Part shown: one piece after another, positions 1 to 64,000 of the stretch | Layout: each line of letters opens with the position of its first letter | How positions within the stretch are numbered: position 1 is the first letter of the stretch | Source: Angustibacter luteus | Lineage (GTDB): Bacteria > Actinomycetota > Actinomycetes > Actinomycetales > Angustibacteraceae | Length of the DNA stretch: 64,000 nucleotides | NCBI RefSeq assembly: GCF_039541115.1 | Contig: NZ_BAABFP010000002.1 | Location: 992,001-1,056,000, forward strand | Direction of reading: 5' to 3' | Made by a program: the position numbers and the translations under genes | The notes under the pieces: model-generated | Databases searched by the model: none | What the model was told of the DNA's origin: nothing | What the model saw: the letters and a program-made list of their open reading frames with translations, nothing else

Positions 1-53
1 ACAGGGCGATCTGCGTCATGCCCGACAGCAGACCACCCGGCACCGACAGTCGG

Positions 54-236
54 TCAGCGGTGCTGGCCCGGAGCGAGCCGCGCCAGCGCCTCGGCGGCGG
101 CCGCGTTGTGCCGGGCGATCGGCACGAGGACGCGCACGGCGTCCGAGGTCTGGCCGGTCTGGCGCACGGCCGCCGCGAAGGCGGTCGCGCCGATGAGGCC
201 GGCGGTGAGCTCTGTGACGTAGATGCTGAGGTCCAT
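54..236 (-). CDS. small hypothetical protein (60 aa, MDLSIYVTELTAGLIG...)
   Basis: ATG at 236 opens the natural-looking C-terminal part of ORF 54..902; divergent from the chelatase; no family recognised. Confidence 0.35.
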   Translation of the reverse strand: MDLSIYVTELTAGLIGATAFAAAVRQTGQTSDAVRVLVPIARHNAAAAEALARLAPGQHR

Positions 237-323
237 GGCAGTTCCGTATCGTCGGGGTTCGCTACCTGCTGGATCGGCCACCCGCGCAGCAGCCTTGAGG
301 ACTTCGCCCGTCACAATGGGCCC

Positions 324-1037
324 GTGAGCAACCCGGTGCTGGTCGCCTGCGCGCACGGCACGCGCGGCGCTGACGGCCGTCGCGCCGTCGGGACGCTCGT
401 CGCCGCGGTGCAGGCGGCACGGCCCGGGACGGTCGTGCGGGCCGCCTTCGTCGACGTCCAGGAGCCCACGGTCGCCCACGTCGTCCACGAGGTCACCGAC
501 GCGGGTTCGTCGGTCGTCGTCGTCCCGCTGCTGCTGTCCGCCGGCTACCACGTGGCGGTGGACATCGGGCGGGCCGTGCACGGCCGGGCGGCCACCGCGA
601 CGCCCGCGCTGGGCCCGGACGACCGGTTGACCGCACTGCTGCACGACCGGCTGCTCGCCGCGGGCACCGGGGACGAGGACGCCCTCGTGCTGGCCGCCGC
701 GGGGTCCAGCGACCCGGCAGCGGTGCGCGACGTCGAGCGGGTGGCCGCGGCGCTGGCCGCCCTGCACTCCGGTCCGGTCACGGTCGGGTACGCCGCCGCC
801 GCCAAGCCGTCGGTGACCGAGGCTGTCGAGACGGCCCGGCGCGAGCACCCCGGACGTCGGGTCGTCGTGGCCGCCTACCTGCTCGCCCCCGGCCACTTCC
901 ACCGCCGGCTCGGCGACGTCGGCGCGGACGTCCTCACCGCCGCGCTGCTGTCCGCCGCGGGCCCGCCGGACCCGCGGCTGGTCGAGATCGTCCTGGACCG
1001 CTATGACGCCGGCGTGCGCAGCCTGCTCAGAGACTGA
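324..1037 (+). CDS. sirohydrochlorin chelatase (CbiX/SirB family)
   Basis: LVACAHGTR, AAFVDVQEP, VPLLLSAGYHV, LLAPGHF motifs; GTG 324 follows a CACAAT -10-like box. Confidence 0.85.
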   Translation: MSNPVLVACAHGTRGADGRRAVGTLVAAVQAARPGTVVRAAFVDVQEPTVAHVVHEVTDAGSSVVVVPLLLSAGYHVAVDIGRAVHGRAATATPALGPDDRLTALLHDRLLAAGTGDEDALVLAAAGSSDPAAVRDVERVAAALAALHSGPVTVGYAAAAKPSVTEAVETARREHPGRRVVVAAYLLAPGHFHRRLGDVGADVLTAALLSAAGPPDPRLVEIVLDRYDAGVRSLLRD

Positions 1038-2076
1038 GCCCGACCAGCACCGGCTCGTTGACCAGCGTCACGGCAAACTCGTCCTGCACGCCGTCCCGCA
1101 CCACCCGGGCCAGCGCCACCAGCTCGGCCGCCGAGGCACCGCCACGGTTCGTCACCGCGAGCGTGTGCTTGGTCGAGAGCGCGACCCGTCCCGGCAACCC
1201 GAAGCCCTTGCCGAAGCCGGCCCGCTCGATCAGCCACGCGGCACTCGTCTTGGTGCCGGCGTCCTCCGGCCAGGCCGGCGGCTCGACGTCCGGCCCGAGG
1301 CGCTCGCGCACCCGCTCGCGCAGCCGCTCGAAGTCCGTCGCGGACAGGATCGGGTTGGTGAAGAACGACCCCGCGCTCCAGGTGTCGTGGTCCTCGGCGT
1401 CCAGCACCATGCCCCGGCGGCGGCGCTGCTCGAGCACGGCCTGCCGGGCGTCGGCGAGCGGGACCCGGCCACCCACCTCGACGCCGAGGCCCTGGGCCAG
1501 GTCGCGGTAGCCGATCGGTGCGGACAGGTCACCCAGCCGCAGCTGGAACAGCACGTCCAGCACCACGAAGCGGTCGGTGCCCTTGAACGCGCTGTGCCGG
1601 TAGGTGAACCGGCAGTCCGCGTTGGCCACGGTGACCACCTGCTGGCCGAACCGGTCCCACACCCGCACCTGGGCGATCGTCTGGGAGACCTCCTGGCCGT
1701 ACGCGCCGACGTTCTGCACCGGCGTGGCGCCGACCGAGCCGGGGATGCCGGACAGCGCCTCGATGCCCACCCAGCCCTCGTCGGCGGCGCGGGCCACCAG
1801 GTCGTCCCAGGGCTCCCCCGCGGCGACCCGCACGTTCACCCCGCCGCAGCCGTCGGCCGACTCCACCACGACCCCGGACGACGCGACCCGGACGACGGTG
1901 CCGGGCACCGGCTCGTCGCTGACCAGCAGGTTCGAGCCGCCGGCCAGCAGCAGCAGCGACTCGTCGGCGTCGTCGACCTCGCGGACGGCGTCCACCAGCT
2001 CGTCGGTCGTGGACGCCGTGACCAGCCGCTCCGGCTCCCCGCCCACCCGCAGCGTGGTGAGCTCGGCCAGCCTCAC
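1027..2076 (-). CDS. murB: UDP-N-acetylenolpyruvoylglucosamine reductase
   Basis: GGSNLLVSD, GIPGSVGATPVQNVGAYG, SAGSFFTNP, KHTLAVTN, final EP motif. Confidence 0.96.
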   Translation of the reverse strand: MRLAELTTLRVGGEPERLVTASTTDELVDAVREVDDADESLLLLAGGSNLLVSDEPVPGTVVRVASSGVVVESADGCGGVNVRVAAGEPWDDLVARAADEGWVGIEALSGIPGSVGATPVQNVGAYGQEVSQTIAQVRVWDRFGQQVVTVANADCRFTYRHSAFKGTDRFVVLDVLFQLRLGDLSAPIGYRDLAQGLGVEVGGRVPLADARQAVLEQRRRRGMVLDAEDHDTWSAGSFFTNPILSATDFERLRERVRERLGPDVEPPAWPEDAGTKTSAAWLIERAGFGKGFGLPGRVALSTKHTLAVTNRGGASAAELVALARVVRDGVQDEFAVTLVNEPVLVGLSL

Positions 2077-3257
2077 GGCGTCCGCTCCTGGATCGGCTCA
2101 CGGGCCGCGGCGACCACCAGCAGGCCCAGCACCAGCGCACCGAGCACGACGTACAGCGCCCTCAGCACGCCGACGTGGTCGGCCAGGAAGCCGATCAGTG
2201 GTGGGCCGGCCAGGAACGCCGTGTACCCGATCGAGGCCACCACACTGACCCGGGCCGCGGCGTGCTCGGGGTCGTCCGCGGCGGCGCTCATGCCGACCGG
2301 GAAGCCCAGCGAGGCCCCCAGACCCCAGAGCACCGTCCCCACCACCGCCACCGGCACCGACCCGCCGATGATCACCATGAGCAGCCCGGCCGCCGCCAGT
2401 GCCGCGGTGACCCGCAGCACCGGCACCCGCCCGAAGCGGTCGAGCATCCGGGTGCCGAGCAGGCGCCCCACCGTCATGGAGCTGACGAAGACCGCGAAGC
2501 CGAGCACCGCGTGCGCGTTCGAGACGTCGTAGCCGTCCCGGAAGGCCAGCGCGAGCCAGTCGTTCGCCGAGCCCTCGGTGAACGCGAACGCCAGCACCAG
2601 CAGCCCGATCGCGAGCGTGCGCGGCTCGAGCCACGCCTGCATCGGGTGCCGGCGCTCCTTCGGCCGGTCGTGGGTGAGCGCCTCGACCACCTCGGCCTCG
2701 GGCAGGAACGACCCGCACGCCACCTGGGTCAGCACCGCGGCCACCACCGCGACGGCCGCGAGGTGCGCGGCGGTGGACAGGTCGATCGCGTTGGCCCAGG
2801 CGCCGAGCAGCGCTCCGACGACCGTGCCGATGCTGAACGCCGCGTGGAAGTGCGGCATGATCGCCCGGCCCAGCCGCCGCTCGACCTCGGCGCCCTCGAC
2901 GTTCATCGCGACGTCCCAGGAGCCGGACCCGAAGCCCACCAGGAACAGTCCGGGCGCCAGGACGGCCACCGAGTCGGCCAGGCCGACGAGGAGTAGCCCG
3001 GTCGCGCAGACGACGGAGGCGACCCGCACCGTCCCGGCCGCGCCGATCCGGACGACGACCGCGCCGGTCAGCGGCAGGGCCAGCACGGCCCCGCCGGACA
3101 TCGCGAGCAGGATCAGGCCCAGGCTCGAGGAGGACAGGCCGAGGCTGTCGCGGATCGCCGGGATGCGCGAGATCCAGGTGGCCATGATCAGGCCGTTGAG
3201 CAGGAAGACGCTCGTGACGGCGACCCGGGCGCGGGCCGCCCCGGGCGCCGGGGTCAT
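2073..3257 (-). CDS. MFS transporter
   Basis: about 12 hydrophobic segments, DVAMN and DRFGR motifs; overlaps murB start. Confidence 0.88.
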   Translation of the reverse strand: MTPAPGAARARVAVTSVFLLNGLIMATWISRIPAIRDSLGLSSSSLGLILLAMSGGAVLALPLTGAVVVRIGAAGTVRVASVVCATGLLLVGLADSVAVLAPGLFLVGFGSGSWDVAMNVEGAEVERRLGRAIMPHFHAAFSIGTVVGALLGAWANAIDLSTAAHLAAVAVVAAVLTQVACGSFLPEAEVVEALTHDRPKERRHPMQAWLEPRTLAIGLLVLAFAFTEGSANDWLALAFRDGYDVSNAHAVLGFAVFVSSMTVGRLLGTRMLDRFGRVPVLRVTAALAAAGLLMVIIGGSVPVAVVGTVLWGLGASLGFPVGMSAAADDPEHAAARVSVVASIGYTAFLAGPPLIGFLADHVGVLRALYVVLGALVLGLLVVAAAREPIQERTP

Positions 3258-3703
3258 GCGAGTCGGACGACGGCTCGCGCGCGCCCCAGGACGGTGAGCG
3301 CCGCGCCGTCCGGTCCGGGCGTGGTGGCGGTCAGGTCGATCCGGGCGGTCCGCGCCTCGTCGTCCAGGACCGCCACCTTCCCGGCGACCGTGACCTGCGC
3401 GCCCTCGACGTCGTCCACCGGGACGGGCTTGGTGAACCGCACGCCGTACTGGACGACGGCACCGGGGTCGCCGACCCAGTCCACGACCAGGCGCACGGCC
3501 GTGGCCATGGTGAGCATGCCGTGCGCGATGACGCCGGGCAGGCCGACCTCGCGGGCGAACCGCTCGTTCCAGTGGATCGGGTTGAAGTCGCCGCTGGCGC
3601 CGGCGTACCGGACCAGGTCGGCGCGGGTCAGCGTGAACGTGTGCTCGGGCAGCTCGTCGCCGACCGCGAGGCCGTCGAACGTGGGCGCGGTGGTCTGGGT
3701 CAT
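3254..3703 (-). CDS. MaoC-family hotdog dehydratase (HadB-like)
   Basis: YAGASGDFNPIHW...VIAHGM hydratase motif; TGATG coupling to upstream gene. Confidence 0.92.
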   Translation of the reverse strand: MTQTTAPTFDGLAVGDELPEHTFTLTRADLVRYAGASGDFNPIHWNERFAREVGLPGVIAHGMLTMATAVRLVVDWVGDPGAVVQYGVRFTKPVPVDDVEGAQVTVAGKVAVLDDEARTARIDLTATTPGPDGAALTVLGRARAVVRLA

Positions 3704-4143
3704 CACTCGCCTCCGCGGACGACGATCGTGGAGACGGCCGTGCAGACCGCCTCGCCGGACTCGGTGGAGATCTCGCTGCGGGTGGTCACCATGGAGTGGC
3801 CGCCGGCCGAGCGCACGCTGTCGACGTGCAGCACGGCCACCAGCCGGTCACCGGCCACGATGGGCCGGTGGTGGGTGAAGGTCTGCTCGCCGTGCACGAC
3901 GCGGCTGAAGTCGATGCCGGCCTCGGGGTCGCGGACCAGCTGGGCGTCGCAGCGCTGGGCGACGATCACGGCGAACGTGGTCGGGGCGATGACGTCGGGG
4001 TAGCCGAGCGCGCGGGCGGCGTCGGCGTCCGTGCTCGCCGGGTGCGCGCCGGTCGCCTCGGCGAACTCGCGGATCTTCTCGCGGCCGACCTCGTAGGGGG
4101 GCGTGGGCGGGTACTGCCGCCCCGCGACGGCTGGGTTCACCAT
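3703..4143 (-). CDS. MaoC N-terminal-type dehydratase partner (HadA-like)
   Basis: YEVGREKIREFA, APTTF, VVHGEQ motifs; typical position after rpmG; TAGCGT -10 seven nt before ATG 4143. Confidence 0.9.
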   Translation of the reverse strand: MVNPAVAGRQYPPTPPYEVGREKIREFAEATGAHPASTDADAARALGYPDVIAPTTFAVIVAQRCDAQLVRDPEAGIDFSRVVHGEQTFTHHRPIVAGDRLVAVLHVDSVRSAGGHSMVTTRSEISTESGEAVCTAVSTIVVRGGE

Positions 4144-4179
4144 GGCGCTCACGCTACCGGCAGGCCCGGACACGACGAA

Positions 4180-4207
4180 GCGGCCGCCCCCTGGTGGGGA
4201 CGGCCGC
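4180..4207 (-). terminator. GC-rich hairpin downstream of rpmG
   Basis: minus strand GCGGCCGTCCCC-ACCA-GGGGGCGGCCGC followed by TTCGT. Confidence 0.55.
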
Positions 4208-4234
4208 CATCGACGTCGTGTGCGTGGACCGTGG

Positions 4235-4405
4235 TCAGCGGGTCTCGCGGTGCACCGTGTGGCGCTTCTCGCGGCGGCAGTACTTCTTGAGCTCGAGCCG
4301 GTCGGGGTCGTTGCGCCGGTTCTTCTTGGTGATGTAGTTGCGCTCCTTGCACTCCGTGCACGCCAGAGTGATCTTGGGGCGGACGTCGGTGGACTTGCTG
4401 GCCAC
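4235..4405 (-). CDS. rpmG: 50S ribosomal protein L33
   Basis: [37 protein letters not shown]...HRETR. Confidence 0.97.
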
Positions 4406-4486
4406 GGGACTACTCACTTTCGAAGGTCTTCGGACTAAGACAACTGCACAAGGGTACGTGAGGAGTGGTCTGCTCTCCAAACGGCC

Positions 4487-4563
4487 TGGTAGCGAGGGCG
4501 GGACTCGAACCCGCGACACCACGATTATGAGTCGTGTGCTCTAACCACCTGAGCTACCCCGCC
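4487..4563 (-). tRNA. tRNA-Met (CAT), probably elongator
   Basis: GGCGGGGTAGCTCAGGTGGTTAGAGC...CTCATAA...GGTTCGAGTCC...CTCGCTACCA; CCA encoded. Confidence 0.93.
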
Positions 4564-4571
4564 AATGCGGG

Positions 4572-4598
4572 CCCCGCCGCCCGGATCGGGCGGCGGGG
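4572..4598. other. 11-bp perfect hairpin in the tRNA-Thr/tRNA-Met spacer
   Basis: CCCCGCCGCCC-GGATC-GGGCGGCGGGG. Confidence 0.7.
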
Positions 4599-4607
4599 AC
4601 CCACCAG

Positions 4608-4680
4608 AGCCCCAATACGGAATCGAACCGTAGACCTTCTCCTTACCATGGAGACGCTCTACCGACTGAGCTATTGGGGC
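4608..4680 (-). tRNA. tRNA-Thr (GGT)
   Basis: GCCCCAATAGCTCAGTCGGTAGAGC...ATGGTAA...GGTTCGATTCC...TTGGGGCT; CCA not encoded. Confidence 0.95.
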
Positions 4681-4726
4681 AGCGCGACGAGCGTACACGG
4701 TGCTGAGCCGGGGGGAGAAATCGGCT

Positions 4727-4825
4727 CCGCCACCCAGCCCGCTTTCCGCCTCTGAGGCCGGAATCACGCGCGGAAAACCGGCCTGAGTGGCGGAAACCGG
4801 CGTGAGTGGCGGAAGTGGGTCAGTG
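4727..4825. repeat. REP-like cluster of degenerate ~19-20 bp repeats
   Basis: direct copies GCGGAAAACCGGCCTGAGTG, GCGGAAACCGGCGTGAGTG, GCGGAAGTGGGTCAGTG, plus an inverted degenerate copy at 4727-4749. Confidence 0.55.
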
Positions 4826-5434
4826 GCCGGCCAGGAGCTGCTCGAACGGGGTCGGGTCGTCGAAAGGGTCGACCCGCTCGACCCGCGGGCGGCCCGTGAC
4901 GGCGGCCGCCAGCTCACCGCCGGCCCGCTCGACCCGGGCGGACAGGCTGGACGGCAGGCTCCCCCCGCCCCAGTCCTCCGTGGCCGCGAACACCGCGGTC
5001 GGCACGACGTCCGCGCGCAGGTAGGCGAACAGCGGCCGCAGGGCGAAGTCCAGTGCCAGCGAGTGCCGCGCGGTGCCGCCGGTGGCGGCCAGCAGGACCG
5101 GCGTGCCACCCAGCGAGCCCTCGTCCAGCACGTCGAAGAACGTCTTGAACAGCCCGCTGTAGGAGGCGTTGAAGATCGGGGTCACGGCGACGACCGCGTC
5201 CGCGGCGGCGACGGCGTCCACCGCCTCGCGCAGCGCGGGCGGCGGGAAGCCGGTCAGCAGGTGGTTGGCCAGGTCGTGCGCGAGCTCACGCAGCTCGACG
5301 ACCCGGACGTCGACGTCCTGGCCGTGCGCCGCGAGCGCCGTGACGGTCGCCTGGGAGAGCCGGTCGGCCAGCAGTCGGGTGGACGACGGCTGGCTGAGTC
5401 CGGCGCTCACGACGACCAGGGAGCGGCGGCTCAT
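4820..5434 (-). CDS. NAD(P)H-dependent FMN reductase (CE1759-like)
   Basis: SAGLSQPSSTRLL, TPIFNASYSGLFK, ATGGTARH motifs; coupled to LLM gene. Confidence 0.92.
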   Translation of the reverse strand: MSRRSLVVVSAGLSQPSSTRLLADRLSQATVTALAAHGQDVDVRVVELRELAHDLANHLLTGFPPPALREAVDAVAAADAVVAVTPIFNASYSGLFKTFFDVLDEGSLGGTPVLLAATGGTARHSLALDFALRPLFAYLRADVVPTAVFAATEDWGGGSLPSSLSARVERAGGELAAAVTGRPRVERVDPFDDPTPFEQLLAGH

Positions 5435-6540
5435 ACGGCCACCGCCTCGGCCTGCTCAGCGGACTCGGTCTGCGCAGCGGCGAGCAGCGAGGCGTGGGTC
5501 GGCGCGTCCGGCACGTGCGACGGGCGGCCGATCGCGAGCTCCCGGCGCAGCACGGGCACGACCTCCTCGCCGAGGATGTCCAGCTGCTCGAGGACGGTCT
5601 TGAGCGGCAGGCCCGCGTGGTCCATGAGGAAGAGCTGGCGCTGGTAGTCGCCGACCACGTCGCGCATGCCGGCGTAGCGGTCGATGACCTCCTGCGGGCT
5701 GCCGACGGTCAGCGGCGTCTGCGCGGTGAAGTCCTCCATCGACGGGCCGTGGCCGTAGACCGGGGCGTTGTCGAAGTAGGGCCGGAACTCGCGCTTGGCG
5801 TCCTGGCTGTTGGCGCGCATGAAGACCTGGCCGCCGAGGCCGACGATGGCCTGGTCCGCCTGGCCGTGGCCGTAGTGCTCGAAGCGGCGGCGGTAGAGCG
5901 CGACCATCTGCTGGGTGTGCTCCAGCGGCCAGAAGATGTTGTTGTGGAAGAAGCCGTCGCCGTAGTAGGCGGCCTGCTCGGCGATCTCGGGGCTCCGGAT
6001 GGAGCCGTGCCAGACGAACGGCGGCACGCCGTCCAGCGGCCGGGGTGTCGAGGTGAAGCCCTGCAGCGGCGTCCGGTACGAGCCCTGCCAGTCGACGACG
6101 TCCTCGCGCCACAGCCGGCGCAGCAGGGCGTAGTTCTCGACGGCCAGGTTCAGGCCGTCCCGGATGTCCTTGCCGAACCACGGGTAGACGGGGCCGGTGT
6201 TGCCGCGGCCCATCATCAGGTCGACCCGGCCGCCGGCCAGGTGCTGCAGCATCGCGTAGTCCTCGGCGATCTTCACCGGGTCGTTGGTGGTGATCAGCGT
6301 CGTGGACGTCGACAGGACGATCCGCTCGGTCTGCGCGGCCAGGAAGCCGAGCATCGTCGTCGGGGACGACGGCACGAACGGCGGGTTGTGGTGCTCACCG
6401 GTGGCGAAGACGTCGAGCCCGACCTCCTCGGCCTTCCTCGCGATGGTCACCATCGCCTGGATCCGCTCCGCCTCCGTGGGCGTGCGACCCGTCGTGGGGT
6501 CCGGCGTGACGTCGCCGACGGTGAAGATCCCGAACTGCAT
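5431..6540 (-). CDS. luciferase-like (LLM) flavin monooxygenase (CE1758-like)
   Basis: MQFGIFTVGD, GEHHNPPF, VWHGSIRSPE. Confidence 0.93.
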   Translation of the reverse strand: MQFGIFTVGDVTPDPTTGRTPTEAERIQAMVTIARKAEEVGLDVFATGEHHNPPFVPSSPTTMLGFLAAQTERIVLSTSTTLITTNDPVKIAEDYAMLQHLAGGRVDLMMGRGNTGPVYPWFGKDIRDGLNLAVENYALLRRLWREDVVDWQGSYRTPLQGFTSTPRPLDGVPPFVWHGSIRSPEIAEQAAYYGDGFFHNNIFWPLEHTQQMVALYRRRFEHYGHGQADQAIVGLGGQVFMRANSQDAKREFRPYFDNAPVYGHGPSMEDFTAQTPLTVGSPQEVIDRYAGMRDVVGDYQRQLFLMDHAGLPLKTVLEQLDILGEEVVPVLRRELAIGRPSHVPDAPTHASLLAAAQTESAEQAEAVAV

Positions 6541-6554
6541 GTGGCGCTCCTTAG

Positions 6555-6572
6555 TTGTTGCTCACTCAACTA
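6555..6572. promoter_or_regulatory. AT-rich imperfect palindrome upstream of the LLM gene, candidate repressor operator
   Basis: TTGTTGCTCACTCAACTA (GTTG-N6-CAAC) in GC-rich context; cognate regulator not identified. Confidence 0.35.
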
Positions 6573-6604
6573 TATGGAGCGGGCCACCATTCCCGGGACG
6601 GCCT

Positions 6605-7822
6605 TCAGCCGCGCTGCCAGCGCGACACGTGGGCCGGGGTGAGCTCCTCGACCGACTGCACGCCGAGCAGCCCCATGGTGCGCACGATCTCGCTGCTCAG
6701 GATCGTGATGGCCCGGTCGACGCCGGCGCGCCCGCCGGCCATCAGCCCGTACAGGTAGGCCCGCCCGATCAGCGTGAAGGTCGCCCCGCAGGCCAGCGCG
6801 GCGACGATGTCCTGGCCGCTGGTGATCCCGGTGTCCAGGTGCACCTCGACGTCCTTGCCGACCTCGCGGACGACGTCCGGCAGCAGGTGGAAGGGGACCG
6901 GCGCGCGGTCGAGCTGACGGCCACCGTGGTTGGACAGCAGCACCGCGTCGACGCCGACGTCCGCGCAGCGCCGGGCGTCGTCCACGGTCTGCACGCCCTT
7001 GACCACGACCTTGCCGGGCCACTGGGACTTGATCCACGCCAGGTCCTGGTAGGTGACCGTCGGGTCGAACATCGTGGTGAGCAGCTCGGCGACGGTGCCC
7101 GACCAGCGGTCCAGCGAGGCGAACGAGAGCGGTTCGGTGGTCAGGAAGTTGACCCACCAGGCGGGGCGCGGGATCGCGTTGACGACCGTGCGCGGGGTCA
7201 GGGTGGGCGGGATGGTCATCCCGTTGCGGACGTCGCGCAGGCGGTTCCCGGCCACCGGGACGTCGACGGTGACCAGCAGCGTGTCGAAGCCCGCCGCGGC
7301 AGCCCGCTCGACCAGCGCCATGGAGCGGTCCCGGTCCTTCCACATGTACAGCTGGAACCAGTTGCGGCCGTGCGGGGCGGCGACGGCGACGTCCTCGATC
7401 GACGTGGTTCCCATGGTGGACAACGCGTACGGGATCCCGGCCGCCTCCGCCGCGGTCGCGCCGGCGATCTCGCCCTCGGTCTGCATCATCCGGGTGAAAC
7501 CGGTGGGCGCGATGCCGAACGGCAGCGCCGACGTGCGGCCCAGTACCTGCACCGACGGATCCACCTTCGAGACGTCGCGCAGGATCGCGGGGTGGAACGT
7601 GATGTCCGCGAAGGCCTGCCGGGCCCGGGCCAGCGTCACCTCGCCGTCCGCCGAGCCGTCCGTGTAGTCGAACGCCGCCCGCGGGGTGCGGCGCTTGGCA
7701 ACCGCCCGCAGGTCGGCGATCGTGTGGCAGCGCTCCAGCCGGCGCGTGGTCGCGTCCAGCGTGGGCGGCTTGAACCGCATCAGCGGAGCGAGGTCGTGCG
7801 GCTTCGGTACGCGACGCTTCAC
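6605..7822 (-). CDS. lldD: FMN-dependent L-lactate dehydrogenase (alpha-hydroxy acid dehydrogenase)
   Basis: [20 protein letters not shown]; last gene of rhamnose operon. Confidence 0.88.
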
Positions 7823-9249
7823 GTCGTGGACCCCTTCCCTGGGAGGTACCGGGTGGTCGGCTGGGTCTGGCGGACCAGGGCGCGCAGCATGTCCAGGTCA
7901 CCGGCCAGGGCGCCCACTGCCCTGGCCTGCACCAGCACGTTACCGATCGCGGTGGCCTCGACCGGTCCGGCGAGCACCGGCCGCCCGGTGCGATCGGCGG
8001 TCGACTGGCAGAGGCTGCGGTTCACCGACCCACCTCCGACCACGTGCACGACCCGGACCTGCTGACCGGAAAGGCGTTGCGCCTGCTCGACCGCGTCGGC
8101 GAAGGCCTGCGCCAGGCTCTCCACGATGCAGCGCACGAGCTCGGGCCGCGACTCGGGTGGACGGTGCCCGCGCTCGACGTACCAGTCCACGATCCGCGCC
8201 GGCACGTCGCCGGGAGCCAGGAACCGCTCGTCCTGGACGTCGAACACGACCACCGAGGCGCTGACCTGGTCCGCCTGACGCAGCAGCGCCGGCAGATCCA
8301 CCCGCTCACCGGCCCGCTCCCACTCGCGCACCGACTCGTTGAGCAGCCACAGACCCATCACGTTCGTCAGGTAGCGGACCCGGCCGTCGACGCCGCGCTC
8401 GTTGGTGAAGCGGGCCGCCCGGCCGGCCTCGGTCAGCACCGCGTGCTCGAGCTCGACCCCGACCAGACCCCAGGTGCCGCAAGAGATGTACGCCGCGTCA
8501 GCGGACTCCATCGGCACCCCGACGACCGCCGACGCGGTGTCGTGCGAGCCGACCGCATGGACCGGGACGTCGGACCCGACCTGGGCGGCCACGCCGGGCA
8601 GCAGCGGTCCGACCGTGTCCCCGGCGTCGACCAGCTCGCCGAAGAGGCGCCGCGGCAGGGCGAGCCGACCGATCAGGTCCTCGTCCCAGCGGCCGGTCGC
8701 GACGTCGAGCAGCCCGGTGGTCGAGGCGTTCGTCCGCTCGGTGGTCGACCGGCCGGTCAGCCAGGCGGTGATCAGGTCGGGGATGAGCAGCAGACCGTCC
8801 GCGACGTCCGTCAGCGGGTCGGCTGCGAGCTGGTAGAGCGTGTTGAACGGCAGGAACTGCAGGCCGTTGCGCTGGTACAGCTCCTCGGGGGAGACCCGTG
8901 CGTGCACCCGGTCGACACCGACCTGCGTGCGAGCATCGCGGTAGTGGAACGGCACGCCGAGCATCCGGCCGCCGCGCAGCAGGGCGTAGTCCACCGCCCA
9001 GGAGTCGACGGCGGCACCGTGCAGACCGTCCGGGGACGCTGCCGCCGCGGCCCGCAGGCCGAGCAGGACGTTGCGGTACAGCTCGAGCGGGTTCCAGTGC
9101 AGGCCCGAGGGCAGGGTCACCGGGTCGTTCGGGAACCGGGCCACCGCTTCGAGATCCAGCTCGTCCGGCCCTACCCGAGCGAGCACCACCCGGCCGCTCG
9201 AGGCACCGAGGTCGATCGCCGCGAGCGACGACACGGAGGTCACGGCCAC
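7819..9249 (-). CDS. rhaB: rhamnulokinase
   Basis: [39 protein letters not shown]. Confidence 0.93.
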
Positions 9250-9253
9250 GGCG

Positions 9254-11296
9254 CTAGCGCAGGAAGGCCGCGGCGACGCCCGCGTCGACGGGCACGTGCA
9301 GGCCGGTCGTGTGGGTCAGGTCCGGGCCGACGAGGGCGAACACGGCGTTCGCGACGTGCTCGGGCAGCACCTCGCGCTTGAGCAACGTGCGCTGGGCGTA
9401 GAAGGCGCCGAGGTCCTCCTCCGCCACGCCGTAGACCGCCGCCCGGTTGGCCCCCCAGCCACCGGCGAAGATGCCCGAGCCCTGCACCACGCCGTCCGGG
9501 TTGATCCCGTTGACCCGCACCCCGTACTCGCCGAGCTCGGCGGCCAGCAGCCGGACCTGGTGCGCCTGGTCGGCCTTCACCGCCGAGTAGGCGATGTTGC
9601 TCGGGCCGGCGAAGACCGAGTTCTTGGACGAGATGTACACGATGTCGCCGCCCAGCCCCTGCTCGATCAACACCTTCGCCGCGGCCCGCGCGACGAGGAA
9701 GGAGCCCTTCGCCATCACGGCGTGCTGAAGGTCCCAGTCCGCGGCCGTCGTCTCCAGCAGCGACCGGGACAGCGACAACCCGGCGTTGTTCACCACCAGG
9801 TCGAGGCCACCGAAGGCCAGCAGGGTGGCGTCGACCGCCGCCTGCACAGCTGCCTCTTCGCTGACGTCCGCCTGGACCCCGATCGCGACGTCCGGGCCGC
9901 CGATCTCGGCCGCGGCCGCCTGCGCCTTGGCCAGGTCGAGGTCGGCGATGGCCACGACCGCTCCCTCGGCTGCGAGCCGGTGCGCGATGGCCTTGCCGAT
10001 GCCGGACGCCGCCCCCGTCACCAGCGCGATCCGCGAGGCCAGCGCCTTCGGCTTGGGCATCCGGGCGAGCTTGGCCTCCTCCAGCGCCCAGTACTCGATC
10101 CGGAACTTCTCGGACTCGTCGATGGGCGCGTACGTCGACAGCCCCTCGGCGCCACGCATCACGTTGATGGCGTTGACGTAGAACTCCCCTGCCACCCGGG
10201 CGGTCTGCTTGTCCTTGCCGAAGCTGAACATGCCGACGCCGGGCACCAGCACGATCAGCGGGTCCGCACCACGGATGGCCGGCGAGCTCTCGTCGGCGTG
10301 CCGCTCGTAGTACGCCTGGTAGTCCGCCCGGTAGGCGGTGTGCAGCTCGCGCAGACGGGCGATCGACTGCTCGACGGACGCCGTCCCCGGCAGGTCCAGC
10401 AGCAGCGGCTTGACCTTCGTGCGCAGGAAGTGGTCGGGGCAGCTGGTGCCCAGCGCAGCCAGTCGCGCGTGCTCGCTGCGGGAGAGGAAGTCCAGGACCT
10501 CGTCGCTGTCGGTGAAGTGCCCCACCTGGGGCCGGTCCTGGGAGGCGATCGAGCGCACCGTGGCCGCCAGGGCGGCGGCCTTCGCCCGGCGCGCGGCGGC
10601 TCCGAGCTGCTCGAAGCCGTCGAGCACCGACCCGAACGGCTCGGGCGCGGAGTTCTCGGCGATGTACTCGGCCGCCGTGTCGATCATCCAGAGCGAGTGA
10701 CGTTCGGCCTCTTCGCTGGTGTCACCCCAGGCGGTGATCCCGTGACCGCCCAGCACGCAGCCGACCGCCTGCGGGTTGGCCGCCTGGATCGCGGCGATGT
10801 CCAGTCCCAGCTGGAAGCCCGGGCGACGCCAGGGCACCCAGACGACCTGGTCGCCGTAGACGGCTCGGGTCAGCTCCTCGCCGTCCGCCGCCGTGGCGAT
10901 CGCGATCCCGGAGTCCGGGTGCAGGTGGTCGACGTGCGGCGCGTCCACCAGGGCGTGCATCGCGGTGTCGATGGACGGCGCGGCGCCGCCCTTGCCGTGC
11001 AGGCAGTAGTCGAAAGCCGCGACCATCTCGTCCTCACGGTCGACACCGGGGTAGACGCCGACCAGGGCCTGCAGCCGATCCAGTCGCAGCACGGCCAGCC
11101 CGGCCTCCGTCAGGGTGCCGAGATCGCCCCCGGACCCCTTGACCCACAACAGGTCGACGTCCTCGCCGGTCACCGGGTCGGTCAGGCGACCCTTGGCCGA
11201 GGTGTTGCCGCCGGCGTAGTTGGTGTTCTTGGGGTCCGCCCCCAACCGGTTCGAGCGAGCGATCAGCTCCTGCGCCGTCCCTGTCGATACGTTCAC
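9254..11296 (-). CDS. rhaD: bifunctional rhamnulose-1-phosphate aldolase / short-chain dehydrogenase (RhaEW type)
   Basis: class II aldolase N-term (GGNTSAK, HLHPD, CPDHF) plus SDR C-term (TGAASGIG, NNAG, YSAVK). Confidence 0.93.
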   Translation of the reverse strand: MNVSTGTAQELIARSNRLGADPKNTNYAGGNTSAKGRLTDPVTGEDVDLLWVKGSGGDLGTLTEAGLAVLRLDRLQALVGVYPGVDREDEMVAAFDYCLHGKGGAAPSIDTAMHALVDAPHVDHLHPDSGIAIATAADGEELTRAVYGDQVVWVPWRRPGFQLGLDIAAIQAANPQAVGCVLGGHGITAWGDTSEEAERHSLWMIDTAAEYIAENSAPEPFGSVLDGFEQLGAAARRAKAAALAATVRSIASQDRPQVGHFTDSDEVLDFLSRSEHARLAALGTSCPDHFLRTKVKPLLLDLPGTASVEQSIARLRELHTAYRADYQAYYERHADESSPAIRGADPLIVLVPGVGMFSFGKDKQTARVAGEFYVNAINVMRGAEGLSTYAPIDESEKFRIEYWALEEAKLARMPKPKALASRIALVTGAASGIGKAIAHRLAAEGAVVAIADLDLAKAQAAAAEIGGPDVAIGVQADVSEEAAVQAAVDATLLAFGGLDLVVNNAGLSLSRSLLETTAADWDLQHAVMAKGSFLVARAAAKVLIEQGLGGDIVYISSKNSVFAGPSNIAYSAVKADQAHQVRLLAAELGEYGVRVNGINPDGVVQGSGIFAGGWGANRAAVYGVAEEDLGAFYAQRTLLKREVLPEHVANAVFALVGPDLTHTTGLHVPVDAGVAAAFLR

Positions 11297-11297
11297 G

Positions 11298-12461
11298 TCA
11301 GTTCCACCCTGCCTGGTTCCCGCCGACCCGGTCGGCCTCGATCTGCTCCTGGTACCCGCTGGCGAGGAACGCCTTCATCGGCTCGGCCGGCAGCCCCCGG
11401 CTGGACCGCCAGTCCGCGAGGTCGGCCCGGACGTCGGTGTAGAAGGCGTCCATCAGCACGTCGTTCGCGGCCAGCACGTCCCCGGACCGTTGGGCGGCGG
11501 CCAGCTCGTCGGCGTCGACCAGCAGCGCCCGCGCGGTCATCTCCTGCACGTTGAGCACCGAGCGGATCTGGCCGGGGATCTTCTTCTCGATGTTGTGGCA
11601 CTGGTCGAGCATGAACGCGACGCCGCTGTCCGCCCCGTACCCGCCACCACGGACCACCTCGTACAGGATCCGGAACAGCTGGAACGGGTCCGCGGCCCCC
11701 ACGATCAGGTCGTCGTCCGCGTAGAACCGGCTGTTGAAGTCGAACGCTCCCAGCTTCCCGAGCCGCAGCAGCTGGGCCACGATGAACTCGATGTTCGTGC
11801 CGGGCGCGTGGTGGCCGGTGTCCAGGCAGACGGTTGCCTTGTCCCCCAACGCGACGCAGTGCGCGTAGGACGTGCCCCAGTCCGGCACGTCCGTGTGGTA
11901 GAACGCCGGCTCGAAGAACTTGTACTCCAGGACCAGCCGATGGTCGTCCCCGAGCGCGGCGTAGATCTCGGCCAGCCCCTCGGCCAGCCGTTCCTGCCGG
12001 GCCGCGATGTCGTCCTGGCCCGGGTAGTTGGTGCCGTCGGCCAGCCAGATCTTCAGGTCGGTGGAACCGATCTCGTTCATGATGTCGATGCACATCAGGT
12101 TGTGCTCGATCGCCTTGCGCCGCACCGCGGGGTCGGGGTTGGCCAGGCTACCGAGCTTGAAGTCGTCGTCCTGGAACGTGTTGCTGTTGACGGTGCCCAG
12201 CCGCACGCCGTGCTCGACCGCGAAGGACTGCAGCGCCGCGAAGTCCTCGACCTGGTCCCACGGGATGTGCAGGGCGACCTTGGGGGCCAACCCGGTGAAC
12301 TCGTGCACCTTCGCGGCGTCGGCGATCTTCTCCTGCACCGTGCGCGGGGTCCCGGCCGAGCCGAACACCTTGAACCGGGTGCCGGAGTTGCCGTAGGCCC
12401 AGGACGGCACCTCGATGACCTGCTCGGCCAGCCGGTCGCTGATCGCGTCGAACGTCGTCAT
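11298..12461 (-). CDS. rhaI: L-rhamnose isomerase, RhaI type
   Basis: PSWAYGNSGTRF, ALHIPWD, LEYKFFEP, DTGHH, YADDDL. Confidence 0.93.
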   Translation of the reverse strand: MTTFDAISDRLAEQVIEVPSWAYGNSGTRFKVFGSAGTPRTVQEKIADAAKVHEFTGLAPKVALHIPWDQVEDFAALQSFAVEHGVRLGTVNSNTFQDDDFKLGSLANPDPAVRRKAIEHNLMCIDIMNEIGSTDLKIWLADGTNYPGQDDIAARQERLAEGLAEIYAALGDDHRLVLEYKFFEPAFYHTDVPDWGTSYAHCVALGDKATVCLDTGHHAPGTNIEFIVAQLLRLGKLGAFDFNSRFYADDDLIVGAADPFQLFRILYEVVRGGGYGADSGVAFMLDQCHNIEKKIPGQIRSVLNVQEMTARALLVDADELAAAQRSGDVLAANDVLMDAFYTDVRADLADWRSSRGLPAEPMKAFLASGYQEQIEADRVGGNQAGWN

Positions 12462-12462
12462 G

Positions 12463-12822
12463 TCACACCACTTCTGCGTCGTCGGTGCCTTGGGCGAGCT
12501 GGTCCTCGAGGTGGAAGATCTCCGTCAGCCGGTCGAAGCCCTGGTCCGGCGTCGTGCCGTCCAGGCCCTCGAAGAACGGCGCCATCTCGTCCTGCCACCG
12601 GGTGTTGACCTCGGTCCGCGCCATCCGCTGCTGGGCCAGCTCCAGGGACGGTGTCTCGAAGTAGCCGATCAGCAGGCCGTCGTCTCGCAGGAAGAGCGAG
12701 TAGTTGTGCCAGCCCGTCTCGGCCAGCGCCCGGAGCATGTCCGGCCAGACCGCCTGGTGCCGCTGGCGGTACTCCGCCAGGCGGTCGGCGCGGACCTGGA
12801 GCTGGAAGCAGACGCGCTGCAC
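12463..12822 (-). CDS. rhaM: L-rhamnose mutarotase
   Basis: EYRQRHQAVWP, NYSLF, EIFHL; purine-rich RBS before GTG 12822. Confidence 0.92.
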   Translation of the reverse strand: MQRVCFQLQVRADRLAEYRQRHQAVWPDMLRALAETGWHNYSLFLRDDGLLIGYFETPSLELAQQRMARTEVNTRWQDEMAPFFEGLDGTTPDQGFDRLTEIFHLEDQLAQGTDDAEVV

Positions 12823-12848
12823 GGGTTCCCCCCTCACGGCAGGTGGTC

Positions 12849-12885
12849 CGGTCCGGCCGGTGGCGCGCTGCCACCGGCCGGACCG
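12849..12885. other. 16-bp perfect hairpin downstream of the binding-protein gene (mRNA stabiliser or attenuator)
   Basis: CGGTCCGGCCGGTGGC-GCGCT-GCCACCGGCCGGACCG. Confidence 0.7.
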
Positions 12886-12891
12886 AGACGG

Positions 12892-13929
12892 TCAGAAGTT
12901 GAACTGGCCGATGTTGGCCTTGTTGAACACGAACGGGTCGCCGAGCAGGACGGACGCCCCGTCGCCGACGGTGAACTCGCCGAGCTTGCCCGCGGTGAAC
13001 TTGTCACCCGTCTTGCCGGTGATGGTGCCGTCGACCAGCGCCTTCGCGCCCCAGGCGGCCAGGTAACCCAGGTCCTCCGGGTTCCACAGTGCGAACTGCG
13101 TGACGGTGCCGTCCTCGACGTACTTGCGCATCTGGTTCGGCGTGCCGAGCCCGGTCACCGCGACCTTGCCCTTGTAGTCCGAGGTGCTGATGTAGCGAGC
13201 CGCCGCCGCGATGCCGACGGTGGTCGGCGAGATGATGCCCTTGAGCTGCGGGTGCGACTGCAGCAGCGCCGCGGTCTTGTCGAACGAGGTCTGGTCGTCG
13301 TCGTTGCCGTACACCGTGTCGACCAGCTTGATGTTCGGGTGGTTCGCCGCCAGGTCCTTCTTCATCAGGTCGATCCAGGAGTTCTGGTTCGTCGCGTTGG
13401 CGCTGGCCGACAGGATGGCGACCTCGCCGGCGTCGTTGACGTCCTTGGCGATCATGTCGACCTGGACCTTCGCGATGCCCTCCGCGGTGGCCTGGTTGAT
13501 GAACAGGTCGCGGCAGGACGGGTCGGTGTCCGAGTCGAAGGTGACGACCTTCGTCCCCGCCTTGCGCGCCTCGTTCAGCGCGTCGCAGATGGCCTTGGGG
13601 TCGTTCGCCGAGACCACGAGGGCCTTGACTCCCTGCTGGGCCGCGGTGTTGATGAAGGGCACCTGGGCGTCGGGGGTGCCAGTGTCCGGGCCGACCTGGG
13701 AGTACTTGCCACCGAACTCGGTGACAGCGGCGTTGCCGCCCTTGTCACTGGTGTCGAAGTAGGGGTTGCCCAGGTTCTTGGGCAGGAAGGTCACGCTGAT
13801 CGGCCCGCTGGCCTTGGTGGTCGAACCGCTGGAGCTGGAGTCGTCCGAGCTGCCGCAGCCCGCGAGCACCAGGGCGGCCGTGACGACGAGCGCCCCGAGT
13901 GCGCCCGCCCGCTTGTGGGTGAACTTCAT
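12892..13929 (-). CDS. rhamnose ABC transporter substrate-binding lipoprotein
   Basis: LAGC lipobox, PKNLGNPYF, SPTTVG, LWNP. Confidence 0.92.
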   Translation of the reverse strand: MKFTHKRAGALGALVVTAALVLAGCGSSDDSSSSGSTTKASGPISVTFLPKNLGNPYFDTSDKGGNAAVTEFGGKYSQVGPDTGTPDAQVPFINTAAQQGVKALVVSANDPKAICDALNEARKAGTKVVTFDSDTDPSCRDLFINQATAEGIAKVQVDMIAKDVNDAGEVAILSASANATNQNSWIDLMKKDLAANHPNIKLVDTVYGNDDDQTSFDKTAALLQSHPQLKGIISPTTVGIAAAARYISTSDYKGKVAVTGLGTPNQMRKYVEDGTVTQFALWNPEDLGYLAAWGAKALVDGTITGKTGDKFTAGKLGEFTVGDGASVLLGDPFVFNKANIGQFNF

Positions 13930-14993
13930 CGTTCTTCCTTCCTCGATGTGGCGTCGACGCGTTCAGGCGCGCTGGAGGAACCCAGCTGACCCTTCGTGCT
14001 GGATCCCGGGGGACGCAGGGTCGCGACCCAGCCCAGGACGCTGGTGGACATCACCGAGGCGATGAGCAGGAGCCCGATGATGATGTTGATGACGTTGACC
14101 GTCACGTCCTGCAGGCGCAGGGCGCTGGAGATGACCCCGATCAGCAGGACACCCGCGACCACGCCGTGCAGCGCGCCGCGGCCGCCGAAGATCGACACCC
14201 CGCCGAGCAGCACCGCGGCCACCACCTGCAGCTCGAGCCCGGTGGCGTTGTCACCGCGCGAGCTGCCGTAGCGCAGCGTGTAGAAGATGCCGGCGAAGGC
14301 CGCGACCGCGCCCGACATCACGAACAGCAGCAGCTTCGTGCGCGCCACGTCCACGCCGGAGAAGTGCGCGGTCTCGCGGTTCAGCCCGATGTCGAAGATG
14401 CCTCGACCGAACGTCGAGAAGTGCAGCAGCACCGCGAAACCGACGGCGAGGACGACGATCGGGATGACCACGAGGGGAAGCTGGGTGTCACCGATGCGGT
14501 CCGTGGCCAGGCTGGTCCAGCGGTCCGGGAAGTCGGTCACCGCCTTGGTGCCCAGCAGGCCGACGGCGATGCCACGGTAGAGCGCGAGCGTGCCGATCGT
14601 GACGGCCAGCGACGGCAGGCCGACGTAGGCGACGAGGAACCCGTTGAACGCCCCGCAGACCACCCCGACGACCACGGCCACCACGGCCGCCAGCGGGATC
14701 GACATGCCGTGCTGGTGCAGCAGACCAACCATGACGCTGCTCAGCCCCACGACGCTGGCCACGGACAGGTCGATCTCACCGGTGATGATGACCAGGGTCA
14801 TCGGCAGCGCGATGAGCAGGACCGGCGCGGCGTCCAGCAGCAGGTACGGAAGCGTGAGCGGCCCGCTGAAGTTGGGCACCCGGGCGCGGGCGTAGAGGAC
14901 GACGACCACCAGCAGCGCGATGACGGCGACCTCGCGGGTGAGCAGCAGTCGCTGCCAGGCCGGCTTGGCGTGGGCGGCGTAGGTCCGGGCCAT
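13926..14993 (-). CDS. sugar ABC transporter permease
   Basis: GEIDLSV, ELQVVAAVLLGG. Confidence 0.92.
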   Translation of the reverse strand: MARTYAAHAKPAWQRLLLTREVAVIALLVVVVLYARARVPNFSGPLTLPYLLLDAAPVLLIALPMTLVIITGEIDLSVASVVGLSSVMVGLLHQHGMSIPLAAVVAVVVGVVCGAFNGFLVAYVGLPSLAVTIGTLALYRGIAVGLLGTKAVTDFPDRWTSLATDRIGDTQLPLVVIPIVVLAVGFAVLLHFSTFGRGIFDIGLNRETAHFSGVDVARTKLLLFVMSGAVAAFAGIFYTLRYGSSRGDNATGLELQVVAAVLLGGVSIFGGRGALHGVVAGVLLIGVISSALRLQDVTVNVINIIIGLLLIASVMSTSVLGWVATLRPPGSSTKGQLGSSSAPERVDATSRKEER

Positions 14994-16024
14994 CAGGCGT
15001 CCCTCGCTTCGACGAGCCGGCGCGATCGTCGGTGCGCCAACGCCCGGTCGAGCACGATCGCGCCGATGATCAGCGCGCCGACGACGGCCTGCTGCCAGAA
15101 GTCGGGGATCCCCAGGATCGGCAGCGCCCGGTTGATGGTGACGAGCAGCACCGCACCGATCGCCGCGCCCCAGACCGTGCCGCTGCCGCCGAAGATGGCG
15201 ACGCCGCCGATCACGACGGCGCCGACGGCCTGGAGCTCGAGCCCCAACCCGGCGCCCGAGCTGATCGTCCCGTAGCGGGCCGCGTAGACCACGCCGGCGA
15301 GACCGGCCAGGGCGCCGCTGAGGACGAACGCGGCCGTGACCCGCTTGCGGACGCTCAGCCCGTACAGCACCGCGGCGTCGGGGTCCGAGCCGATCGCGTA
15401 CATCTCCCGGCCGCCGCGGGCGGTGTGCAGGTAGTACCCGACGGCGGCGAGGACGACGACCGCGATGATGGTCAGCACCGGCACCGACAGCACCGTCTTG
15501 GTTCCCAGCGCGAGGAAGTCGTCGGGCATGTCGGAGGCGTTGATCCGGTTGCTGCCCGCCCAGGTCAGCACGATGCCGCGGTAGATGTACAGCGTGCCCA
15601 GCGTGATGACCAGCGCCGGCACCTTGCCGAACGACACCAGCAGCCCGTTCACCAGACCGAGCACCGCACCCATCGCGAGGCCGGCCAGGAACACCGGGAC
15701 GATGCCGATCTGCGGGTGGTCGACGAACAGGCGACCGGTGAGGTAGGCCGTCAGGGCCAGGACGGACCCGACCGACAGGTCGACGTTGCGGGTGATGATG
15801 ACGACCGCCTCGCCGACGGCCAGCAGCACCAGGATCGCCGGCGTCAGCAGCAGGTCGCGCCAGCTGTTCTGGCTGAACAGGAAGCTGTCCGTCTTGGCCG
15901 TGGCCGCGGCGATGAGGACGACGAGCACGAGGGCGATCGCCAGCTCGCGCGAGGTGAGGACCGTGGTCAGGGCCCGGCGGGCGGGCGAGACGCGGCTGGG
16001 GGCGACGAGCGTGGACTCGCTCAT
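14993..16024 (-). CDS. sugar ABC transporter permease
   Basis: RNVDLSVG, ELQAVGAVVIGG; ATG 16024 overlaps ATPase stop. Confidence 0.92.
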   Translation of the reverse strand: MSESTLVAPSRVSPARRALTTVLTSRELAIALVLVVLIAAATAKTDSFLFSQNSWRDLLLTPAILVLLAVGEAVVIITRNVDLSVGSVLALTAYLTGRLFVDHPQIGIVPVFLAGLAMGAVLGLVNGLLVSFGKVPALVITLGTLYIYRGIVLTWAGSNRINASDMPDDFLALGTKTVLSVPVLTIIAVVVLAAVGYYLHTARGGREMYAIGSDPDAAVLYGLSVRKRVTAAFVLSGALAGLAGVVYAARYGTISSGAGLGLELQAVGAVVIGGVAIFGGSGTVWGAAIGAVLLVTINRALPILGIPDFWQQAVVGALIIGAIVLDRALAHRRSRRLVEARDA

Positions 16025-17535
16025 GCCGGACGCTCCAACCCGCGGGTGGCGGCGAGCATCACGGACTCCGCGGTCGCCTCGGCGCTGGGGATGTCCGCGG
16101 TGATCCGGCCCTCGCACACGACCAGGACCCGGTCCGCCATCCCGAGGACCTCGGGCAGCTCGGACGAGATCATCAGGATGGCCAGGCCCTGGCCGGCCAG
16201 CTCGGACAGGAGCCGGTGCACCTCGGCCTTGGTGCCGACGTCGATACCGCGGGTCGGCTCGTCGATGACCAGCAGCACCGGCTCGGTCGCCAGCCACTTG
16301 GCAATGACGACCTTCTGCTGGTTGCCGCCGCTCATCGTCGCGCCGCGCATGTCCAGCGCGTTGGTCTTGACCTCCAGTCGGGCCGCCCAGGTCTGCGCGG
16401 CCGCGGTCTCCATCCCGGTCGTGAGCAGTCCCGCCGCGGCGATCCGGCGGCGGATGACGCTGGCGACGTTGTGCGCCACCGAGGCCTCCGTGACCAGCCC
16501 CTGCTGACGACGGTCCTCCGGCACCAGCGCCATGCCGGCCCGGACCGCCGCCCGCGGGCTGTGCCCGGGGACGCGCTTGCCGTTCAGCCGCACGGTGCCG
16601 CGGTCGTACCGGTCGACCCCGAACACGGCTCGGGCGATCTCGCTGCGACCGGCGCCGACCAGCCCGGCCAGCGCCACGATCTCCCCGGCTCGGACCGTGA
16701 AGCCGATGTCGTGGAACACCCCGGCGGACTCCAGGCCCTCGACCTCAAGGACGACGTCGCCGATGGTGGCCGGGGTCTTCGGGAAGAGGTTGCCGACCTC
16801 GCGGCCGACCATCCGGGCGACGATCGCGTCGACCGTGGTGTCCGCGGTCGCGTCGGTGGACACGTACTCGCCGTCCCGCATCACCGTGACGGTGTCGCAC
16901 AGCGCGAACACCTCGTCGAAGCGGTGCGAGATGAACACGAGGGCACGTCCCTCGTCACGCAGGCTGCGCGCCACCTGGAACAGCCGCTCGACCTCGACCC
17001 CGCTCAGCGCGGCGGTCGGTTCGTCCATCACCAGGACGCTCGCGTCGAGCGAGATCGCCTTCGCGATCTCGATGATCTGCTGGTCGGCGATGGACAGGCC
17101 GAGCGCCGGCCGACGCGGGTCCAGGTGCACGCCGAGCCGCGCGAACAGCGCCGTCGCCTCGTCGTGCATCGCCGTGCGGTCGATCCGCCGCAGCGACCGG
17201 TGCGGCTGGCGGCCCATGAAGATGTTCTCCGTTACCGACAGGTCCGGGAACAGCACCGGCTCCTGGTAGATGACCGCGACCCCGGCCGCCTTGGACTCGG
17301 CGGTGGACGAGAAGTCGACGCTGGTGCCGTGCAGCCGCAGGTCACCACCGTCGCGCTGGTACACCCCGGCCACGATCTTGACCAGCGTCGACTTGCCGGC
17401 CCCGTTCTCGCCAACGAGCGCGTGGATCGATCCGGACCGCACGGTGAGGCTGCCGGAGCGCAGCGCGACGACGGGACCGAACGACTTGCGCACCTGGTCG
17501 AGCTGCAGGGCAGGCGGTGTCTGGCTCACCGTCAT
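16021..17535 (-). CDS. sugar ABC transporter ATP-binding protein (two NBDs)
   Basis: GENGAGKST, MDEPT, SGGNQQK, DEPTRGID. Confidence 0.94.
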   Translation of the reverse strand: MTVSQTPPALQLDQVRKSFGPVVALRSGSLTVRSGSIHALVGENGAGKSTLVKIVAGVYQRDGGDLRLHGTSVDFSSTAESKAAGVAVIYQEPVLFPDLSVTENIFMGRQPHRSLRRIDRTAMHDEATALFARLGVHLDPRRPALGLSIADQQIIEIAKAISLDASVLVMDEPTAALSGVEVERLFQVARSLRDEGRALVFISHRFDEVFALCDTVTVMRDGEYVSTDATADTTVDAIVARMVGREVGNLFPKTPATIGDVVLEVEGLESAGVFHDIGFTVRAGEIVALAGLVGAGRSEIARAVFGVDRYDRGTVRLNGKRVPGHSPRAAVRAGMALVPEDRRQQGLVTEASVAHNVASVIRRRIAAAGLLTTGMETAAAQTWAARLEVKTNALDMRGATMSGGNQQKVVIAKWLATEPVLLVIDEPTRGIDVGTKAEVHRLLSELAGQGLAILMISSELPEVLGMADRVLVVCEGRITADIPSAEATAESVMLAATRGLERPA

Positions 17536-17581
17536 CGATCGTCCGTCCTCTCGACGCCGTCGTCGGAAGTGCTGCCGTGGT

Positions 17582-17612
17582 CGTTGAATCGATTCGTTAA
17601 ATCGATTCAACG
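17582..17612. promoter_or_regulatory. tandem LacI-type operators
   Basis: CGTTGAATCGATT-CGTTA-AATCGATTCAACG; two TGAATCGATTCA-like CG-centred sites; degenerate third site at 17666-17679. Confidence 0.8.
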
Positions 17613-17688
17613 CGTCCTGCGCCGGAACTCTATGCCGACCCGATCCGGACCGTCAACCATCGGGATTGAATCGTGTTAACGTCCGCGC

Positions 17689-18699
17689 ATGCCGATCGCC
17701 CGAGTGCGTGACGTCGCCGCGCTCGCCGGCGTCTCGCCCGGCACCGTGTCCAACGCCCTGAACCACCCGGCGAAGGTCACGCCCGAGACGCTCTCCCGCA
17801 TCCAGTCGGCGATCGACGAGCTCGGCTTCGTCCGCAACGACGCCGCCCGTCAGCTGCGGGCCGGTACCAACCGGTCGGTCGGCCTGGTCGTCCTGGACGT
17901 CGCGAACCCGTTCTTCACCGACGTCGCGCACGGCGTCGAGGACGAGCTCGGGCCCGCCGACCGTCCACTGATCCTCGGCAACAGCGCGCAGTCAGCGGCC
18001 CGCGAGCTCACCTACCTGACCCTGTTCGAGGAGCAGCGGATCAGCGGGCTGCTGATCACGCCAGCGGGGAACGTCGTCGAGCGGCTGCGTCGGTTGCGCG
18101 ACCGCGGCACCGCCGTCGTCCTGGTGGACCGGCTCAGCCGCACCCGCGACTTCGCCTCGGTGTCGGTGGACGACCGGCTCGGCGGGCGCCTGGCCGCCGA
18201 GCACCTGCTGGACGTCGGCCGGCGGCGGATCGCCTTCATCGGTGGCCCGCTGGGCATCACCCAGGTCAAGACCCGCCTGAAGGCCGCGCAGGACGCGGTC
18301 GCCCGGTTCGGCTCCGGCGAGCTGGTCGTCATGGCCAGCGCGACCATGGACGCGACGGCCGGACGCCTTGCGGCAGAGGAGTTCCTGGCGCTACCCCGGC
18401 GCCGTCGTCCGGACGCCGTCTTCGCCGCCAACGATCTCGTCGCGCTCGGCGTCCTGCAGGCTCTGACCATGGCCGGCGTCCGCGTGCCGGACGACGTGGC
18501 GATCATCGGCTACGACGACATCGACTTCGCGGCGTCCGCGGCGATCCCGTTGTCATCGGTCCGGCAGCCGGCTCACGAGATGGGCGCGGCGGCGGCCCGG
18601 ATCCTGCTCGAGGTGATCGCCGACCCGGACCAGGCGAACCCCCGGCACACCACGTTCAAGCCCGAGCTGGTCGCGCGAGCCTCCACCCGCTCGTCGTAA
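17689..18699 (+). CDS. LacI-family regulator of the rhamnose operon
   Basis: RDVAALAGVSPGTVS HTH, NPFF, IIGYDD; divergent from operon. Confidence 0.93.
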   Translation: MPIARVRDVAALAGVSPGTVSNALNHPAKVTPETLSRIQSAIDELGFVRNDAARQLRAGTNRSVGLVVLDVANPFFTDVAHGVEDELGPADRPLILGNSAQSAARELTYLTLFEEQRISGLLITPAGNVVERLRRLRDRGTAVVLVDRLSRTRDFASVSVDDRLGGRLAAEHLLDVGRRRIAFIGGPLGITQVKTRLKAAQDAVARFGSGELVVMASATMDATAGRLAAEEFLALPRRRRPDAVFAANDLVALGVLQALTMAGVRVPDDVAIIGYDDIDFAASAAIPLSSVRQPAHEMGAAAARILLEVIADPDQANPRHTTFKPELVARASTRSS

Positions 18700-18704
18700 C
18701 CACA

Positions 18705-18750
18705 GATCGTGGCAACGACGCATCGCGGGGGATGCGCCGTTGCCACGATC
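18705..18750. terminator. 20-bp inverted repeat between convergent genes (bidirectional terminator or REP-like element)
   Basis: GATCGTGGCAACGACGCATC-GCGGGG-GATGCGCCGTTGCCACGATC, one mismatch. Confidence 0.65.
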
Positions 18751-18767
18751 GGGGAAGTGGCCGGGGG

Positions 18768-20279
18768 TCAGTCGGCGAGCACCGGGACGGCGACCGCAGC
18801 CGGCGAGCGCGGCGCCCGGTTCGTCACCGCCACCACGACGGCCACGAGCACGATCAGCACGGACGCGGCCAGCAGGGCCGAGTCCGCCCCGGTCACGAAC
18901 ACGTGCCGAGCCTGCTCGACGGCGTCCCGGCCGGCCGGTCCGGCGGCGACCGCGTGCCGCGAGGCCGCACTGAACACGGTGACGAGCACCGCGAGGCCGA
19001 GGGTCGCGCCGATCTGCTGCGAGACGTTGACCAGCCCGGCCGCTGCACCGGCGTGCCGGGGCTCGACGCCCCGCAGGGCGGCCACGGTGATCGGCACGAA
19101 CACCGTGCCGTTGCCGAGCCCCATGAGGAACAGCGGCACCCCGATGGTCCAGTACGCCGGGTCGGACGAGGTGTGGCTCAACCAGAACACCGCGGACGCC
19201 GAGACCAGCGAGCCGAGGACCATGGTCGAGCGCGGTCCGATGGCCTCGACCAGGCGACGGGCGGACAGCTGCGAGGCGAGCAGCACCCCGACGGTGGTCG
19301 GCAGGAACGCCAGGCCCGCCTGCAGCGGCGAGTAGCCGACCTCGGTCTGCAGCAGCTGGGTCATGAAGAAGAACATGCCCATCATCCCGGCCACCAGCAG
19401 CATGCGGCCCAGGTAGGACCCCACCCGCATCCGGTCGCGGAAGAGGGCCAGCGGGACGACCGGGGCCTCCGCGCGTCGCTCGATGAACACGAAGCCGACC
19501 AGCAGCACCGCCGCGGCCACGAACGAGGCCACGCTGACGACGTCCGACCAGCCGGCGTCGGCCGCGCGCACGAAGCCGTAGACGAGGGCGGTCATGCCCA
19601 GCGTGGAGGTGATGGCGCCTGCCACGTCCACCCGTCCGGTGTGCCGCTGGGTCTCCGGCAGCACCAGCCAGGCGGCGACGAGCACGCCGATCCCGATCGG
19701 GACGTTGACGAACATCACCCACCGCCAGGACACCCAGTCGGTGAGCATCCCGCCGGCCAGCAGGCCGAGGGCGACGCCGCCGATCGAGACCGCGGTGAAC
19801 AGCCCCATGGCGCGGGTGCGGGCGCGCCCCTCGGGGACGCTGATGGTGATCATGGCCAGCACGGTCGGTGCGGCGAAGGCGGCGCCGACACCCTGCACGG
19901 CGCGGGAGGCGATGAGCCAGGCGCCGGACGGCGCGAGCCCGCCGATCAGGGAGGCCAGCACGAAGAGCGCCATGCCGCCGAGGAAGACCCGGCGTCGGCC
20001 GAGCAGGTCTCCGGCTCGGGCGCCGAGCAGGAGCAGGCCGCCGAAGGCCAGGGTGTAGGCGTTCATCACCCAGGACAGGCCGGTCTGGGACAGGTCGAGC
20101 GAGCGCGCCATGTCCGGCAGCGCGACGGTGACGATGCTCGCGTCGAGCACGACCATCAGCTGGGTGACGAGCACCGTGCCGAGGATGACGGCGGGGGAAG
20201 CGTGGATCCGCCCACGCGGCGAGGACGATGCCCCGCCAGTCGCTGGGGCGGCGGGTGGGTTCTGGGTCTGCACGGTCAC
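18768..20279 (-). CDS. DHA2 (EmrB/QacA-type) MFS efflux transporter
   Basis: LDASIVTVALP, GDLLGRRR, WRWVMFVNVPIG. Confidence 0.92.
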   Translation of the reverse strand: MTVQTQNPPAAPATGGASSSPRGRIHASPAVILGTVLVTQLMVVLDASIVTVALPDMARSLDLSQTGLSWVMNAYTLAFGGLLLLGARAGDLLGRRRVFLGGMALFVLASLIGGLAPSGAWLIASRAVQGVGAAFAAPTVLAMITISVPEGRARTRAMGLFTAVSIGGVALGLLAGGMLTDWVSWRWVMFVNVPIGIGVLVAAWLVLPETQRHTGRVDVAGAITSTLGMTALVYGFVRAADAGWSDVVSVASFVAAAVLLVGFVFIERRAEAPVVPLALFRDRMRVGSYLGRMLLVAGMMGMFFFMTQLLQTEVGYSPLQAGLAFLPTTVGVLLASQLSARRLVEAIGPRSTMVLGSLVSASAVFWLSHTSSDPAYWTIGVPLFLMGLGNGTVFVPITVAALRGVEPRHAGAAAGLVNVSQQIGATLGLAVLVTVFSAASRHAVAAGPAGRDAVEQARHVFVTGADSALLAASVLIVLVAVVVAVTNRAPRSPAAVAVPVLAD

Positions 20280-20312
20280 TGGTGTGCTCCGTAGGTAGTA
20301 CGATGACGGAAG

Positions 20313-20359
20313 AAGTGGATGCACCCTCCGGTTGAACAATACGGAGGGTCCCTCCACTT
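20313..20359. promoter_or_regulatory. pair of TetR-type operators in the divergent promoter
   Basis: AAGTGGATGCACCCTCCG (20313-20330) and inverted near-copy CGGAGGGTCCCTCCACTT (20342-20359), 16/18 identical. Confidence 0.65.
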
Positions 20360-20407
20360 AGCAAGTCCATTGCTGAGCTGTCTGTTCCCGAGGCAAGAGG
20401 TGTGAAC

Positions 20408-21025
20408 GTGAGCGCGGAGCCGGCGACGGTGCCGACGGCCGAGTCGACGGCCGAGTCGACCCCCCAGGGCGGCGGCCCGCAGCGCCCCCTGCGTGCGGAC
20501 GCGCGACGCAACTACGACCTGATCGTCGACGCCGCCCGGACGACGCTGCGCGAGCAGGGCGCTTCGGCCTCCCTGGAGGAGATCGCCCGCCGGGCCGGCG
20601 TGGGCATCGGCACGCTGTACCGCCGCTTCCCCAACCGCCTGGACCTGCTCGAGGCCGTCTACCGCGAGGACGTCGACGGGCTGCGGGTGCAGACCGAGCA
20701 GCTGGTCGCGGACGTCGAGCCCTGGACCGCCGTCGAGCTCTGGGTCGAGGCGCTGCTGGCGTACGCGTCCACCAAGCGCGCCCTGTTCGCCGAGCTCGTC
20801 GAGGCGATCGGCCGCGACAGCGAGCTGCTCACCTACTCGCGTTCGGTCATCAACGGCACGGCGGAGCGCGTGCTGGAGTACGGCAAGGCGGGCGGAGTGG
20901 TGCGCGCCGACATCGTCCCCGCGGACGTCATCCGGCTGGTCGCCGGCTGCTCGATGATGGGCGCTCTCGAGGACGAGCAGCACCGCCGCGTGGTCGACAT
21001 CGTGCTGGCGGGCATCCGCGCCTGA
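20408..21025 (+). CDS. TetR/AcrR-family regulator
   Basis: LRADARRN, IARRAGVGIGTLYRRFP; start could be 20402. Confidence 0.92.
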   Translation: MSAEPATVPTAESTAESTPQGGGPQRPLRADARRNYDLIVDAARTTLREQGASASLEEIARRAGVGIGTLYRRFPNRLDLLEAVYREDVDGLRVQTEQLVADVEPWTAVELWVEALLAYASTKRALFAELVEAIGRDSELLTYSRSVINGTAERVLEYGKAGGVVRADIVPADVIRLVAGCSMMGALEDEQHRRVVDIVLAGIRA

Positions 21026-21098
21026 TTCGTCCGTCTACCGGACGTCGCGCGGGCGGCCTATCGTCGCAAGGGCAGCGGGGCGTGGGAGCGAGGTCGCC

Positions 21099-21965
21099 GT
21101 GTGCGCTGTGGCTCATCGCGAGGACGACGACCGGGTGCTGCCGTACACCCGGGGACTCTCGCTGTTCATCAGCCCGTTCCTGCTCGTCGCCTTCGTCGTG
21201 CTCTACCTCTTCCCGGACGACACCGAGCGGCTCTTCGCGTGGACGATCCACCCCACGATGACCCCGATGGTGCTGGCGTCGGCGTACCTCGGCGGTGCCT
21301 ACTTCTTCGTCCGCGCCGCTCGAGCCGACCGCTGGAACGCCCTGCGCACCGGCTTCGCCTCGGTGGCCCTGTTCGCCTCGCTGCTCGGCGTGGCCACGAT
21401 CGTGCACTGGGACCGGTTCAACCACCAGCACGTGGCCTTCTGGTTGTGGGCTGGGCTGTACTTCGCCGCACCGTTCCTGGTCCTGGCCGCGCTGCTGGCC
21501 AACAGTCGCGTGGCCGCGCCGACCCGACCGGACGAGCTCCGGCTCGGGTCCCTCTCGCGGCTCGTGGTGGGGCTGGTCGGCCTGCTCGCCCTCGCCCAGG
21601 GCATCGCGATGTTCCTTGCCCCGGAACGGTTCATCGGCATCTGGCCCTGGACCCTGACGCCCCTGACCTGTCGCGTCGTGGCGGCGATCTTCTGCCTCGG
21701 CGCCGCGGGCCTCGGAGTGCTGGCCGACCCCCGGTGGTCGTCCCTGCGGCTGATGCTCCAGGTCGAGGTCCTCATGGTCGTGCTCATGCTGGTGGCCGCA
21801 GTCCGCGCGCGCGGAGAGTTCGACACCGGGCGAGCGCTGACCTGGGTGCTGCTGGCGGGCTTCCTCGGCGTGCTCGTCGGCTCGGCGTTCCTGTGGCTGC
21901 GCTACGAGCGCGGCGGCGGCAGCACCACGCCGAACCCCGCGACCGCCAGCCGCAGCAGCACCTGA
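21099..21965 (+). CDS. polytopic membrane protein with two internal repeats
   Basis: about 8 TM segments; LFAWTIHP and IWPWTLTP repeats. Confidence 0.75.
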   Translation: MCAVAHREDDDRVLPYTRGLSLFISPFLLVAFVVLYLFPDDTERLFAWTIHPTMTPMVLASAYLGGAYFFVRAARADRWNALRTGFASVALFASLLGVATIVHWDRFNHQHVAFWLWAGLYFAAPFLVLAALLANSRVAAPTRPDELRLGSLSRLVVGLVGLLALAQGIAMFLAPERFIGIWPWTLTPLTCRVVAAIFCLGAAGLGVLADPRWSSLRLMLQVEVLMVVLMLVAAVRARGEFDTGRALTWVLLAGFLGVLVGSAFLWLRYERGGGSTTPNPATASRSST

Positions 21966-22657
21966 CCTGGCGCAAGCAGATCGGCGATCTTCGCCGCGCT
22001 CAACAGCTCGAGCTCGCCGAGCCGAACGCCGTATGCCGCGTCACCGTCCAGCCGCGCGCGCTGCAGCTCCTCGGTGTTGTGCCACACCTTCTGCCGCGCC
22101 TCGCGCAAGAAACGCTTGGACGCCAACCGGTTCAGCGGCTGCAGGGCCCGGTCGAGCAGGGTGCGACCAGACGTCGCCGCCAGCTCGTCGTCCTCGTCGG
22201 CCACCCGCCCGGACAGCACCGCGTCGATCCGCTCGTGGTCACCACGCCGGCGCCCGAGGACGGCGGCGTCAGCGAAGTCGGCGTCGCTGATGACGCGCAG
22301 CAGGGCCTGCGGCAGGTCGTAGTTGATGTGCGCGTTGATGCCGAGCAGCACGTGCCGCAGGGCCGGCAGGTCCGGCGGCGCGTCGAAGGCCAGCCGCCAC
22401 GGGCGGGGCACCCCCGGACCGCCCGCCAGGTCCGCGTCGAGGGCTGCCAGGTACAGGTCGGCGAACGCGACGTCCCAGCGCTCGACCCACGGGCCGTCCT
22501 CGAAGACGCCCTGCTCGATGGCGCCCGCCACTGCGGACGTGGTGCGGGAGTACGTCTCCAGGAACACCGCGCGCGAACGCTTCGCCGCGGGCAGCCCGTC
22601 CAGCCGCTCCTGCATGGCCGCGACCACCGCGCCGATCGGGCTGGTCGGCTCGTTCAC
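21902..22657 (-). CDS. DUF5995-like protein
   Basis: FLETYSRTT, FADLYL, LLGINAHINYDLP motif; GTG overlaps methyltransferase stop. Confidence 0.75.
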   Translation of the reverse strand: MNEPTSPIGAVVAAMQERLDGLPAAKRSRAVFLETYSRTTSAVAGAIEQGVFEDGPWVERWDVAFADLYLAALDADLAGGPGVPRPWRLAFDAPPDLPALRHVLLGINAHINYDLPQALLRVISDADFADAAVLGRRRGDHERIDAVLSGRVADEDDELAATSGRTLLDRALQPLNRLASKRFLREARQKVWHNTEELQRARLDGDAAYGVRLGELELLSAAKIADLLAPGQVLLRLAVAGFGVVLPPPRS

Positions 22658-23499
22658 GGCCCGCTCGCCGGACCGTGCCGCTTGACCGCCACGACCTCCA
22701 GGTAGGACGACGGGATCCGGCACCCGCCGTCCACGGCCACGTTGTGCCGGTCAGTCACCGATTGCCACGCCCGCTGGAAGTCCGTGCGCTGCAGCGGGTC
22801 CAGCCGCTCGAGCGCCGTGGCGACGGGGCCGAACCAGACGCTGAACTGCTCCCACAGCTTGTCGGGGTCCCGGTGCATGAACTCGGACTGCGCCACCGTC
22901 GTCCGGACGGCGTCCACGGCCACACCGAGCAGGTCCTCCAGTCGTGCCGTGGTGCCCCAGAGCGCGGGTGAGCGCACCCCCTCGGGCGGCGGGAGGAACC
23001 GGGCCTGGAGGGCGAACTGTTCACCGACCCACGAGTCCGGCGTCCAGTTGGCCATCCCCAGCCGGCCGCCGGGGCGGAGCACGCGCAGCAGCTCGGCCGC
23101 GGTGGCCTCCTGGTCGGGCGCGAACATGGCGCCGAAGGTCGAGACCACGACGTCGAAGCTGGCGTCCGGGAACGGCAGGCGCTGGGCGTCGGCGACGGCG
23201 AGCGCCAGCGGCAGCCCCTCGGCGGCGGCCCGGACGCGCGCGCGGAACAGCAGGTGCGGCACGTAGTCCGTGCAGGTCACGTCGGCCCAGCGACGGGCGG
23301 CGGCGAGCGAGGCGTTGCCGGCCCCACCGGCCACGTCCAGCACCCGCTCCCCCGGACCGACCCCGAGCGCCCGCACCAGGAGCTCGCCGACCAGCACCTG
23401 CCCGACGCCGATACGGTGGAAGTCGCCTCGACCCCACATCTCCCGCTGCGCGTTGGTGACGTCGTCCAGCGCGTGGTGGGTGGCCTCATCGCGTGCCAT
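22654..23499 (-). CDS. class I SAM-dependent methyltransferase
   Basis: VLDVAGGAGN, DAQRLPFPDASFDVVVSTFGAMFAPD; GGAGG RBS. Confidence 0.9.
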   Translation of the reverse strand: MARDEATHHALDDVTNAQREMWGRGDFHRIGVGQVLVGELLVRALGVGPGERVLDVAGGAGNASLAAARRWADVTCTDYVPHLLFRARVRAAAEGLPLALAVADAQRLPFPDASFDVVVSTFGAMFAPDQEATAAELLRVLRPGGRLGMANWTPDSWVGEQFALQARFLPPPEGVRSPALWGTTARLEDLLGVAVDAVRTTVAQSEFMHRDPDKLWEQFSVWFGPVATALERLDPLQRTDFQRAWQSVTDRHNVAVDGGCRIPSSYLEVVAVKRHGPASGP

Positions 23500-23561
23500 G
23501 GCACCTCCAGGACCTGCCGTTCCCCGCCAACATCCTGCCTCTGTTCGGGCCAACCCCACCA

Positions 23562-23581
23562 TCACACGCGTCCTCACACGC
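23562..23581. promoter_or_regulatory. TCACACGC direct repeat, candidate SARP-type binding site
   Basis: TCACACGC at 23562 and 23574 in the divergent methyltransferase/SCO4226-like intergenic region. Confidence 0.35.
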
Positions 23582-23650
23582 CCCCGCGATCTCCTGGATC
23601 CACGGAGCCACCGACGCCACCGTCACCGGCTCAGAGTCAAGGAGATCGAC

Positions 23651-23902
23651 ATGCCGCGTTTCATGGACGTGCACACCATCGAGGGCGGGGTGTCGGCGGC
23701 TGACGTCGCCGGCGCCCACCAGGCGGACCTGGCCACCCAGGGCCCGCACGGCGTCAGCTACCTCAAGTACTGGGTCGACGAGCAGGCGGGCAAGATCTTC
23801 TGCCTGGTCGACGCCCCGGACGCCGAGGCCGCGAACACCGTTCACCGCGAGGCACACGGCCTCGTCGCCGACGAGATCTACCCCGTCAGCGAGCACGTGT
23901 GA
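23651..23902 (+). CDS. SCO4226/DUF4242-family (nickel-binding) small protein
   Basis: MPRFMDVH, AHQADL, YWVDE..GKIFCL, HREAHG; AAGGAG RBS. Confidence 0.88.
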   Translation: MPRFMDVHTIEGGVSAADVAGAHQADLATQGPHGVSYLKYWVDEQAGKIFCLVDAPDAEAANTVHREAHGLVADEIYPVSEHV

Positions 23903-24665
23903 CGTCGTCGGGGTCGGCGTCGCCGCTGGCCGTCCACTGGCCGATTCGGAAGACCACGAACTCGGCCGGTCGGACGGGCGCGACGCCGATCTCGACGACC
24001 AGGCGGCCGTTGTCCAGGTCGGCCTGCGTCATCGTGGTCCGGTCGCAGCGGACGAAGAACGCCTGGTCGGCCCGCTCGCCGAGCAGCCGACCGGACCGCC
24101 ACTGGTCCTGCAGGACGTCACCGACCGAGCGTCGGACCTGATCCCACAACCGGTCGTCGTTGGGCTCGAACACCGCCCACTGGGTGGCATCGTCGATCGA
24201 GTGCTCGAGGTAGGCGAGGTACCGCCGGAGGTTGACGTAGTGCCACTCGGGATCGGGCCGCCAGTGCGGGTCGTCAATGTCGTCCAGGTGCTCGAACGCG
24301 ACGACGTCCCCGACCTGTTCGGGATGGCGGGGGAACGCGACCTTCCCGGCCGCGACGCACCAGCGGGCCACCTCGACCCGCAGCCAACCGGCCTGCACCA
24401 TGGGGTCCAGGCCGGCGATCCGCAGGGCCTCGTCCCGCCCGACCGTGTAGACGCTCATGCCGCGCAACCGCTCGTCGCTCTGCTCGCGCATCGGCCCGTT
24501 CGCCACCGTGATGCCCCGCTCAGCCAGCGAGAAGCCGTACGCCAGGTGCTCGCGCTGCAGGTCGTCGAGCTCGTCGTCAGCCAGCTCGGGCGGGTCGTCC
24601 GCCCGGACCAGGAACACCACGGTCCGGACGTCGAACTCGGCGGGTACCCCCGGCGGTCGGTCCAC
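23886..24665 (-). CDS. YciI-like domain fused to a contractile tail sheath C-terminal domain
   Basis: N-term LQREHLAY...NGP...DPMVQAG (YciI-like); C-term WHYVNLRRY...QWAVFEPND..LW...FFVRCD...GVAPVRPAEFVVFRI (sheath); TATGTT -10 six nt before GTG 24665. Confidence 0.8.
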   Translation of the reverse strand: MDRPPGVPAEFDVRTVVFLVRADDPPELADDELDDLQREHLAYGFSLAERGITVANGPMREQSDERLRGMSVYTVGRDEALRIAGLDPMVQAGWLRVEVARWCVAAGKVAFPRHPEQVGDVVAFEHLDDIDDPHWRPDPEWHYVNLRRYLAYLEHSIDDATQWAVFEPNDDRLWDQVRRSVGDVLQDQWRSGRLLGERADQAFFVRCDRTTMTQADLDNGRLVVEIGVAPVRPAEFVVFRIGQWTASGDADPDDVTRAR

Positions 24666-24762
24666 GAGCCGAACATAGCCCCGTGACAGCGCCGGGGAAA
24701 CGGCATTGTCCCGACCGACCGGGCGCGCGAATACTGAGACCTCCCCGGAACCGGTAGGAACC

Positions 24763-26520
24763 ATGAGCCTCACCATCAGCCTGCTCGGCCGGCCGCACCT
24801 CACGCGCTCGGACGGTGACGCCTACCAGTTCCGGAGCCGCAAGAGCTGGGCGCTGCTGGCCTACCTGCTGCTCAGCCGGCGGCCGGCGCCGCGCGCCCAG
24901 CTCGCCGAGCTGCTGTTCGCCGAGGCGGACGACCCGGCCCGGGCCCTGCGGTGGAACCTGTCCGAGCTGCGGCGCGGCCTCGGCGAGGCGGCCACGCTCG
25001 AGGGGGACCCGCTGGTGCTGCGCCTGCCGGTGGGCACTGAGGTGGACGTCGACGTGCTCGCCCGCGGCAGCTGGGTGCAGGCCGTTGCGCTGGACGGCTT
25101 GGGCGAGGACCTGCTGGCCGGGATGTCGCTGCGGGGCGCGGCGGGGTTCGAGACCTGGCTGCTGGCCCAGCAGCGGCACGTGGCCGGTGCCAGCGTGGCG
25201 ATCCTGCACGAGGCGGCGCTGGGTTCGATGTCGCGCGGTGCCCCCGAGGCTGCCCTCGGGTACGCCGTCCGCGCGGTCGCCGCCGACCCGCTGGACGAGG
25301 ACAACCAGGCCCTGCTGATCCGGCTCTACCGCTTGGTCGGCGACGACGAGGCCGCGGCCCGCCAGCTCGAGCGCTGCACCGCCCTGCTGGAGCGCGAGCT
25401 CGGCACCTCCCCCGGGCCGGCGATCCTCGCCGCGGCCCGCGAGCGGCGGGCGGAGACGGTCGAGTCCGCCGACGAAACCACCATCGCTGCGTTCGTCGAG
25501 GCTGGGTCGGCCGCCGTCGCCGTCGGCGCGGTCGAAGCCGGGGTGCAGTCGCTGCGGACCGCGATCCGGCTCGCCGACGGCGCCGGGACGGACGCGCTGC
25601 GCACCTCCGCCCGGCTCACCCTGGGCGAGACGCTGATCCACGCGCTGCGCGGCCTTGACGAGGAGGGCCTCGCGGCCCTCTACGAGGCGGACGAGATCGC
25701 CGGCGGCTGCGGCGACCGCGGCGTGATGGCGAGGGCCCGGGCCGAGCTCGGGTACGTCGACTACCTGCGCGCGCACTACGACCGGGCCGAGCGCTGGCTC
25801 ACCGAGGCGATCGAGCTCAGCGAGCCGTCGTCCTCGACGCGCGCCGCCGCGACCACCTACCTCGGCCTGGTGGCCACGGACCGCTCGGACGACACCCGCG
25901 CCGCGGCGCTGCTGGGCGAGGCGATCACGCTGTCGCGCGCCGCGGGCGACCGGCGGCGCGAGGCGTACGGCCTGGCGATGCTGGGCCGGGTCGCCCTGCT
26001 CCGCGGCGACGTCCGGCTGGCCGCCGAGCAGCTCGACGCGTCGATCGCGCTGGCCGAGAGCGAGCACTGGCTCGCGTTCCTGCCGTGCCCGCAGGCGTTG
26101 CGGGGCGAGGTGCTCCTGATCGAGGGTGACGTGGACGGCGCCGACACCGTGCTGCAACAGGCGTTCGCACGGTCCTGCCAGCTGGCCGATCCCTGCTGGG
26201 AGGGGCTGTCCGCGCGAGCCCTGGCCCTGGTCGCCGACGCCCGCGGCAACGCCCGGGGCGCCTTCTCGCTGCTCGCCGACGCGCGGGTTCGGGCCGACCG
26301 GCTGCCGGACCGCTACACCTGGCTCGACGGCTACATCCTGGATGCGCAGTGCACGCTGGGGCTCAGGCACGGGCACCCGCAGACGCAGGAGTGGGTCGAC
26401 GCGTTGCGGGACCTGTCCTCGCGCACCGGTATGCGGGGTCTGGTGCTCCGTTCACTCGAGCACGGCGCGGCGCTCGGCCACGCGGACGACGCCGCCGCTC
26501 GTGCCCTGCTGGGTGACTGA
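24763..26520 (+). CDS. SARP/AfsR-type regulator (wHTH + BTAD + TPR-like region; no NTPase motif seen)
   Basis: ISLLGRP, SRKSWALLAYL, LRWNLSELRR, DPLDE, RELGTSP. Confidence 0.85.
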   Translation: MSLTISLLGRPHLTRSDGDAYQFRSRKSWALLAYLLLSRRPAPRAQLAELLFAEADDPARALRWNLSELRRGLGEAATLEGDPLVLRLPVGTEVDVDVLARGSWVQAVALDGLGEDLLAGMSLRGAAGFETWLLAQQRHVAGASVAILHEAALGSMSRGAPEAALGYAVRAVAADPLDEDNQALLIRLYRLVGDDEAAARQLERCTALLERELGTSPGPAILAAARERRAETVESADETTIAAFVEAGSAAVAVGAVEAGVQSLRTAIRLADGAGTDALRTSARLTLGETLIHALRGLDEEGLAALYEADEIAGGCGDRGVMARARAELGYVDYLRAHYDRAERWLTEAIELSEPSSSTRAAATTYLGLVATDRSDDTRAAALLGEAITLSRAAGDRRREAYGLAMLGRVALLRGDVRLAAEQLDASIALAESEHWLAFLPCPQALRGEVLLIEGDVDGADTVLQQAFARSCQLADPCWEGLSARALALVADARGNARGAFSLLADARVRADRLPDRYTWLDGYILDAQCTLGLRHGHPQTQEWVDALRDLSSRTGMRGLVLRSLEHGAALGHADDAAARALLGD

Positions 26521-26565
26521 CGGGGGGTGACTGACGGGGGTGACTGACGGGGGTGACTGACGGGG
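26511..26565. repeat. tandem repeat, four TGACTGAC units flanked by G3-G6 runs
   Basis: GGG TGACTGAC GGGGGG TGACTGAC GGGGG TGACTGAC GGGGG TGACTGAC GGGG. Confidence 0.9.
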
Positions 26566-27183
26566 TCACGACGACGTCGCGACACCGAGCGAGAACGCAC
26601 CCCCGAACCTCGGTACACCCTTCTGGTAGAAGGACTCCAGGCTCGTCACGGCGAATCCGGCATCGGCCAGCGTCGAGGCGACCGGCCGGGTCAGGTGGCA
26701 CCCACCGAACAGCCGCTTCTGCAGCGGCTCCAGCCGGCGCTGCCAGACCCGCACCTGCTCGTCCGGTGCGAGGCCGTGCTCCAGGAAGTGCAGGGCGCCG
26801 CCCGGTCGCAGCACCCGGCGCAGCTCGGCCAAGGCCGCGCCGACGTCCGGGATCGTGCAGAGCGTCCAGGTCGAGACGGCCGTGTCGAACGAGTGGTCCG
26901 GGAACGGCAGCGCCGCGCCGTCCAGGCCGGCCCGCTCGACAGGGACGGCGGACCGCGCGAGCCGGTCGGCGGCCAGCCGCCAGCCGACCCCGGCCGGGTC
27001 GACGGCCGCCACCCGGGTCACGGCGGTCGGGTAGAACGGGACGTTGAGCCCCGAGCCGAAGCCGATCTCCACGACCTCCTCGACGAGACCACCACAGACC
27101 TTGGCGCGCAACGGGTCCAGCTCCTTCGAGCCGCAGCTGACGTTGATGACCCGCGGCAGGACGTGCTCGGCGTAGACACCCAC
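26566..27183 (-). CDS. class I SAM-dependent methyltransferase
   Basis: VEIGFGSGLN, STWTLCTIPD, FLEHG, GGCHL; TAGCGT -10 before GTG. Confidence 0.9.
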   Translation of the reverse strand: MGVYAEHVLPRVINVSCGSKELDPLRAKVCGGLVEEVVEIGFGSGLNVPFYPTAVTRVAAVDPAGVGWRLAADRLARSAVPVERAGLDGAALPFPDHSFDTAVSTWTLCTIPDVGAALAELRRVLRPGGALHFLEHGLAPDEQVRVWQRRLEPLQKRLFGGCHLTRPVASTLADAGFAVTSLESFYQKGVPRFGGAFSLGVATSS

Positions 27184-27271
27184 GGTCCCAACGCTACGCC
27201 GCCGGCCGTCGACCGGCGTACGCTGCTGGGTCGGGACGTCGCAGGCTCGGTGCGAGATGAGGTGCCCGCGG

Positions 27272-27841
27272 ATGGCGACGACGGCACAGGTTGAGAAACC
27301 GATGACACCCGGCGCAGCGCTGGCCGCCGTCCTGCTCGTCGGCGCCGCCGTCACGGTCGTGCTCGGCGTCTACGGCAGGGCCCACGGGGCGGCCGGTCGG
27401 GCGCTCTTCACCTTCGGCTTCTCCGGCATGCTGCAGATGAAGACCTGGCTGGCGACCGCCGCGCTGGTCCTGGTCGTCGTCCAGGTGGTCAGCGCGTCGT
27501 GGATGTGGGAGCGGTTGCCCGGGGCGGGGGCTGCGCCAGGGTGGGTCGCGCCGCTGCACCGCTGGAGCGGCAGCACCGCGTTCGTGCTGACCGTGCCGGT
27601 GGCCGTGCACTGCCTGTGGGCCATCGGGTTCGAGACGACCACGACCCGGGTGCTCCTGCACAGCGTCGCGGGCTGTGTCTTCTACGGCGCCTACGCCGCG
27701 AAGATGCTGGGACTGCGGCTGCCAGGGCTGCCCGGCTGGGGGATCCCGGTGCTCGGTGGCACGGTGTTCGCCGTCCTGGTGCTGACCTGGCTCACCTCGG
27801 CCCTGTGGTTCTTCACCCGTTCCGGCCTGCCGTTGACGTGA
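27272..27841 (+). CDS. DUF6529-like membrane protein (possible cytochrome b)
   Basis: MKTWLAT, LHRWSG, VHCLWAIG, LLHSVAG; several TM segments with His residues. Confidence 0.72.
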   Translation: MATTAQVEKPMTPGAALAAVLLVGAAVTVVLGVYGRAHGAAGRALFTFGFSGMLQMKTWLATAALVLVVVQVVSASWMWERLPGAGAAPGWVAPLHRWSGSTAFVLTVPVAVHCLWAIGFETTTTRVLLHSVAGCVFYGAYAAKMLGLRLPGLPGWGIPVLGGTVFAVLVLTWLTSALWFFTRSGLPLT

Positions 27842-27854
27842 GCGGAGGAACCTG

Positions 27855-28301
27855 ATGGCCATCGAGCCCCTGACCCGGCGGTCCGCCCTGACCGGACTGG
27901 CCGTCGCGGGTGCGGCCGCGGTCGTGGGATTCGTGGTGGCCCGCGCGAGCCGGCCCGACTCCGCCGCCGCGGCGAGCGGTGCGGCCAACAGCTACGGCGC
28001 GGACCCGAGCGGCGGTCAGGTCCTGGCCACCCTGGGCCAGGTGCCACCGGGTGGCGGCCTGGTCCTGGCTGACCGCAGGATCGTGCTGACCCGCGGTCAG
28101 GGCGACGACGTCCACGCGTTCTCCGCGGTCTGCACCCACCAGGGATGCACCGTCTCGTCCGTGGCCGACGGCGTCATCCTCTGCCCGTGCCACAGCAGCC
28201 GGTTCGACGCGCGGACCGGAGTGGTCCTGGACGGCCCGGCACCCCGCCCGCTCCCCCCGGTCGCCGTGACCGTCAGCGGCGACGACGTCCTGACGAGCTA
28301 G
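27855..28301 (+). CDS. Tat-exported Rieske [2Fe-2S] protein
   Basis: LTRRSAL twin-arginine motif, CTHQGC, CPCHSSRF. Confidence 0.92.
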   Translation: MAIEPLTRRSALTGLAVAGAAAVVGFVVARASRPDSAAAASGAANSYGADPSGGQVLATLGQVPPGGGLVLADRRIVLTRGQGDDVHAFSAVCTHQGCTVSSVADGVILCPCHSSRFDARTGVVLDGPAPRPLPPVAVTVSGDDVLTS

Positions 28302-28310
28302 GAGGTTCCT

Positions 28311-28394
28311 ATGCGCGTGCTCGTCACGCTTCCGACACTGCTCTGGCTGGTCGCGGTGGGTCTGGCCGTCGGCGCGCTGCTGGCGCTCGGCTGA
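28311..28394 (+). CDS. 27-aa single-pass membrane peptide MRVLVTLPTLLWLVAVGLAVGALLALG
   Basis: AGGAGG RBS overlapping the Rieske stop codon, ATG 5 nt later, hydrophobic ORF ending TGA. Confidence 0.55.
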   Translation: MRVLVTLPTLLWLVAVGLAVGALLALG

Positions 28395-28482
28395 CGACTA
28401 CCCGGGGCGGGTGATCCCAGGCGACCGCGCCCGCGACATCGTGAGCAGTCAGAGGCGGATCCCGAGGCATCGGTAGGCCAAC

Positions 28483-29307
28483 GTGAACATCCTGGTCGGC
28501 GCGATCGCCGTCATCATCATCACGTCCGTGACGGTGACGGTGATGCTGCTCGTCCGGCGAGGGGCGCCCGAGGGGAGCTACTTCAAGGACGGCGACCGGG
28601 CGTCGGGTGTCTTCGGTGTGATCGCGACCGGGTTCTCGGTGCTGCTCGGCTTCATCATCTTCCTCGCGTTCGACTCCTACGACGAGTCGCGTGCCGGAGC
28701 CGAGGACGAGGCGACCGTTGTGGTCCAGCAGGTGCAGACGGCCCAGTTCCTGCCGCCCAGCACCGCAAACGCCCTGACCGGCGAGCTGATCTGCTACGCC
28801 CGCACGGTGTCCGGCCCCGAGTGGGATGCGCTGGCGTCCGGCACGCTCGGCGACTCGATCAACCCCTGGGGCGTCGCGATGTTCCACACGATCCGGGCCG
28901 CGAACCCGACCACGACGGCCGAGCAGTCGGCGTACGACCGGTGGATGGACCAGACGTCGGACCGCGAACAGGCTCGCATGCAACGGGTGCACGGCGCCGA
29001 GGGCATCATCCCCGTGCCGCTCTGGATGGTGCTCGGCGTCATCTCGGTCGTGATCTTCGTCTTCATGCTGTTCTTCGCCGACAGCGGTGAGGGCCGTTGG
29101 ACGCAGGGGATCCTGATGGGCAGCGTGACCGTGGTGGTGAGCCTGCTGCTCATGCTGCTCGTGTTCTTCGACCACCCGCACGGCAACGGTGTCGGGCGCC
29201 TGCACCCGACCGCGATGGAACGCACGCTGCGGTTGACTGCTGCCGAGCTCGCAGCGGCCGGCACCAGCGTGACACCCCCGTGTGACGCGCATGGTCGAGC
29301 CGGCTGA
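28483..29307 (+). CDS. DUF4239 / bestrophin-like membrane protein
   Basis: FSVLLGFIIF, E...A, R..R..G..IP..LW..L pattern; 4 TM segments. Confidence 0.7.
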   Translation: MNILVGAIAVIIITSVTVTVMLLVRRGAPEGSYFKDGDRASGVFGVIATGFSVLLGFIIFLAFDSYDESRAGAEDEATVVVQQVQTAQFLPPSTANALTGELICYARTVSGPEWDALASGTLGDSINPWGVAMFHTIRAANPTTTAEQSAYDRWMDQTSDREQARMQRVHGAEGIIPVPLWMVLGVISVVIFVFMLFFADSGEGRWTQGILMGSVTVVVSLLLMLLVFFDHPHGNGVGRLHPTAMERTLRLTAAELAAAGTSVTPPCDAHGRAG

Positions 29308-29941
29308 CGCCGCCACCGCCGGGCGCAGGAACCGGGCCGAGCTGCTCGCGACCGTGCTGCTGGTGGTGGCCGCGGTCGCGACGTCCTGGAGCAGCTACCA
29401 GGCGGCGCGCTGGCACGGCGAGCAGGCGGCCGCCACGAGCCGGACCTCCGCGATCAGGATCCAGGCGGCGCGAGCGGACAGCCTGGCGGACTCGCAGACG
29501 CAGGTCGACGTCGCCACCTTCATCGCGTGGGCCGACGCCGACCAGCGCGGGGACGCCAAGGTGGCCGACTTCTACGTCGACCGGTTCCGACCGGAGTTCA
29601 AGACCGCGTTCGAGGCCTGGCTGGCCACCGATCCGCTGACCAGCCCCGGTGCGGCGAAGACCCCGTTCGCCATGCCGAGCTATGCACCTGCCGCGCGCGC
29701 CACCGCCGACAAGCTGGACGCGGCCGCCGAGGTGTCGGCCGCCGAGGTGACCCGGGACATCCAGCGGGCCAGCAACTACGTCCTCACCGTGGTGCTCTAC
29801 AGCGTCGCGCTGTTCTTCGCCGGGATGAGCACCAAGATCCGCAACCCGCTCTTACGACTGACCCTCGTCGGGGCCGGTTGCGCCGTCCTGCTCGGGACGC
29901 TCGTCTGGGTCGCGACGTTCCCGATCAGTCTGAAGGTCTGA
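29291..29941 (+). CDS. hypothetical membrane protein (3 TM)
   Basis: ATSWSSYQAARW, FRPEFK.AF.AW, LFFAGMS; overlaps the previous gene. Confidence 0.72.
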   Translation: MVEPADAATAGRRNRAELLATVLLVVAAVATSWSSYQAARWHGEQAAATSRTSAIRIQAARADSLADSQTQVDVATFIAWADADQRGDAKVADFYVDRFRPEFKTAFEAWLATDPLTSPGAAKTPFAMPSYAPAARATADKLDAAAEVSAAEVTRDIQRASNYVLTVVLYSVALFFAGMSTKIRNPLLRLTLVGAGCAVLLGTLVWVATFPISLKV

Positions 29942-29953
29942 CCGTCCTGGTCA

Positions 29954-32638
<2,685 letters not shown>

Positions 32639-32809
32639 CCGTGAGACATCTACCGCGGACTCTGGCAGCGCCGTCCGGGGACGGCCTCACCCGTGCAAGG
32701 TGATGCCGAGGATGGGCACTCAGCGGGGTAGCGCCGTCCCCGGACCACCTGGACGGGGTTTCCTAAATGGCCCGTGTTGCCCCGGTCAGCGCACTAGCCT
32801 GGGCGCATC

Positions 32810-35800
32810 GTGGAGGACCCCGGGGCGCCGTCCGAGCTCGACCTGCTCGTCGAGCTCACCGCCGTGTCGTCGGACGACGACCGCGAGGTGTACGCCTGGC
32901 GCCACCCGTCGATCCTCGAACCAGGCGTGGCTGAGCGCCTGGCACCGCAGGTGGAGAAGGCACCTCCTGACGCCCGCCCCGCGATGGCGGGGGCCCTGGC
33001 CTACCTGTGGGACGTCCGCCACCGGTACGAGGAGTACGACGCCGGCTACCCGGTCGGCATCGGGCCCGTCGAGGGCGTGTGGCAGCAGGTCGACTCCGGT
33101 GCGATCTCCCTGGCCGAGGGTGTCCGCCGGGTACGTGCACCCGCGTTTACCGCTGTCCTCTCCAGCCGCTACCTCACAGCGCTCGCGCACTGGATCGGCG
33201 ACCAGGTGTCGCGCGGGGGCTGGCGCCCGAGCCTGCAGATGGCACGACTGGCGCGGGCCGCCGCTGACGGCGCCACTGATGCCGTGGCGCCGCTCACCGC
33301 GCACGTGGCGATCGCCGTCGCCTGGGTCGAGGTCGCGAAGGTTGCCCTCGCCGACGTCCCGGACGGCGCCCTGCTCGCCGAGTCGCGGACCCTCTGCGAG
33401 AGCGTGCTCGCCAGGTTGGGACCGGACGGCGATCCGCGCTCGCGCGCCTCGGTGTGGTTCAGCCTCGGGACGCTCTACCTGGATCCCTACGTCGCCGGGG
33501 CGAGCACCGGGCACCTCGCGGATCGCAGCGAGGCCTGGCAGCAGCGTGGGGCGATCGCGGCGGCGGGCCGGGGCGTCGACGAGGTGCCGCCCATGCCCGA
33601 GCTGCTCGACGCACTCGAGCTCGCCGAGGACTTCCTCCGTCGCTCACTGGCCCTGCGCGGGCCCGGTCGACGGGCCGTGGCCCTCAAGGCGCTGGTCGAC
33701 GTGCTGACCTGGCGCAACGAGCTGACCCAAGAGAACGACTCCCAGGACATCACCGCGGTGTGCCGAGAGGCGCTCGCCGATCTCGGCGAGGAGGCCCACG
33801 CGCGACTTCGCCTGTCCTTGCTGAGCGCGCTGCAGTTCTACGGGGAGGAGGTGGACGTCGACGCCGTCGGGCCGGTGCTCGTCGCGCCTCCCGAGGAGCT
33901 CGCCGAGGCCTTGGGGGCCGAGAACGCGGCCACGACCCTGCTGACCGCCATCCGCCTGGTGCTCCCCACGCAGCCGCGAACCGCGTTGGACGCCGTGAAG
34001 CGCCTCCAGCCGTTCTTTTCCGCCGGCACCGACGACCTTCGGGTCGCCGCCCTCGAGGTGGAGCTGACCGCATTGGCGGACAGCCTGGTCGGGACGCTGC
34101 CGACCCGAGGATCCCTGGCCGCCGACGTTCGGGAGGTGCAGGCCCGGGCCACGACCGAGGGCTGGAACGGCGCCCACCGCGCGGCGGCGATGCTCCGCCT
34201 CGCGGGCCGGGCGAGCGCCACGGACGAGGAAGCGCTCGGCCTCGAGCTGATCGACCAGATCCCTACGATCAGCCCCATCGTCGCGTCCGAGCACTGGCAG
34301 CTCGTGGCGTGGCTGCGCACCATCCTGCAGCTGGACATGGGGGTCAACGCGTTCCGCGCCGCCCGGTGGGCGGAGTGCGCGGACTGGTACGCGCGGGCCC
34401 TGTCCGGGTTCCTGGACCTGGGTCTCGACGACCGCGCGCTCGCGACGCTGCTGCGCGTCGGCGACATCACCAGCCGCGCGGACACACCGGTCGAGGCCGC
34501 GTTCCTGCGGGCGCTCGCGCCCAACGCCGCGCGGATCGAGACACGGCTCGGTGACGGCGCGACCGAGGTCATCCAGGACATGGTCCGGTTGGCGATGGTG
34601 ACGTTCAGCGGCCGGGCCATCAGCGGTGAGGCGATGAACCTGCTGTGGCAGGTCGCGAAGGGCGCCCGGCTTGCCCCGGTGCTCGCGGCAACCAGTGACT
34701 ACGACCCGACACGGGACGAGTACCCCGCCCGCCTCCTCGCCCAGATCGCGGACCTGCGGGCAGAGCTGGCCGTCGAGCCGGGCGTCTCGGGTCGCGACCC
34801 GGAGGTGCTGCTCGACGAGGACTCGGTGCTCACGGCGTACGCACGTCGACGGTCCGTCGATGGTGGCTCGACGCTGGAGGAGCAGATCGTCAACCTCGAG
34901 CACGCGTTCGACGAGGTGGTCACCCAGCGGATGCTCCTGACGCCCGGGGTGGCCTCGGCGGCCTACTTGTCCCTCGAGGAGGTCCAGCAGACGCTGTCCG
35001 ACCGCACCGTCCTCATCAGCCTGTACCTCGGGGCGGCGGAGGACGGCCGCATGGCGGTCTACGTCCTGTACCTGACGGACACCGACGTCGGCGTGAGCGT
35101 CATCCCCCACGGCTTCCCGTTCAGCATGATCGAGATGGGGGGCCTGACCGCCAACCCGTTCGGACTGATCGTCGCAGCCACGAGGCGCGCCGTCATGGAG
35201 CCGCCGCTCGGCCGGCGACTGGCGTCCCGCGAGGCCGAGGACACCCTGGCGACCTACCTACCGGGTCTGCTCGGTCACGTCAGCGAGCGCCTGACGGAGT
35301 TCCGGGCCTCCGGGCGGGACCACCTGTGCATCGTGCCGCACGGGCCCCTGCACTACTTCCCCTTCCACCTGCTCGGTCCACCCGGCCACCCGCTGGCGGA
35401 GGACTTCGCGGTCACCTACCTGCCGCACCTCTACCTGCTGGCGGGACGCGACGGCGTGGCGCCGGCCGTGCCGATCGGTACCGCGGTCGGTCTCGGCTTC
35501 GCGGACGACGGGCGACCTGGGCTGCACCCGCTGCCCGAGGCGGTGCCGGAGGCGAAGGACGTCGCGGCACTGTTCGGCAGCGGCGCCCTCACCGACGAAC
35601 GTGCGACGGAACCCGCTGTGGTCGAGGCGCTGTCCACGTCCGGTGTCGTGCACCTCGCGACCCACGGCCGGCACAACGTCGACGCTCCCGCGTTCCAGAC
35701 GCTGTACGTCCACCCCACGGCCGAAACCGACGGCCGGCTGCACGCCTACGAGCTGCTCGGCCGCGACCTCAGTGGCCTGCGCCTGCTCACGTTGAGCGCC

Positions 35801-36100
35801 TGCGAGACGGCACTGGGCCGGTTCGACCGGGGCGACAACCTCCGCGGCCTGCCGGCGAGCTTCTTCATCAGCGGGGTCCGCACGCTGATCGGGACGCTGT
35901 GGACCGTGCCGGATCCCGTCTCGCGCCACTTCTTCACGACGTTCCACCGCAACCGTGCCGACGGCCGCTCGCTGCTCGACGCGTTCGTTGCAGCCCAACG
36001 CGAAACCAGGACGTCGTACCCGCAGTACCGTGACTGGGGCGCCTTCACGTTCTCGGGCGACTGGGTGGATCGTGACGCAGCTCCCGGGGAGGACCCATGA
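32810..36100 (+). CDS. CHAT-domain protease with long helical (TPR-like) N-terminus
   Basis: IVPHGPLHYFPF, HLATHG (His952), LSACET (Cys998), GTLWTV.D, WGAFTFSG. Confidence 0.9.
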   Translation: MEDPGAPSELDLLVELTAVSSDDDREVYAWRHPSILEPGVAERLAPQVEKAPPDARPAMAGALAYLWDVRHRYEEYDAGYPVGIGPVEGVWQQVDSGAISLAEGVRRVRAPAFTAVLSSRYLTALAHWIGDQVSRGGWRPSLQMARLARAAADGATDAVAPLTAHVAIAVAWVEVAKVALADVPDGALLAESRTLCESVLARLGPDGDPRSRASVWFSLGTLYLDPYVAGASTGHLADRSEAWQQRGAIAAAGRGVDEVPPMPELLDALELAEDFLRRSLALRGPGRRAVALKALVDVLTWRNELTQENDSQDITAVCREALADLGEEAHARLRLSLLSALQFYGEEVDVDAVGPVLVAPPEELAEALGAENAATTLLTAIRLVLPTQPRTALDAVKRLQPFFSAGTDDLRVAALEVELTALADSLVGTLPTRGSLAADVREVQARATTEGWNGAHRAAAMLRLAGRASATDEEALGLELIDQIPTISPIVASEHWQLVAWLRTILQLDMGVNAFRAARWAECADWYARALSGFLDLGLDDRALATLLRVGDITSRADTPVEAAFLRALAPNAARIETRLGDGATEVIQDMVRLAMVTFSGRAISGEAMNLLWQVAKGARLAPVLAATSDYDPTRDEYPARLLAQIADLRAELAVEPGVSGRDPEVLLDEDSVLTAYARRRSVDGGSTLEEQIVNLEHAFDEVVTQRMLLTPGVASAAYLSLEEVQQTLSDRTVLISLYLGAAEDGRMAVYVLYLTDTDVGVSVIPHGFPFSMIEMGGLTANPFGLIVAATRRAVMEPPLGRRLASREAEDTLATYLPGLLGHVSERLTEFRASGRDHLCIVPHGPLHYFPFHLLGPPGHPLAEDFAVTYLPHLYLLAGRDGVAPAVPIGTAVGLGFADDGRPGLHPLPEAVPEAKDVAALFGSGALTDERATEPAVVEALSTSGVVHLATHGRHNVDAPAFQTLYVHPTAETDGRLHAYELLGRDLSGLRLLTLSACETALGRFDRGDNLRGLPASFFISGVRTLIGTLWTVPDPVSRHFFTTFHRNRADGRSLLDAFVAAQRETRTSYPQYRDWGAFTFSGDWVDRDAAPGEDP

Positions 36101-36813
36101 CGACGATCGACATGCCTGACCCCGTCCCGCTCGACCTGGTCCTGCAGCCCAAGGAGGAGTTCGTTCGTCGCGGCGACGGCGGACCCACGTCGACGGAGCC
36201 CGTCCGGCAGCGGATCTCCGTCGGAGGACCGATCTACCGCGGCATCGACGCGGACTCGACCGATGACCCAGAGCTGCGCCACTTCCTGGCCGAGGACGCC
36301 GCCGACTCCGACTTCTACCTCGTGCACCTCACCTGCACCCTGCGGCACGAGGACGACGAGCCGTTCACCGAGGTCCTCCTCGAGATCGACCTGGGCGAGT
36401 CCGGATCGGCGCCGGCACCGATCGCCTGGTCCATGCAGCCGGATCGCGTGACCGACGCGGTTGAGGTGTCCCGCACCGTCAGCCTCGGTCCGACCATGAA
36501 GATCCTCGGCGTCGGGGTCGAGGCCAGGGGAGAGGCCGGACGGACGCTGTCCCGGCAGGTGCCCTCGCTGGAGGCGCTCTACGAGCTCGAGTCCACCCCG
36601 AGCTGGGCGTTGTACCGCACCGAGTCGGTCGAGCTGCGCGGCCTCTACCGCTTCCACCTGGTCGTCCGCGCACCGAAGGATGCTGCCGTCACCGGCACCA
36701 CGAGCGTCGAGGCGAAGGTGCGCCGCAAGCTCCTCGGGGTCATCCCCTATCGCGCGGACCTCACCGCGGTGCCGGACGCGTTGTCCTTCACCTTGGGCGG
36801 GCGGGAGCCGTGA
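36097..36813 (+). CDS. hypothetical beta-rich protein, putative beta-pore-forming effector
   Basis: ATGA overlap with CHAT gene and GGAGG RBS; amphipathic hairpin at aa 122-151. Confidence 0.75.
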   Translation: MTTIDMPDPVPLDLVLQPKEEFVRRGDGGPTSTEPVRQRISVGGPIYRGIDADSTDDPELRHFLAEDAADSDFYLVHLTCTLRHEDDEPFTEVLLEIDLGESGSAPAPIAWSMQPDRVTDAVEVSRTVSLGPTMKILGVGVEARGEAGRTLSRQVPSLEALYELESTPSWALYRTESVELRGLYRFHLVVRAPKDAAVTGTTSVEAKVRRKLLGVIPYRADLTAVPDALSFTLGGREP

Positions 36814-37160
36814 GCACACCCGTCGACCCGTACGCGGTACCGGACGAGCTGGCTACCCGCTTCCTCGAGGTGAAGGCGATGGCCGAGGCCCTCACCGGTC
36901 CCGAGGCCGCGCAGTTCTTCGTGATGCTGACGTCCTACTCCCTGCACGGGATGGCTTACGGCGCAACGGCTCTCACGGTCTCCCGGACCGCGACCCCGAA
37001 CCTCGTCCAGACCCAGACCGGCTTCACCTGCGACGCCTCCTTCTCCCCCGACCTGCTGGCGCCCGCGACACTGCGAGCCGCCCGGATCGAGGGCGACCTG
37101 GCCACCGTCGCGCTCGAGGCCCGCCTGGAGGACATCATCCAGATCCTCCGCCTGGGCTGA
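36810..37160 (+). CDS. hypothetical protein, weak SspB-like pattern
   Basis: GTGA overlap, GGGAG RBS; LTVSRTATPNL...FTCDASFS. Confidence 0.65.
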   Translation: MSTPVDPYAVPDELATRFLEVKAMAEALTGPEAAQFFVMLTSYSLHGMAYGATALTVSRTATPNLVQTQTGFTCDASFSPDLLAPATLRAARIEGDLATVALEARLEDIIQILRLG

Positions 37161-37179
37161 CCGCGGCGACGTCCCGGGG

Positions 37180-37998
37180 TCAGCGCTGCTCGCGCGAGCA
37201 CCACCACGTGGTGCGGGTACCGACAGTGCCCCGCTGCATCGCCGCCCCGCACCGCGGGCACCGCGCCCCGGCCTTGCGGAACGGCACCACCTCCAGCGTG
37301 TGCACGCCGCCACCCGCCACGGCCTCGGCGATCGTGGCGTGCACCGCTTCGTAGAGGCGGCGAACCTGGGGGCGGGTCAGCGAGTCGACCGGACGACGGG
37401 GATCGACCCGCGCGTGCCACAGCAGCTGGTCGGCCAGCAGGTTCCCGACCCCGGCCAGCGCGTTCTGATCGAGCAGGCGCGCCTTCACCGGCGCGGTGCC
37501 GCGGCTGAGCAGCGCCCGGAACTCCTCCCAGGTCACCTCGGCGGCGTCCGGGCCGAGCCCCTCGACGTCCGGGTCGAGCCGCACCCGGCCAAGCCGACGC
37601 GGGTCGACGAGCAGCAGGCCGCCGCCGTCGGCGAACGACAGCGCGAACCGGGTGAACCGCTGGTCGCCCTGCTCGCGGCCACGCTGCCAGTAGTCACCAC
37701 CGTCGTTCTCCTGGCCGTCCGGCGCGACCGCCACGATCTTGCCGGACATCCCCAGGTGCAGGCCGAGGACCGGTCCCGGCGTGCGGGAGCGCCCCGCCCC
37801 CGACGTCTCGCACCACATCGTCTTCCCGCGCCGGTGCGCGGCGGTCAGGCGGCGGCCCACCATCGCCGCCCGGATGTCGCCCGGTCGGTGCGGTCGGCAC
37901 TCGTACGTGTCGGTGTCGTCCACGTCCACGATCCGGCGCCCGAGCGCGAGCTCGGCGATCACCGCACGGGCGGACTCGACCTCGGGCAGCTCGGGCAC
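37180..37998 (-). CDS. Fpg/Nei-family DNA glycosylase
   Basis: PELPEVE N-terminus, HLGMSG, LLDQ..AGVGN, CPRC...RTTWWC zinc finger. Confidence 0.92.
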   Translation of the reverse strand: MPELPEVESARAVIAELALGRRIVDVDDTDTYECRPHRPGDIRAAMVGRRLTAAHRRGKTMWCETSGAGRSRTPGPVLGLHLGMSGKIVAVAPDGQENDGGDYWQRGREQGDQRFTRFALSFADGGGLLLVDPRRLGRVRLDPDVEGLGPDAAEVTWEEFRALLSRGTAPVKARLLDQNALAGVGNLLADQLLWHARVDPRRPVDSLTRPQVRRLYEAVHATIAEAVAGGGVHTLEVVPFRKAGARCPRCGAAMQRGTVGTRTTWWCSREQR

Positions 37999-38065
37999 GG
38001 GTTCGAGGGTACGGCCGCTCTCGCCGACCCGCTCGCGACCGTGACCCCAGCCGGGACGGCTCGAA

Positions 38066-38842
38066 TCACGGCGTGGAGCGGATGCGGCGGGCCTCCTCGA
38101 CGAACTCGGCGAGCTCACGCCACGGCCCGGCCACCGCCTGCGACTCCCCCGACAGCGCCGCCGGTTCCTGTCGCCACGCGGCGCGGACCGCCGCACCGGC
38201 ACCCCTACCGTCGCCCGTCCCGAACCGGGCGGACAGCTCCTGCATACGCGCCACGACCTGTTGGACCGCGGCGGAGTCCGGCGCCGCACCCGAACGCCGC
38301 AGCTCCTCCGCGCGGCGGTACAGCTGCGGCCACTCGACCTCGAGGAGGTACGGCAACGCTGGCCCGACCGCGGCGGCGCCCTCGGCCACGCGCTCGCGCT
38401 CCTGCTCGCTCAGCTCCCGGGCGACCGCGTCGTCCGCGCCGCGGGCGGCCCGCACCAGCGCGAGCAGCTCCGCCGGGTTGGCGAGGTCCGCCCGGCCGTC
38501 CGCGCCTTCGTCGGTGTCCAGGACGGCGGCCAGCCGCGAACGCAGCCCGACCAGTGCCGTCACCGCGCGGTCGACCTGGGCCACCTGGTCGGTGAGCAGC
38601 CGGCGGACGTCCACGCCGCCGTCCAGGCTGCGCCGGATCGCGTCCAGCGACATGCCGAACCCGCGCAAGGTGAGGACGACGTACAGCCGGGCCAGGTCGT
38701 CCTCGGTGTATCGGCGGCGGCCGCCCATGCTGTGCCGACTCGGGCGCAGGACGCCGAGCTCGTCCCAGTGGTGCAACGTGCGCACCGTGATGCCACTCGT
38801 CTCGGCCACCTCGCCGACCGACCACGTCCTGTTGGTGTCCAT
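38066..38842 (-). CDS. MerR-family regulator (TipA-like)
   Basis: SVGEVA..SGITVRTLHHWD, GRRRY; C-terminal helical domain. Confidence 0.9.
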   Translation of the reverse strand: MDTNRTWSVGEVAETSGITVRTLHHWDELGVLRPSRHSMGGRRRYTEDDLARLYVVLTLRGFGMSLDAIRRSLDGGVDVRRLLTDQVAQVDRAVTALVGLRSRLAAVLDTDEGADGRADLANPAELLALVRAARGADDAVARELSEQERERVAEGAAAVGPALPYLLEVEWPQLYRRAEELRRSGAAPDSAAVQQVVARMQELSARFGTGDGRGAGAAVRAAWRQEPAALSGESQAVAGPWRELAEFVEEARRIRSTP

Positions 38843-38849
38843 GCAGTCG

Positions 38850-38880
38850 AGTCTGCGACCTCACGTCGCGTGACGTGCAA
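38850..38880 (-). promoter_or_regulatory. MerR-type promoter with 19-bp spacer and dyad (tipA-like)
   Basis: TTGCAC-GTCACGCGACGTGAGGTCG-CAGACT, ATG 7 nt downstream. Confidence 0.8.
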
Positions 38881-38934
38881 GCCCTTCGTCGCACTTCCGC
38901 GCGGGCAGCCATCACGTCGCGGATTCATGGGGAC

Positions 38935-39819
38935 TCAAGCCCGCGCCGTCGTCGAAGGGAGCCCGACCAGGTCGGCGCTCGCGTGCCAGAGCCACACCGC
39001 GGCGGCCTCGTCATAGCTGCGCTTGGACGAGGCCTTCACGCGGCGGTTGACGAAGTAGCGGCCACTCACCGTCTCGAGCTCGGGATCGGAGGCGAGGTGG
39101 ACGGGTGTCACGGCTCCCTGAGCGGGCGACTTCATCACCGGGCGCACGAGCGGGACCAGCCACCGCTGGAGGCGGCCGGGGTCGTCGGCTCCGAACGACG
39201 TGCTGACGACGCCAGGGTGCAGCGCGTTGGCGGTGACTCCGGAGCCAGCCGCACGGCGGGCGAGCTCGTGGCTGAACATCACGTTGGCGAGCTTGGACTG
39301 GTTGTAGGCCCGTGCTCCGGAGTACGCACGTTCGCCTTGCAGGTCGTCGAAGTCGATGCGACCCATTCCATGGGCGTTGGAGGCAACGGTGACGACGCGC
39401 GCGGGCGCGCTGAGCGTGAGCCGGTCCAGGAGCAGGTGGGTGAGCAGGAACGGCGCGAGGTGGTTGAGGGCGAACGTGCGCTCCAGGCCGTCGTCCGTGA
39501 GGTGGCGGTTGTGCCAGTACCCGCCGACGTTGTTGACCAGGACGTCGACCCGCGGCAGCGCCGCCAGCACCTCGACAGCCAGACGGCGCACCTCCACCTG
39601 GCTCGACAGGTCCGCGAGGAACACCTCCACTCGCTGGCCGCCGGCCGTGCGGATCTCCTGGGCCGCTGCCTCCGCTCGCCCGCGATGCCTGCCGGTGATC
39701 GCCACGCGGGCTCCCTGGGAAGCCAGTGCCAGAGCGATCGACATCCCGATGCCGGAGGTGCTCCCGGTGATCAGCACCGTCTTGCCGGCCATCGGCCCAC
39801 GTCCGTGGGTCCCCTCCAT
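38935..39819 (-). CDS. short-chain dehydrogenase/reductase (retinol-DH-like)
   Basis: TGSTSGIG, NNVG, YNQSK, LHPGVV; AGGAG RBS. Confidence 0.92.
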   Translation of the reverse strand: MEGTHGRGPMAGKTVLITGSTSGIGMSIALALASQGARVAITGRHRGRAEAAAQEIRTAGGQRVEVFLADLSSQVEVRRLAVEVLAALPRVDVLVNNVGGYWHNRHLTDDGLERTFALNHLAPFLLTHLLLDRLTLSAPARVVTVASNAHGMGRIDFDDLQGERAYSGARAYNQSKLANVMFSHELARRAAGSGVTANALHPGVVSTSFGADDPGRLQRWLVPLVRPVMKSPAQGAVTPVHLASDPELETVSGRYFVNRRVKASSKRSYDEAAAVWLWHASADLVGLPSTTARA

Positions 39820-39845
39820 GGCGCGCTCCTTCGGATGCTGGTGGG

Positions 39846-40649
39846 CTACTTGACCTCTGCGCGGGTGGAGAGAGCGACCCCGATGGCCAGCGGGATGACC
39901 AGCCAGACGACGCCGGTGACGGCGATGTTGGCCCACTGCTCGCCGGTCAAGGACGTGTCGAAGACGAAGAGTCCGGCCTGGGCGAACTGGATGTCGATCC
40001 AGGGCTGCAGGGTGTGGAACCAGTGCTGGCTGGTGGCGAGCAGGCCGAAGACGGTGGGGATGAGGAAGGTGTAGATGAAGTAGGTGACGATGGCGCCGGT
40101 CGAGTTGCGGATCAGGACGCCGAGCATGAAGCCGATGAGCAGGCTCAGGACCATGCCCAGGACGTAGTACAGGCACTGGATCATGGTCACGTCCCAGACC
40201 AGCGGGGCGCTGGTGAGTGCGGCGCCGAGCAGGTTGCCGAGCGCACCGACGGCGAAGGTCAGTGCCATGGCGGCAATCGCGATGATGACTGACGCGATGG
40301 CCTTGGCGCCGATGATCCGGTTGCGATGCGGGACAAGGGTGAACGTGGTGAGGCCGGTGCGCTGGCTCCACTCGCTGGTGACGGCCAGGATCGCGATCAG
40401 CGGCAGGATGATCACCACCGGGAAGCGGATGGCGGTCGCGAAGGTGGAGTAGGTCATCTGGTCGTCCGGGGCGAACAGGATGACGCCGATCGTGGCCAGC
40501 ACGGCAGAGATCCCGATGCTCGCGATCAGCCAGAAGCCGGAGCGGGTGTCGAACATCTTGCGGAGCTCGACCCCGGTGATCCGGGTCAGCGGCATCGTGG
40601 CGACGGAGGCTCGAGGGGCGTGGACGGCGCCGACCGCGATGGCGGTCAT
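39846..40649 (-). CDS. ABC-2 type exporter permease
   Basis: ELRK..TRS, SEWSQRT..T...P.R; 6 TM segments. Confidence 0.88.
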   Translation of the reverse strand: MTAIAVGAVHAPRASVATMPLTRITGVELRKMFDTRSGFWLIASIGISAVLATIGVILFAPDDQMTYSTFATAIRFPVVIILPLIAILAVTSEWSQRTGLTTFTLVPHRNRIIGAKAIASVIIAIAAMALTFAVGALGNLLGAALTSAPLVWDVTMIQCLYYVLGMVLSLLIGFMLGVLIRNSTGAIVTYFIYTFLIPTVFGLLATSQHWFHTLQPWIDIQFAQAGLFVFDTSLTGEQWANIAVTGVVWLVIPLAIGVALSTRAEVK

Positions 40650-41569
40650 GCCACGGCCGCTTCGGGTCGGGTGGCGGGAGGGCCCTCGCGTTGGCTGGCG
40701 GAGGTCAGCTCGAGGAACATCTCCTCCAGGCCGGCTCCCTCGGCGGCCCGCAGCTCGGTGAGCGCGATGCCTGCGTCCAGGGCGACCTGGCCGACGAGGG
40801 CGGCGTCGGCGTCGGTGCGCACGGCGCCGTCCCCGGTCGGGCTGGCGACCAGGCCCCGCTCGTGCAGGGCCATCCCGAGCGCTGGCATGTTGGTGGCCCG
40901 CACGATGGTGCCGGCCGCCTGCAGCAGCTCGGTCTTGGTGCCTCGCGAGACGATGCGGCCGAGCCCGATCATCACGATGTCGTCGGCGATGACCTCGATC
41001 TCGTGCAGCAGGTGCGAGGAGAGCAGGACGGTTCCACCGCGGTCGGCGTAGCCGCGCAGCAGGTCACGCATCCACCGGATGCCGGCCGGGTCCAGACCGT
41101 TGGCCGGCTCGTCCAGGATCAGCACCTCGGGATCGCCGATCAGGGCGGTCGCGATGCCCAGTCGCTGTCGCATCCCCAGGGAGTACTCGCCCACTCGGCG
41201 GGAGGCCTCGTCCGGGGTGAGGCTGACGACCTCGAGCATGTCCTCGACGGTGTGCCGCGGCAGTCCCATGTAGCGCTGGGCCAGGGTCAGGATCTCCCGA
41301 CCGGTGCGCCCGGCGTGCTGCGCCGAGGCATCCAGCAGCACCCCTACCTCGAGACCTGGGTTCGGCAGGTCCGAGAACTGGCGACCGGAGACCGTGACGG
41401 TTCCAGAGGTGGCTCTGGTCAGCCCGACCATGATCCGCATGGTGGTGGACTTCCCGGCGCCGTTGGGACCGAGGAAGCCAGTCACCCGGCCGGGGGAGGC
41501 GGTGAAGGAGACGTCGTCCACGGCGAGGACGGTGCCGTACTTCTTGGTCAGTCCTTCGACGGTGATCAC
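40646..41569 (-). CDS. ABC exporter ATP-binding protein
   Basis: GPNGAGKST, YSLGMRQR, LDEPANGLD. Confidence 0.93.
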   Translation of the reverse strand: MITVEGLTKKYGTVLAVDDVSFTASPGRVTGFLGPNGAGKSTTMRIMVGLTRATSGTVTVSGRQFSDLPNPGLEVGVLLDASAQHAGRTGREILTLAQRYMGLPRHTVEDMLEVVSLTPDEASRRVGEYSLGMRQRLGIATALIGDPEVLILDEPANGLDPAGIRWMRDLLRGYADRGGTVLLSSHLLHEIEVIADDIVMIGLGRIVSRGTKTELLQAAGTIVRATNMPALGMALHERGLVASPTGDGAVRTDADAALVGQVALDAGIALTELRAAEGAGLEEMFLELTSASQREGPPATRPEAAVA

Positions 41570-41626
41570 GGACGACCCCTCCTAACGGAGGTGTGAGGAG
41601 CTGCCAACTACCTGGACGGAGTCTGG

Positions 41627-42391
41627 TCAGCCGACGGGCATCGGCTCCGGCCGAGCCTCGGGCAGCTCGCCGGGCAGCACAGCCGGCGGGGCGGGGGGCG
41701 AAGCCATGTCCGCGGTGAGCGGGGAGGGGTTGAAGCCCTTGAAGGTCATCCAGAGCCCGAACGTCAGCTCCCACAGGGCGATGAGCAGGGCGAGGAAGAA
41801 CGCCGCCGGCGAGAACTGGTCGAAGACGCCGAACATGGTGCACAGCACCGAGATCAGCAGCAGCGGGGAGCCGATCAGCCCCATGGTGGGGATGATCCGG
41901 GGCACCAGACGGGACTGGTACATGACGCTGCCGATGAGCAGTGCGCTCAGGGCGGGCATGAGCCCGGGTCCGAGCAGCACGGTCCAGTCCCGCAGGGCGA
42001 CCAGCGCCTGGCCGCTGGTGACCAGCGACCCGGTGTCCGCTCCGGCCCTGCCGGCCACGTCCTGGCGCACCGTCACGATCGCCATGAGGGCGACGATGCC
42101 GCTGAAGATGATGGCGGCCTCCATCACCCGGGTGGTGACGAAGCCGAGCGCGCGGGCCTCGCTCTGTCGTTTGGCGACCGGGAAGAGGACGACGGCCGTG
42201 CCGACGCCGGCGAGGGCGTTGATCACGTCCAGCACGCACCCGAGGATGACCCGGTTGTCGCTGCCCGAGCCGAGGATGTAGTCGGAGTGGTTCAGCACCG
42301 GGTTCAGCAGGATGACCGCCGGGATGCTGGCGACGAAGGTGACTAGGTAGAGCACGCCCGCGATGAGGGCGACCCGTCGGATGGGACTCAT
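41627..42391 (-). CDS. DUF4386-like membrane protein
   Basis: AGVLYL, R..EA, SRLVPR, WELTFGLWM..KGF. Confidence 0.78.
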   Translation of the reverse strand: MSPIRRVALIAGVLYLVTFVASIPAVILLNPVLNHSDYILGSGSDNRVILGCVLDVINALAGVGTAVVLFPVAKRQSEARALGFVTTRVMEAAIIFSGIVALMAIVTVRQDVAGRAGADTGSLVTSGQALVALRDWTVLLGPGLMPALSALLIGSVMYQSRLVPRIIPTMGLIGSPLLLISVLCTMFGVFDQFSPAAFFLALLIALWELTFGLWMTFKGFNPSPLTADMASPPAPPAVLPGELPEARPEPMPVG

Positions 42392-42416
42392 GTGGAACCA
42401 CCTGCTCAACACATGC

Positions 42417-42468
42417 GGTGTACGGCGTACACCTGGCATCTCGCAAGGTACGGTTTACGCTGTACACC
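42417..42468. promoter_or_regulatory. two TetR operators
   Basis: GGTGTACG-G-CGTACACC perfect palindrome (42417-42433) and GGTTTACGCTGTACACC (42452-42468). Confidence 0.8.
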
Positions 42469-42512
42469 TGTCAAGGGCGGCCCCTCGGCCACCTCGAGAG
42501 GAGGGGCAGCAG

Positions 42513-43244
42513 ATGGCTCAGCCGACTGAGGCGGCCCGGCGCGTCCCGCTCAACAAGGACCGGGTGCTGGAGGCCGCCGTCGCGTTCGCCGACGACGCCG
42601 GGATCGAGTCGCTCAGCATGCGCAACCTCGCCCAGGGGCTGGGGGTGGTTCCGATGGCCCTGTACAAGCACGTCGCGAACAAGGAGGAGCTGCTGGACGG
42701 CATGGTCGACGTCATCGTGACCGAGATCGAGCCGGCGGTCGCCACGACGGACTGGCGCACCGCCGTCCGGCAGCGTGTCCTGTCCGCCCGACAGGCACTG
42801 CTGCGTCACCCCTGGGCGTCTCGCGTCATCGAGACGCGCACGTCGCCGACGCCCCTGGTCCTGGCCTACCTGGACTCGATGATCGGGCTGTTCCGGGCCG
42901 GCGGGTTCTCCATCGACCTGACCCACCACGTCATGCATGCCCTCGGCAGCCGCATGTGGGGTTTCACGCAAGAGGTGTTCGACGCCGCACAGACCTCGGA
43001 GAGTGTCGATCCACGAGTTCAGGCGGCGATGATCGACCAGATGGGCGGCCGGTACCCGCACATCGCGGAGCTCGCCATGGGCGCCTCCCACGAAGGGTGG
43101 TCCGTCGTGGGGCCGGGGTGCGACGACCAGTACGAGTTCGAGTTCGCACTCGACCTGCTGCTCGACGGATTCGAACGCCTCCACCACCAGGGCTGGACCT
43201 CGACCCGGCCACTCGCCCCAAGCGTCCCGGAACGTCGGGTCTAG
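42513..43244 (+). CDS. TetR-family regulator (TetR_C-type)
   Basis: LSMRNLAQGLGVVPMALYKHV.NKEELL; EFEFALDLLLDG. Confidence 0.92.
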   Translation: MAQPTEAARRVPLNKDRVLEAAVAFADDAGIESLSMRNLAQGLGVVPMALYKHVANKEELLDGMVDVIVTEIEPAVATTDWRTAVRQRVLSARQALLRHPWASRVIETRTSPTPLVLAYLDSMIGLFRAGGFSIDLTHHVMHALGSRMWGFTQEVFDAAQTSESVDPRVQAAMIDQMGGRYPHIAELAMGASHEGWSVVGPGCDDQYEFEFALDLLLDGFERLHHQGWTSTRPLAPSVPERRV

Positions 43245-43362
43245 CCCGACCGTCGGCCCCGCACCGTCCGGAGGGTCTACTGTCCAGCTGACGGCACGTG
43301 CCCCAAGTGCAGACGGCTGTACTCGCGCGACGCCAGTGCAGCGAATCGAGTCCATCGTGACG

Positions 43363-44745
43363 ATGACCCCCGTCCCCGTGCCGAGTGCCACGCCAGGGGA
43401 CGGGTCAAGTGCCTGGTCACCCGCCGTCCCCGAACCACGGGGGCACATCGGTTGGGTCGTGTTCGGGTCGTTGGCGGTCGGACTCCTCGCCGCACTGCTC
43501 CTGGTCGCCGCCCCGTTCGTCGCCGATGAGCCACGCGCCGTCACCGGTGCGGTCCTGTGCGGGTTCGCGCTGGGCTGGACGATGTTGGCCGTGCTCTCGG
43601 TGCGGTTGACCGACCAGCCTCAGGCCTGGGCCATGGTTCCCGCCGCGTTCATGGGGCTCGGTGGCCTCCTCCTGCTGCTGTTCGGCTCCTCGGTGGACAC
43701 GGTGCTCAGCTGGGTGTGGCCGCCCACCTTGCTGGCGCTCGTGGTCTGGATGGTGGTGCAGGCCCACCGGCACTTGCGGAGCCGCAGCCGACGCTGGCTG
43801 CTCTACCCAGTGCTCGCGACGTTGGCGCTGGCCGCCGTGGGCGGCGCCTACGAGACGGTCAGCGCCGCCACCGACAACCCGCCTGCCATGTCCGGCCAGT
43901 CCGTCGACGTCGGTGGCCACTCCCTCCGGCTCCACTGCACCGGAAGTGGCAGCCCCACGGTCGTGCTGCAGCCCGGGGGTGGCGCGCTGTCCTCGGACAT
44001 GGGCTGGATCGCGCCCCGGGTTGCCGCCGACACCCGCGTCTGCGTGTACGACCGCCCCGGTCGCGGCGGGAGCGACCCGGTCAGTACCCGCGAGGACGCT
44101 TCCCAGATCGCGACCGACCTGCACACCCTGTTGCTGGGCGCGAACGTCCCCGGGCCCTACGTGCTGGCCGGGCACTCGTTCGGTGGGCTCTACGTGCTCA
44201 CCTACGCCGCCCGGTACCCCGATGAGGTCGCCGGGATGGTCCTCGTGGACACCACTGCACCGCACAAGACGCCGCCTGCCGCAGCCTCCGCCGACCCGAA
44301 CGCCTACTACCCCCTGGGCCGGGTCACCACCCTGCTCTCCACCACTGCTCGCCTTGGTATGACCCGCCTGTACGCGCCGATCGAGGCCGGCACCCTGCCG
44401 CCCACGTCAGAAGCCGAAGCGCAGGCCAACCTCGCCACCGGCGCCAACCTGCGCAGCTTCGTGGACGAGTTCGCCCAAGCCAGCGCCTCGGCGACCGAGG
44501 CAGGGGCGTTCACCGACTTCGGCGCCAAGCCCTTGCTCGTGCTCACCGCCGGGACCGGAAGCGACGCCGACCTGCTCGCCAGCCATGAGCGGCTCGCGGG
44601 CATGTCGACCAACAGTGCGCACCGCGTCATCGACGGCGCGAGCCACCAGGAGCTCCTCTGGGACGAGCGGGACTCGGCCGCGACGAGTCAGGCGGTCCTG
44701 GACGTCGTCGCAGCGATCCGAGCCACGGCACCCCTGGCCCCGTAG
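43363..44745 (+). CDS. membrane-anchored alpha/beta hydrolase
   Basis: N-terminal TM bundle; YDRPGRG.SD, GHSFGG, GASH. Confidence 0.85.
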   Translation: MTPVPVPSATPGDGSSAWSPAVPEPRGHIGWVVFGSLAVGLLAALLLVAAPFVADEPRAVTGAVLCGFALGWTMLAVLSVRLTDQPQAWAMVPAAFMGLGGLLLLLFGSSVDTVLSWVWPPTLLALVVWMVVQAHRHLRSRSRRWLLYPVLATLALAAVGGAYETVSAATDNPPAMSGQSVDVGGHSLRLHCTGSGSPTVVLQPGGGALSSDMGWIAPRVAADTRVCVYDRPGRGGSDPVSTREDASQIATDLHTLLLGANVPGPYVLAGHSFGGLYVLTYAARYPDEVAGMVLVDTTAPHKTPPAAASADPNAYYPLGRVTTLLSTTARLGMTRLYAPIEAGTLPPTSEAEAQANLATGANLRSFVDEFAQASASATEAGAFTDFGAKPLLVLTAGTGSDADLLASHERLAGMSTNSAHRVIDGASHQELLWDERDSAATSQAVLDVVAAIRATAPLAP

Positions 44746-44788
44746 CGCCGGCCAGGTTGGCGAGCGTCGAGCCGAAGGGATCAACCGC

Positions 44789-44819
44789 AAAACACGAAAC
44801 CCCCACGCGAGGTGAGGGT
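44789..44819 (-). terminator. intrinsic terminator downstream of tRNA-Tyr
   Basis: minus strand ACCCTCAC-CTCGC-GTGGGGGT followed by TTCGTGTTTT. Confidence 0.6.
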
Positions 44820-44844
44820 CAGGTGTCTGGTGGAGTCCAACCAG

Positions 44845-44925
44845 TGGCAGGTGAAGGATTCGAACCTTCGAAGCTTTCGCGACGGATTTACAGTCCGCTC
44901 CCATTGGCCGCTCGGGCAACCTGCC
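44845..44925 (-). tRNA. tRNA-Tyr (GTA)
   Basis: GGCAGGTTGCCCGAGCGGCCAATGGGAGCGGACTGTAAATCC...GGTTCGAATCCTTCACCTGCCA; long variable arm. Confidence 0.95.
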
Positions 44926-45008
44926 GTGCCGCAGCCGGGAGTGACCCCCTGCCGCGACGGATGGAAGGATAGCAAGGACGCACCCCAGATCTGAAAACGG
45001 AGGACCCC

Positions 45009-45497
45009 ATGGCCGACTCGTCGATGGACGTCGTGAGCAAGGTCGACCGTCAGGAGGTCGACAACGCGCTCAACCAGGCCGCGAAGGAGGTCGCCCAGCG
45101 GTACGACTTCAAGGGCACCGACGCGTCGGTGGGCTGGAGCGGCGAGACCATCCTGATCAAGGCCAACAGCGAGGAGCGCGCCAAGGCCGTCCTCGACGTC
45201 CTGCAGACCAAGCTCGTGCACCGCGGCGTCTCGCTGAAGTCCCTGGAGTCCGATGACCCCAAGCCCTCCGGCAAGGAGTTCCGGATCGAGTCCACCCTGA
45301 AGGAGGGGCTCAGCCAGGAGAACGCCAAGAAGGTCTCCAAGCTGATCCGCGAGGAGGGCCCGAAGTCGGTCAAGGCGCACATCCAGGGCGACGAGCTGCG
45401 GGTCACCAGCAAGTCCCGCGACGACCTGCAGGAGGTCCAGCGGATGCTCAAGGCGGCCGACCTCGACGTGGCGCTGCAGTTCACCAACTACCGGTGA
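45009..45497 (+). CDS. yajQ: YajQ-family nucleotide / c-di-GMP-binding protein
   Basis: [37 protein letters not shown]. Confidence 0.95.
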
Positions 45498-45504
45498 GCA
45501 CGCG

Positions 45505-46800
45505 GTGAACTGGGGGCGGTCGGTGCAGGCCGCCATCTACCGCGAGGGCGTCTTCGGTCGCCGTCCGGTGGTGCCGACGTCCCCTTCCGCCCTCGAGCAC
45601 GCGGCGCGGCGGCGGATGAGCCGCCGCGCCTACGCCTACGTGGCCGGGTCCGCCGGTCAGGAGCGCACCGCCCAGGCCAACGTCGACGCGTTCGAGCGCT
45701 GGCAGATCGTGCCGCGCATGCTGCGCGACGTCTCGACCCCGGACGTCGGCCTCGACCTGTTCGGGGACCACCTGCCCGCACCGCTGCTGCTGGCCCCCAT
45801 CGGGGTGCTGGAGATGGCCCACCACGAGGCCGACCTCGCCGTCGGGCGCGCGGCCGCGTCCCTCGGTCTGCCGGCCATCCTGTCCAGCCAGGCGTCCCGG
45901 CCGATGGAGCAGGTCGCGGACGCGATGGGCACGACGCCGCACTGGTTCCAGCTCTACTGGAGCAACAACGACGACCTCGCCCAGAGCTTCGTGCAGCGCG
46001 CCGAGGCCAGTGGCGCGAGCGCCCTCGTGGTCACGCTCGACACCCACTCCCTGGGCTGGCGCACCCGCGACCTGGACCTCGCGTTCCTGCCGTTCGCGCA
46101 CGGCCTGGGCATCGCGCAGTACACCTCGGATCCGGTCTTCGCCGACCTGGTGGCCCAGCGCGTGGCCAGCGGCAGCCGCGCCGACGGGCACCAGCCGCGG
46201 CCCACGCCCGCCGCCGTCCGGGCGCTGGTGTCGATGGCCCGGCACTACCCCGGCGACGACAGCCTGACCACCCGGCTGCGCTCGCCGCTGCCGCGCGCCG
46301 CCGTCGAGACCTTCCTCGACGTGTTCTCCCGGCCCTCGCTGACCTGGCGGGACCTCGGCTGGCTCCGCGACCAGACGACCCTGCCCATCGTGCTCAAGGG
46401 AATCCAGCACCCGGACGACGCGGCGCAGGCTCTCGATGCGGGTGTCGACGGGCTCGTGGTCTCGAACCACGGCGGTCGCCAGGTCGACGACGCCATCGGC
46501 TCCCTGGACGCACTGCCCGGCGTCGTCGACCGGGTCGACGGGCGGGTGCCGGTGCTGTTCGACAGTGGGGTGCGCTCCGGCGCCGACGTCTTCGTGGCCC
46601 TGGCCCTCGGCGCCACTGCCGTCTGCCTGGGCCGACCCTGGGTCTACGGGCTGGCGCTGGCCGGTGAGCGCGGCGTCCGGACGGTGCTGCAGCACGTCGC
46701 CGCCGAGCTCGAGCTGACCATGGCCCTGGCGGGCTGCGCGAGCCTGGCCGACGTCGACCGCCGCGCCGTCACCCCGGCCGGCCGCGACCGCACTCCGTGA
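45505..46800 (+). CDS. FMN-dependent alpha-hydroxy acid oxidase (lactate 2-monooxygenase-like)
   Basis: [36 protein letters not shown]. Confidence 0.88.
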   Translation: MNWGRSVQAAIYREGVFGRRPVVPTSPSALEHAARRRMSRRAYAYVAGSAGQERTAQANVDAFERWQIVPRMLRDVSTPDVGLDLFGDHLPAPLLLAPIGVLEMAHHEADLAVGRAAASLGLPAILSSQASRPMEQVADAMGTTPHWFQLYWSNNDDLAQSFVQRAEASGASALVVTLDTHSLGWRTRDLDLAFLPFAHGLGIAQYTSDPVFADLVAQRVASGSRADGHQPRPTPAAVRALVSMARHYPGDDSLTTRLRSPLPRAAVETFLDVFSRPSLTWRDLGWLRDQTTLPIVLKGIQHPDDAAQALDAGVDGLVVSNHGGRQVDDAIGSLDALPGVVDRVDGRVPVLFDSGVRSGADVFVALALGATAVCLGRPWVYGLALAGERGVRTVLQHVAAELELTMALAGCASLADVDRRAVTPAGRDRTP

Positions 46801-47672
46801 GCCGGCCGACCCGGCCGACCCGACGTCAGGTCCTCGGCGGTGCGCTGGCGAGCGCCCTGCTGGCCGGCTGCGGCGGCCGGGACGACGGCCGCGCTGCCGT
46901 CCCCGACGCGCGCCGACACACCTACCGGTACGGCGCGGACGACGTCCAGGTCGCCGACCTGCTGCTGCCGACGACCCCCGCCAGCCGGGTCGCCGTCCTG
47001 GTGCACGGCGGGTACTGGCAGGCGGAGTACCGCAAGTCGCTCGAGGACCAGGTCGCCGCTGACCTGGTCAGCCGCGGCTGGGCGGTCTGGAACATCGACT
47101 ACCGCGGGATCGGCGGGGGCGGCGGGTGGCCGACCACGTTCACGGACGTGGCGAGCGCCACCGACCTGCTCGCCACCGCCGCCGCCGAGCACCACCTCCC
47201 GACGGACGGCGTCCTGGCGGTGGGTCACTCGGCCGGTGGCCCGCTGGCGCTCTGGCTCGCCGCCCGCTCGAACCTCGGAGCGCGGGCGCCGGGCGGACGC
47301 CCGAAGGTCCGGGTGGTCGGCGCCGTCAGCCAGGCGGGCGTCAACGACCTGGCGGCCGGCTCTGAGGCAGGGCTCGGTGGCGGTGCCGTCGACGACCTGA
47401 TGGGTGGGACGCCGGTCGAGCAACCCGCGCGCTACGCGGTCGCCGACCCGCGGCTGCTGGTGCCGCTGCGGGTTCCGCTGCTGGTGGTCACCGGCGGTGC
47501 CGACGACGTGGTGCCGCTGGAGCAGTCCACCGGGTTCGCCGCGGCCGCCCGGGCGGACGGGGACGACGTCCAGCTGTCAGTGGTACCGGGCGAGGACCAC
47601 GGCGCGCACCTGGACCCGACGTCGACCTGCTGGCGGACGACGCGGGACTGGCTCGAGGCTCAGCGGCGGTAG
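46797..47672 (+). CDS. Tat lipoprotein alpha/beta hydrolase (esterase-like)
   Basis: TRRQVL + LAGC; HGGYW, GHSAGG, DDVVP, EDH. Confidence 0.87.
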   Translation: MSRPTRPTRRQVLGGALASALLAGCGGRDDGRAAVPDARRHTYRYGADDVQVADLLLPTTPASRVAVLVHGGYWQAEYRKSLEDQVAADLVSRGWAVWNIDYRGIGGGGGWPTTFTDVASATDLLATAAAEHHLPTDGVLAVGHSAGGPLALWLAARSNLGARAPGGRPKVRVVGAVSQAGVNDLAAGSEAGLGGGAVDDLMGGTPVEQPARYAVADPRLLVPLRVPLLVVTGGADDVVPLEQSTGFAAAARADGDDVQLSVVPGEDHGAHLDPTSTCWRTTRDWLEAQRR

Positions 47673-48529
47673 CCGGCCTTTGCCTCCAGCCGGGCGATGC
47701 GCTCGGCCATCGGCGGGTGGGTGCTGAAGAGCTTGCTGATCCCGTCGCCGCGGAACGGGTTCGCGATGAACAGGGTGCTGGCGTTGACCAGGTCGCGGTC
47801 CGGGGGCAGCGGCAGCTGCTGGGTGCCGGTCTCGAGCTTGCGCAGCGCGGACGCGAGGGCGAGGGGGTCGCCGGTCAGGGTCGCACCGTCCTCGTCCGCG
47901 TCGTACTCGCGGGTCCGGCTGATGGCGAGCTGGATGACGGTGGCAGCCAGGGGGGCGGCGATGGCGATCAGGATCATCGCGAAAGGGTTGGGCCGGTCGT
48001 CGTCGTCCCCACCGAAACCGCCGCCGAAGAAGAGCCCGATCTGGGCGACCGAGGTGATCACGCCACCGATGGCGGCGGCGACGGACGAGGTCAGGATGTC
48101 CCGGTTGTAGACGTGCATGAGCTCGTGGCCGAGGACGCCGCGCAGCTCGCGCTCATCCAGCAGCTGCAGGATGCCCTCGGTGCAGCAGACGGCGGCGTTG
48201 CGCGGGTTGCGTCCGGTGGCGAAGGCGTTCGGCGCCATGGTGGGCGAGACGTACAGCCGCGGCATGGGCTGCTGCGCGGCGGTCGACAGCTCGCGCACGA
48301 TCCGGTACATCGCGGGCTGCTCGGCCTCGCTCACCGGGTGGGCGTGCATGGCCTTGATCGCTAGCTTGTCGCTGTTCCAGTAGCCGTAGCCGGTCATCAC
48401 GACACCGAGCAGCGCGAACGCCCAGATGTACTGCCCGCCCTGGAACACGGCGCCGATCATCAGCAGCACGGCGAAGATGCTCGCGAACAGCAGCGTCGTC
48501 TTCAGCCCGTTGTAGTGCTGGTGGCCCAT
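47660..48529 (-). CDS. htpX: zinc metalloprotease HtpX
   Basis: PNAFATGR, HELMH, SRTREY.AD, FSTHPP. Confidence 0.95.
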   Translation of the reverse strand: MGHQHYNGLKTTLLFASIFAVLLMIGAVFQGGQYIWAFALLGVVMTGYGYWNSDKLAIKAMHAHPVSEAEQPAMYRIVRELSTAAQQPMPRLYVSPTMAPNAFATGRNPRNAAVCCTEGILQLLDERELRGVLGHELMHVYNRDILTSSVAAAIGGVITSVAQIGLFFGGGFGGDDDDRPNPFAMILIAIAAPLAATVIQLAISRTREYDADEDGATLTGDPLALASALRKLETGTQQLPLPPDRDLVNASTLFIANPFRGDGISKLFSTHPPMAERIARLEAKAGYRR

Positions 48530-48680
48530 CTCACCCTTCCGTCCGTCGTCCGATCTCGAAGCATCCACCCGGCTGCCCGAACGATCAACGTGCGACGGGT
48601 GCCTGGACGTTCCCGCTCGGCTAGCGATGATTCTGCCGCCCCCGCGAGGTCTGCCCCACGAAACCTCCGGAAGGACACCC

Positions 48681-49283
48681 ATGCCACCGTTCGACCTGCA
48701 CGCCGCAACCGCCGAGGTCGCCCGCGTCGCCGCCCGGGTGCGCGACGACCAGCTGACCGCTCCGACGCCGAGCGTCGACACGGTCGCGACCCTGCTGGAC
48801 CACCTGCTGGGGCTGTGCCTGGCGTTCACCTGGGGCGCGCAGAAGCAGGAGCCGCCCGTCGGCGGTGGCCCCGGGCCGGGGTCGGCGGACGGCTCCCGGC
48901 TGGACCCGGGGTGGCGCACCGAGCTGCCGCAGCGGTTGGCAGCGCTGGCCGCGGCCTGGGACGACCCGGCCGCCTGGACCGGCGAGGCCACGGTCGGGGG
49001 CGTGACGATGCCGGGTGAGGTGACGGCGTCCGTCGCGCTCGACGAGGTGGTGATGCACGGGTGGGACCTGGCGGTCGCGACCGGTCAGGAGTTCACGTGC
49101 GACCCGGTGAGCGCGGAGGTGGTGCTGGCCTTCACCGCGGCATCCGCCGCTCCCGAGGCGGCACCGATGCGGAAGGGGCTCTTCGGCCCCGTGGTGCCGG
49201 TGCCGGACGACGCCCCGGCGTTCGCGCGGGCACTCGGGTTCGCCGGCCGTGATCCGGCCTGGAGACCCCCGACCAGGGACTAA
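48681..49283 (+). CDS. TIGR03086 / MDMPI-like metal-binding protein
   Basis: PTP, LLDHL, EVVMHGWDLA.ATG, GRDP. Confidence 0.85.
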   Translation: MPPFDLHAATAEVARVAARVRDDQLTAPTPSVDTVATLLDHLLGLCLAFTWGAQKQEPPVGGGPGPGSADGSRLDPGWRTELPQRLAALAAAWDDPAAWTGEATVGGVTMPGEVTASVALDEVVMHGWDLAVATGQEFTCDPVSAEVVLAFTAASAAPEAAPMRKGLFGPVVPVPDDAPAFARALGFAGRDPAWRPPTRD

Positions 49284-49319
49284 GGTGCACGCGTCGACCC
49301 GCCGCCTGGAGGTGCGCCC

Positions 49320-50873
49320 ATGCCCGTCCGCAGCCCCGTCGCCGTGGTCTCCCTAGCCCTGCTGGCGTCGGTCCTCCTGGGGCTGACCCCGGACCGGGCG
49401 GCGGCCGCCACGACCTGCGCCGCCGGCCCGGACGACGCGACGACCGCCAGCAACCAGGACGTCGACCACGACCTGTCGAGGTACCCCGACCACGTCATCG
49501 GCATCCCGAGGGAGGTGTCGAAGGCGGGGGTGATCGAGCTGCGCTCGACGACCGGGCTGATCCAGCGGCTGACGGAGTCGTCGTTCACCGGCGGCCCCGC
49601 GCGGGTCGCCGGCGACGGCTTCGGGACCTCGGTCGCGTTCGTGGACGCCAATGCGGACCGCTGCGCGGACGTCGCTGTCGGCGCCCCGGGCGCCTCCGCC
49701 GGCCGCGGCGCCGTCGTCGTTGCCCTCGGCTCGACCACCGGCATCCTCGGCACGGGATCGGTGCGGCTGACCGGCCGCACCCCCGGCGAGCACTTCGGCG
49801 CCGTCGTGGTGGCGGTCGGGCAGGACCTGTTCGTCGCGGCACCGGATCGGACGGTGTCCGGACGCGCCCGAGCCGGCGCCGTGGACCACTACCGGGTCGG
49901 CACCGGCGGTGCCCCGACGTTGCTCGAGACGCTGACCGAGGACACCCCTGGCGTACCGGGTGTCTCGGAGGCCGACGACCGGTTCGGCTCGGTGCTGACT
50001 GGGGCCACCCAGGCCAGCGGTGCACCGCAGGCCAACGGTTCCTGGCTCGTGGTGGGCGAGCCGTCCGAGGACAACGGCACCCGGCGCGACGCCGGGTCGG
50101 TCACCGTCCTGTCGTTCAACGACACGACGCACCGGCTGTCCCTCGGCCGGGTGGTCGCGCAAGGCGTGGCCGGCACCCCCGGCGTGAGCGAGACCGGGGA
50201 CACTTTCGGCGCCGCGGTGGCGTTCTGGGGTGACCCCGCGGAGTCGTACCTGGCCATCGGCACGCCGGGCGAGGACGTCGGCTCGCATCGGGACGGCGGG
50301 CAGGTTCAGACCTTTACCGGGATGCTCGGAACCGCCCCCCTGCGGCCGTCCGCCAGCTTCACCCAGGACTCCCCGGAGGTGCCGGGCGCCGTCGAGGCCG
50401 GCGACCAGTTCGGGGCCAGCCTGCAGGCCGGCTGGTTCGCCGTCGCGCAGGGCGGCTGCAGCGGGCACAACGCCATCGACCTGGCCGTCGGCGCTCCCGG
50501 CGAGGACCTCGGGTCCCGCCGGGACGCGGGGACCGTGACCTTCGTCCCGCTGGGCCCGACCCGACCGAGCGAAGCCTGGTGTCGGCATGCCTGGTACCAG
50601 GGCGGTCCCGGGGGCATCTCCGCCACCGCGGAAGCCGGTGACCGCTTCGGTGCGGTCCTCGGGCTCGGCGCCGGCGGCTACCTGCCGGCCCAGCCCTACC
50701 CCCAGGGGCAGCCACCCACGGAGCTGCTGATCTCGGTCCCCGGCGAGGACGTGGGCAGCAAGGTCGATGCGGGCGTGTTCCACACGTTGATCGTCGACCT
50801 CGTGACCGGCATCGACTTCGGCGGAGCGGCCGGGACCGCGTTCGGCAGCGTGTTCGCCGGCTCGGCGAGCTGA
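49320..50873 (+). CDS. secreted FG-GAP (integrin-alpha) repeat protein
   Basis: signal peptide; repeated GD.FG...GAPGED...DAG.V units. Confidence 0.85.
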   Translation: MPVRSPVAVVSLALLASVLLGLTPDRAAAATTCAAGPDDATTASNQDVDHDLSRYPDHVIGIPREVSKAGVIELRSTTGLIQRLTESSFTGGPARVAGDGFGTSVAFVDANADRCADVAVGAPGASAGRGAVVVALGSTTGILGTGSVRLTGRTPGEHFGAVVVAVGQDLFVAAPDRTVSGRARAGAVDHYRVGTGGAPTLLETLTEDTPGVPGVSEADDRFGSVLTGATQASGAPQANGSWLVVGEPSEDNGTRRDAGSVTVLSFNDTTHRLSLGRVVAQGVAGTPGVSETGDTFGAAVAFWGDPAESYLAIGTPGEDVGSHRDGGQVQTFTGMLGTAPLRPSASFTQDSPEVPGAVEAGDQFGASLQAGWFAVAQGGCSGHNAIDLAVGAPGEDLGSRRDAGTVTFVPLGPTRPSEAWCRHAWYQGGPGGISATAEAGDRFGAVLGLGAGGYLPAQPYPQGQPPTELLISVPGEDVGSKVDAGVFHTLIVDLVTGIDFGGAAGTAFGSVFAGSAS

Positions 50874-50887
50874 GAGCCGGGCGTGGG

Positions 50888-52363
50888 TCAGCGCAGCGGC
50901 GACCCGGCCAGCAGACCGACGATCCCTTCGGGCAGTAGCGACAGCGCGATGCAGCCGGCCGCCGCGATGGACAGCGCCATCCGACCCGACATGGGCCCCG
51001 GGCTGGGCGGCTCGGCCAGCTCGGGGCCAGCGGAGAACACCTGCACGGCCCACCGCAGGTAGACGGCCACGCCCAGCACCACGTTCGCCACCGCGGCCGC
51101 GACCAGCCACCAGGCGCCGACGCCGATGACCGGGACCAGCGCGACGACCTTCGCGACCAGCCCGACCACACCCGGCGGCAGCCCGGCCAGGCAGAGCAGC
51201 CCGAAGGTGAGCACGAGTGCCAGCCCGGGCGAGCGCCGCCACATCCCGGCGTAGGCGTCCAGGCGGTGCCCGGCGCCGTCCACTGCGGTGCGCGCGACCC
51301 GGGCGACGACGGCGAACACGGCGAGCGTGCCGGCCACGTAGGCGAACAGGTAGGCCACGGACGCCGCCACCGCCCCCGCCAGCCGGCTCTGCCCGACCGC
51401 TCCGGCCAGCGGCAACAGGACCCAGCCGGCCTGCGCCACGGTGGACCAGGCGAGCAGGCGCACGGCGCGGTCCTGGCGCAGCGCGACCAGGTTGCCGACC
51501 GTCATGGTGAGTGCGGCGACGGCGCCGACCGGGACGGCCCAGTCGGCCGCGCGCTCCGGCGCGCCCAGGGCGAGTACCAGGACGACGGCCGCCAGCCCGG
51601 CCCCCTTCGAGACGGTCGACAGGAACGCAGCCACGGGCAGCGGGGCACCCGCGTAGGTGTCCGGCGTCCAGAGGTGGAACGGCACCAGGGACAGCTTGAA
51701 CGCGGCCCCCGCGACCACCAGCGCGAGCCCGAGGCCGTGCAGCAGCCGCAGATCCCCCAGCCGGTCCGACACCCCGGCTCCCAGCATCAGCGAACCGCTC
51801 GACGCGTACAGCAGGGCCAGCCCGAGGGCGAGCACGCCGAACGAGAGCACGGCCGTGAGCAGCAGCTTCACCCCGGCCTCGGCGCCGCGCCCGTCCCGCC
51901 GCAGGGCCACCAGACCGATGATGGGCAGCGACGCCGTCTCGAAGGCGACCGCGAACGTCGCCAGGTCCCGGGCGCCGGCCAGGGCACAGGCCCCCGCGGT
52001 GGCGGCGAGCAGCAGGAGCAGCAGCTCGGCCCGCGGCAGGGTCGGCTCCTGGTCGTCCGCGAGCGCCAGCAGCAGGCAGATCAGCGCGGACAGCAGGACG
52101 ACGATCTGGATCGCGAACGTGAGCCGGCTGGCCTCGTAGCCGCACGCGCCCGGCGAGGAGCAGAACGTCGCCCGGGTGCCGTTCGCCAACGGCGCCAGGG
52201 AGACGATGGCCACCACCAGGGACAGCACGGCGACCACGTCCAGCACCCGACGTCCTCGCCCGCGCGGCAGGGCGGCGTCCACGGCGAGCACGATGACCGC
52301 GCCCGCCGCGGGAGCCAGCCACGGCAGCAGCGCGGCGACGTCGACGCCGGGGACGCCGCTCAC
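50888..52363 (-). CDS. nuoN: NADH-quinone oxidoreductase subunit N
   Basis: AFET.SL, FKLSLVPFHLWTPDTY.GAP, RLLAWS, LAGLPP. Confidence 0.92.
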   Translation of the reverse strand: MSGVPGVDVAALLPWLAPAAGAVIVLAVDAALPRGRGRRVLDVVAVLSLVVAIVSLAPLANGTRATFCSSPGACGYEASRLTFAIQIVVLLSALICLLLALADDQEPTLPRAELLLLLLAATAGACALAGARDLATFAVAFETASLPIIGLVALRRDGRGAEAGVKLLLTAVLSFGVLALGLALLYASSGSLMLGAGVSDRLGDLRLLHGLGLALVVAGAAFKLSLVPFHLWTPDTYAGAPLPVAAFLSTVSKGAGLAAVVLVLALGAPERAADWAVPVGAVAALTMTVGNLVALRQDRAVRLLAWSTVAQAGWVLLPLAGAVGQSRLAGAVAASVAYLFAYVAGTLAVFAVVARVARTAVDGAGHRLDAYAGMWRRSPGLALVLTFGLLCLAGLPPGVVGLVAKVVALVPVIGVGAWWLVAAAVANVVLGVAVYLRWAVQVFSAGPELAEPPSPGPMSGRMALSIAAAGCIALSLLPEGIVGLLAGSPLR

Positions 52364-53985
52364 ACGGACCCCTTGGCCAGGGCCAGCAGCGCCTGCACCG
52401 CCGGCTCGGTCATCCGCAGCAGCAGCCACGGCACCAGCCCCAGGACCACCGTGACGACCACCAAGGCCGTCCCCACCCAGAGCTCCGCCGCCGTAGCGTC
52501 CGAACGGATCGCACCGATGGCTGCGATCGGTTCGGACGTCGTCGTTGGGGCAGCGGGTGGGGCCACGGGTGGGGCAGCGGGTGGTTCAGCCGGGACGCCG
52601 TGCCAGACCTTCCGCAGGACCCTCAGCAGGTACGCGGCGGCCAGCGCCGTGCCGACGACGGCGAGCACGGCCAGGGTCCGCCAGTAGGTCTCGTTGCCGC
52701 CGGCGGGCCCGGTCCAGGCCCCGTACACGGCGAGCAGCTCGCCCCAGAAGCCGGCCAGGCCGGGCAGCCCCAGGCCGGCGATGCAGCCGAGCGCCAGCAG
52801 CCCGCCGAGGTGCGGGTGGGCGTCGCGCAGGCCGGACCCGACCCGGTCCAGCAACCCGCTGCCGGACCGTTCCTTCAACCCGCCGGCCACCAGGAAGAGC
52901 AGGGCGGTGATCACGCCGTGCGCCACGTTCGCGAACAGCGCGCCCTGCAGCCCCTGCGCCGTCCCGGATGCGATGCCGAGCGCGACGAAACCCATGTGCG
53001 CCACCGACGAGAACGCGACCAGCCGCTTCAGGTCGCGCTCGACCAGGCAGACCAGACCACCCCACAGGATGCCCACCACGCCGAGCGCGCCGAGGTAGGG
53101 CGCGACCGCCGAGAACCCTTGCGGCACAGCCGGGACGACGATCCGCACCATGCCGTAGCTGCCCATCTTGAGCAGCACACCGGCCAGCAGCACCGAGCCC
53201 ACCGTCGGCGCGGCGGTGTGCGCACTAGGCAGCCAGGTGTGCAGCGGCCAGACCGGGACCTTGACCGCCAGCCCGGCGACCAGCAGGGCGGCGACGACCA
53301 CCTGCTCGGGCCGGGTCATCCCGGTGCCGTGCGCGGCGGCCAGCTTCACGAGGTCGCTGGTCCCGCTGTCCAGCGCCAGCAGCAGGATGCCCAGCAGCAT
53401 GACCGCGGACCCGAGCGCGGTGTACAGCACGAAGCGCGCGGCGGCGTCGCGTCGTCCGGCGTCGTCGTGCGGGTCGCCCCACCAGCGGATGATCGCCCAC
53501 ATCGGCACCAGCACGATCTCGAAGGCCACGAAGAACAGGACGACGTCCGCGGCCGTGAAGGTGGCCAGCGCCCCACCTTCGACGGCCAGCAGGGCGACGA
53601 CCAGCGAGCGCCTCGAGCCGGTCGGCGCGCTCTCCCCGCTCGCCACCGCCTCGGGGGTGGGCACCGGCGACTGCAGCGTGGCGTGCACGGTCACGGCCAC
53701 CCCGAGAGCCGCGGTGAGGACGATCAGCGGCCAGCTGATCCCGTCGACGGTGAGGTGCAGCCGGACGCCCAGGGTCGGGATCCACGGCCAGTCGACCTCG
53801 AGCGCCGGTCCCGGCCCCTGCCAGGGACGCGCGGCCAGCATCAGCAGGCTGAACAGCAGCACGACCGCACTGGTGACGATGCCGGTCGCGGCGGCGATCT
53901 GCTCGCCGAGCGCCCGGGGTACGAGCAGCAGTCCGATCGCCACCACCAGGGGCAGTCCGACGACGAGCAGCAGCAGGTCGCTCAT
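52360..53985 (-). CDS. nuoM: NADH-quinone oxidoreductase subunit M
   Basis: FFVAFE..LVP, KVPVWPLHTWLP.AH, LLKMG.YG, KRLVAFSSVAHMG. Confidence 0.93.
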   Translation of the reverse strand: MSDLLLLVVGLPLVVAIGLLLVPRALGEQIAAATGIVTSAVVLLFSLLMLAARPWQGPGPALEVDWPWIPTLGVRLHLTVDGISWPLIVLTAALGVAVTVHATLQSPVPTPEAVASGESAPTGSRRSLVVALLAVEGGALATFTAADVVLFFVAFEIVLVPMWAIIRWWGDPHDDAGRRDAAARFVLYTALGSAVMLLGILLLALDSGTSDLVKLAAAHGTGMTRPEQVVVAALLVAGLAVKVPVWPLHTWLPSAHTAAPTVGSVLLAGVLLKMGSYGMVRIVVPAVPQGFSAVAPYLGALGVVGILWGGLVCLVERDLKRLVAFSSVAHMGFVALGIASGTAQGLQGALFANVAHGVITALLFLVAGGLKERSGSGLLDRVGSGLRDAHPHLGGLLALGCIAGLGLPGLAGFWGELLAVYGAWTGPAGGNETYWRTLAVLAVVGTALAAAYLLRVLRKVWHGVPAEPPAAPPVAPPAAPTTTSEPIAAIGAIRSDATAAELWVGTALVVVTVVLGLVPWLLLRMTEPAVQALLALAKGSV

Positions 53986-55907
53986 CGCAGCCCCACCCCC
54001 ACCACGACGGCCACGACGGTGCCCGCCACCAGCCAGGTCAGGTAGCCGGTGGTGGCGCCGGTCTGCATGCGCCGCAACGCGATCCCGGCCCACCGGCTCG
54101 CAGTCGCGGACCCGCGGACGTAGGCGTCGACGACGTCCCGGTCCCCGGCAGTGACCAGTCGGGCCAGCGCGCGCACGGGCCGCACCACCAGCCGGTCCTG
54201 CGCGGCGTCCAACCCGAACCCGGCGACCAGCACCCGGGTCAGCCGGGCCGGCAGCACGGACGCCGGATCGCCGACCCGCCCGGCCAGCGCGAACGTCGCC
54301 AGCACGCCACCGATCGCCACGACCGCGCCGAGCACGGCCGTGGGGACGCCGAGGTGCACCGTGCCCGGCACGACCGGCCAGAGCAGCAGCAGCCCACCGA
54401 GCACCGTCGGCACGGCGAGCACCAGCAGCGGCACCGTCATCGCCAGCGGCACCGGCGTGACCGCGACGGCTCCGCCTTCGGCCGCCTCGACGGCCTGCTC
54501 GGTCGCGACGGCGGACTCGCTCTCGACCTCCGCCAGGTCCTCGTGGGCCTCGGCGGGCGTGTCGCGGACCACCAGCCACCACGTCCGCGCGCAGTAGGCG
54601 GCCGTGACCAGCGCGGTGACGAGTGCGGTGACCAGCACCAGCACCGCGGCCCACGGCTGACCGCCGTGCACCCCTTCCTCCGCCGCGCCGAGCACGGCCT
54701 CCTTCGACCAGTACCCGGACAGCGGCGGCACCCCGGCAAGCGACGCGAGCCCGAGGCTGAACAGCACTGCTACCAGCGGGGAGCGGCGCCCGGCGCCGGC
54801 CAGGTCCCCCATCGCGGTGCTGTGCACCTGGTGGGCCAGCGCACCGGCGGACAGGAACAGCAGCGCCTTGAAGCCCGCGTGCGAGAGCAGGTGCAGCAGG
54901 GACGGCTCGGGCCCGAGCTCGGGCGTCGTGACGGCCAAGGCAGCAAGCAGGTAGGCGACCTGGCTGATCGTCGACCAGGCGAGCACCCGCTTGAGGTCCG
55001 TCTGCACGCAGGCGATCAGCGCCGAGCCCAGCATCGTGATGGCCGTGACCACTGCGAGCGTGCCGCGCGCGGCCGGAGCGGCGAGCAGCAGCGGCAGCAG
55101 CCGGGCCAGGACGACGCCACCGGCCGCGACCATCGTGGCCGCGTGGATGAGAGCGGAGACCGGGGTCGGGCCCTCCATCGCGTCCGGCAGCCACGTGTGC
55201 AGCGGGAACTGGGCGGACTTGCCGATCACCCCGACCAGGAGCAGCAGCGCGGCCGCGGTCAGGGTGGTGGTGCCGAGCGACTCCAGCGTGCGCGGCCGCA
55301 GCAGGACGCTGATGGACGTCGTCCCGCTGGCGACCCAGAGGACGATGATCCCGAGGACGAACCCGATGTCGCCGACCCGGGTGACCAGGAACGCCTTGAC
55401 CGCGGCCGCCCGGGCGGCCTCGCGCTCGCTCTCGTGCCCCACCAGCAGGTAGGAGCACAGACCCATGACCTCCCAGCCGATGAGCAGCAGGATCAGGTCG
55501 TCGGCCTGCACCACCACGAGCATCGCCGCGGTGAACAGCGAGACGGTCGCGGCGAACGCGCGGTAGCGCGGGTCCTTGGCCTGGTACGCGGTCGAGTAGA
55601 CCTGCACGCAGAGCGCGACCGTGGTGACCATGACGGCGACCAGGGCGCTGAGCCGGTCGGCTCGGACGGCGAGCTCGATCGTCCCCGCACCGGTCGGCAC
55701 GGGTGGCAGCAGCGGGACGTTCACCGCGAAGTGCCCGTTCGCGGTGGCGACCAGCTCCCCCACTGCCGCAACGAGAGCCGCCGCGGTGCCGGCGATCGCG
55801 ACGGTGGCCTGGGCGGCCCGTTCGCGGCGCGGCAGCAGCAGGGTGCAGAGCGCGGCGAACGCGGGCAGCAGGACGACGAGCCGCGCCGCGCCGGCCACGG
55901 CGCTCAC
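53982..55907 (-). CDS. nuoL: NADH-quinone oxidoreductase subunit L
   Basis: GWEVMGLCSY, KSAQFPLHTWLPDAMEGPTPVSALIHAATMV, HAGFKALLFL. Confidence 0.95.
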   Translation of the reverse strand: MSAVAGAARLVVLLPAFAALCTLLLPRRERAAQATVAIAGTAAALVAAVGELVATANGHFAVNVPLLPPVPTGAGTIELAVRADRLSALVAVMVTTVALCVQVYSTAYQAKDPRYRAFAATVSLFTAAMLVVVQADDLILLLIGWEVMGLCSYLLVGHESEREAARAAAVKAFLVTRVGDIGFVLGIIVLWVASGTTSISVLLRPRTLESLGTTTLTAAALLLLVGVIGKSAQFPLHTWLPDAMEGPTPVSALIHAATMVAAGGVVLARLLPLLLAAPAARGTLAVVTAITMLGSALIACVQTDLKRVLAWSTISQVAYLLAALAVTTPELGPEPSLLHLLSHAGFKALLFLSAGALAHQVHSTAMGDLAGAGRRSPLVAVLFSLGLASLAGVPPLSGYWSKEAVLGAAEEGVHGGQPWAAVLVLVTALVTALVTAAYCARTWWLVVRDTPAEAHEDLAEVESESAVATEQAVEAAEGGAVAVTPVPLAMTVPLLVLAVPTVLGGLLLLWPVVPGTVHLGVPTAVLGAVVAIGGVLATFALAGRVGDPASVLPARLTRVLVAGFGLDAAQDRLVVRPVRALARLVTAGDRDVVDAYVRGSATASRWAGIALRRMQTGATTGYLTWLVAGTVVAVVVGVGLR

Positions 55908-56260
55908 CGGGCCTCCACGTCGCCGGTCATCGCACGGTTCTCGGTGAGGTCACGGTTCTCGCCGAGGTCACGGGCCGCCTGCAGGTCGACATCCCCGCGC
56001 CGCCGGAACAGCAGCATCACGGCAGCGAGCGCCACGCCGACCTCGGCGGCTGCGATCGTGATCACGAAGACCGCGAGCGACTGCCCCCCGTGCAGCTCGT
56101 CCCGGTACGCCGCGTCGAAAGTGACCAGCAGCAGGTTCGCCGCGTTCAGGATCAGCTCGAGGCCGATCAGCACCAGCACCGCGTTGCGCCGGGCGAGGAC
56201 GCCGTAGACACCGGTGCCCGCCAGGACAGCGGCCAGCAGCATGGGCAGCGCGAGGTGCAT
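55904..56260 (-). CDS. nuoK: NADH-quinone oxidoreductase subunit K
   Basis: RRNA...ELILNA, GQ, AAAEVGVALA. Confidence 0.93.
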   Translation of the reverse strand: MHLALPMLLAAVLAGTGVYGVLARRNAVLVLIGLELILNAANLLLVTFDAAYRDELHGGQSLAVFVITIAAAEVGVALAAVMLLFRRRGDVDLQAARDLGENRDLTENRAMTGDVEAR

Positions 56261-56769
56261 CAGTGCTCCCGGTCCTCGCGGGACAGCACGAGGGCGCTGA
56301 CCAGCGCGGCGAGGAGCAGCAGCGACAACAGCTCGAACGGCAGCGCCCAGGCGCCGAACAGCGAGCGCGCAAGTGGTTGTGCCGCACCACGTTCGGGGTC
56401 GATGACGACCTCGCGGCCGCGGACGGCGTACACCAGTGCGGTGCCGAGCAGCCCGGTCACGCAGATCCCGGCGACGGCTGCGGCGACGCGCTGCGGCCAG
56501 GGCGCGTCCACCTCGGCGGAACGCCCGATCGGGGCGCGCGTCAGCATCAGCGCGAACAGCACCAGGACGACGACGGCACCGACGTACACCAGCACCTGGA
56601 CGAGGGCGACGACCTCGGCGCCGAGCACCAGGTAGCAGCCGGCGAGAGCGCCCAGCGCGGTGACCAGCCAGAGCGCCGCGTGCACCACCTGGCGGGTGGT
56701 GACCGCGAGGATCCCGGCCGCCGCCGTGAGCAGCCCGAGCAGGCTGAACAGCACGTCGCGGGTCGTCAC
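56260..56769 (-). CDS. nuoJ: NADH-quinone oxidoreductase subunit J
   Basis: [27 protein letters not shown]. Confidence 0.92.
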
Positions 56770-57404
56770 GAGTCGTCCCGGGCGGGCTCGCTCGCTGAGT
56801 CGGCCGGCGTCTCGGCCTGCGGGGCGGCCTGCGGGGCGACGGGACGTCGGGGCCGGGCCGGCCGAGTCGCCGCAGCCACCTCCTTGGGCTCTGCTGCACC
56901 AGGGTCGACGGCGGGCGGCGCCGGCACGGTGGCCATCCACTCGCCGAGCCGCTCCTTGCCGTGCAGCAGGTCGCGGATGTCGGTCTCGGCGTACTCGAAC
57001 TCGGGGCTCCAGTGCAGCGCGTCGAACGGGCAGACCTCGATGCAGATGCCGCAGTACATGCAGAGCGAGAAGTCGATGTCGAAGCGTTCCAGCACGTTGC
57101 GCTGCCGCTCCCGGCCACCCTCGGTCGTCGCGGGCAGCGTCTGCTTGCTCGAGTCGATGTAGATGCACCAGTCCGGGCACTCGCGGGCGCACAGCATGCA
57201 GACCGTGCAGTTCTCCTCGAGCAGCGCGATCACGCCGCGGCTGCGCGGCGGCAGGTCGGGGGCGACGTCCGGGTACTCGTGGGTATGGCTCGGGGTGGCC
57301 AGCGTGCGCGCGGTGACCGCCATGCCCTTCAGCAGGCCGGGCAGCGAGCGTCCGCGACGTCCGCCCTCGTCGGGGGCCGGTGCGTCAGGCTCGCGCTCAT
57401 CCAC
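56766..57404 (-). CDS. nuoI: NADH-quinone oxidoreductase subunit I
   Basis: two CxxCxxCxxxCP 4Fe-4S motifs. Confidence 0.93.
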
Positions 57405-57431
57405 GGCAGCATCCTGTCAGGCTCATCGGGC

Positions 57432-58391
57432 TCATCCCATCGCCACGACGACGACGGAGGTGATCGCGAGCTGCAGCAGCGCCAGCGGGACCAGCACCTT
57501 CCAGGCCAGCAGCTGCAGCTGGTCCTCACGGAGCCGCGGCCAGGCGACCCGGATCCAGATCACCAGCACGGCCACGACACCGGTCTTGAGCAGTGTCCAC
57601 AGCCAGCCGAGCTGGTCGCTGAACGGTCCCTGCCAGGCGCCCAGGAACAGCACCGCGGTCAGCGCCGACAGGACGACGATCCCGGCGTACTCGCTGAGCA
57701 GGAAGAACGCGAAGCGCAGGCCGGTGTACTCGGTGTACGGCCCGAACACGATCTCGGAGTCGGCCACCGGCATGTCGAACGGCGGTCGGGTGATCTCCGC
57801 GACGCCGCCCACCACGAAGCAGACCAGGGCGGGCAGCTGCCAGATGAGCCACCACGGCTGCCAGGCCTCGCCGATGCCCGTCAGCGACAACGTCCCGGCC
57901 GCCATCGCGACGCTGCTGGCCGCCAGCACGATCGGCAGCTCGTAGGACAGCAGCTGGGCAGCCGTCCGCAGCCCGCCGAGCAGCGCGTACTTGTTCGCGC
58001 TGCTCCAGCCGGCCATCAACGTGCCGAGCACCCCGACCGCGCTGACCGCGAGGACGAAGAGCAGCCCGGCGTCCAGGTCGGCACCGACCACGCCCGGCGC
58101 GAGCGGGATCGCCACCATCGCCACCAGGTACGGCACCAGCGCGATGGCCGGGGCGAGCCGGAAGACCTTGCCGTCCGCGGCCGCCGGGGTGATGTCCTCC
58201 TTCTGCAGGAACTTCACGCCGTCCGCGACGAGCTGGGCCCAGCCGTGGAACCCACCGGCGTACATCGGCCCGAGCCGGCCCTGCATGTGCGCCATCACCT
58301 TGTGCTCGGTCTGCCCGACGAGCAGCGGTAGCACCAGGAACGCGGCCAGCACGCCGACCACCCGCACGAGGGTCTCGACGACCTCACTCAT
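57432..58391 (-). CDS. nuoH: NADH-quinone oxidoreductase subunit H
   Basis: QGRLGP, ADGVK..KED, SYE, RPPFD, TEYTG, PRLR.DQ. Confidence 0.94.
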   Translation of the reverse strand: MSEVVETLVRVVGVLAAFLVLPLLVGQTEHKVMAHMQGRLGPMYAGGFHGWAQLVADGVKFLQKEDITPAAADGKVFRLAPAIALVPYLVAMVAIPLAPGVVGADLDAGLLFVLAVSAVGVLGTLMAGWSSANKYALLGGLRTAAQLLSYELPIVLAASSVAMAAGTLSLTGIGEAWQPWWLIWQLPALVCFVVGGVAEITRPPFDMPVADSEIVFGPYTEYTGLRFAFFLLSEYAGIVVLSALTAVLFLGAWQGPFSDQLGWLWTLLKTGVVAVLVIWIRVAWPRLREDQLQLLAWKVLVPLALLQLAITSVVVVAMG

Positions 58392-58995
58392 CGCGCGGCC
58401 CCCACTGCTGGTCGGGCACGCCCGGGGGGAGCATCTTGCGGCGGGACGGCGAGGTGCCGGCGTCGCTCTCACCCGGCTCCTTCGCGCCGGGCCACGGCTT
58501 GCTGGCCCGCGCGGCCAGCACGAAGGACTTGCGCAGCGGCGTGCCCTCGAAGCCGTCAGGCAGCAGCAGCGGGCGCAGACCGAGATCCGTGCCGTCCTGG
58601 AACCCACTGAAGTCCAGCCCGAACATCTCGTGCGTCTCGCGCTCGTGCCACGCCGCCCCGGGCCACAGGTCGCTCACGCTGGCCAGCGTGGCCGAGTCGG
58701 CTGGCACCCGGGTGCGCAGCAGCAGCCGCGCCACCCCGCCGTCCGGCAACGGGATCGAGCACGCCAGGTGGACGACGACGTCGACCGCGGCGGGGTCGAC
58801 CTCAGGCTCGTCGACGGCGGACAGCCAGTCGAAGAAGTCCAGCCCCAGCTCGTCGCGCGCCCAGCCGAGCGCGTCGTGCCAGCGCTCGACGGGCACGTCG
58901 AGACACACGGTGCCCTGGCCGTCCGCGGAGGCGAGCAGGTCGTCCAGCCCGAGAGCCGCGGCGAGGCGTTCGCCCGCGTCCTGCGGGCTGCTCAC
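58384..58995 (-). CDS. nuoC: NADH-quinone oxidoreductase subunit C
   Basis: [23 protein letters not shown]. Confidence 0.9.
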
Positions 58996-59597
58996 GAGCC
59001 GGTTCCGGCGGGCGCCAGCGGACCGCCGTCGTCCGGGCCGACCAGCGGGCGGCTCACCTGCGCGGCGGAGACCGGACGACGTCGCGCCGCGATCGCTGCC
59101 CCGCTGAGCGACTCGCCGGCGATCTTCTCCTGCAGGCGCAGGATGCCGTGCAGCAGGCCCTCCGGCCGGGGCGGGCACCCCGGGACGTACACGTCGACCG
59201 GGATCAGCTGGTCGACACCCTTGGTGACGCAGTACGAGTCCCAGTAGGGGCCGCCGGAGTTGCTGCAGGCACCGAACGAGATGACGTACTTCGGCTCGGG
59301 CATCTGGTCGTAGAGCCGCTTGATCGCGGGGGCCATCTTGTCCGTGACGGTGCCGCTGACCACCATCAGGTCGGCCTGCCGCGGCCCGGGTGCGAACGGG
59401 ATCACGCCGAGCCGGATGAAGTCGTGCCGAGCCATGGACGCCGCGATGAACTCGATCGCGCAGCAGGCCAGGCCGAAGTTGAACACCCACAGGCTGTACC
59501 GGCGGCCCCAGTTCAGCACCAGCCGCAGCGGGCGCGGCGCCGCCTCGGACAGGGGCCCCACGCGCGGCGCAGGCAGGTCGACAGCCACGGCGCTCAC
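58992..59597 (-). CDS. nuoB: NADH-quinone oxidoreductase subunit B
   Basis: [28 protein letters not shown]; start may be leaderless GTG at 59588. Confidence 0.95.
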
Positions 59598-59757
59598 CCT
59601 AGCGCCGCGCCGGGCGCGTCCGCGGTGCCGCACCGATCGGGGCACTTCACCGCAAAGCGTGGACGCATCGTCCGGCATCTGAGACGGTTTCCAGGGGCGT
59701 GAACCCCCGCTCGTACCGTGGTCGCTGCCCCGCCTCGCCACACACCCGGAGTTCCCC

Positions 59758-60636
59758 GTGCCTGCTCGCCTGCTGCGCCTCCCCCTCGCCGCCGTCCTGA
59801 CCGCAGCGACCGTCGCCGCGCTGGCGGCCTGCGCCCCCCAGGACGACAGCCCGTCGGCGTCCTCGTCCGGCAGCGCCACCACCGCCGCGTGCACCAAGGA
59901 CAGCCTGGCGACGCACACCAAGGGCACCTTCACGGTAGGCACCGACAAGCCCGCCTACGAGCCCTGGTTCGTCGACGACGACCCGAGCAACGGCAAGGGC
60001 TTCGAGTCCGCCGTCGCCTACGCGGTGGCCGGCAAGCTCGGCTTCGCGCAACCCGACGTGAAGTGGGAGGTCGTCAGCTTCAACCAGGCCACCGCCCCGG
60101 GCCCCAAGACCTTCGACGTCGACATCAACCAGATCTCGATCACGCCCGAGCGGAAGAAGAACCTGGACTTCTCGTCCGGCTACTACGACGTCGCGCAGGC
60201 CGTGGTGACCGTCAAGGGCAGCAAGGCCGACGGCGCCACCAGCATCGCGGACCTGAAGAAGCTCAAGCTCGGCGCGCAGGTCGGCACGACCAGCTACACC
60301 GCCGCCACCCAGACGATCGACCCCGAGCAGAAGGTCGCCGTCTACAACACGAACGACGACGCGAAGGCCGCGCTGCAGAACGGTCAGATCGACGCCCTGG
60401 TCGTCGACCTGCCCACCGGCCTGTACCTGGCCGCCGCCGACCTGAAGGACGGCAAGCTCGTCGGCCAGATCCCGACGACGGGCACGCCCGAGCAGTTCGG
60501 CATGGTGCTGGACCAGGGCAGCGCACTCACCGCGTGCGTCTCGCAGGCGGTCGACGCGCTGCGCGCCGACGGCACCCTGGACAAGCTCGAGCAGCAGTGG
60601 CTGACCAGCACGGCCGGGGCGCCTGTGCTGAAGTGA
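59758..60636 (+). CDS. polar amino-acid ABC transporter substrate-binding lipoprotein
   Basis: LAAC lipobox, PAYEPW, GFE, SITPERK, GAQVGTT. Confidence 0.92.
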
Positions 60637-61496
60637 GCGCGACCGACGTGAGCGGCTACGCGCCGTCGGCCCGCCAGGTCGACCGGCTCGCCTACCGGCG
60701 TCGGCGGGCCACCCGATCGGCCCTGATCGGCCTGGTCAGCACGTTGGTCGTCGTCGGTGTCGTGCTTACGGTGCTGGTCAACAGCCCCGGTTGGCCGCGG
60801 GTCAAGGCGAGCTTCTTCGACTGGGACGTCGCCAAGGCCTCGTTGCCGGACATCCTGGTCGGGCTCTGGCTGAACGTCCGGATCATGGTCGTGTGCGCCG
60901 TCTTCATCCTGATCTTCGGGATGGCGCTGGCGATCATGCGCACCCTGCGCGGGCCGGTGTTCTTCCCGCTGCGCGCCTTCGCGACGGCGTACGTCGACCT
61001 GTTCCGTGGCATGCCGTTGCTGCTGGTGCTGCTGTTGGTCGGCTTCGGGGTGCCCGGCCTGCGGTTGCAGGGGCTGCCGAGCAGCGTGCTGTTCTACGGC
61101 TGCGTGGCCCTGGTGCTCACGTACTCGTCGTACGTCGCCGAGGTCTTCCGCGCCGGCATCGAGTCCGTGCACCCGAGCCAGCTGGCCGCGGCCCGCGGGC
61201 TCGGCCTGTCGTACCCGCAGACCATGCGGTACGTCGTCGTGCCGCAGGCCGTTCGGCGCGTCGTCCCGCCCCTGCTGAACGACCTGGTCAGCCTGCAGAA
61301 GGACTCCGGCCTGATCTCCATCCTCGGCGTCATCGACGCCATCCGGGCCGCGCAGATCGCGCAGGCCGAGTACGCGAGCTTCACGCCGTACGTCGTGGCC
61401 GGCATCTGCTTCGTGCTGCTGACCATCCCGCTGACCCGGCTGACCGACCGGGTGGCGCGGCGGCAGGGCTGGCAGGGCGCGGGAGGTGTGCCGTGA
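60633..61496 (+). CDS. amino-acid ABC transporter permease
   Basis: FRGMPLL, YVAEVFRAGI, PQAVRR, KDS. Confidence 0.92.
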   Translation: MSATDVSGYAPSARQVDRLAYRRRRATRSALIGLVSTLVVVGVVLTVLVNSPGWPRVKASFFDWDVAKASLPDILVGLWLNVRIMVVCAVFILIFGMALAIMRTLRGPVFFPLRAFATAYVDLFRGMPLLLVLLLVGFGVPGLRLQGLPSSVLFYGCVALVLTYSSYVAEVFRAGIESVHPSQLAAARGLGLSYPQTMRYVVVPQAVRRVVPPLLNDLVSLQKDSGLISILGVIDAIRAAQIAQAEYASFTPYVVAGICFVLLTIPLTRLTDRVARRQGWQGAGGVP

Positions 61497-62242
61497 GTGA
61501 GCACCTGCTGCGCGTCCAGGGGCTGCGCAAGGCCTACGGCAGCAACGTCGTCCTGAATGGTCTGGACCTGGACGTCGACCCGCACCAGTGCATCGCGCTG
61601 ATCGGCGCGTCAGGATCAGGCAAGTCCACGCTGCTGCGCTGCATCGACCTCCTCGAGGTGGTGGACGACGGCGTGATCGAGCTGGCCGGGGACGACGTCG
61701 CCGACCCCAGGGTCGACGCGGACGCCGTCCGGGCCCGGATCGGCATCGTGTTCCAGGCGTACAACCTGTTCCCGCACCTGCGGGTGCTGGACAACATCAC
61801 CCTGTCCCCGCGCAAGGTGCACGGCGTGAGCCGCGACCAGGCCGAGGACGAGGCGATGGCCCTGCTGCGCCGGGTCGGCCTGCAGGACAAGGCGAAGGCG
61901 TGGCCGGACGAGCTGTCCGGCGGTCAGCAGCAACGCGTCGCGGTGGCCCGGGCGCTGGCCACCAAGCCCGTACTCATGCTGCTGGACGAGGTGACCAGCG
62001 CGCTCGACCCCGAGCTGGTCGGCGAGGTGCTCGCGATGCTGCGCGACCTCAAGGACGACGGCATGACCATGCTGATGGCGACGCACGAGATGTCGTTCGC
62101 CCGCGACGTCGCGGACCAGGTGGTCTTCCTGGACGGCGGGCAGGTCTGCGAGTCCGGCCCGCCCGAGCAGGTGTTCGGCGACCCGCGCGAGGTACGCACC
62201 CAGCAGTTCCTGCGCCGCGTCGTGGACGCCGGCCGGCTCTAG
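61493..62242 (+). CDS. amino-acid ABC transporter ATP-binding protein
   Basis: GASGSGKST, LSGGQQQR, LDEVTSALDPE. Confidence 0.94.
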   Translation: MSEHLLRVQGLRKAYGSNVVLNGLDLDVDPHQCIALIGASGSGKSTLLRCIDLLEVVDDGVIELAGDDVADPRVDADAVRARIGIVFQAYNLFPHLRVLDNITLSPRKVHGVSRDQAEDEAMALLRRVGLQDKAKAWPDELSGGQQQRVAVARALATKPVLMLLDEVTSALDPELVGEVLAMLRDLKDDGMTMLMATHEMSFARDVADQVVFLDGGQVCESGPPEQVFGDPREVRTQQFLRRVVDAGRL

Positions 62243-62964
62243 CCGCGGCGCGCGACGAACACGAGCTCCTTGCCGGGGCGGTCCGGCGCCTCACGCACCT
62301 CGACGACCCGAAACCCGTGTCCCGCTAGGTCGTCCTCGATCTCCTGGGGCTCCCGGAAGCGCAGGGTCGACGCGGAGGTCACCTGCTCACCGGCGACGAC
62401 CGTGGTCGACTCGAACGTGACCAACGGCGGCTCCACCGCGATCACCGTGCGCGAGACGACCGTTCGCTCGCCCGACGGCAGCACCACGGACGTCGGGGCG
62501 ATGTCCCAGTGCTCCCAGTCGCGGGCCTGCGGCCTGCGCGTCTCGAAGACGAACCAGCCCTCGTTACGCAGGCACCCCCGCACCGAGTCCAGGGTCGCGG
62601 ACCAGTCCGCGTCGTCGACGAACACCTGGGCCACGTTGCCCGTCATCACGGCCAGGTCGGCCCCGACGGGCCGCCCATCGAGGACGGTGGCATCACCATG
62701 CACCCACTCGACCTGGTCGGCGTGCGGCTTCGACCGCGCCACCTCGAGCGACGCCAGGGCCGGATCGACCCCGATGACGCGCAGGCCGAGTGCAGCGAGC
62801 CGTACAGCCAGAGACCCTGTGCCGCACCCGATGTCGACGACGGTCCTGGCACCGACCTCGTCCACGATGGCCTCGTACGCGTCGAGGTCGCGGCGGTCGT
62901 CGTCGAAGACGTCGTACAGGACGGCAAGGCGGGGGTCGGCGAAGGCCGTGTCCGGTGGGCGCAC
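62239..62964 (-). CDS. class I SAM-dependent methyltransferase
   Basis: VDIGCGTG, GVDP, MTGNVAQVF. Confidence 0.88.
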   Translation of the reverse strand: MRPPDTAFADPRLAVLYDVFDDDRRDLDAYEAIVDEVGARTVVDIGCGTGSLAVRLAALGLRVIGVDPALASLEVARSKPHADQVEWVHGDATVLDGRPVGADLAVMTGNVAQVFVDDADWSATLDSVRGCLRNEGWFVFETRRPQARDWEHWDIAPTSVVLPSGERTVVSRTVIAVEPPLVTFESTTVVAGEQVTSASTLRFREPQEIEDDLAGHGFRVVEVREAPDRPGKELVFVARRG

Positions 62965-63027
62965 GCGGACGACCGTACGCCCGTGGGGCGAGGAGCCGCC
63001 GGACGGTCCGGCCGCCATACTGGAGTG

Positions 63028-63360
63028 ATGGCGTACGACGAGCGCTTGGCCGAGCGGATCCGCCAGGCCGTCGCGGGTGAGCCGGGGCTGAGCGAGAAGG
63101 CGATGTTCGGCGGACTGGCCTTCCTGGTGCACGGCCACCTGGCGGTGAGCGCCAGCGGCCAGGGCGGCCTGCTGCTGCGGATCGACCCGGCCGATGCACC
63201 GGACCTGACCAGCCGCCCGCACGTGCGGCCGTTCGAGATGCGCGGCCGTGCGATGGACGGCTGGCTGCACGTGCAGCCCGAGGCGGTCGACGACGACGCG
63301 GACCTGCAGCAGTGGGTGGACGTCGGGCTCGCCTTCGCCCGCTCGCTCCCGCCGAAGTAG
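63028..63360 (+). CDS. TfoX N-terminal domain protein
   Basis: MAYDE.LAERIR, KAMFGG, MRGR.M.GW, SLPPK. Confidence 0.87.
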   Translation: MAYDERLAERIRQAVAGEPGLSEKAMFGGLAFLVHGHLAVSASGQGGLLLRIDPADAPDLTSRPHVRPFEMRGRAMDGWLHVQPEAVDDDADLQQWVDVGLAFARSLPPK

Positions 63361-63366
63361 GCGCCG

Positions 63367-64000
63367 CTAGGGCTGGAACGCGACAGCGTCGACGTACGCG
63401 AAGGGCCGGCCCCTGGTCGCCAGGTTCTCGATCGTGACGTAGGGCTCGTTCCTCGAGCGGGTCGTCCGGGTGAGCACCACCTTGCGGCGGCCGACCGTGC
63501 GGGAGTACGTGTCCACGTAGATCGGGTACGCGTTGTCGACCCAGACCCGGACGCGGCCGCACGCCGGGCACGTGGTCATCACTGCCGAGACGTGACCCGC
63601 CCTGTTCTGGATCCGGAAGTAGACGGACGCACCCCGAGCCGAGGTCCGGTGCTGGGTCCCCAGGAAGGCACCCGCGACGCGTTGCGCCGTCCAGCTGCCG
63701 TAGTACCGGACGGCACCACCACCCCGCTGGGCGTCGTCGACCGGCACGCTCGCGTACGCCGAGGCCGACCACGGCCCCGTGGCGCCGCCGGGGGCCACCG
63801 CCCGGGCCTGCAGCTGCCAGGCGGGCTCCGGCCAGCCGAGGGTGTCGGCGTAGCGCCGGTAGTCGAACGTCGTGCGCGTTGCCGTGGTGGCGGGCAGGTA
63901 GCGCCAGGGGGCCGTGCCGACGACGGGGCCGCCGTCCCAGTAAGGACGGACCCGGACCTGGTAGGTCACGGGTGACCAGCTCGGCTGCGTCGTGGTGGTG
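63367..64000 (-). CDS. C-terminal part of a probable secreted protein (FN3-like plus beta-sandwich), truncated by window edge
   Basis: frame open to 64000; VTYQVRVR, QARAV...GPWS, CPACG.V.V.VD, VDAV. Confidence 0.65.
   Translation of the reverse strand, partial: TTTTQPSWSPVTYQVRVRPYWDGGPVVGTAPWRYLPATTATRTTFDYRRYADTLGWPEPAWQLQARAVAPGGATGPWSASAYASVPVDDAQRGGGAVRYYGSWTAQRVAGAFLGTQHRTSARGASVYFRIQNRAGHVSAVMTTCPACGRVRVWVDNAYPIYVDTYSRTVGRRKVVLTRTTRSRNEPYVTIENLATRGRPFAYVDAVAFQP

Follow-up and report, generated by a model that had tools for sequence, protein, structure and literature searches.

Contractile sheaths are held together by a “handshake” in which a C-terminal strand and an N-terminal arm are swapped between subunits, and a helix of the C-terminal region attaches to the tube. 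Among the solved structures, the C-terminal region of the protein described here resembles that of the contractile injection system (CIS) sheaths 9ezm, 8bky, and 8bl4 and, more distantly, those of Afp2-4, Pvc2-4, AlgoCIS, and the Anabaena CIS. The core sheath domain faces the tube and is made of an N-terminal and a C-terminal part (PMC9230969). The C-terminal half, which is the one kept by the orphan domains considered here, contacts the tube and links the subunits. The other family involved is that of the YciI-like proteins (PF03795), which includes HI0828, TftG, and ClcF, and in which no other member with a sheath domain was found.

Here we describe a gene of Angustibacter luteus that joins these two kinds of domain in one protein. 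It is located in a stretch of 64,000 nucleotides (NZ_BAABFP010000002.1:992001-1056000), called “the window” below, and the genome is referred to as G000. While CIS sheaths carry PF04984 and the N-terminal half of the core domain, the fusion protein has neither, and unlike CIS sheath genes its gene does not adjoin a tube, baseplate, or spike gene. From sequence comparison we read it as an intact, lineage-specific fusion and as a member of a rare CIS-derived family whose sheath domain would most likely be a docking or mimic module. This reading is a tentative one, its chances falling a little short of even. The features of the locus are collected in Table 1.

Table 1. Features of the fusion locus, in window positions.
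Feature	Position	Strand	Basis or remark
SCO4226-like gene, convergent	23651..23902	(+)	PF14026; 85% DNA identity to the G003 counterpart
Fusion gene, 259 codons plus stop	23886..24665	(-)	Start GTG 24665; translation, Pfam, and codon signal
Acidic tail after GQWT (ASGDADPDDVTRAR), residues 246-259	23889..23930	(-)	Alignment with the tails of the stand-alone family
Sheath C-terminal domain, residues 138-245	23931..24254	(-)	PF17482, CIS sheath alignment, Foldseek
Junction/linker DDIDDPHWRP, residues 128-137	24255..24284	(-)	Alignment A1 and AF2
YciI-like part, residues 1-127, complete YciI-type protein with native C-terminal tail	24285..24665	(-)	Pfam YCII, P0009 alignment, fold
-10-like hexamer TATGTT	24672..24677	(-)	6 nt upstream of the GTG; predicted leaderless arrangement
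BTAD-domain regulator, divergent from the fusion gene	24763..26520	(+)	PF03704; present in G003

The fused gene and its two halves

The longest minus-strand frame around the gene spans 23886-24803 (305 aa), with its stop at 23886-23888. The initial annotation had described a single uninterrupted ORF joining a YciI-like domain to a sheath C-terminal domain, and this description holds: the frame is continuous and shows the native codon bias throughout, with a GC3 of 0.87-1.0 across all 30-codon windows, the junction included. Scanning of the alternative frames gave no family-type leader and no start for a separate sheath-C gene. In the Pfam scan that the annotation had called for, both domains pass their cut-offs. 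YCII (PF03795) does so narrowly, at residues 69-148 of the 305-aa frame (E 2.4e-5, 25.2 bits vs. 24), and Phage_sheath_1C (PF17482) covers residues 183-287 (E 2e-15, 57.1 bits vs. 26.9, model positions 2-101 of 104). The mapped sheath domain agrees with the stretch of about 23930-24254 that had been proposed for it, and all of the sheath motifs that had been quoted are present in the translation.

Within this frame, sequence features make a leaderless start at GTG 24665 plausible. TATGTT had already been taken for a leaderless -10 box. The exact spacing speaks for this, as TANNNT is rare in the window (72% G+C, 39 occurrences on both strands together) and precedes only 2 of 4016 ATG/GTG/TTG triplets at a distance of 6 nt, GTG 24665 being one of the two. 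A generic two-hexamer sigma-70 scan, on the other hand, found no promoter at the gene. In the alignment with P0009, the closest YciI homologue, this GTG falls on an internal Met. The database gene call, P0002 (292 aa), begins at an ATG further upstream, where it would run into the start codon of the divergently oriented regulator gene. This ATG was judged the less likely start.

The YciI-like part is 69% identical to the whole length of P0009 (142 aa, PF03795), whose end corresponds to residue 127. In the AF2 model (mean pLDDT 71), the protein is made of two separately folded halves with a low-confidence stretch between them, pLDDT being below 50 at residues 104-131 and 135-144. The strands and helices of the YciI half span residues 11-105, and its pLDDT is 61-89. 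Foldseek matches this half to ClcF (3znu), TftG (4lbp), HI0828 (1mwq), and 1s7i, with E 6e-3 to 2e-2, probability 0.99-1.00, and target-normalized TM values of 0.50-0.60. The N-terminal half is accordingly modeled as the ferredoxin-like alpha+beta fold of YciI, MLI, and TftG, so that its likeness to the YciI-like proteins lies in the Pfam match, the fold, and the identity to P0009. The NCBIfam YciI equivalog gives the fusion protein 13.8 bits, far below its cut-off of 108. The translation of the fusion protein has a histidine at residue 40, within REHLAY. YciI and HI0828 have a conserved histidine in their putative active site.

The core of the sheath half is modeled with a pLDDT of 87-94, and Foldseek matches this half to CIS sheaths (E 1e-7), with which it shares the same predicted secondary structure, three strands plus two long helices. 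The alignment of residues 137-249 with the solved CIS sheaths of Halogeometricum borinquense (9ezm, E 1e-38) and Streptomyces coelicolor (8bky and 8bl4, E 1e-37) covers the final ~110 residues of these proteins and reaches their C-terminal end, with identities of 54-56%. Metagenomic eCIS-type sheaths are 66-73% identical to the domain. The best phage sheaths, those of Streptomyces myophages, reach 39%, and only 12 of 50,697 phage records match. Since identity to solved CIS sheaths is so much higher than to any phage sheath, the domain is, by these comparisons, derived from CIS sheaths and not from phage sheaths. The fusion protein has no Pfam match to PF04984, its N-terminal half is of the predicted YciI fold, and the core domain needs both of its parts (PMC9230969). 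For these reasons, it would not form a functional contractile sheath and, judged by its composition, cannot serve as a subunit of any known type of sheath. Prediction of a complex of three copies of residues 130-259 gave a score of 0.18, with a mark of 0.42.

The initial annotation had also called for a search for the same architecture elsewhere. Among the matches listed of the 9707 obtained from 1.84 billion representative proteins, with no length filter, none covers both halves; the best (185 bits) covers the sheath part only, and YciI-only proteins reach ~169 bits. A collection of 5.8 billion proteins gave 2698 matches (142-454 aa), and among the best 120 only the window's own record has both Pfam domains. 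The fusion is known from one assembly (one member, one contig), and to judge from these searches it looks unique to this genome. With a single assembly, it has to be asked whether sequencing or assembly created the junction in silico, out of separate YciI and stand-alone sheath-C genes or out of two regions with no relation to each other. No public run spans the junction: each of those screened contains at most 7% of the sampled words. From the four that were assembled, the contigs obtained all belong to relatives and cover the conserved SCO4226-like and sheath-C stretches, with none spanning 24233-24330. We nevertheless consider such an artefact highly improbable. The gene sits in the interior of a contig of ~1.3 Mb, one of the 11 that make up this 4.16-Mb genome, which is 100% complete by markers. 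Its flanks are collinear on both sides with those of a congener (G003), and the coding signal runs unbroken over the junction with no alternative-frame leader or start for a second gene.

Sheath-C domains are also found attached to other partners. Four GNAT-like fusions (P0047, P0052, P0094, and P0095) form one supported clade (98-99), P0120 joins His_biosynth to sheath-C, and P0294 joins HAD to it. P0200 and P0204 look like chimeras of sheath-C with fragments of ABC_tran or FeoB_C. As in the window's fusion, the unrelated N-terminal domain joins the DPEWKYV start of sheath-C directly, but the partners differ from YciI, and the GNAT part corresponds only to the C-terminal part of the Pfam model. 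Most of these chimeras are on metagenome contigs of 1-3 kb. Those with pieces of ABC_tran, FeoB_C, HAD, and His_biosynth show that a domain as conserved as this one does become joined to other sequences by accident or by mis-assembly.

Free-standing sheath end-domains and their distribution

The best matches of the sheath half are small proteins of 135-170 aa that start with Met or Val and have a leader of their own and an acidic or Pro-rich tail. The stand-alone sheath C-domains that the initial annotation had suggested looking for in other genomes are thus found. The set comprises 32 sequences with several leader subtypes, sorted by upstream sequence, with five labels corrected by hand. The leader is typically MDEP..FV.E....R.IVG[RQ][VIL]P.R...[ST]DPxWKYV, and full sheaths have LNPEGINCFRFFEGRGFRLWGARTISSDPEWKYV at this position instead. 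In the window's protein, which is 259 aa long, alignment A1 places the 10-residue linker where the family has its leader, with the whole YciI part before it. The C-domain and the acidic tail after GQWT are alike in both, the window's tail (WTASGDADPDD..) being of the acidic type seen in the family, and the G003 copy stands in the same gene block. Many stand-alone proteins end with a Cys in the last 1-8 residues (..DDC, ..TTGC, ..APQC, ..PPCGQ, ..CDGDRPTG), a residue that is absent from full sheaths and from the window's protein.

Alignment A2 of the family comprises P0003-P0008, P0017, P0022, P0122-P0133, and others, with genomic copies in G003, G090, G052, and G072. The window's protein scores 225 bits against its profile over positions 26-148, and its sheath-C domain is 64-78% identical to the genomic stand-alone copies (77-78% to the G090 gene). 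Nearly all of the residues conserved in sheaths are kept, and an F to V and a K to H differ from columns that are invariant in A2. At most five columns tell the stand-alone set (32 sequences) apart from 170 sheath C-domains, the core of the domain being essentially unchanged. The Glu of GRLV.EIGVAP was considered as an orphan signature and rejected, because the solved CIS sheaths share it and the column scan omits the position. Automatic names given to the family are “phage tail sheath protein FI” and “Phage tail sheath C-terminal domain-containing protein,” and a full-text literature search found no account of sheath-C proteins that stand alone or are fused to another domain. A free-standing, CIS-derived family of sheath end-domains in sheath-less Actinomycetota and its fusion to YciI are apparently new, both domains being well known in themselves.

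To place these proteins within the order, 401 genomes were surveyed with a profile of nine stand-alone proteins: 67 match at E ≤1e-10 and 334 have no sheath-C match. Orphan forms are found in 5 of the 67, namely the window's genome, its congener G003, and three genomes of one other genus (G090, G052, and G072). The other inspected frames are full sheaths followed by tube genes; short frames in G362 and G374 (both at contig starts), G300, and G097 were left out of this inspection. A 153-aa frame in G030 was rejected as a stand-alone gene, being part of a frame-broken full sheath with a tube gene after it. In 185,579 species genomes, a strict leader DNA pattern, which misses variant leaders and fusions, hits four loci. 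One of these (L047) is Angustibacter sp. McL0619, at the coordinates of the G003 locus, and the others (L045, L046, and L048) are MAGs of uncultured Actinomycetota. On metagenome contigs, the pattern was found on two short contigs. The neighbors of the stand-alone genes vary across the five genomes and none is conserved, which means that the partner of the domain cannot be read from context.

Locus history and selection

The fusion gene is surrounded by ordinary chromosomal genes: MFS, TetR, hypothetical, DUF5995, methyltransferase, SCO4226-like, BTAD, second methyltransferase, DUF6529, and Rieske. The 3′ ends of the SCO4226-like and fusion genes overlap by 17 bp (23886-23902), and a terminator scan between the two found no hairpin. 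The order in the window is MFS, TetR, hypothetical, DUF5995, methyltransferase, SCO4226-like, sheath-C fused to YciI, and BTAD. In G003 it is hypothetical, DUF5995, sheath-C (145 aa, the same protein as P0125), SCO4226-like, and BTAD, with a group of MFS, TetR, and YciI genes ~9 kb from the sheath-C block. The flanks of the two genomes are collinear, with 72-85% DNA identity, and both sheath-C copies have the same orientation, with 82% DNA identity over their 3′ 172 bp. A search of G001, G002, G004, and G005, the four remaining genomes of the genus, did not find the BTAD gene, so the block is common to G000 and G003 only. Contigs of relatives from three metagenomic runs, which are of low likeness and come from other organisms, have the SCO4226-like gene joined directly to BTAD, as in G003. 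The G003 homologue of YciI (L014:1544-1855, minus strand) is 69% identical to the window's and lacks the first ~30 codons. It starts right after the stop of a dodecin-like ORF in the same frame, and is probably truncated.

Selection on the domain, for which a dN/dS check had been proposed, proves to be purifying. The 10 pairs of the five genomic sheath-C copies have dN/dS ratios (NG86) of 0.24-0.48, with 0.38 for G000-G003. Between the same two genomes, the ratio is 0.19 for the SCO4226-like gene and 0.24 for DUF5995. Pairs that include G000 are at 0.26-0.48, and the remaining pairs at 0.24-0.33. These ratios are upper estimates, because the strong GC3 bias depresses dS.

Comparison of the two loci leads us to infer that the orphan sheath-C gene is older than the G000/G003 split and that the fusion arose in the G000 lineage by rearrangement. 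The common ancestor of both would already have had the orphan gene, with the SCO4226-like and BTAD genes as its neighbors. In the G000 lineage, a local rearrangement would then have set a complete YciI-type gene directly upstream of it, with loss of both the orphan's leader and the YciI stop codon at fusion. The result would be one leaderless mRNA encoding a two-domain protein of ~28 kDa. The initial annotation had proposed either a domesticated domain or a recent accidental fusion. Both would apply, at different levels, with domestication first and fusion later: the existence of a stand-alone family, the copy in the syntenic block of G003, and the dN/dS ratios argue that domestication came first. 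Trees of the sheath-C domain neither confirm nor reject this order of events. They are poorly resolved, and neither a single orphan clade (p-AU 0.228) nor a grouping of the window with the G003 subclade (p-AU 0.294) is rejected. In free trees (109-column domain), the window's domain is found outside the G003 subclade, weakly grouped with other orphans and with the GNAT-like fusions. Its end branch is long (0.24-0.29, for a median of 0.05-0.11), as would be expected if constraint was relaxed or evolution sped up once the fusion had formed.

That long branch, together with the somewhat higher dN/dS of the G000 pairs, is also what would be expected if the fusion were a neutral by-product. The orphan's role would have been lost in this lineage, YciI would have been fused to it by accident, and the sheath part would be a functionless appendage whose decay is still pending. 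The uniqueness of the fusion, the loss of the family leader, a genome with no sheath or gp25 genes, the rearrangement of the locus relative to G003, and the existence of other, evidently accidental sheath-C chimeras all point the same way. We regard this as a serious rival, if on balance a rather unlikely one. The frame has no stop or frameshift and keeps its native codon bias throughout, nearly all family-invariant residues are retained apart from the F to V and K to H changes, dN/dS is well below 1, and the acidic tail typical of the family is still in place.

CIS parts in the genome and possible roles

The initial annotation had called the domain an orphan, with no CIS parts in the 64 kb, and had suggested looking for a CIS locus elsewhere in the genome. 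As far as the neighborhood is concerned this stands, since the genes at 16-33 kb in the window include no tube, baseplate, spike, or full sheath. It also stands for the sheath and gp25 genes of the whole genome, where there are no matches to PF04984 or PF04965 (gp25) and the only PF17482 match is the fusion gene. It needs qualification on one point, as an orphan tail-tube gene (PF06841, 115 bits) is present on contig C4 at ~86254-86860, plus strand (L050:9755-10360). This gene sits among the housekeeping genes dnaX, recR, gluconokinase, and GntP, and is followed by a conserved ORF of 118-130 aa without a Pfam family (L050:10364-10720). Directly after this pair comes a gene for a VapB-like antitoxin (L050:10737-11045, plus strand, PF23719, 167 bits). 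The pair recurs in G002 (L052) and G052 (L056), and no sheath was seen in any of the three genomes. In G052, it is preceded by a LuxR-type regulator and by an SCO4226-like gene, a kind of gene that also adjoins the orphan sheath domain in G000 and G003.

Orphan tube genes are recurrent in the order. Of the 334 genomes that lack a sheath-C match, 13 have PF06841 (G002, G007, G029, G031, G036, G159, G162, G175, G184, G194, G250, G278, and G343). Four genomes have the orphan domain but no sheath, and PF06841 is present in three of them (G000, G052, and G072), the fourth, G090, being 57% complete. This co-occurrence was a post hoc observation and concerns no more than two genera. Tube and domain are adjacent in no genome, and G002, G007, and G029 have orphan tubes without a sheath-C domain.

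Under domestication, the initial annotation had proposed either a decoy that would poison or cap sheath assembly or a scaffold that would polymerize the YciI enzyme. The core domain builds the sheath and contacts the tube (PMC9230969), and a protein with no more than the C-terminal half of it could in principle act as a dominant-negative cap or decoy. It would insert into the sheath of an invading myophage or CIS and, for want of an N-terminal arm, stop polymerization, thus serving in defense. The conservation of sheath-type residues and the presence of the domain in genomes without a sheath of their own are compatible with this, but other observations make it quite improbable. The low identity to phage sheaths and the few matching phage records given above argue against a phage target, and the closest relatives are CIS sheaths, whose assembly takes place in the producing cell and not in the target. 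The neighbors are ordinary metabolic and regulatory genes rather than defense islands, and no PADLOC-DB 2.0 family was found for the window's protein, P0003, P0125, P0047, or the C4 tube protein.

We therefore return to the docking or mimic module, a reading based on a domain that keeps the residues conserved in sheaths without the N-terminal half of the core and PF04984. Here the sheath-C module would dock onto, or mimic, a tube- or sheath-type partner without building a sheath. In the window's genome, it would carry the YciI domain to this partner, the orphan tube protein of contig C4 being the obvious candidate. A bolder version, which we regard as a long shot, is that orphan sheath end-domain and orphan tube together make up a minimal CIS-derived system that is no longer contractile, with YciI tethered to its scaffold. 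The tube-like protein, whose gene has a conserved 118-130 aa partner of its own, would then assemble into a ring or polymer in the cytoplasm, with the sheath end-domain as an adaptor dedicated to docking on it. If true, parts of an injection system would here have found a new use as a scaffold inside the cell.

The most conserved piece of sheaths thus persists under selection as a gene of its own, in bacteria with apparently no contractile machine. If the domain binds nothing, it shows for how long a constrained fold can persist after the machine is gone. If it has kept the ability to bind proteins of the tube or sheath type, nature would have supplied a ready-made inhibitor of contractile injection systems, or a tag for docking to them, and an example of how the parts of a machine can be recycled for another job.

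Follow-up and report, generated by a model that had tools for sequence, protein, structure and literature searches.

A three-gene CHAT protease unit of Angustibacter luteus that looks like an undescribed protease-triggered cell-suicide module

In a window of 64,000 nucleotides from the soil actinobacterium Angustibacter luteus, the whole stretch of DNA analysed here, we observe a three-gene unit that resembles the protease-triggered modules by which bacteria kill themselves to stop phages, in a form that seems not to have been described (Table 1). Gene 1 encodes a CHAT protease, gene 2 its conserved partner, and gene 3 a small protein whose predicted fold is that of SspB. We favour a reading, with a probability of about 45%, in which the unit is a cytoplasmic protease-effector module for cell death or defence: CHAT would cleave the gene 2 product to a membrane-damaging form, and the gene 3 product would act as an adaptor.

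Table 1. Coordinates, in the window, of the three-gene unit, its parts and its flanks.
Feature	Position	Strand	Description
GH63/MGH1-like glycosidase	29954-32638	-	flank 5' of gene 1, unrelated
Divergent intergenic region	32639-32809	.	171 nt, GH63-like gene (-) to gene 1 (+)
Three-gene unit	32810-37160	+
Gene 1	32810-36100	+	1096 aa, GTG start
CHAT domain	35291-36061	+	gene 1 residues 828-1084, Pfam CHAT E 6.3e-46
Catalytic His952 codon	35663-35665	+	His of ATHG motif
Catalytic Cys998 codon	35801-35803	+	Cys of SAC motif
Gene 2	36097-36813	+	238 aa, ATG start
Candidate beta-hairpin	36448-36534	+	gene 2 residues 118-146, amphipathic, Gly-containing
Gene 3	36810-37160	+	116 aa, GTG start
Fpg/Nei DNA glycosylase	37180-38289	-	flank 3' of gene 3, unrelated

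All three genes are coding, and their translation is coupled. Consecutive genes overlap by four nucleotides, ATGA at 36097-36100 for genes 1 and 2 and GTGA at 36810-36813 for genes 2 and 3, exactly as described in an earlier sequence-only reading of this DNA, which was also right that the flanking genes are unrelated and on the opposite strand. A GGAGG-like stretch lies just 5' of the start of gene 2 and a GGGAG-like stretch just 5' of that of gene 3. The GC fraction at third codon positions is 0.91, 0.92 and 0.91 for genes 1, 2 and 3, far above the value of about 0.50 at second positions, and all three frames therefore look coding; conserved homologues exist for each gene. The divergent intergenic region is the only non-coding space open to an operon promoter, and scanning it for the sigma-70 consensus returned 0 sites, which says little in a genome of 70% GC. 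The wider neighbours in the window (a MerR regulator, an SDR and an ABC transporter) are housekeeping-like in look. No defence island surrounds genes 1-3 in the window.

The catalytic dyad of gene 1, already recognised as intact from the sequence, does not vary among the 21 gene-1 relatives that were aligned. In an alignment with the solved CHAT chain 8rot_B (E 8.4e-13), its motifs, ATHG and SAC, fall on HG and AC. Solved Csx29 chains give a weak alignment to the domain as well (E ~1e-5); Csx29 itself is ruled out as the identity of gene 1, which scores 18.7 bits against the NCBIfam Csx29 model with its cut-off of 300. Residues 1-800 have no Pfam match, and alanine, leucine, glutamate and arginine make up 45% of them. 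PF12770 is present in 14 of the 15 proteins that a search with these 800 residues returned. The N-terminal region of about 800 residues is family-specific and presumed to be a sensor or scaffold. We suggest that gene 1 is a sensor-protease in which this region would restrain the C-terminal CHAT domain, a caspase-like Cys-His protease, for as long as a trigger is absent.

Searches of the Pfam, NCBIfam and PADLOC models gave no match for gene 2. Its family is unnamed but large: a word-index search found 41 clusters, and 961 representatives are reached at E<=1e-3. A survey of CHAT linkage, as proposed in the sequence-only reading, covered the 35 loci other than the window's own that hold a gene 2 relative. 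A CHAT or gene-1-like gene adjoins this relative in 27 of them, in three arrangements. The CHAT domain ends directly upstream on the same strand in 24 loci; a divergent CHAT-TPR gene lies beside the relative in L021; and the partner is downstream in L026, as EAD1-CHAT followed by WD40, and in L027, as a gene-1-like ORF that runs off the contig. That the linkage survives rearrangement and persists down to 27-35% identity argues that it is functional. Several of the linked loci are nearly the same sequence recovered from separate samples (L006/L008, L019/L020 and L022-L025/L032), which brings the number of independent linked lineages below 27. At L034, despite ample flanking sequence, the gene 2 relative is truncated and CHAT is lacking. 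Gene 2 is thus a conserved CHAT partner, presumed to be the substrate or effector of the protease.

The linkage would be equally strong if gene 2 did not form pores. In this alternative, which we consider rather unlikely, gene 2 is a beta-sandwich binding module that serves as a dedicated substrate or regulator of CHAT: cleavage would free or activate some other output, as for Csx30 and CalpT, or gene 2 would inhibit or scaffold the protease. Csx30 and CalpT are known non-pore targets of proteases in CRISPR-linked systems, according to the sections of Evans et al. 2025 (PMC12642450) accessible to us. Most loci, though, conserve no further output gene beside the CHAT-gene 2 pair. In addition, the relative P0050 is a fusion of the gene 2 domain to EAD7 (E 1e-21), which in the accessible part of Kaur et al. 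2020 (PMC7159879) is assigned to recruiting effectors; the fusion marks the gene 2 domain as an effector and not a regulator.

The predicted structure of gene 2 bears on the same choice. In the AF2 model (pLDDT 74.4) gene 2 is an all-beta sandwich whose central hairpin has low confidence, the lowest values falling at residues 120-152 (pLDDT <50). The modelled fold resembles that of the alpha-hemolysin/leukocidin toxins. Ranked Foldseek matches are all pore formers of the hemolysin/leukocidin family (E 3e-6, probability 1.0), with TM-scores of only ~0.3, and these toxins head both VIA lists (Z 9.9-10.2). The ESM Atlas, a second and independent method based on language-model features, also points to leukocidins, the nearest named cluster being gamma-hemolysin/PF07968 (0.87). 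MSCRAMM adhesins, pilins, Als9 and TTHA1873 match the model as well (VIA Z 8-9.8), and by this measure generic beta-sandwich adhesins come level with the hemolysins (Z 9.8 vs 9.9). Such near-equality with Ig-like adhesin and pilin sandwiches favours a binding module; the hemolysin matches nevertheless span more of gene 2, 149-188 residues against 120-136 for the adhesins. Profile comparisons side with the non-pore alternative: gene 2 has no match to the Pfam leukocidin family PF07968, a PDB profile search found nothing, and hhalign of the gene 2 family against 13 leukocidin-family sequences gave a probability of 0.3%, which is not significant. The original guess of a beta-pore former has support at the level of the fold, and none in the profiles or in the Z-scores relative to adhesins.

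Residues 118-146 may insert into the membrane; another possibility is that they are the protease-accessible loop of the modelled structure. Over 139 family members the mean hydropathy of the hairpin alternates, with a conserved Arg126 that breaks the pattern and interrupts the hydrophobic face. The candidate hairpin is short, ~2 x 13 residues, and we read its cross-strand amphipathicity as coherent only near the tip, an imperfection that again suits a protein forming no pore.

Gene 3 is restricted to the window's closest clade, occurring in 10 of the 35 other loci; its family has 24 clusters (alignment A2). The AF2 model (pLDDT 90.5) consists of an N-terminal helix and an Sm-like barrel, and gene 3 is confidently predicted to fold like SspB. 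The SspB family is the top Foldseek match, with a probability of ~1 and an E of only 0.015-0.05. In VIA the best 4 of 48,161 chains all belong to it (Z 8.5, 8.4, 7.3 and 7.1; next 6.6), and the SspB-like fold stands ~2 Z units over the next unrelated rows. None of the 24 family members matches the SspB Pfam model. The predicted fold fits the early description of gene 3 as a small adaptor. Gene 3 would most likely bind a peptide from either gene 2 or the trigger, and in this way tether it to the protease or restrain it.

In the protease-effector reading that we favour, gene 2 would be the dedicated substrate of gene 1 and a latent effector, combining a hemolysin-like sandwich and a central amphipathic hairpin with the lack of an export signal. 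Once cut by gene 1 at a specific site, it would be free to form oligomers that damage the cytoplasmic membrane from the inner side. The cut might fall in the flexible linker near the conserved Arg24, at Asp56-Asp57, which is also conserved, or in the central loop 120-152.

The unit might instead carry out regulated proteolysis or programmed death for the cell's own physiology (stress, development or kin conflict) and not act against phages, which we regard as improbable. The housekeeping-like neighbours outside any defence island, and the failure of genes 1-3 to match a PADLOC model, are compatible with such a role. The available portions of two papers add that such systems are linked to multicellular habits (Kaur et al. 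2020, PMC7159879) and that stress roles have been raised for EACC1-DnaK fusions (Evans et al. 2025, PMC12642450). The distribution of the module argues otherwise. It is very patchy even within the genus: the A1 profile had 0 matches in 400 other genomes sampled from the phylum and a match in 1 of 5 congeners. The genomic position differs between genomes, and a genome of the same genus (G402) has a CHAT (1049 aa) and gene 2 pair at another site and without gene 3. Transposase or integrase genes lie close to some loci (L018, L034), and sensor parts are swapped among loci, from the own N-terminal region to TPR or EAD1/WD40. Patchiness, shifting position, mobile genes and swapped sensors are typical of accessory conflict systems. 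No relative turned up on viral contigs, which counts against the favoured reading. A third possibility, in which gene 2 would be a toxin or surface protein exported to act on other cells, with CHAT as its maturation protease, recalls the likeness of its predicted fold to secreted toxins and surface adhesins, but is highly implausible: proteins 1, 2 and 3 have no evident signal peptide, as previously noted, or transmembrane helix, their N-termini are acidic (net charge of the first 15 residues -5, -3 and -3), the highest 19-residue hydropathy is 0.82 in gene 2 and 0.97 in gene 3, no secretion gene adjoins genes 1-3 in the window, and neither the window nor any other locus conserves the MacB-type ABC pair that lies upstream in L001 and L002.

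How does the unit compare with known systems? In alpha-hemolysin and the leukocidins the stem lies mid-chain, as does the flexible hairpin modelled for gene 2, for which these toxins (PF07968; PDB 7ahl, 9rsm, 7q9y, 7t4e) are the best-ranked fold class. Gene 2 differs from them in lacking sequence or profile similarity, in length (238 aa, compared with 305-392 aa in 12 full-length toxin translations), in its shorter and imperfect predicted hairpin, and in being protease-linked, without a signal peptide and predicted to be cytoplasmic. SspB is a substrate-delivery adaptor of ClpXP. Residues 3-116 of the gene 3 model superpose on it (PDB 1ou9, 8et3, 2qaz, 2nys; 85-96 residues aligned, Z 7.1-8.5), whereas gene 3 has no C-terminal tail past the folded domain and its partner protease is of the CHAT and not the AAA+ type. 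The type III-E CRISPR Craspase (Csx29 TPR-CHAT with Csx30) likewise has a large helical region, putative in gene 1, followed by CHAT, which cleaves a co-encoded protein, as gene 1 may do; unlike in Craspase, the identified neighbours of the window genes within ~4 kb are unrelated.

Bacterial gasdermin operons, as far as the accessible text of Johnson et al. 2022 describes them, also place a CHAT or caspase-like protease beside a protein of ~240-270 aa without a signal peptide, thought to make pores from inside once cleaved, as we propose for gene 2. Gene 2 differs in that no gasdermin HMM of Pfam or PADLOC matches it, and there is no gasdermin among its listed fold matches. The EACC1 and Pepco (Trypco1/2) protease modules were predicted by Kaur et al. 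2020 (eLife, PMC7159879) and tested by Evans et al. 2025 (bioRxiv, PMC12642450), a preprint in which cleavage by caspase-like or serine proteases turns EACC1 and Pepco into pore-forming toxins. The logic of a protease-licensed pore is in print for gasdermin, Pepco and EACC1, judging from the portions of these sources at hand, and the concept is less new than the sequence-only reading implied. That this reading did not recognise the unit as a named system is supported: no PADLOC model matches it, and the gene 2 family is absent from the ten protease-associated effector families that the preprint lists. As these sources describe them, EACC1 and Pepco modules resemble the window's unit in setting a caspase-like or serine protease beside a small non-enzymatic beta-rich protein, cleaved there to the pore former, and in having swappable sensor parts. 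They are described as prevalent in Actinobacteria, and a canonical EACC1 and Peptidase_C14 pair lies elsewhere in the same genome. The unit differs from them in that genes 2 and 3 do not match PF19953, PF19493 or PF19631, in the 238 aa of gene 2 against effectors of ~110-120 aa, in the hemolysin-like sandwich-plus-hairpin model of gene 2, and in the addition of a third gene with a predicted SspB-like fold.

Three genes on the plus strand form an operon of only 4.35 kb altogether, a size that makes the system easy to reconstitute. They encode a CHAT protease (gene 1), a protein predicted to be all-beta (gene 2) and a small, putatively SspB-like protein (gene 3); the features are collected in the table. 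Consecutive frames overlap by four nucleotides, ATGA at 36097–36100 between genes 1 and 2 and GTGA at 36810–36813 between genes 2 and 3, and Shine-Dalgarno-like purine-rich stretches lie upstream of genes 2 and 3. GC content is about 70% across the window and 0.91–0.92 at third positions in all three frames. Together with the conserved relatives found for each of the three proteins, this codon bias indicates that all three are real genes. The four-nucleotide overlaps and the unrelated genes on the opposite strand at either side, a GH63/MGH1-like glycosidase and an Fpg/Nei glycosylase, are as the sequence-only reading had described them. A promoter and terminator scan returned zero sites, which is uninformative at 70% GC. 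The Fpg/Nei ORF, 369 aa as listed, overlaps the MerR/TipAS gene (38066–38842, minus strand), and its Pfam domain does not start before residue 99; translation probably begins farther downstream, near 38000.

Features of the operon, of the surveyed loci and of other protease systems in the same genome
Feature	Location	Strand	Remarks
Gene 1	window, 32810–36100	+	ORF, 1096 aa
Gene 2	window, 36097–36813	+	ORF, 238 aa
Gene 3	window, 36810–37160	+	ORF, 116 aa
GH63/MGH1-like glycosidase	window, 29954–32638	−	flanking neighbour
Fpg/Nei glycosylase	window, 37180–38289	−	flanking neighbour
CHAT domain ending just upstream of gene 2 relative		same strand	24 loci
Divergent CHAT-TPR gene beside gene 2 relative	L021		1 locus
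Gene 2 relative, then EAD1-CHAT, then WD40 protein	L026		1 locus
Gene-1-like ORF downstream, running off contig end	L027		1 locus
No CHAT gene	L009, L011, L028		3 loci; no sequence on relevant side
No CHAT gene	L029, L031, L033, L035		4 loci; contigs of at most 2.3 kb, partial distant matches
No CHAT gene despite 6-kb flanks	L034		1 locus; truncated gene 2 relative beside integrase/transposase genes
EACC1, then 651-aa Peptidase_C14 caspase-domain protein, then 814-aa ORF	own genome, contig C4 (L059 4729–7234)	+
C-5 cytosine DNA methylase	L059 555–2111	−	about 2.6 kb upstream of EACC1
Further CHAT gene	own genome, C5:623065–623781	−	924-aa open frame
Further CHAT gene	own genome, C8:238756–239868	−	981-aa open frame

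The only Pfam match in gene 1 is a CHAT domain (PF12770) at residues 828–1084 (157.5 bits against a cut-off of 24, E 6.3e-46). We take His952, within an ATHG motif, and Cys998, within SAC, to be its catalytic dyad, which proved intact at the residues proposed from sequence: both are invariant across 21 aligned relatives, including distant ones at 27–45% identity, and their motifs align with those of the solved CHAT chain 8rot_B (E 8.4e-13). Solved Csx29 chains match the domain at E ~1e-5, compared with 0.5 for separase. Gene 1 is not the Csx29 of type III-E Craspase by the NCBIfam model NF041237 (18.7 bits against a cut-off of 300), and its one PADLOC match, BovA at E 0.017, is at chance level. 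Residues 1–800 have no Pfam match; a database search with this region returned 15 proteins, CHAT being present in 14, and we take it to be a family-specific sensor or scaffold.

The neighbourhoods of gene 2 relatives were scored at 35 loci besides the window's own (two from genomes, 32 from metagenomes and one from a congener), using HMMs built for the purpose, phmmer and Pfam. A CHAT or gene-1-like gene adjoins the gene 2 relative in 27 of the 35, as the proposed operon had led one to look for; near-identical copies from different samples are included, so independent linked lineages number fewer than 27. The linkage is kept down to 27–35% identity and across rearrangements. In the congener G402, a CHAT gene (1049 aa) and a gene 2 relative are paired at another genomic site, among glyoxalase, Sua5 and HD-domain genes, and gene 3 is absent from that locus. 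In the family protein P0050, the gene 2 domain is fused to EAD7 (E 1e-21), to which Kaur et al. 2020 (PMC7159879) ascribe the recruitment of effectors to conflict systems. EAD-coupled NTPase conflict systems carry such domains on the effector or core component, whereas Pfam finds none in the window's three proteins; among their relatives, P0050 has EAD7 and L026 has EAD1-CHAT. From the linkage survey, the G402 pair and the EAD7 fusion, we conclude that the conserved core consists of CHAT and gene 2, that gene 2 would act as the effector, and that sensor parts are exchanged between loci: gene 1's own type of N-terminal region, TPR, or EAD1/WD40. We put the probability that CHAT and gene 2 form a functional module at about 0.9, and gene 2 is probably the substrate of the protease.

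Several loci show peculiarities of their own. At L026, the EAD1-CHAT ORF (1243–2187) and the WD40-repeat ORF (2000–4702) overlap by 188 nt in different frames; a frameshift or an assembly error may have split a single EAD1-CHAT-WD40 gene that lies downstream of the gene 2 relative. L034 holds the only amply flanked gene 2 relative without CHAT. It covers profile positions 56–212 only and is enclosed by a GntR plus phage-integrase ORF (3552–5522) and a DUF772 transposase (9529–10086); it is likely a decayed or mobilised remnant. In the window's two nearest genome loci, gene 1 is closely preceded by a MacB-type ABC pair, an ATPase with an FtsX/MacB_PCD permease (L001 39–3076, L002 1626–4660), which in L002 overlaps the gene 1 start; neither the window nor G402 has this pair. 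In two longer family members, P0170 (545 aa) and P0131 (334 aa), other sequence precedes a C-terminal gene 2 domain, with a weak Kdo/WaaP-kinase-like match at residues 151–208 of P0170 (E 0.004) and a 100-aa extension without a match in P0131.

Gene 2 belongs to no Pfam, PADLOC or NCBIfam family, and Pfam gave nothing above noise at E ≤ 1. By word-index search there are 41 clusters, of which the closest with a name is from a Kribbella sp., and a profile search of 1.84 billion representatives matched 961 proteins at E ≤ 1e-3, 640 at E ≤ 1e-10 and 174 at E ≤ 1e-30. Thus, the family is large and unnamed. Its members are mostly 225–240 aa long, and P115 and W170 are invariant in 127 diverse ones. 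No paralogue was found in the own genome.

The AlphaFold2 model of gene 2, made from a 39-sequence alignment, is all-beta (pLDDT 74.4, pTM 0.71), with residues 120–152 below a pLDDT of 50. Foldseek against the PDB places only pore formers of the alpha-hemolysin/leukocidin family in its top ranks: C. perfringens beta-toxin, LukGH, NetF, gamma-hemolysin, Epx, CytK, VCC and alpha-hemolysin, at E 3e-6 to 2e-4 and probability ~1.0, with TM-scores of only ~0.3. VIA-align superposes 149–188 residues on toxins of this family at Z 9–10.2. An exhaustive search of 48,161 chains gave the NetF pre-pore of the hemolysin family as the best match (Z 9.9), followed by FnBPA at 9.8 and by other MSCRAMM adhesins, pilins, Als9 and TTHA1873 at Z 8–9.8, the adhesin- and pilin-type matches covering 120–136 residues. 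By a separate method, the ESM Atlas, the nearest annotated cluster is gamma-hemolysin/PF07968 (0.87, a lead only); its structural listing gives the MspA porin at TM 0.48. Sequence profiles gave no such link: gene 2 has no Pfam match to PF07968, its PDB profile search returned only a chance-level match (E 0.46), and hhalign of the broad family alignment against 13 leukocidin-family sequences was not significant (probability 0.3%, P 0.22). These 13 toxins were drawn from a phage record and plasmids, and the pNetB region, a 114-aa fragment, was kept in the alignment. Taking the fold matches and the absent profile similarity together, the model suggests a hemolysin-like architecture without demonstrable membership of the leukocidin family.

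The guess of a beta-pore-former in the sequence-only reading therefore holds in part: hemolysin toxins are the top fold class, but there is no profile link and adhesins reach Z 8–9.8, so that the pore fold suggested by the model is not secured. Residues 118–146 alternate between hydrophobic and polar with conserved glycines (139 family members), the appearance that would be expected of a refolding stem hairpin. A conserved Arg126 interrupts the alternation, which by our reading appears coherent over both strands only near the tip, and the low-confidence central loop could equally be a candidate site accessible to the protease. Other candidate cleavage positions lie after Arg24 and after Asp56/Asp57. 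The main rival reading, which the adhesin-like matches would also fit, keeps the pair of protease and substrate and denies the pore; we consider it rather unlikely. Membrane damage as the output is evenly poised.

The 24 clusters of the small gene 3 family share a strongly conserved core, TATPNLVQTQTGFxCDA, and their N-terminal peptide (residues 1–12) hardly varies. Ten of the 35 loci carry gene 3, in each case with a gene 2 relative of 50% identity or more to the gene 2 of the window; in 13 distant loci that were inspected, no convincing conserved ORF lies 3' of the gene 2 relative. AlphaFold2 predicts an N-terminal helix followed by a small beta-barrel (pLDDT 90.5). The best Foldseek matches are SspB-family structures (2nys, 2qas/2qaz, 1oul, 1ox9), with probability 0.9–1.0, TM ~0.5 and E of only 0.015–0.05. 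Among 48,161 chains, the best four VIA matches are all of the SspB family (Z 8.5, 8.4, 7.3 and 7.1; 85–96 of the 116 residues aligned), ranking above designed SH3 barrels (6.6, 6.1) and WYL domains (5–5.7). On these models, gene 3 is predicted to have the fold of the SspB substrate-binding domain. None of the 24 family members matches Pfam SspB at E ≤ 10, PDB sequence searches gave chance-level matches only, and the ESM Atlas, whose model has a pLDDT of 0.37, gave no usable match. SspB carries a C-terminal tail motif that binds ClpX; gene 3, in contrast, ends with its folded domain at residue 116 and has no such tail. A complex prediction for genes 2 and 3 (score 0.00, mark 0.32) is neutral as evidence. 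The earlier label of a small adaptor thus gains a plausible fold, the adaptor role itself staying a model-based suggestion.

Pfam-matching ORFs between about 28.3 and 41.6 kb encode bestrophin-like, GH63-like, Fpg/Nei, MerR, SDR and ABC-transporter proteins, the MerR/TipAS, SDR and ABC-transporter genes lying farther from the operon; none is a Cas7-11/gRAMP gene. By this gene content, the window itself is not a defence island. The chromosome stretch 29954–38289 is a mosaic. The GH63-like gene is present in one of five congeners, and in G403, the nearest congener with both flanking genes (L039, L040), the GH63-like gene lies at ~0.017 Mb and the Fpg gene at ~4.19 Mb of a 4.76-Mb contig. Because synteny with G403 is broken, the insertion boundary cannot be drawn cleanly.

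A narrow gene 2 profile matches none of 400 other sampled genomes of the phylum and, among 60 relatives, only G402, one of five congeners; a broad 127-sequence profile adds one weak match among the 400. Of 29 pattern matches of the narrow profile in viral contigs, none encodes a gene 2 relative. Metagenome-derived collections contain the family often and representative genomes seldom, and its chromosomal sites differ. Such patchy spread and varying sites are typical of accessory conflict genes. A physiological role outside defence would suit the lack of a defence island and accounts less readily for this distribution; we regard it as improbable, and a role in defence or abortive infection as slightly more likely than not.

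None of the three proteins shows an evident signal peptide or transmembrane helix; for the signal peptide this had already been noted from sequence. A charge/hydropathy heuristic agrees for gene 2: its N-terminus is acidic (net charge −3 over the first 15 residues), and it has no hydrophobic stretch (maximal 19-residue hydropathy 0.82). Leukocidin/alpha-hemolysin toxins are exported by an N-terminal signal peptide, whereas gene 2 has none evident, which makes an exported toxin, for all its likeness in fold, highly improbable.

The sequence-only reading, a protease-gated cell-death or defence operon with gasdermin-like logic and a different pore fold, is borne out in its operon, dyad and CHAT linkage; it falls short in the unsecured pore fold and the missing defence island. 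The locus is best read as a module in which a protease would license an effector of a new family, with an SspB-like component added. The entire chain from protease to pore, with gene 3 as adaptor, is tentative, a little short of even. A more far-reaching proposal, which we think doubtful, is that gene 2 represents an intracellular sister family of the alpha-hemolysin/leukocidin pore formers, licensed by CHAT, directed at the cell itself, with an SspB-like adaptor in one clade. Gene 2 would lie latent in the cytoplasm, be licensed by a dedicated caspase-like CHAT protease, and be delivered to it or withheld from it by the adaptor; the family would span hundreds of lineages in soil bacteria, previously unrecognised. 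If true, this would link secreted toxins to immune suicide pores, and a caspase-like protease would for the first time be described as handling its substrate through an adaptor. Were the predicted architecture confirmed, one pore scaffold would serve both attack on other cells and self-sacrifice. The SspB-like gene 3 also raises the testable idea that substrate adaptors may serve caspase-like proteases as they serve AAA+ proteases.

Other protease genes occur in the same genome. An EACC1 gene (PF19953; 181 aa, E 9.5e-9) on contig C4 forms a canonical pair with a Peptidase_C14 gene, which gives the genome a second protease-effector module, one of a known kind; the 814-aa ORF that follows has no Pfam match. 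Of the two further CHAT genes, that on C5 is convergent with a subtilase (Peptidase_S8) gene. Their other neighbours have no Pfam match, and no gene 2 relative lies beside either.

Nicastro et al. 2023 (NAR) and Burroughs & Aravind 2020 (J Bacteriol) reportedly define Pepco and CATASP. Pepco was rejected, as neither Trypco1 (PF19493) nor Trypco2 (PF19631) matches gene 2 or gene 3 in Pfam; six-frame searches of the whole own genome with these models, each of which matched one control genome above cut-off, gave nothing at E ≤ 0.01. EACC1 likewise matches neither protein, with a model that works on contig C4. For gasdermin, gene 2 has no HMM match in Pfam or in PADLOC, which presumably includes gasdermin models; no gasdermin chain is among the listed fold matches, which does not by itself exclude the fold. 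For CATRA/CATASP, a caspase-TPR system with a small protein, Pfam and NCBIfam gave no match, informative only if these libraries include a CATASP model. In the literature searched, we did not find a hemolysin/leukocidin-like or SspB-like CHAT partner described, though the papers defining Pepco and CATASP might mention the family. Evans et al. 2025 (bioRxiv, PMC12642450) list ten protease-associated effector families: MBL, alpha/beta-hydrolase, Pepco, EACC1, PCaspase, bGSDM, CATASP, MPE, CalpT and Csx30. Among these, model searches set gene 2 apart from EACC1, Trypco1, Trypco2 and gasdermin. In published work, a general logic of bacterial immunity is taking shape around death effectors licensed by proteases (gasdermin, EACC1, Pepco, MBL nuclease, alpha/beta-hydrolase), and it parallels caspase-gasdermin signalling in animals. 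To this logic gene 2 adds an eleventh candidate effector family, as yet without a name, which numbers 961 representatives at 50% identity and keeps faithful linkage to CHAT proteases.
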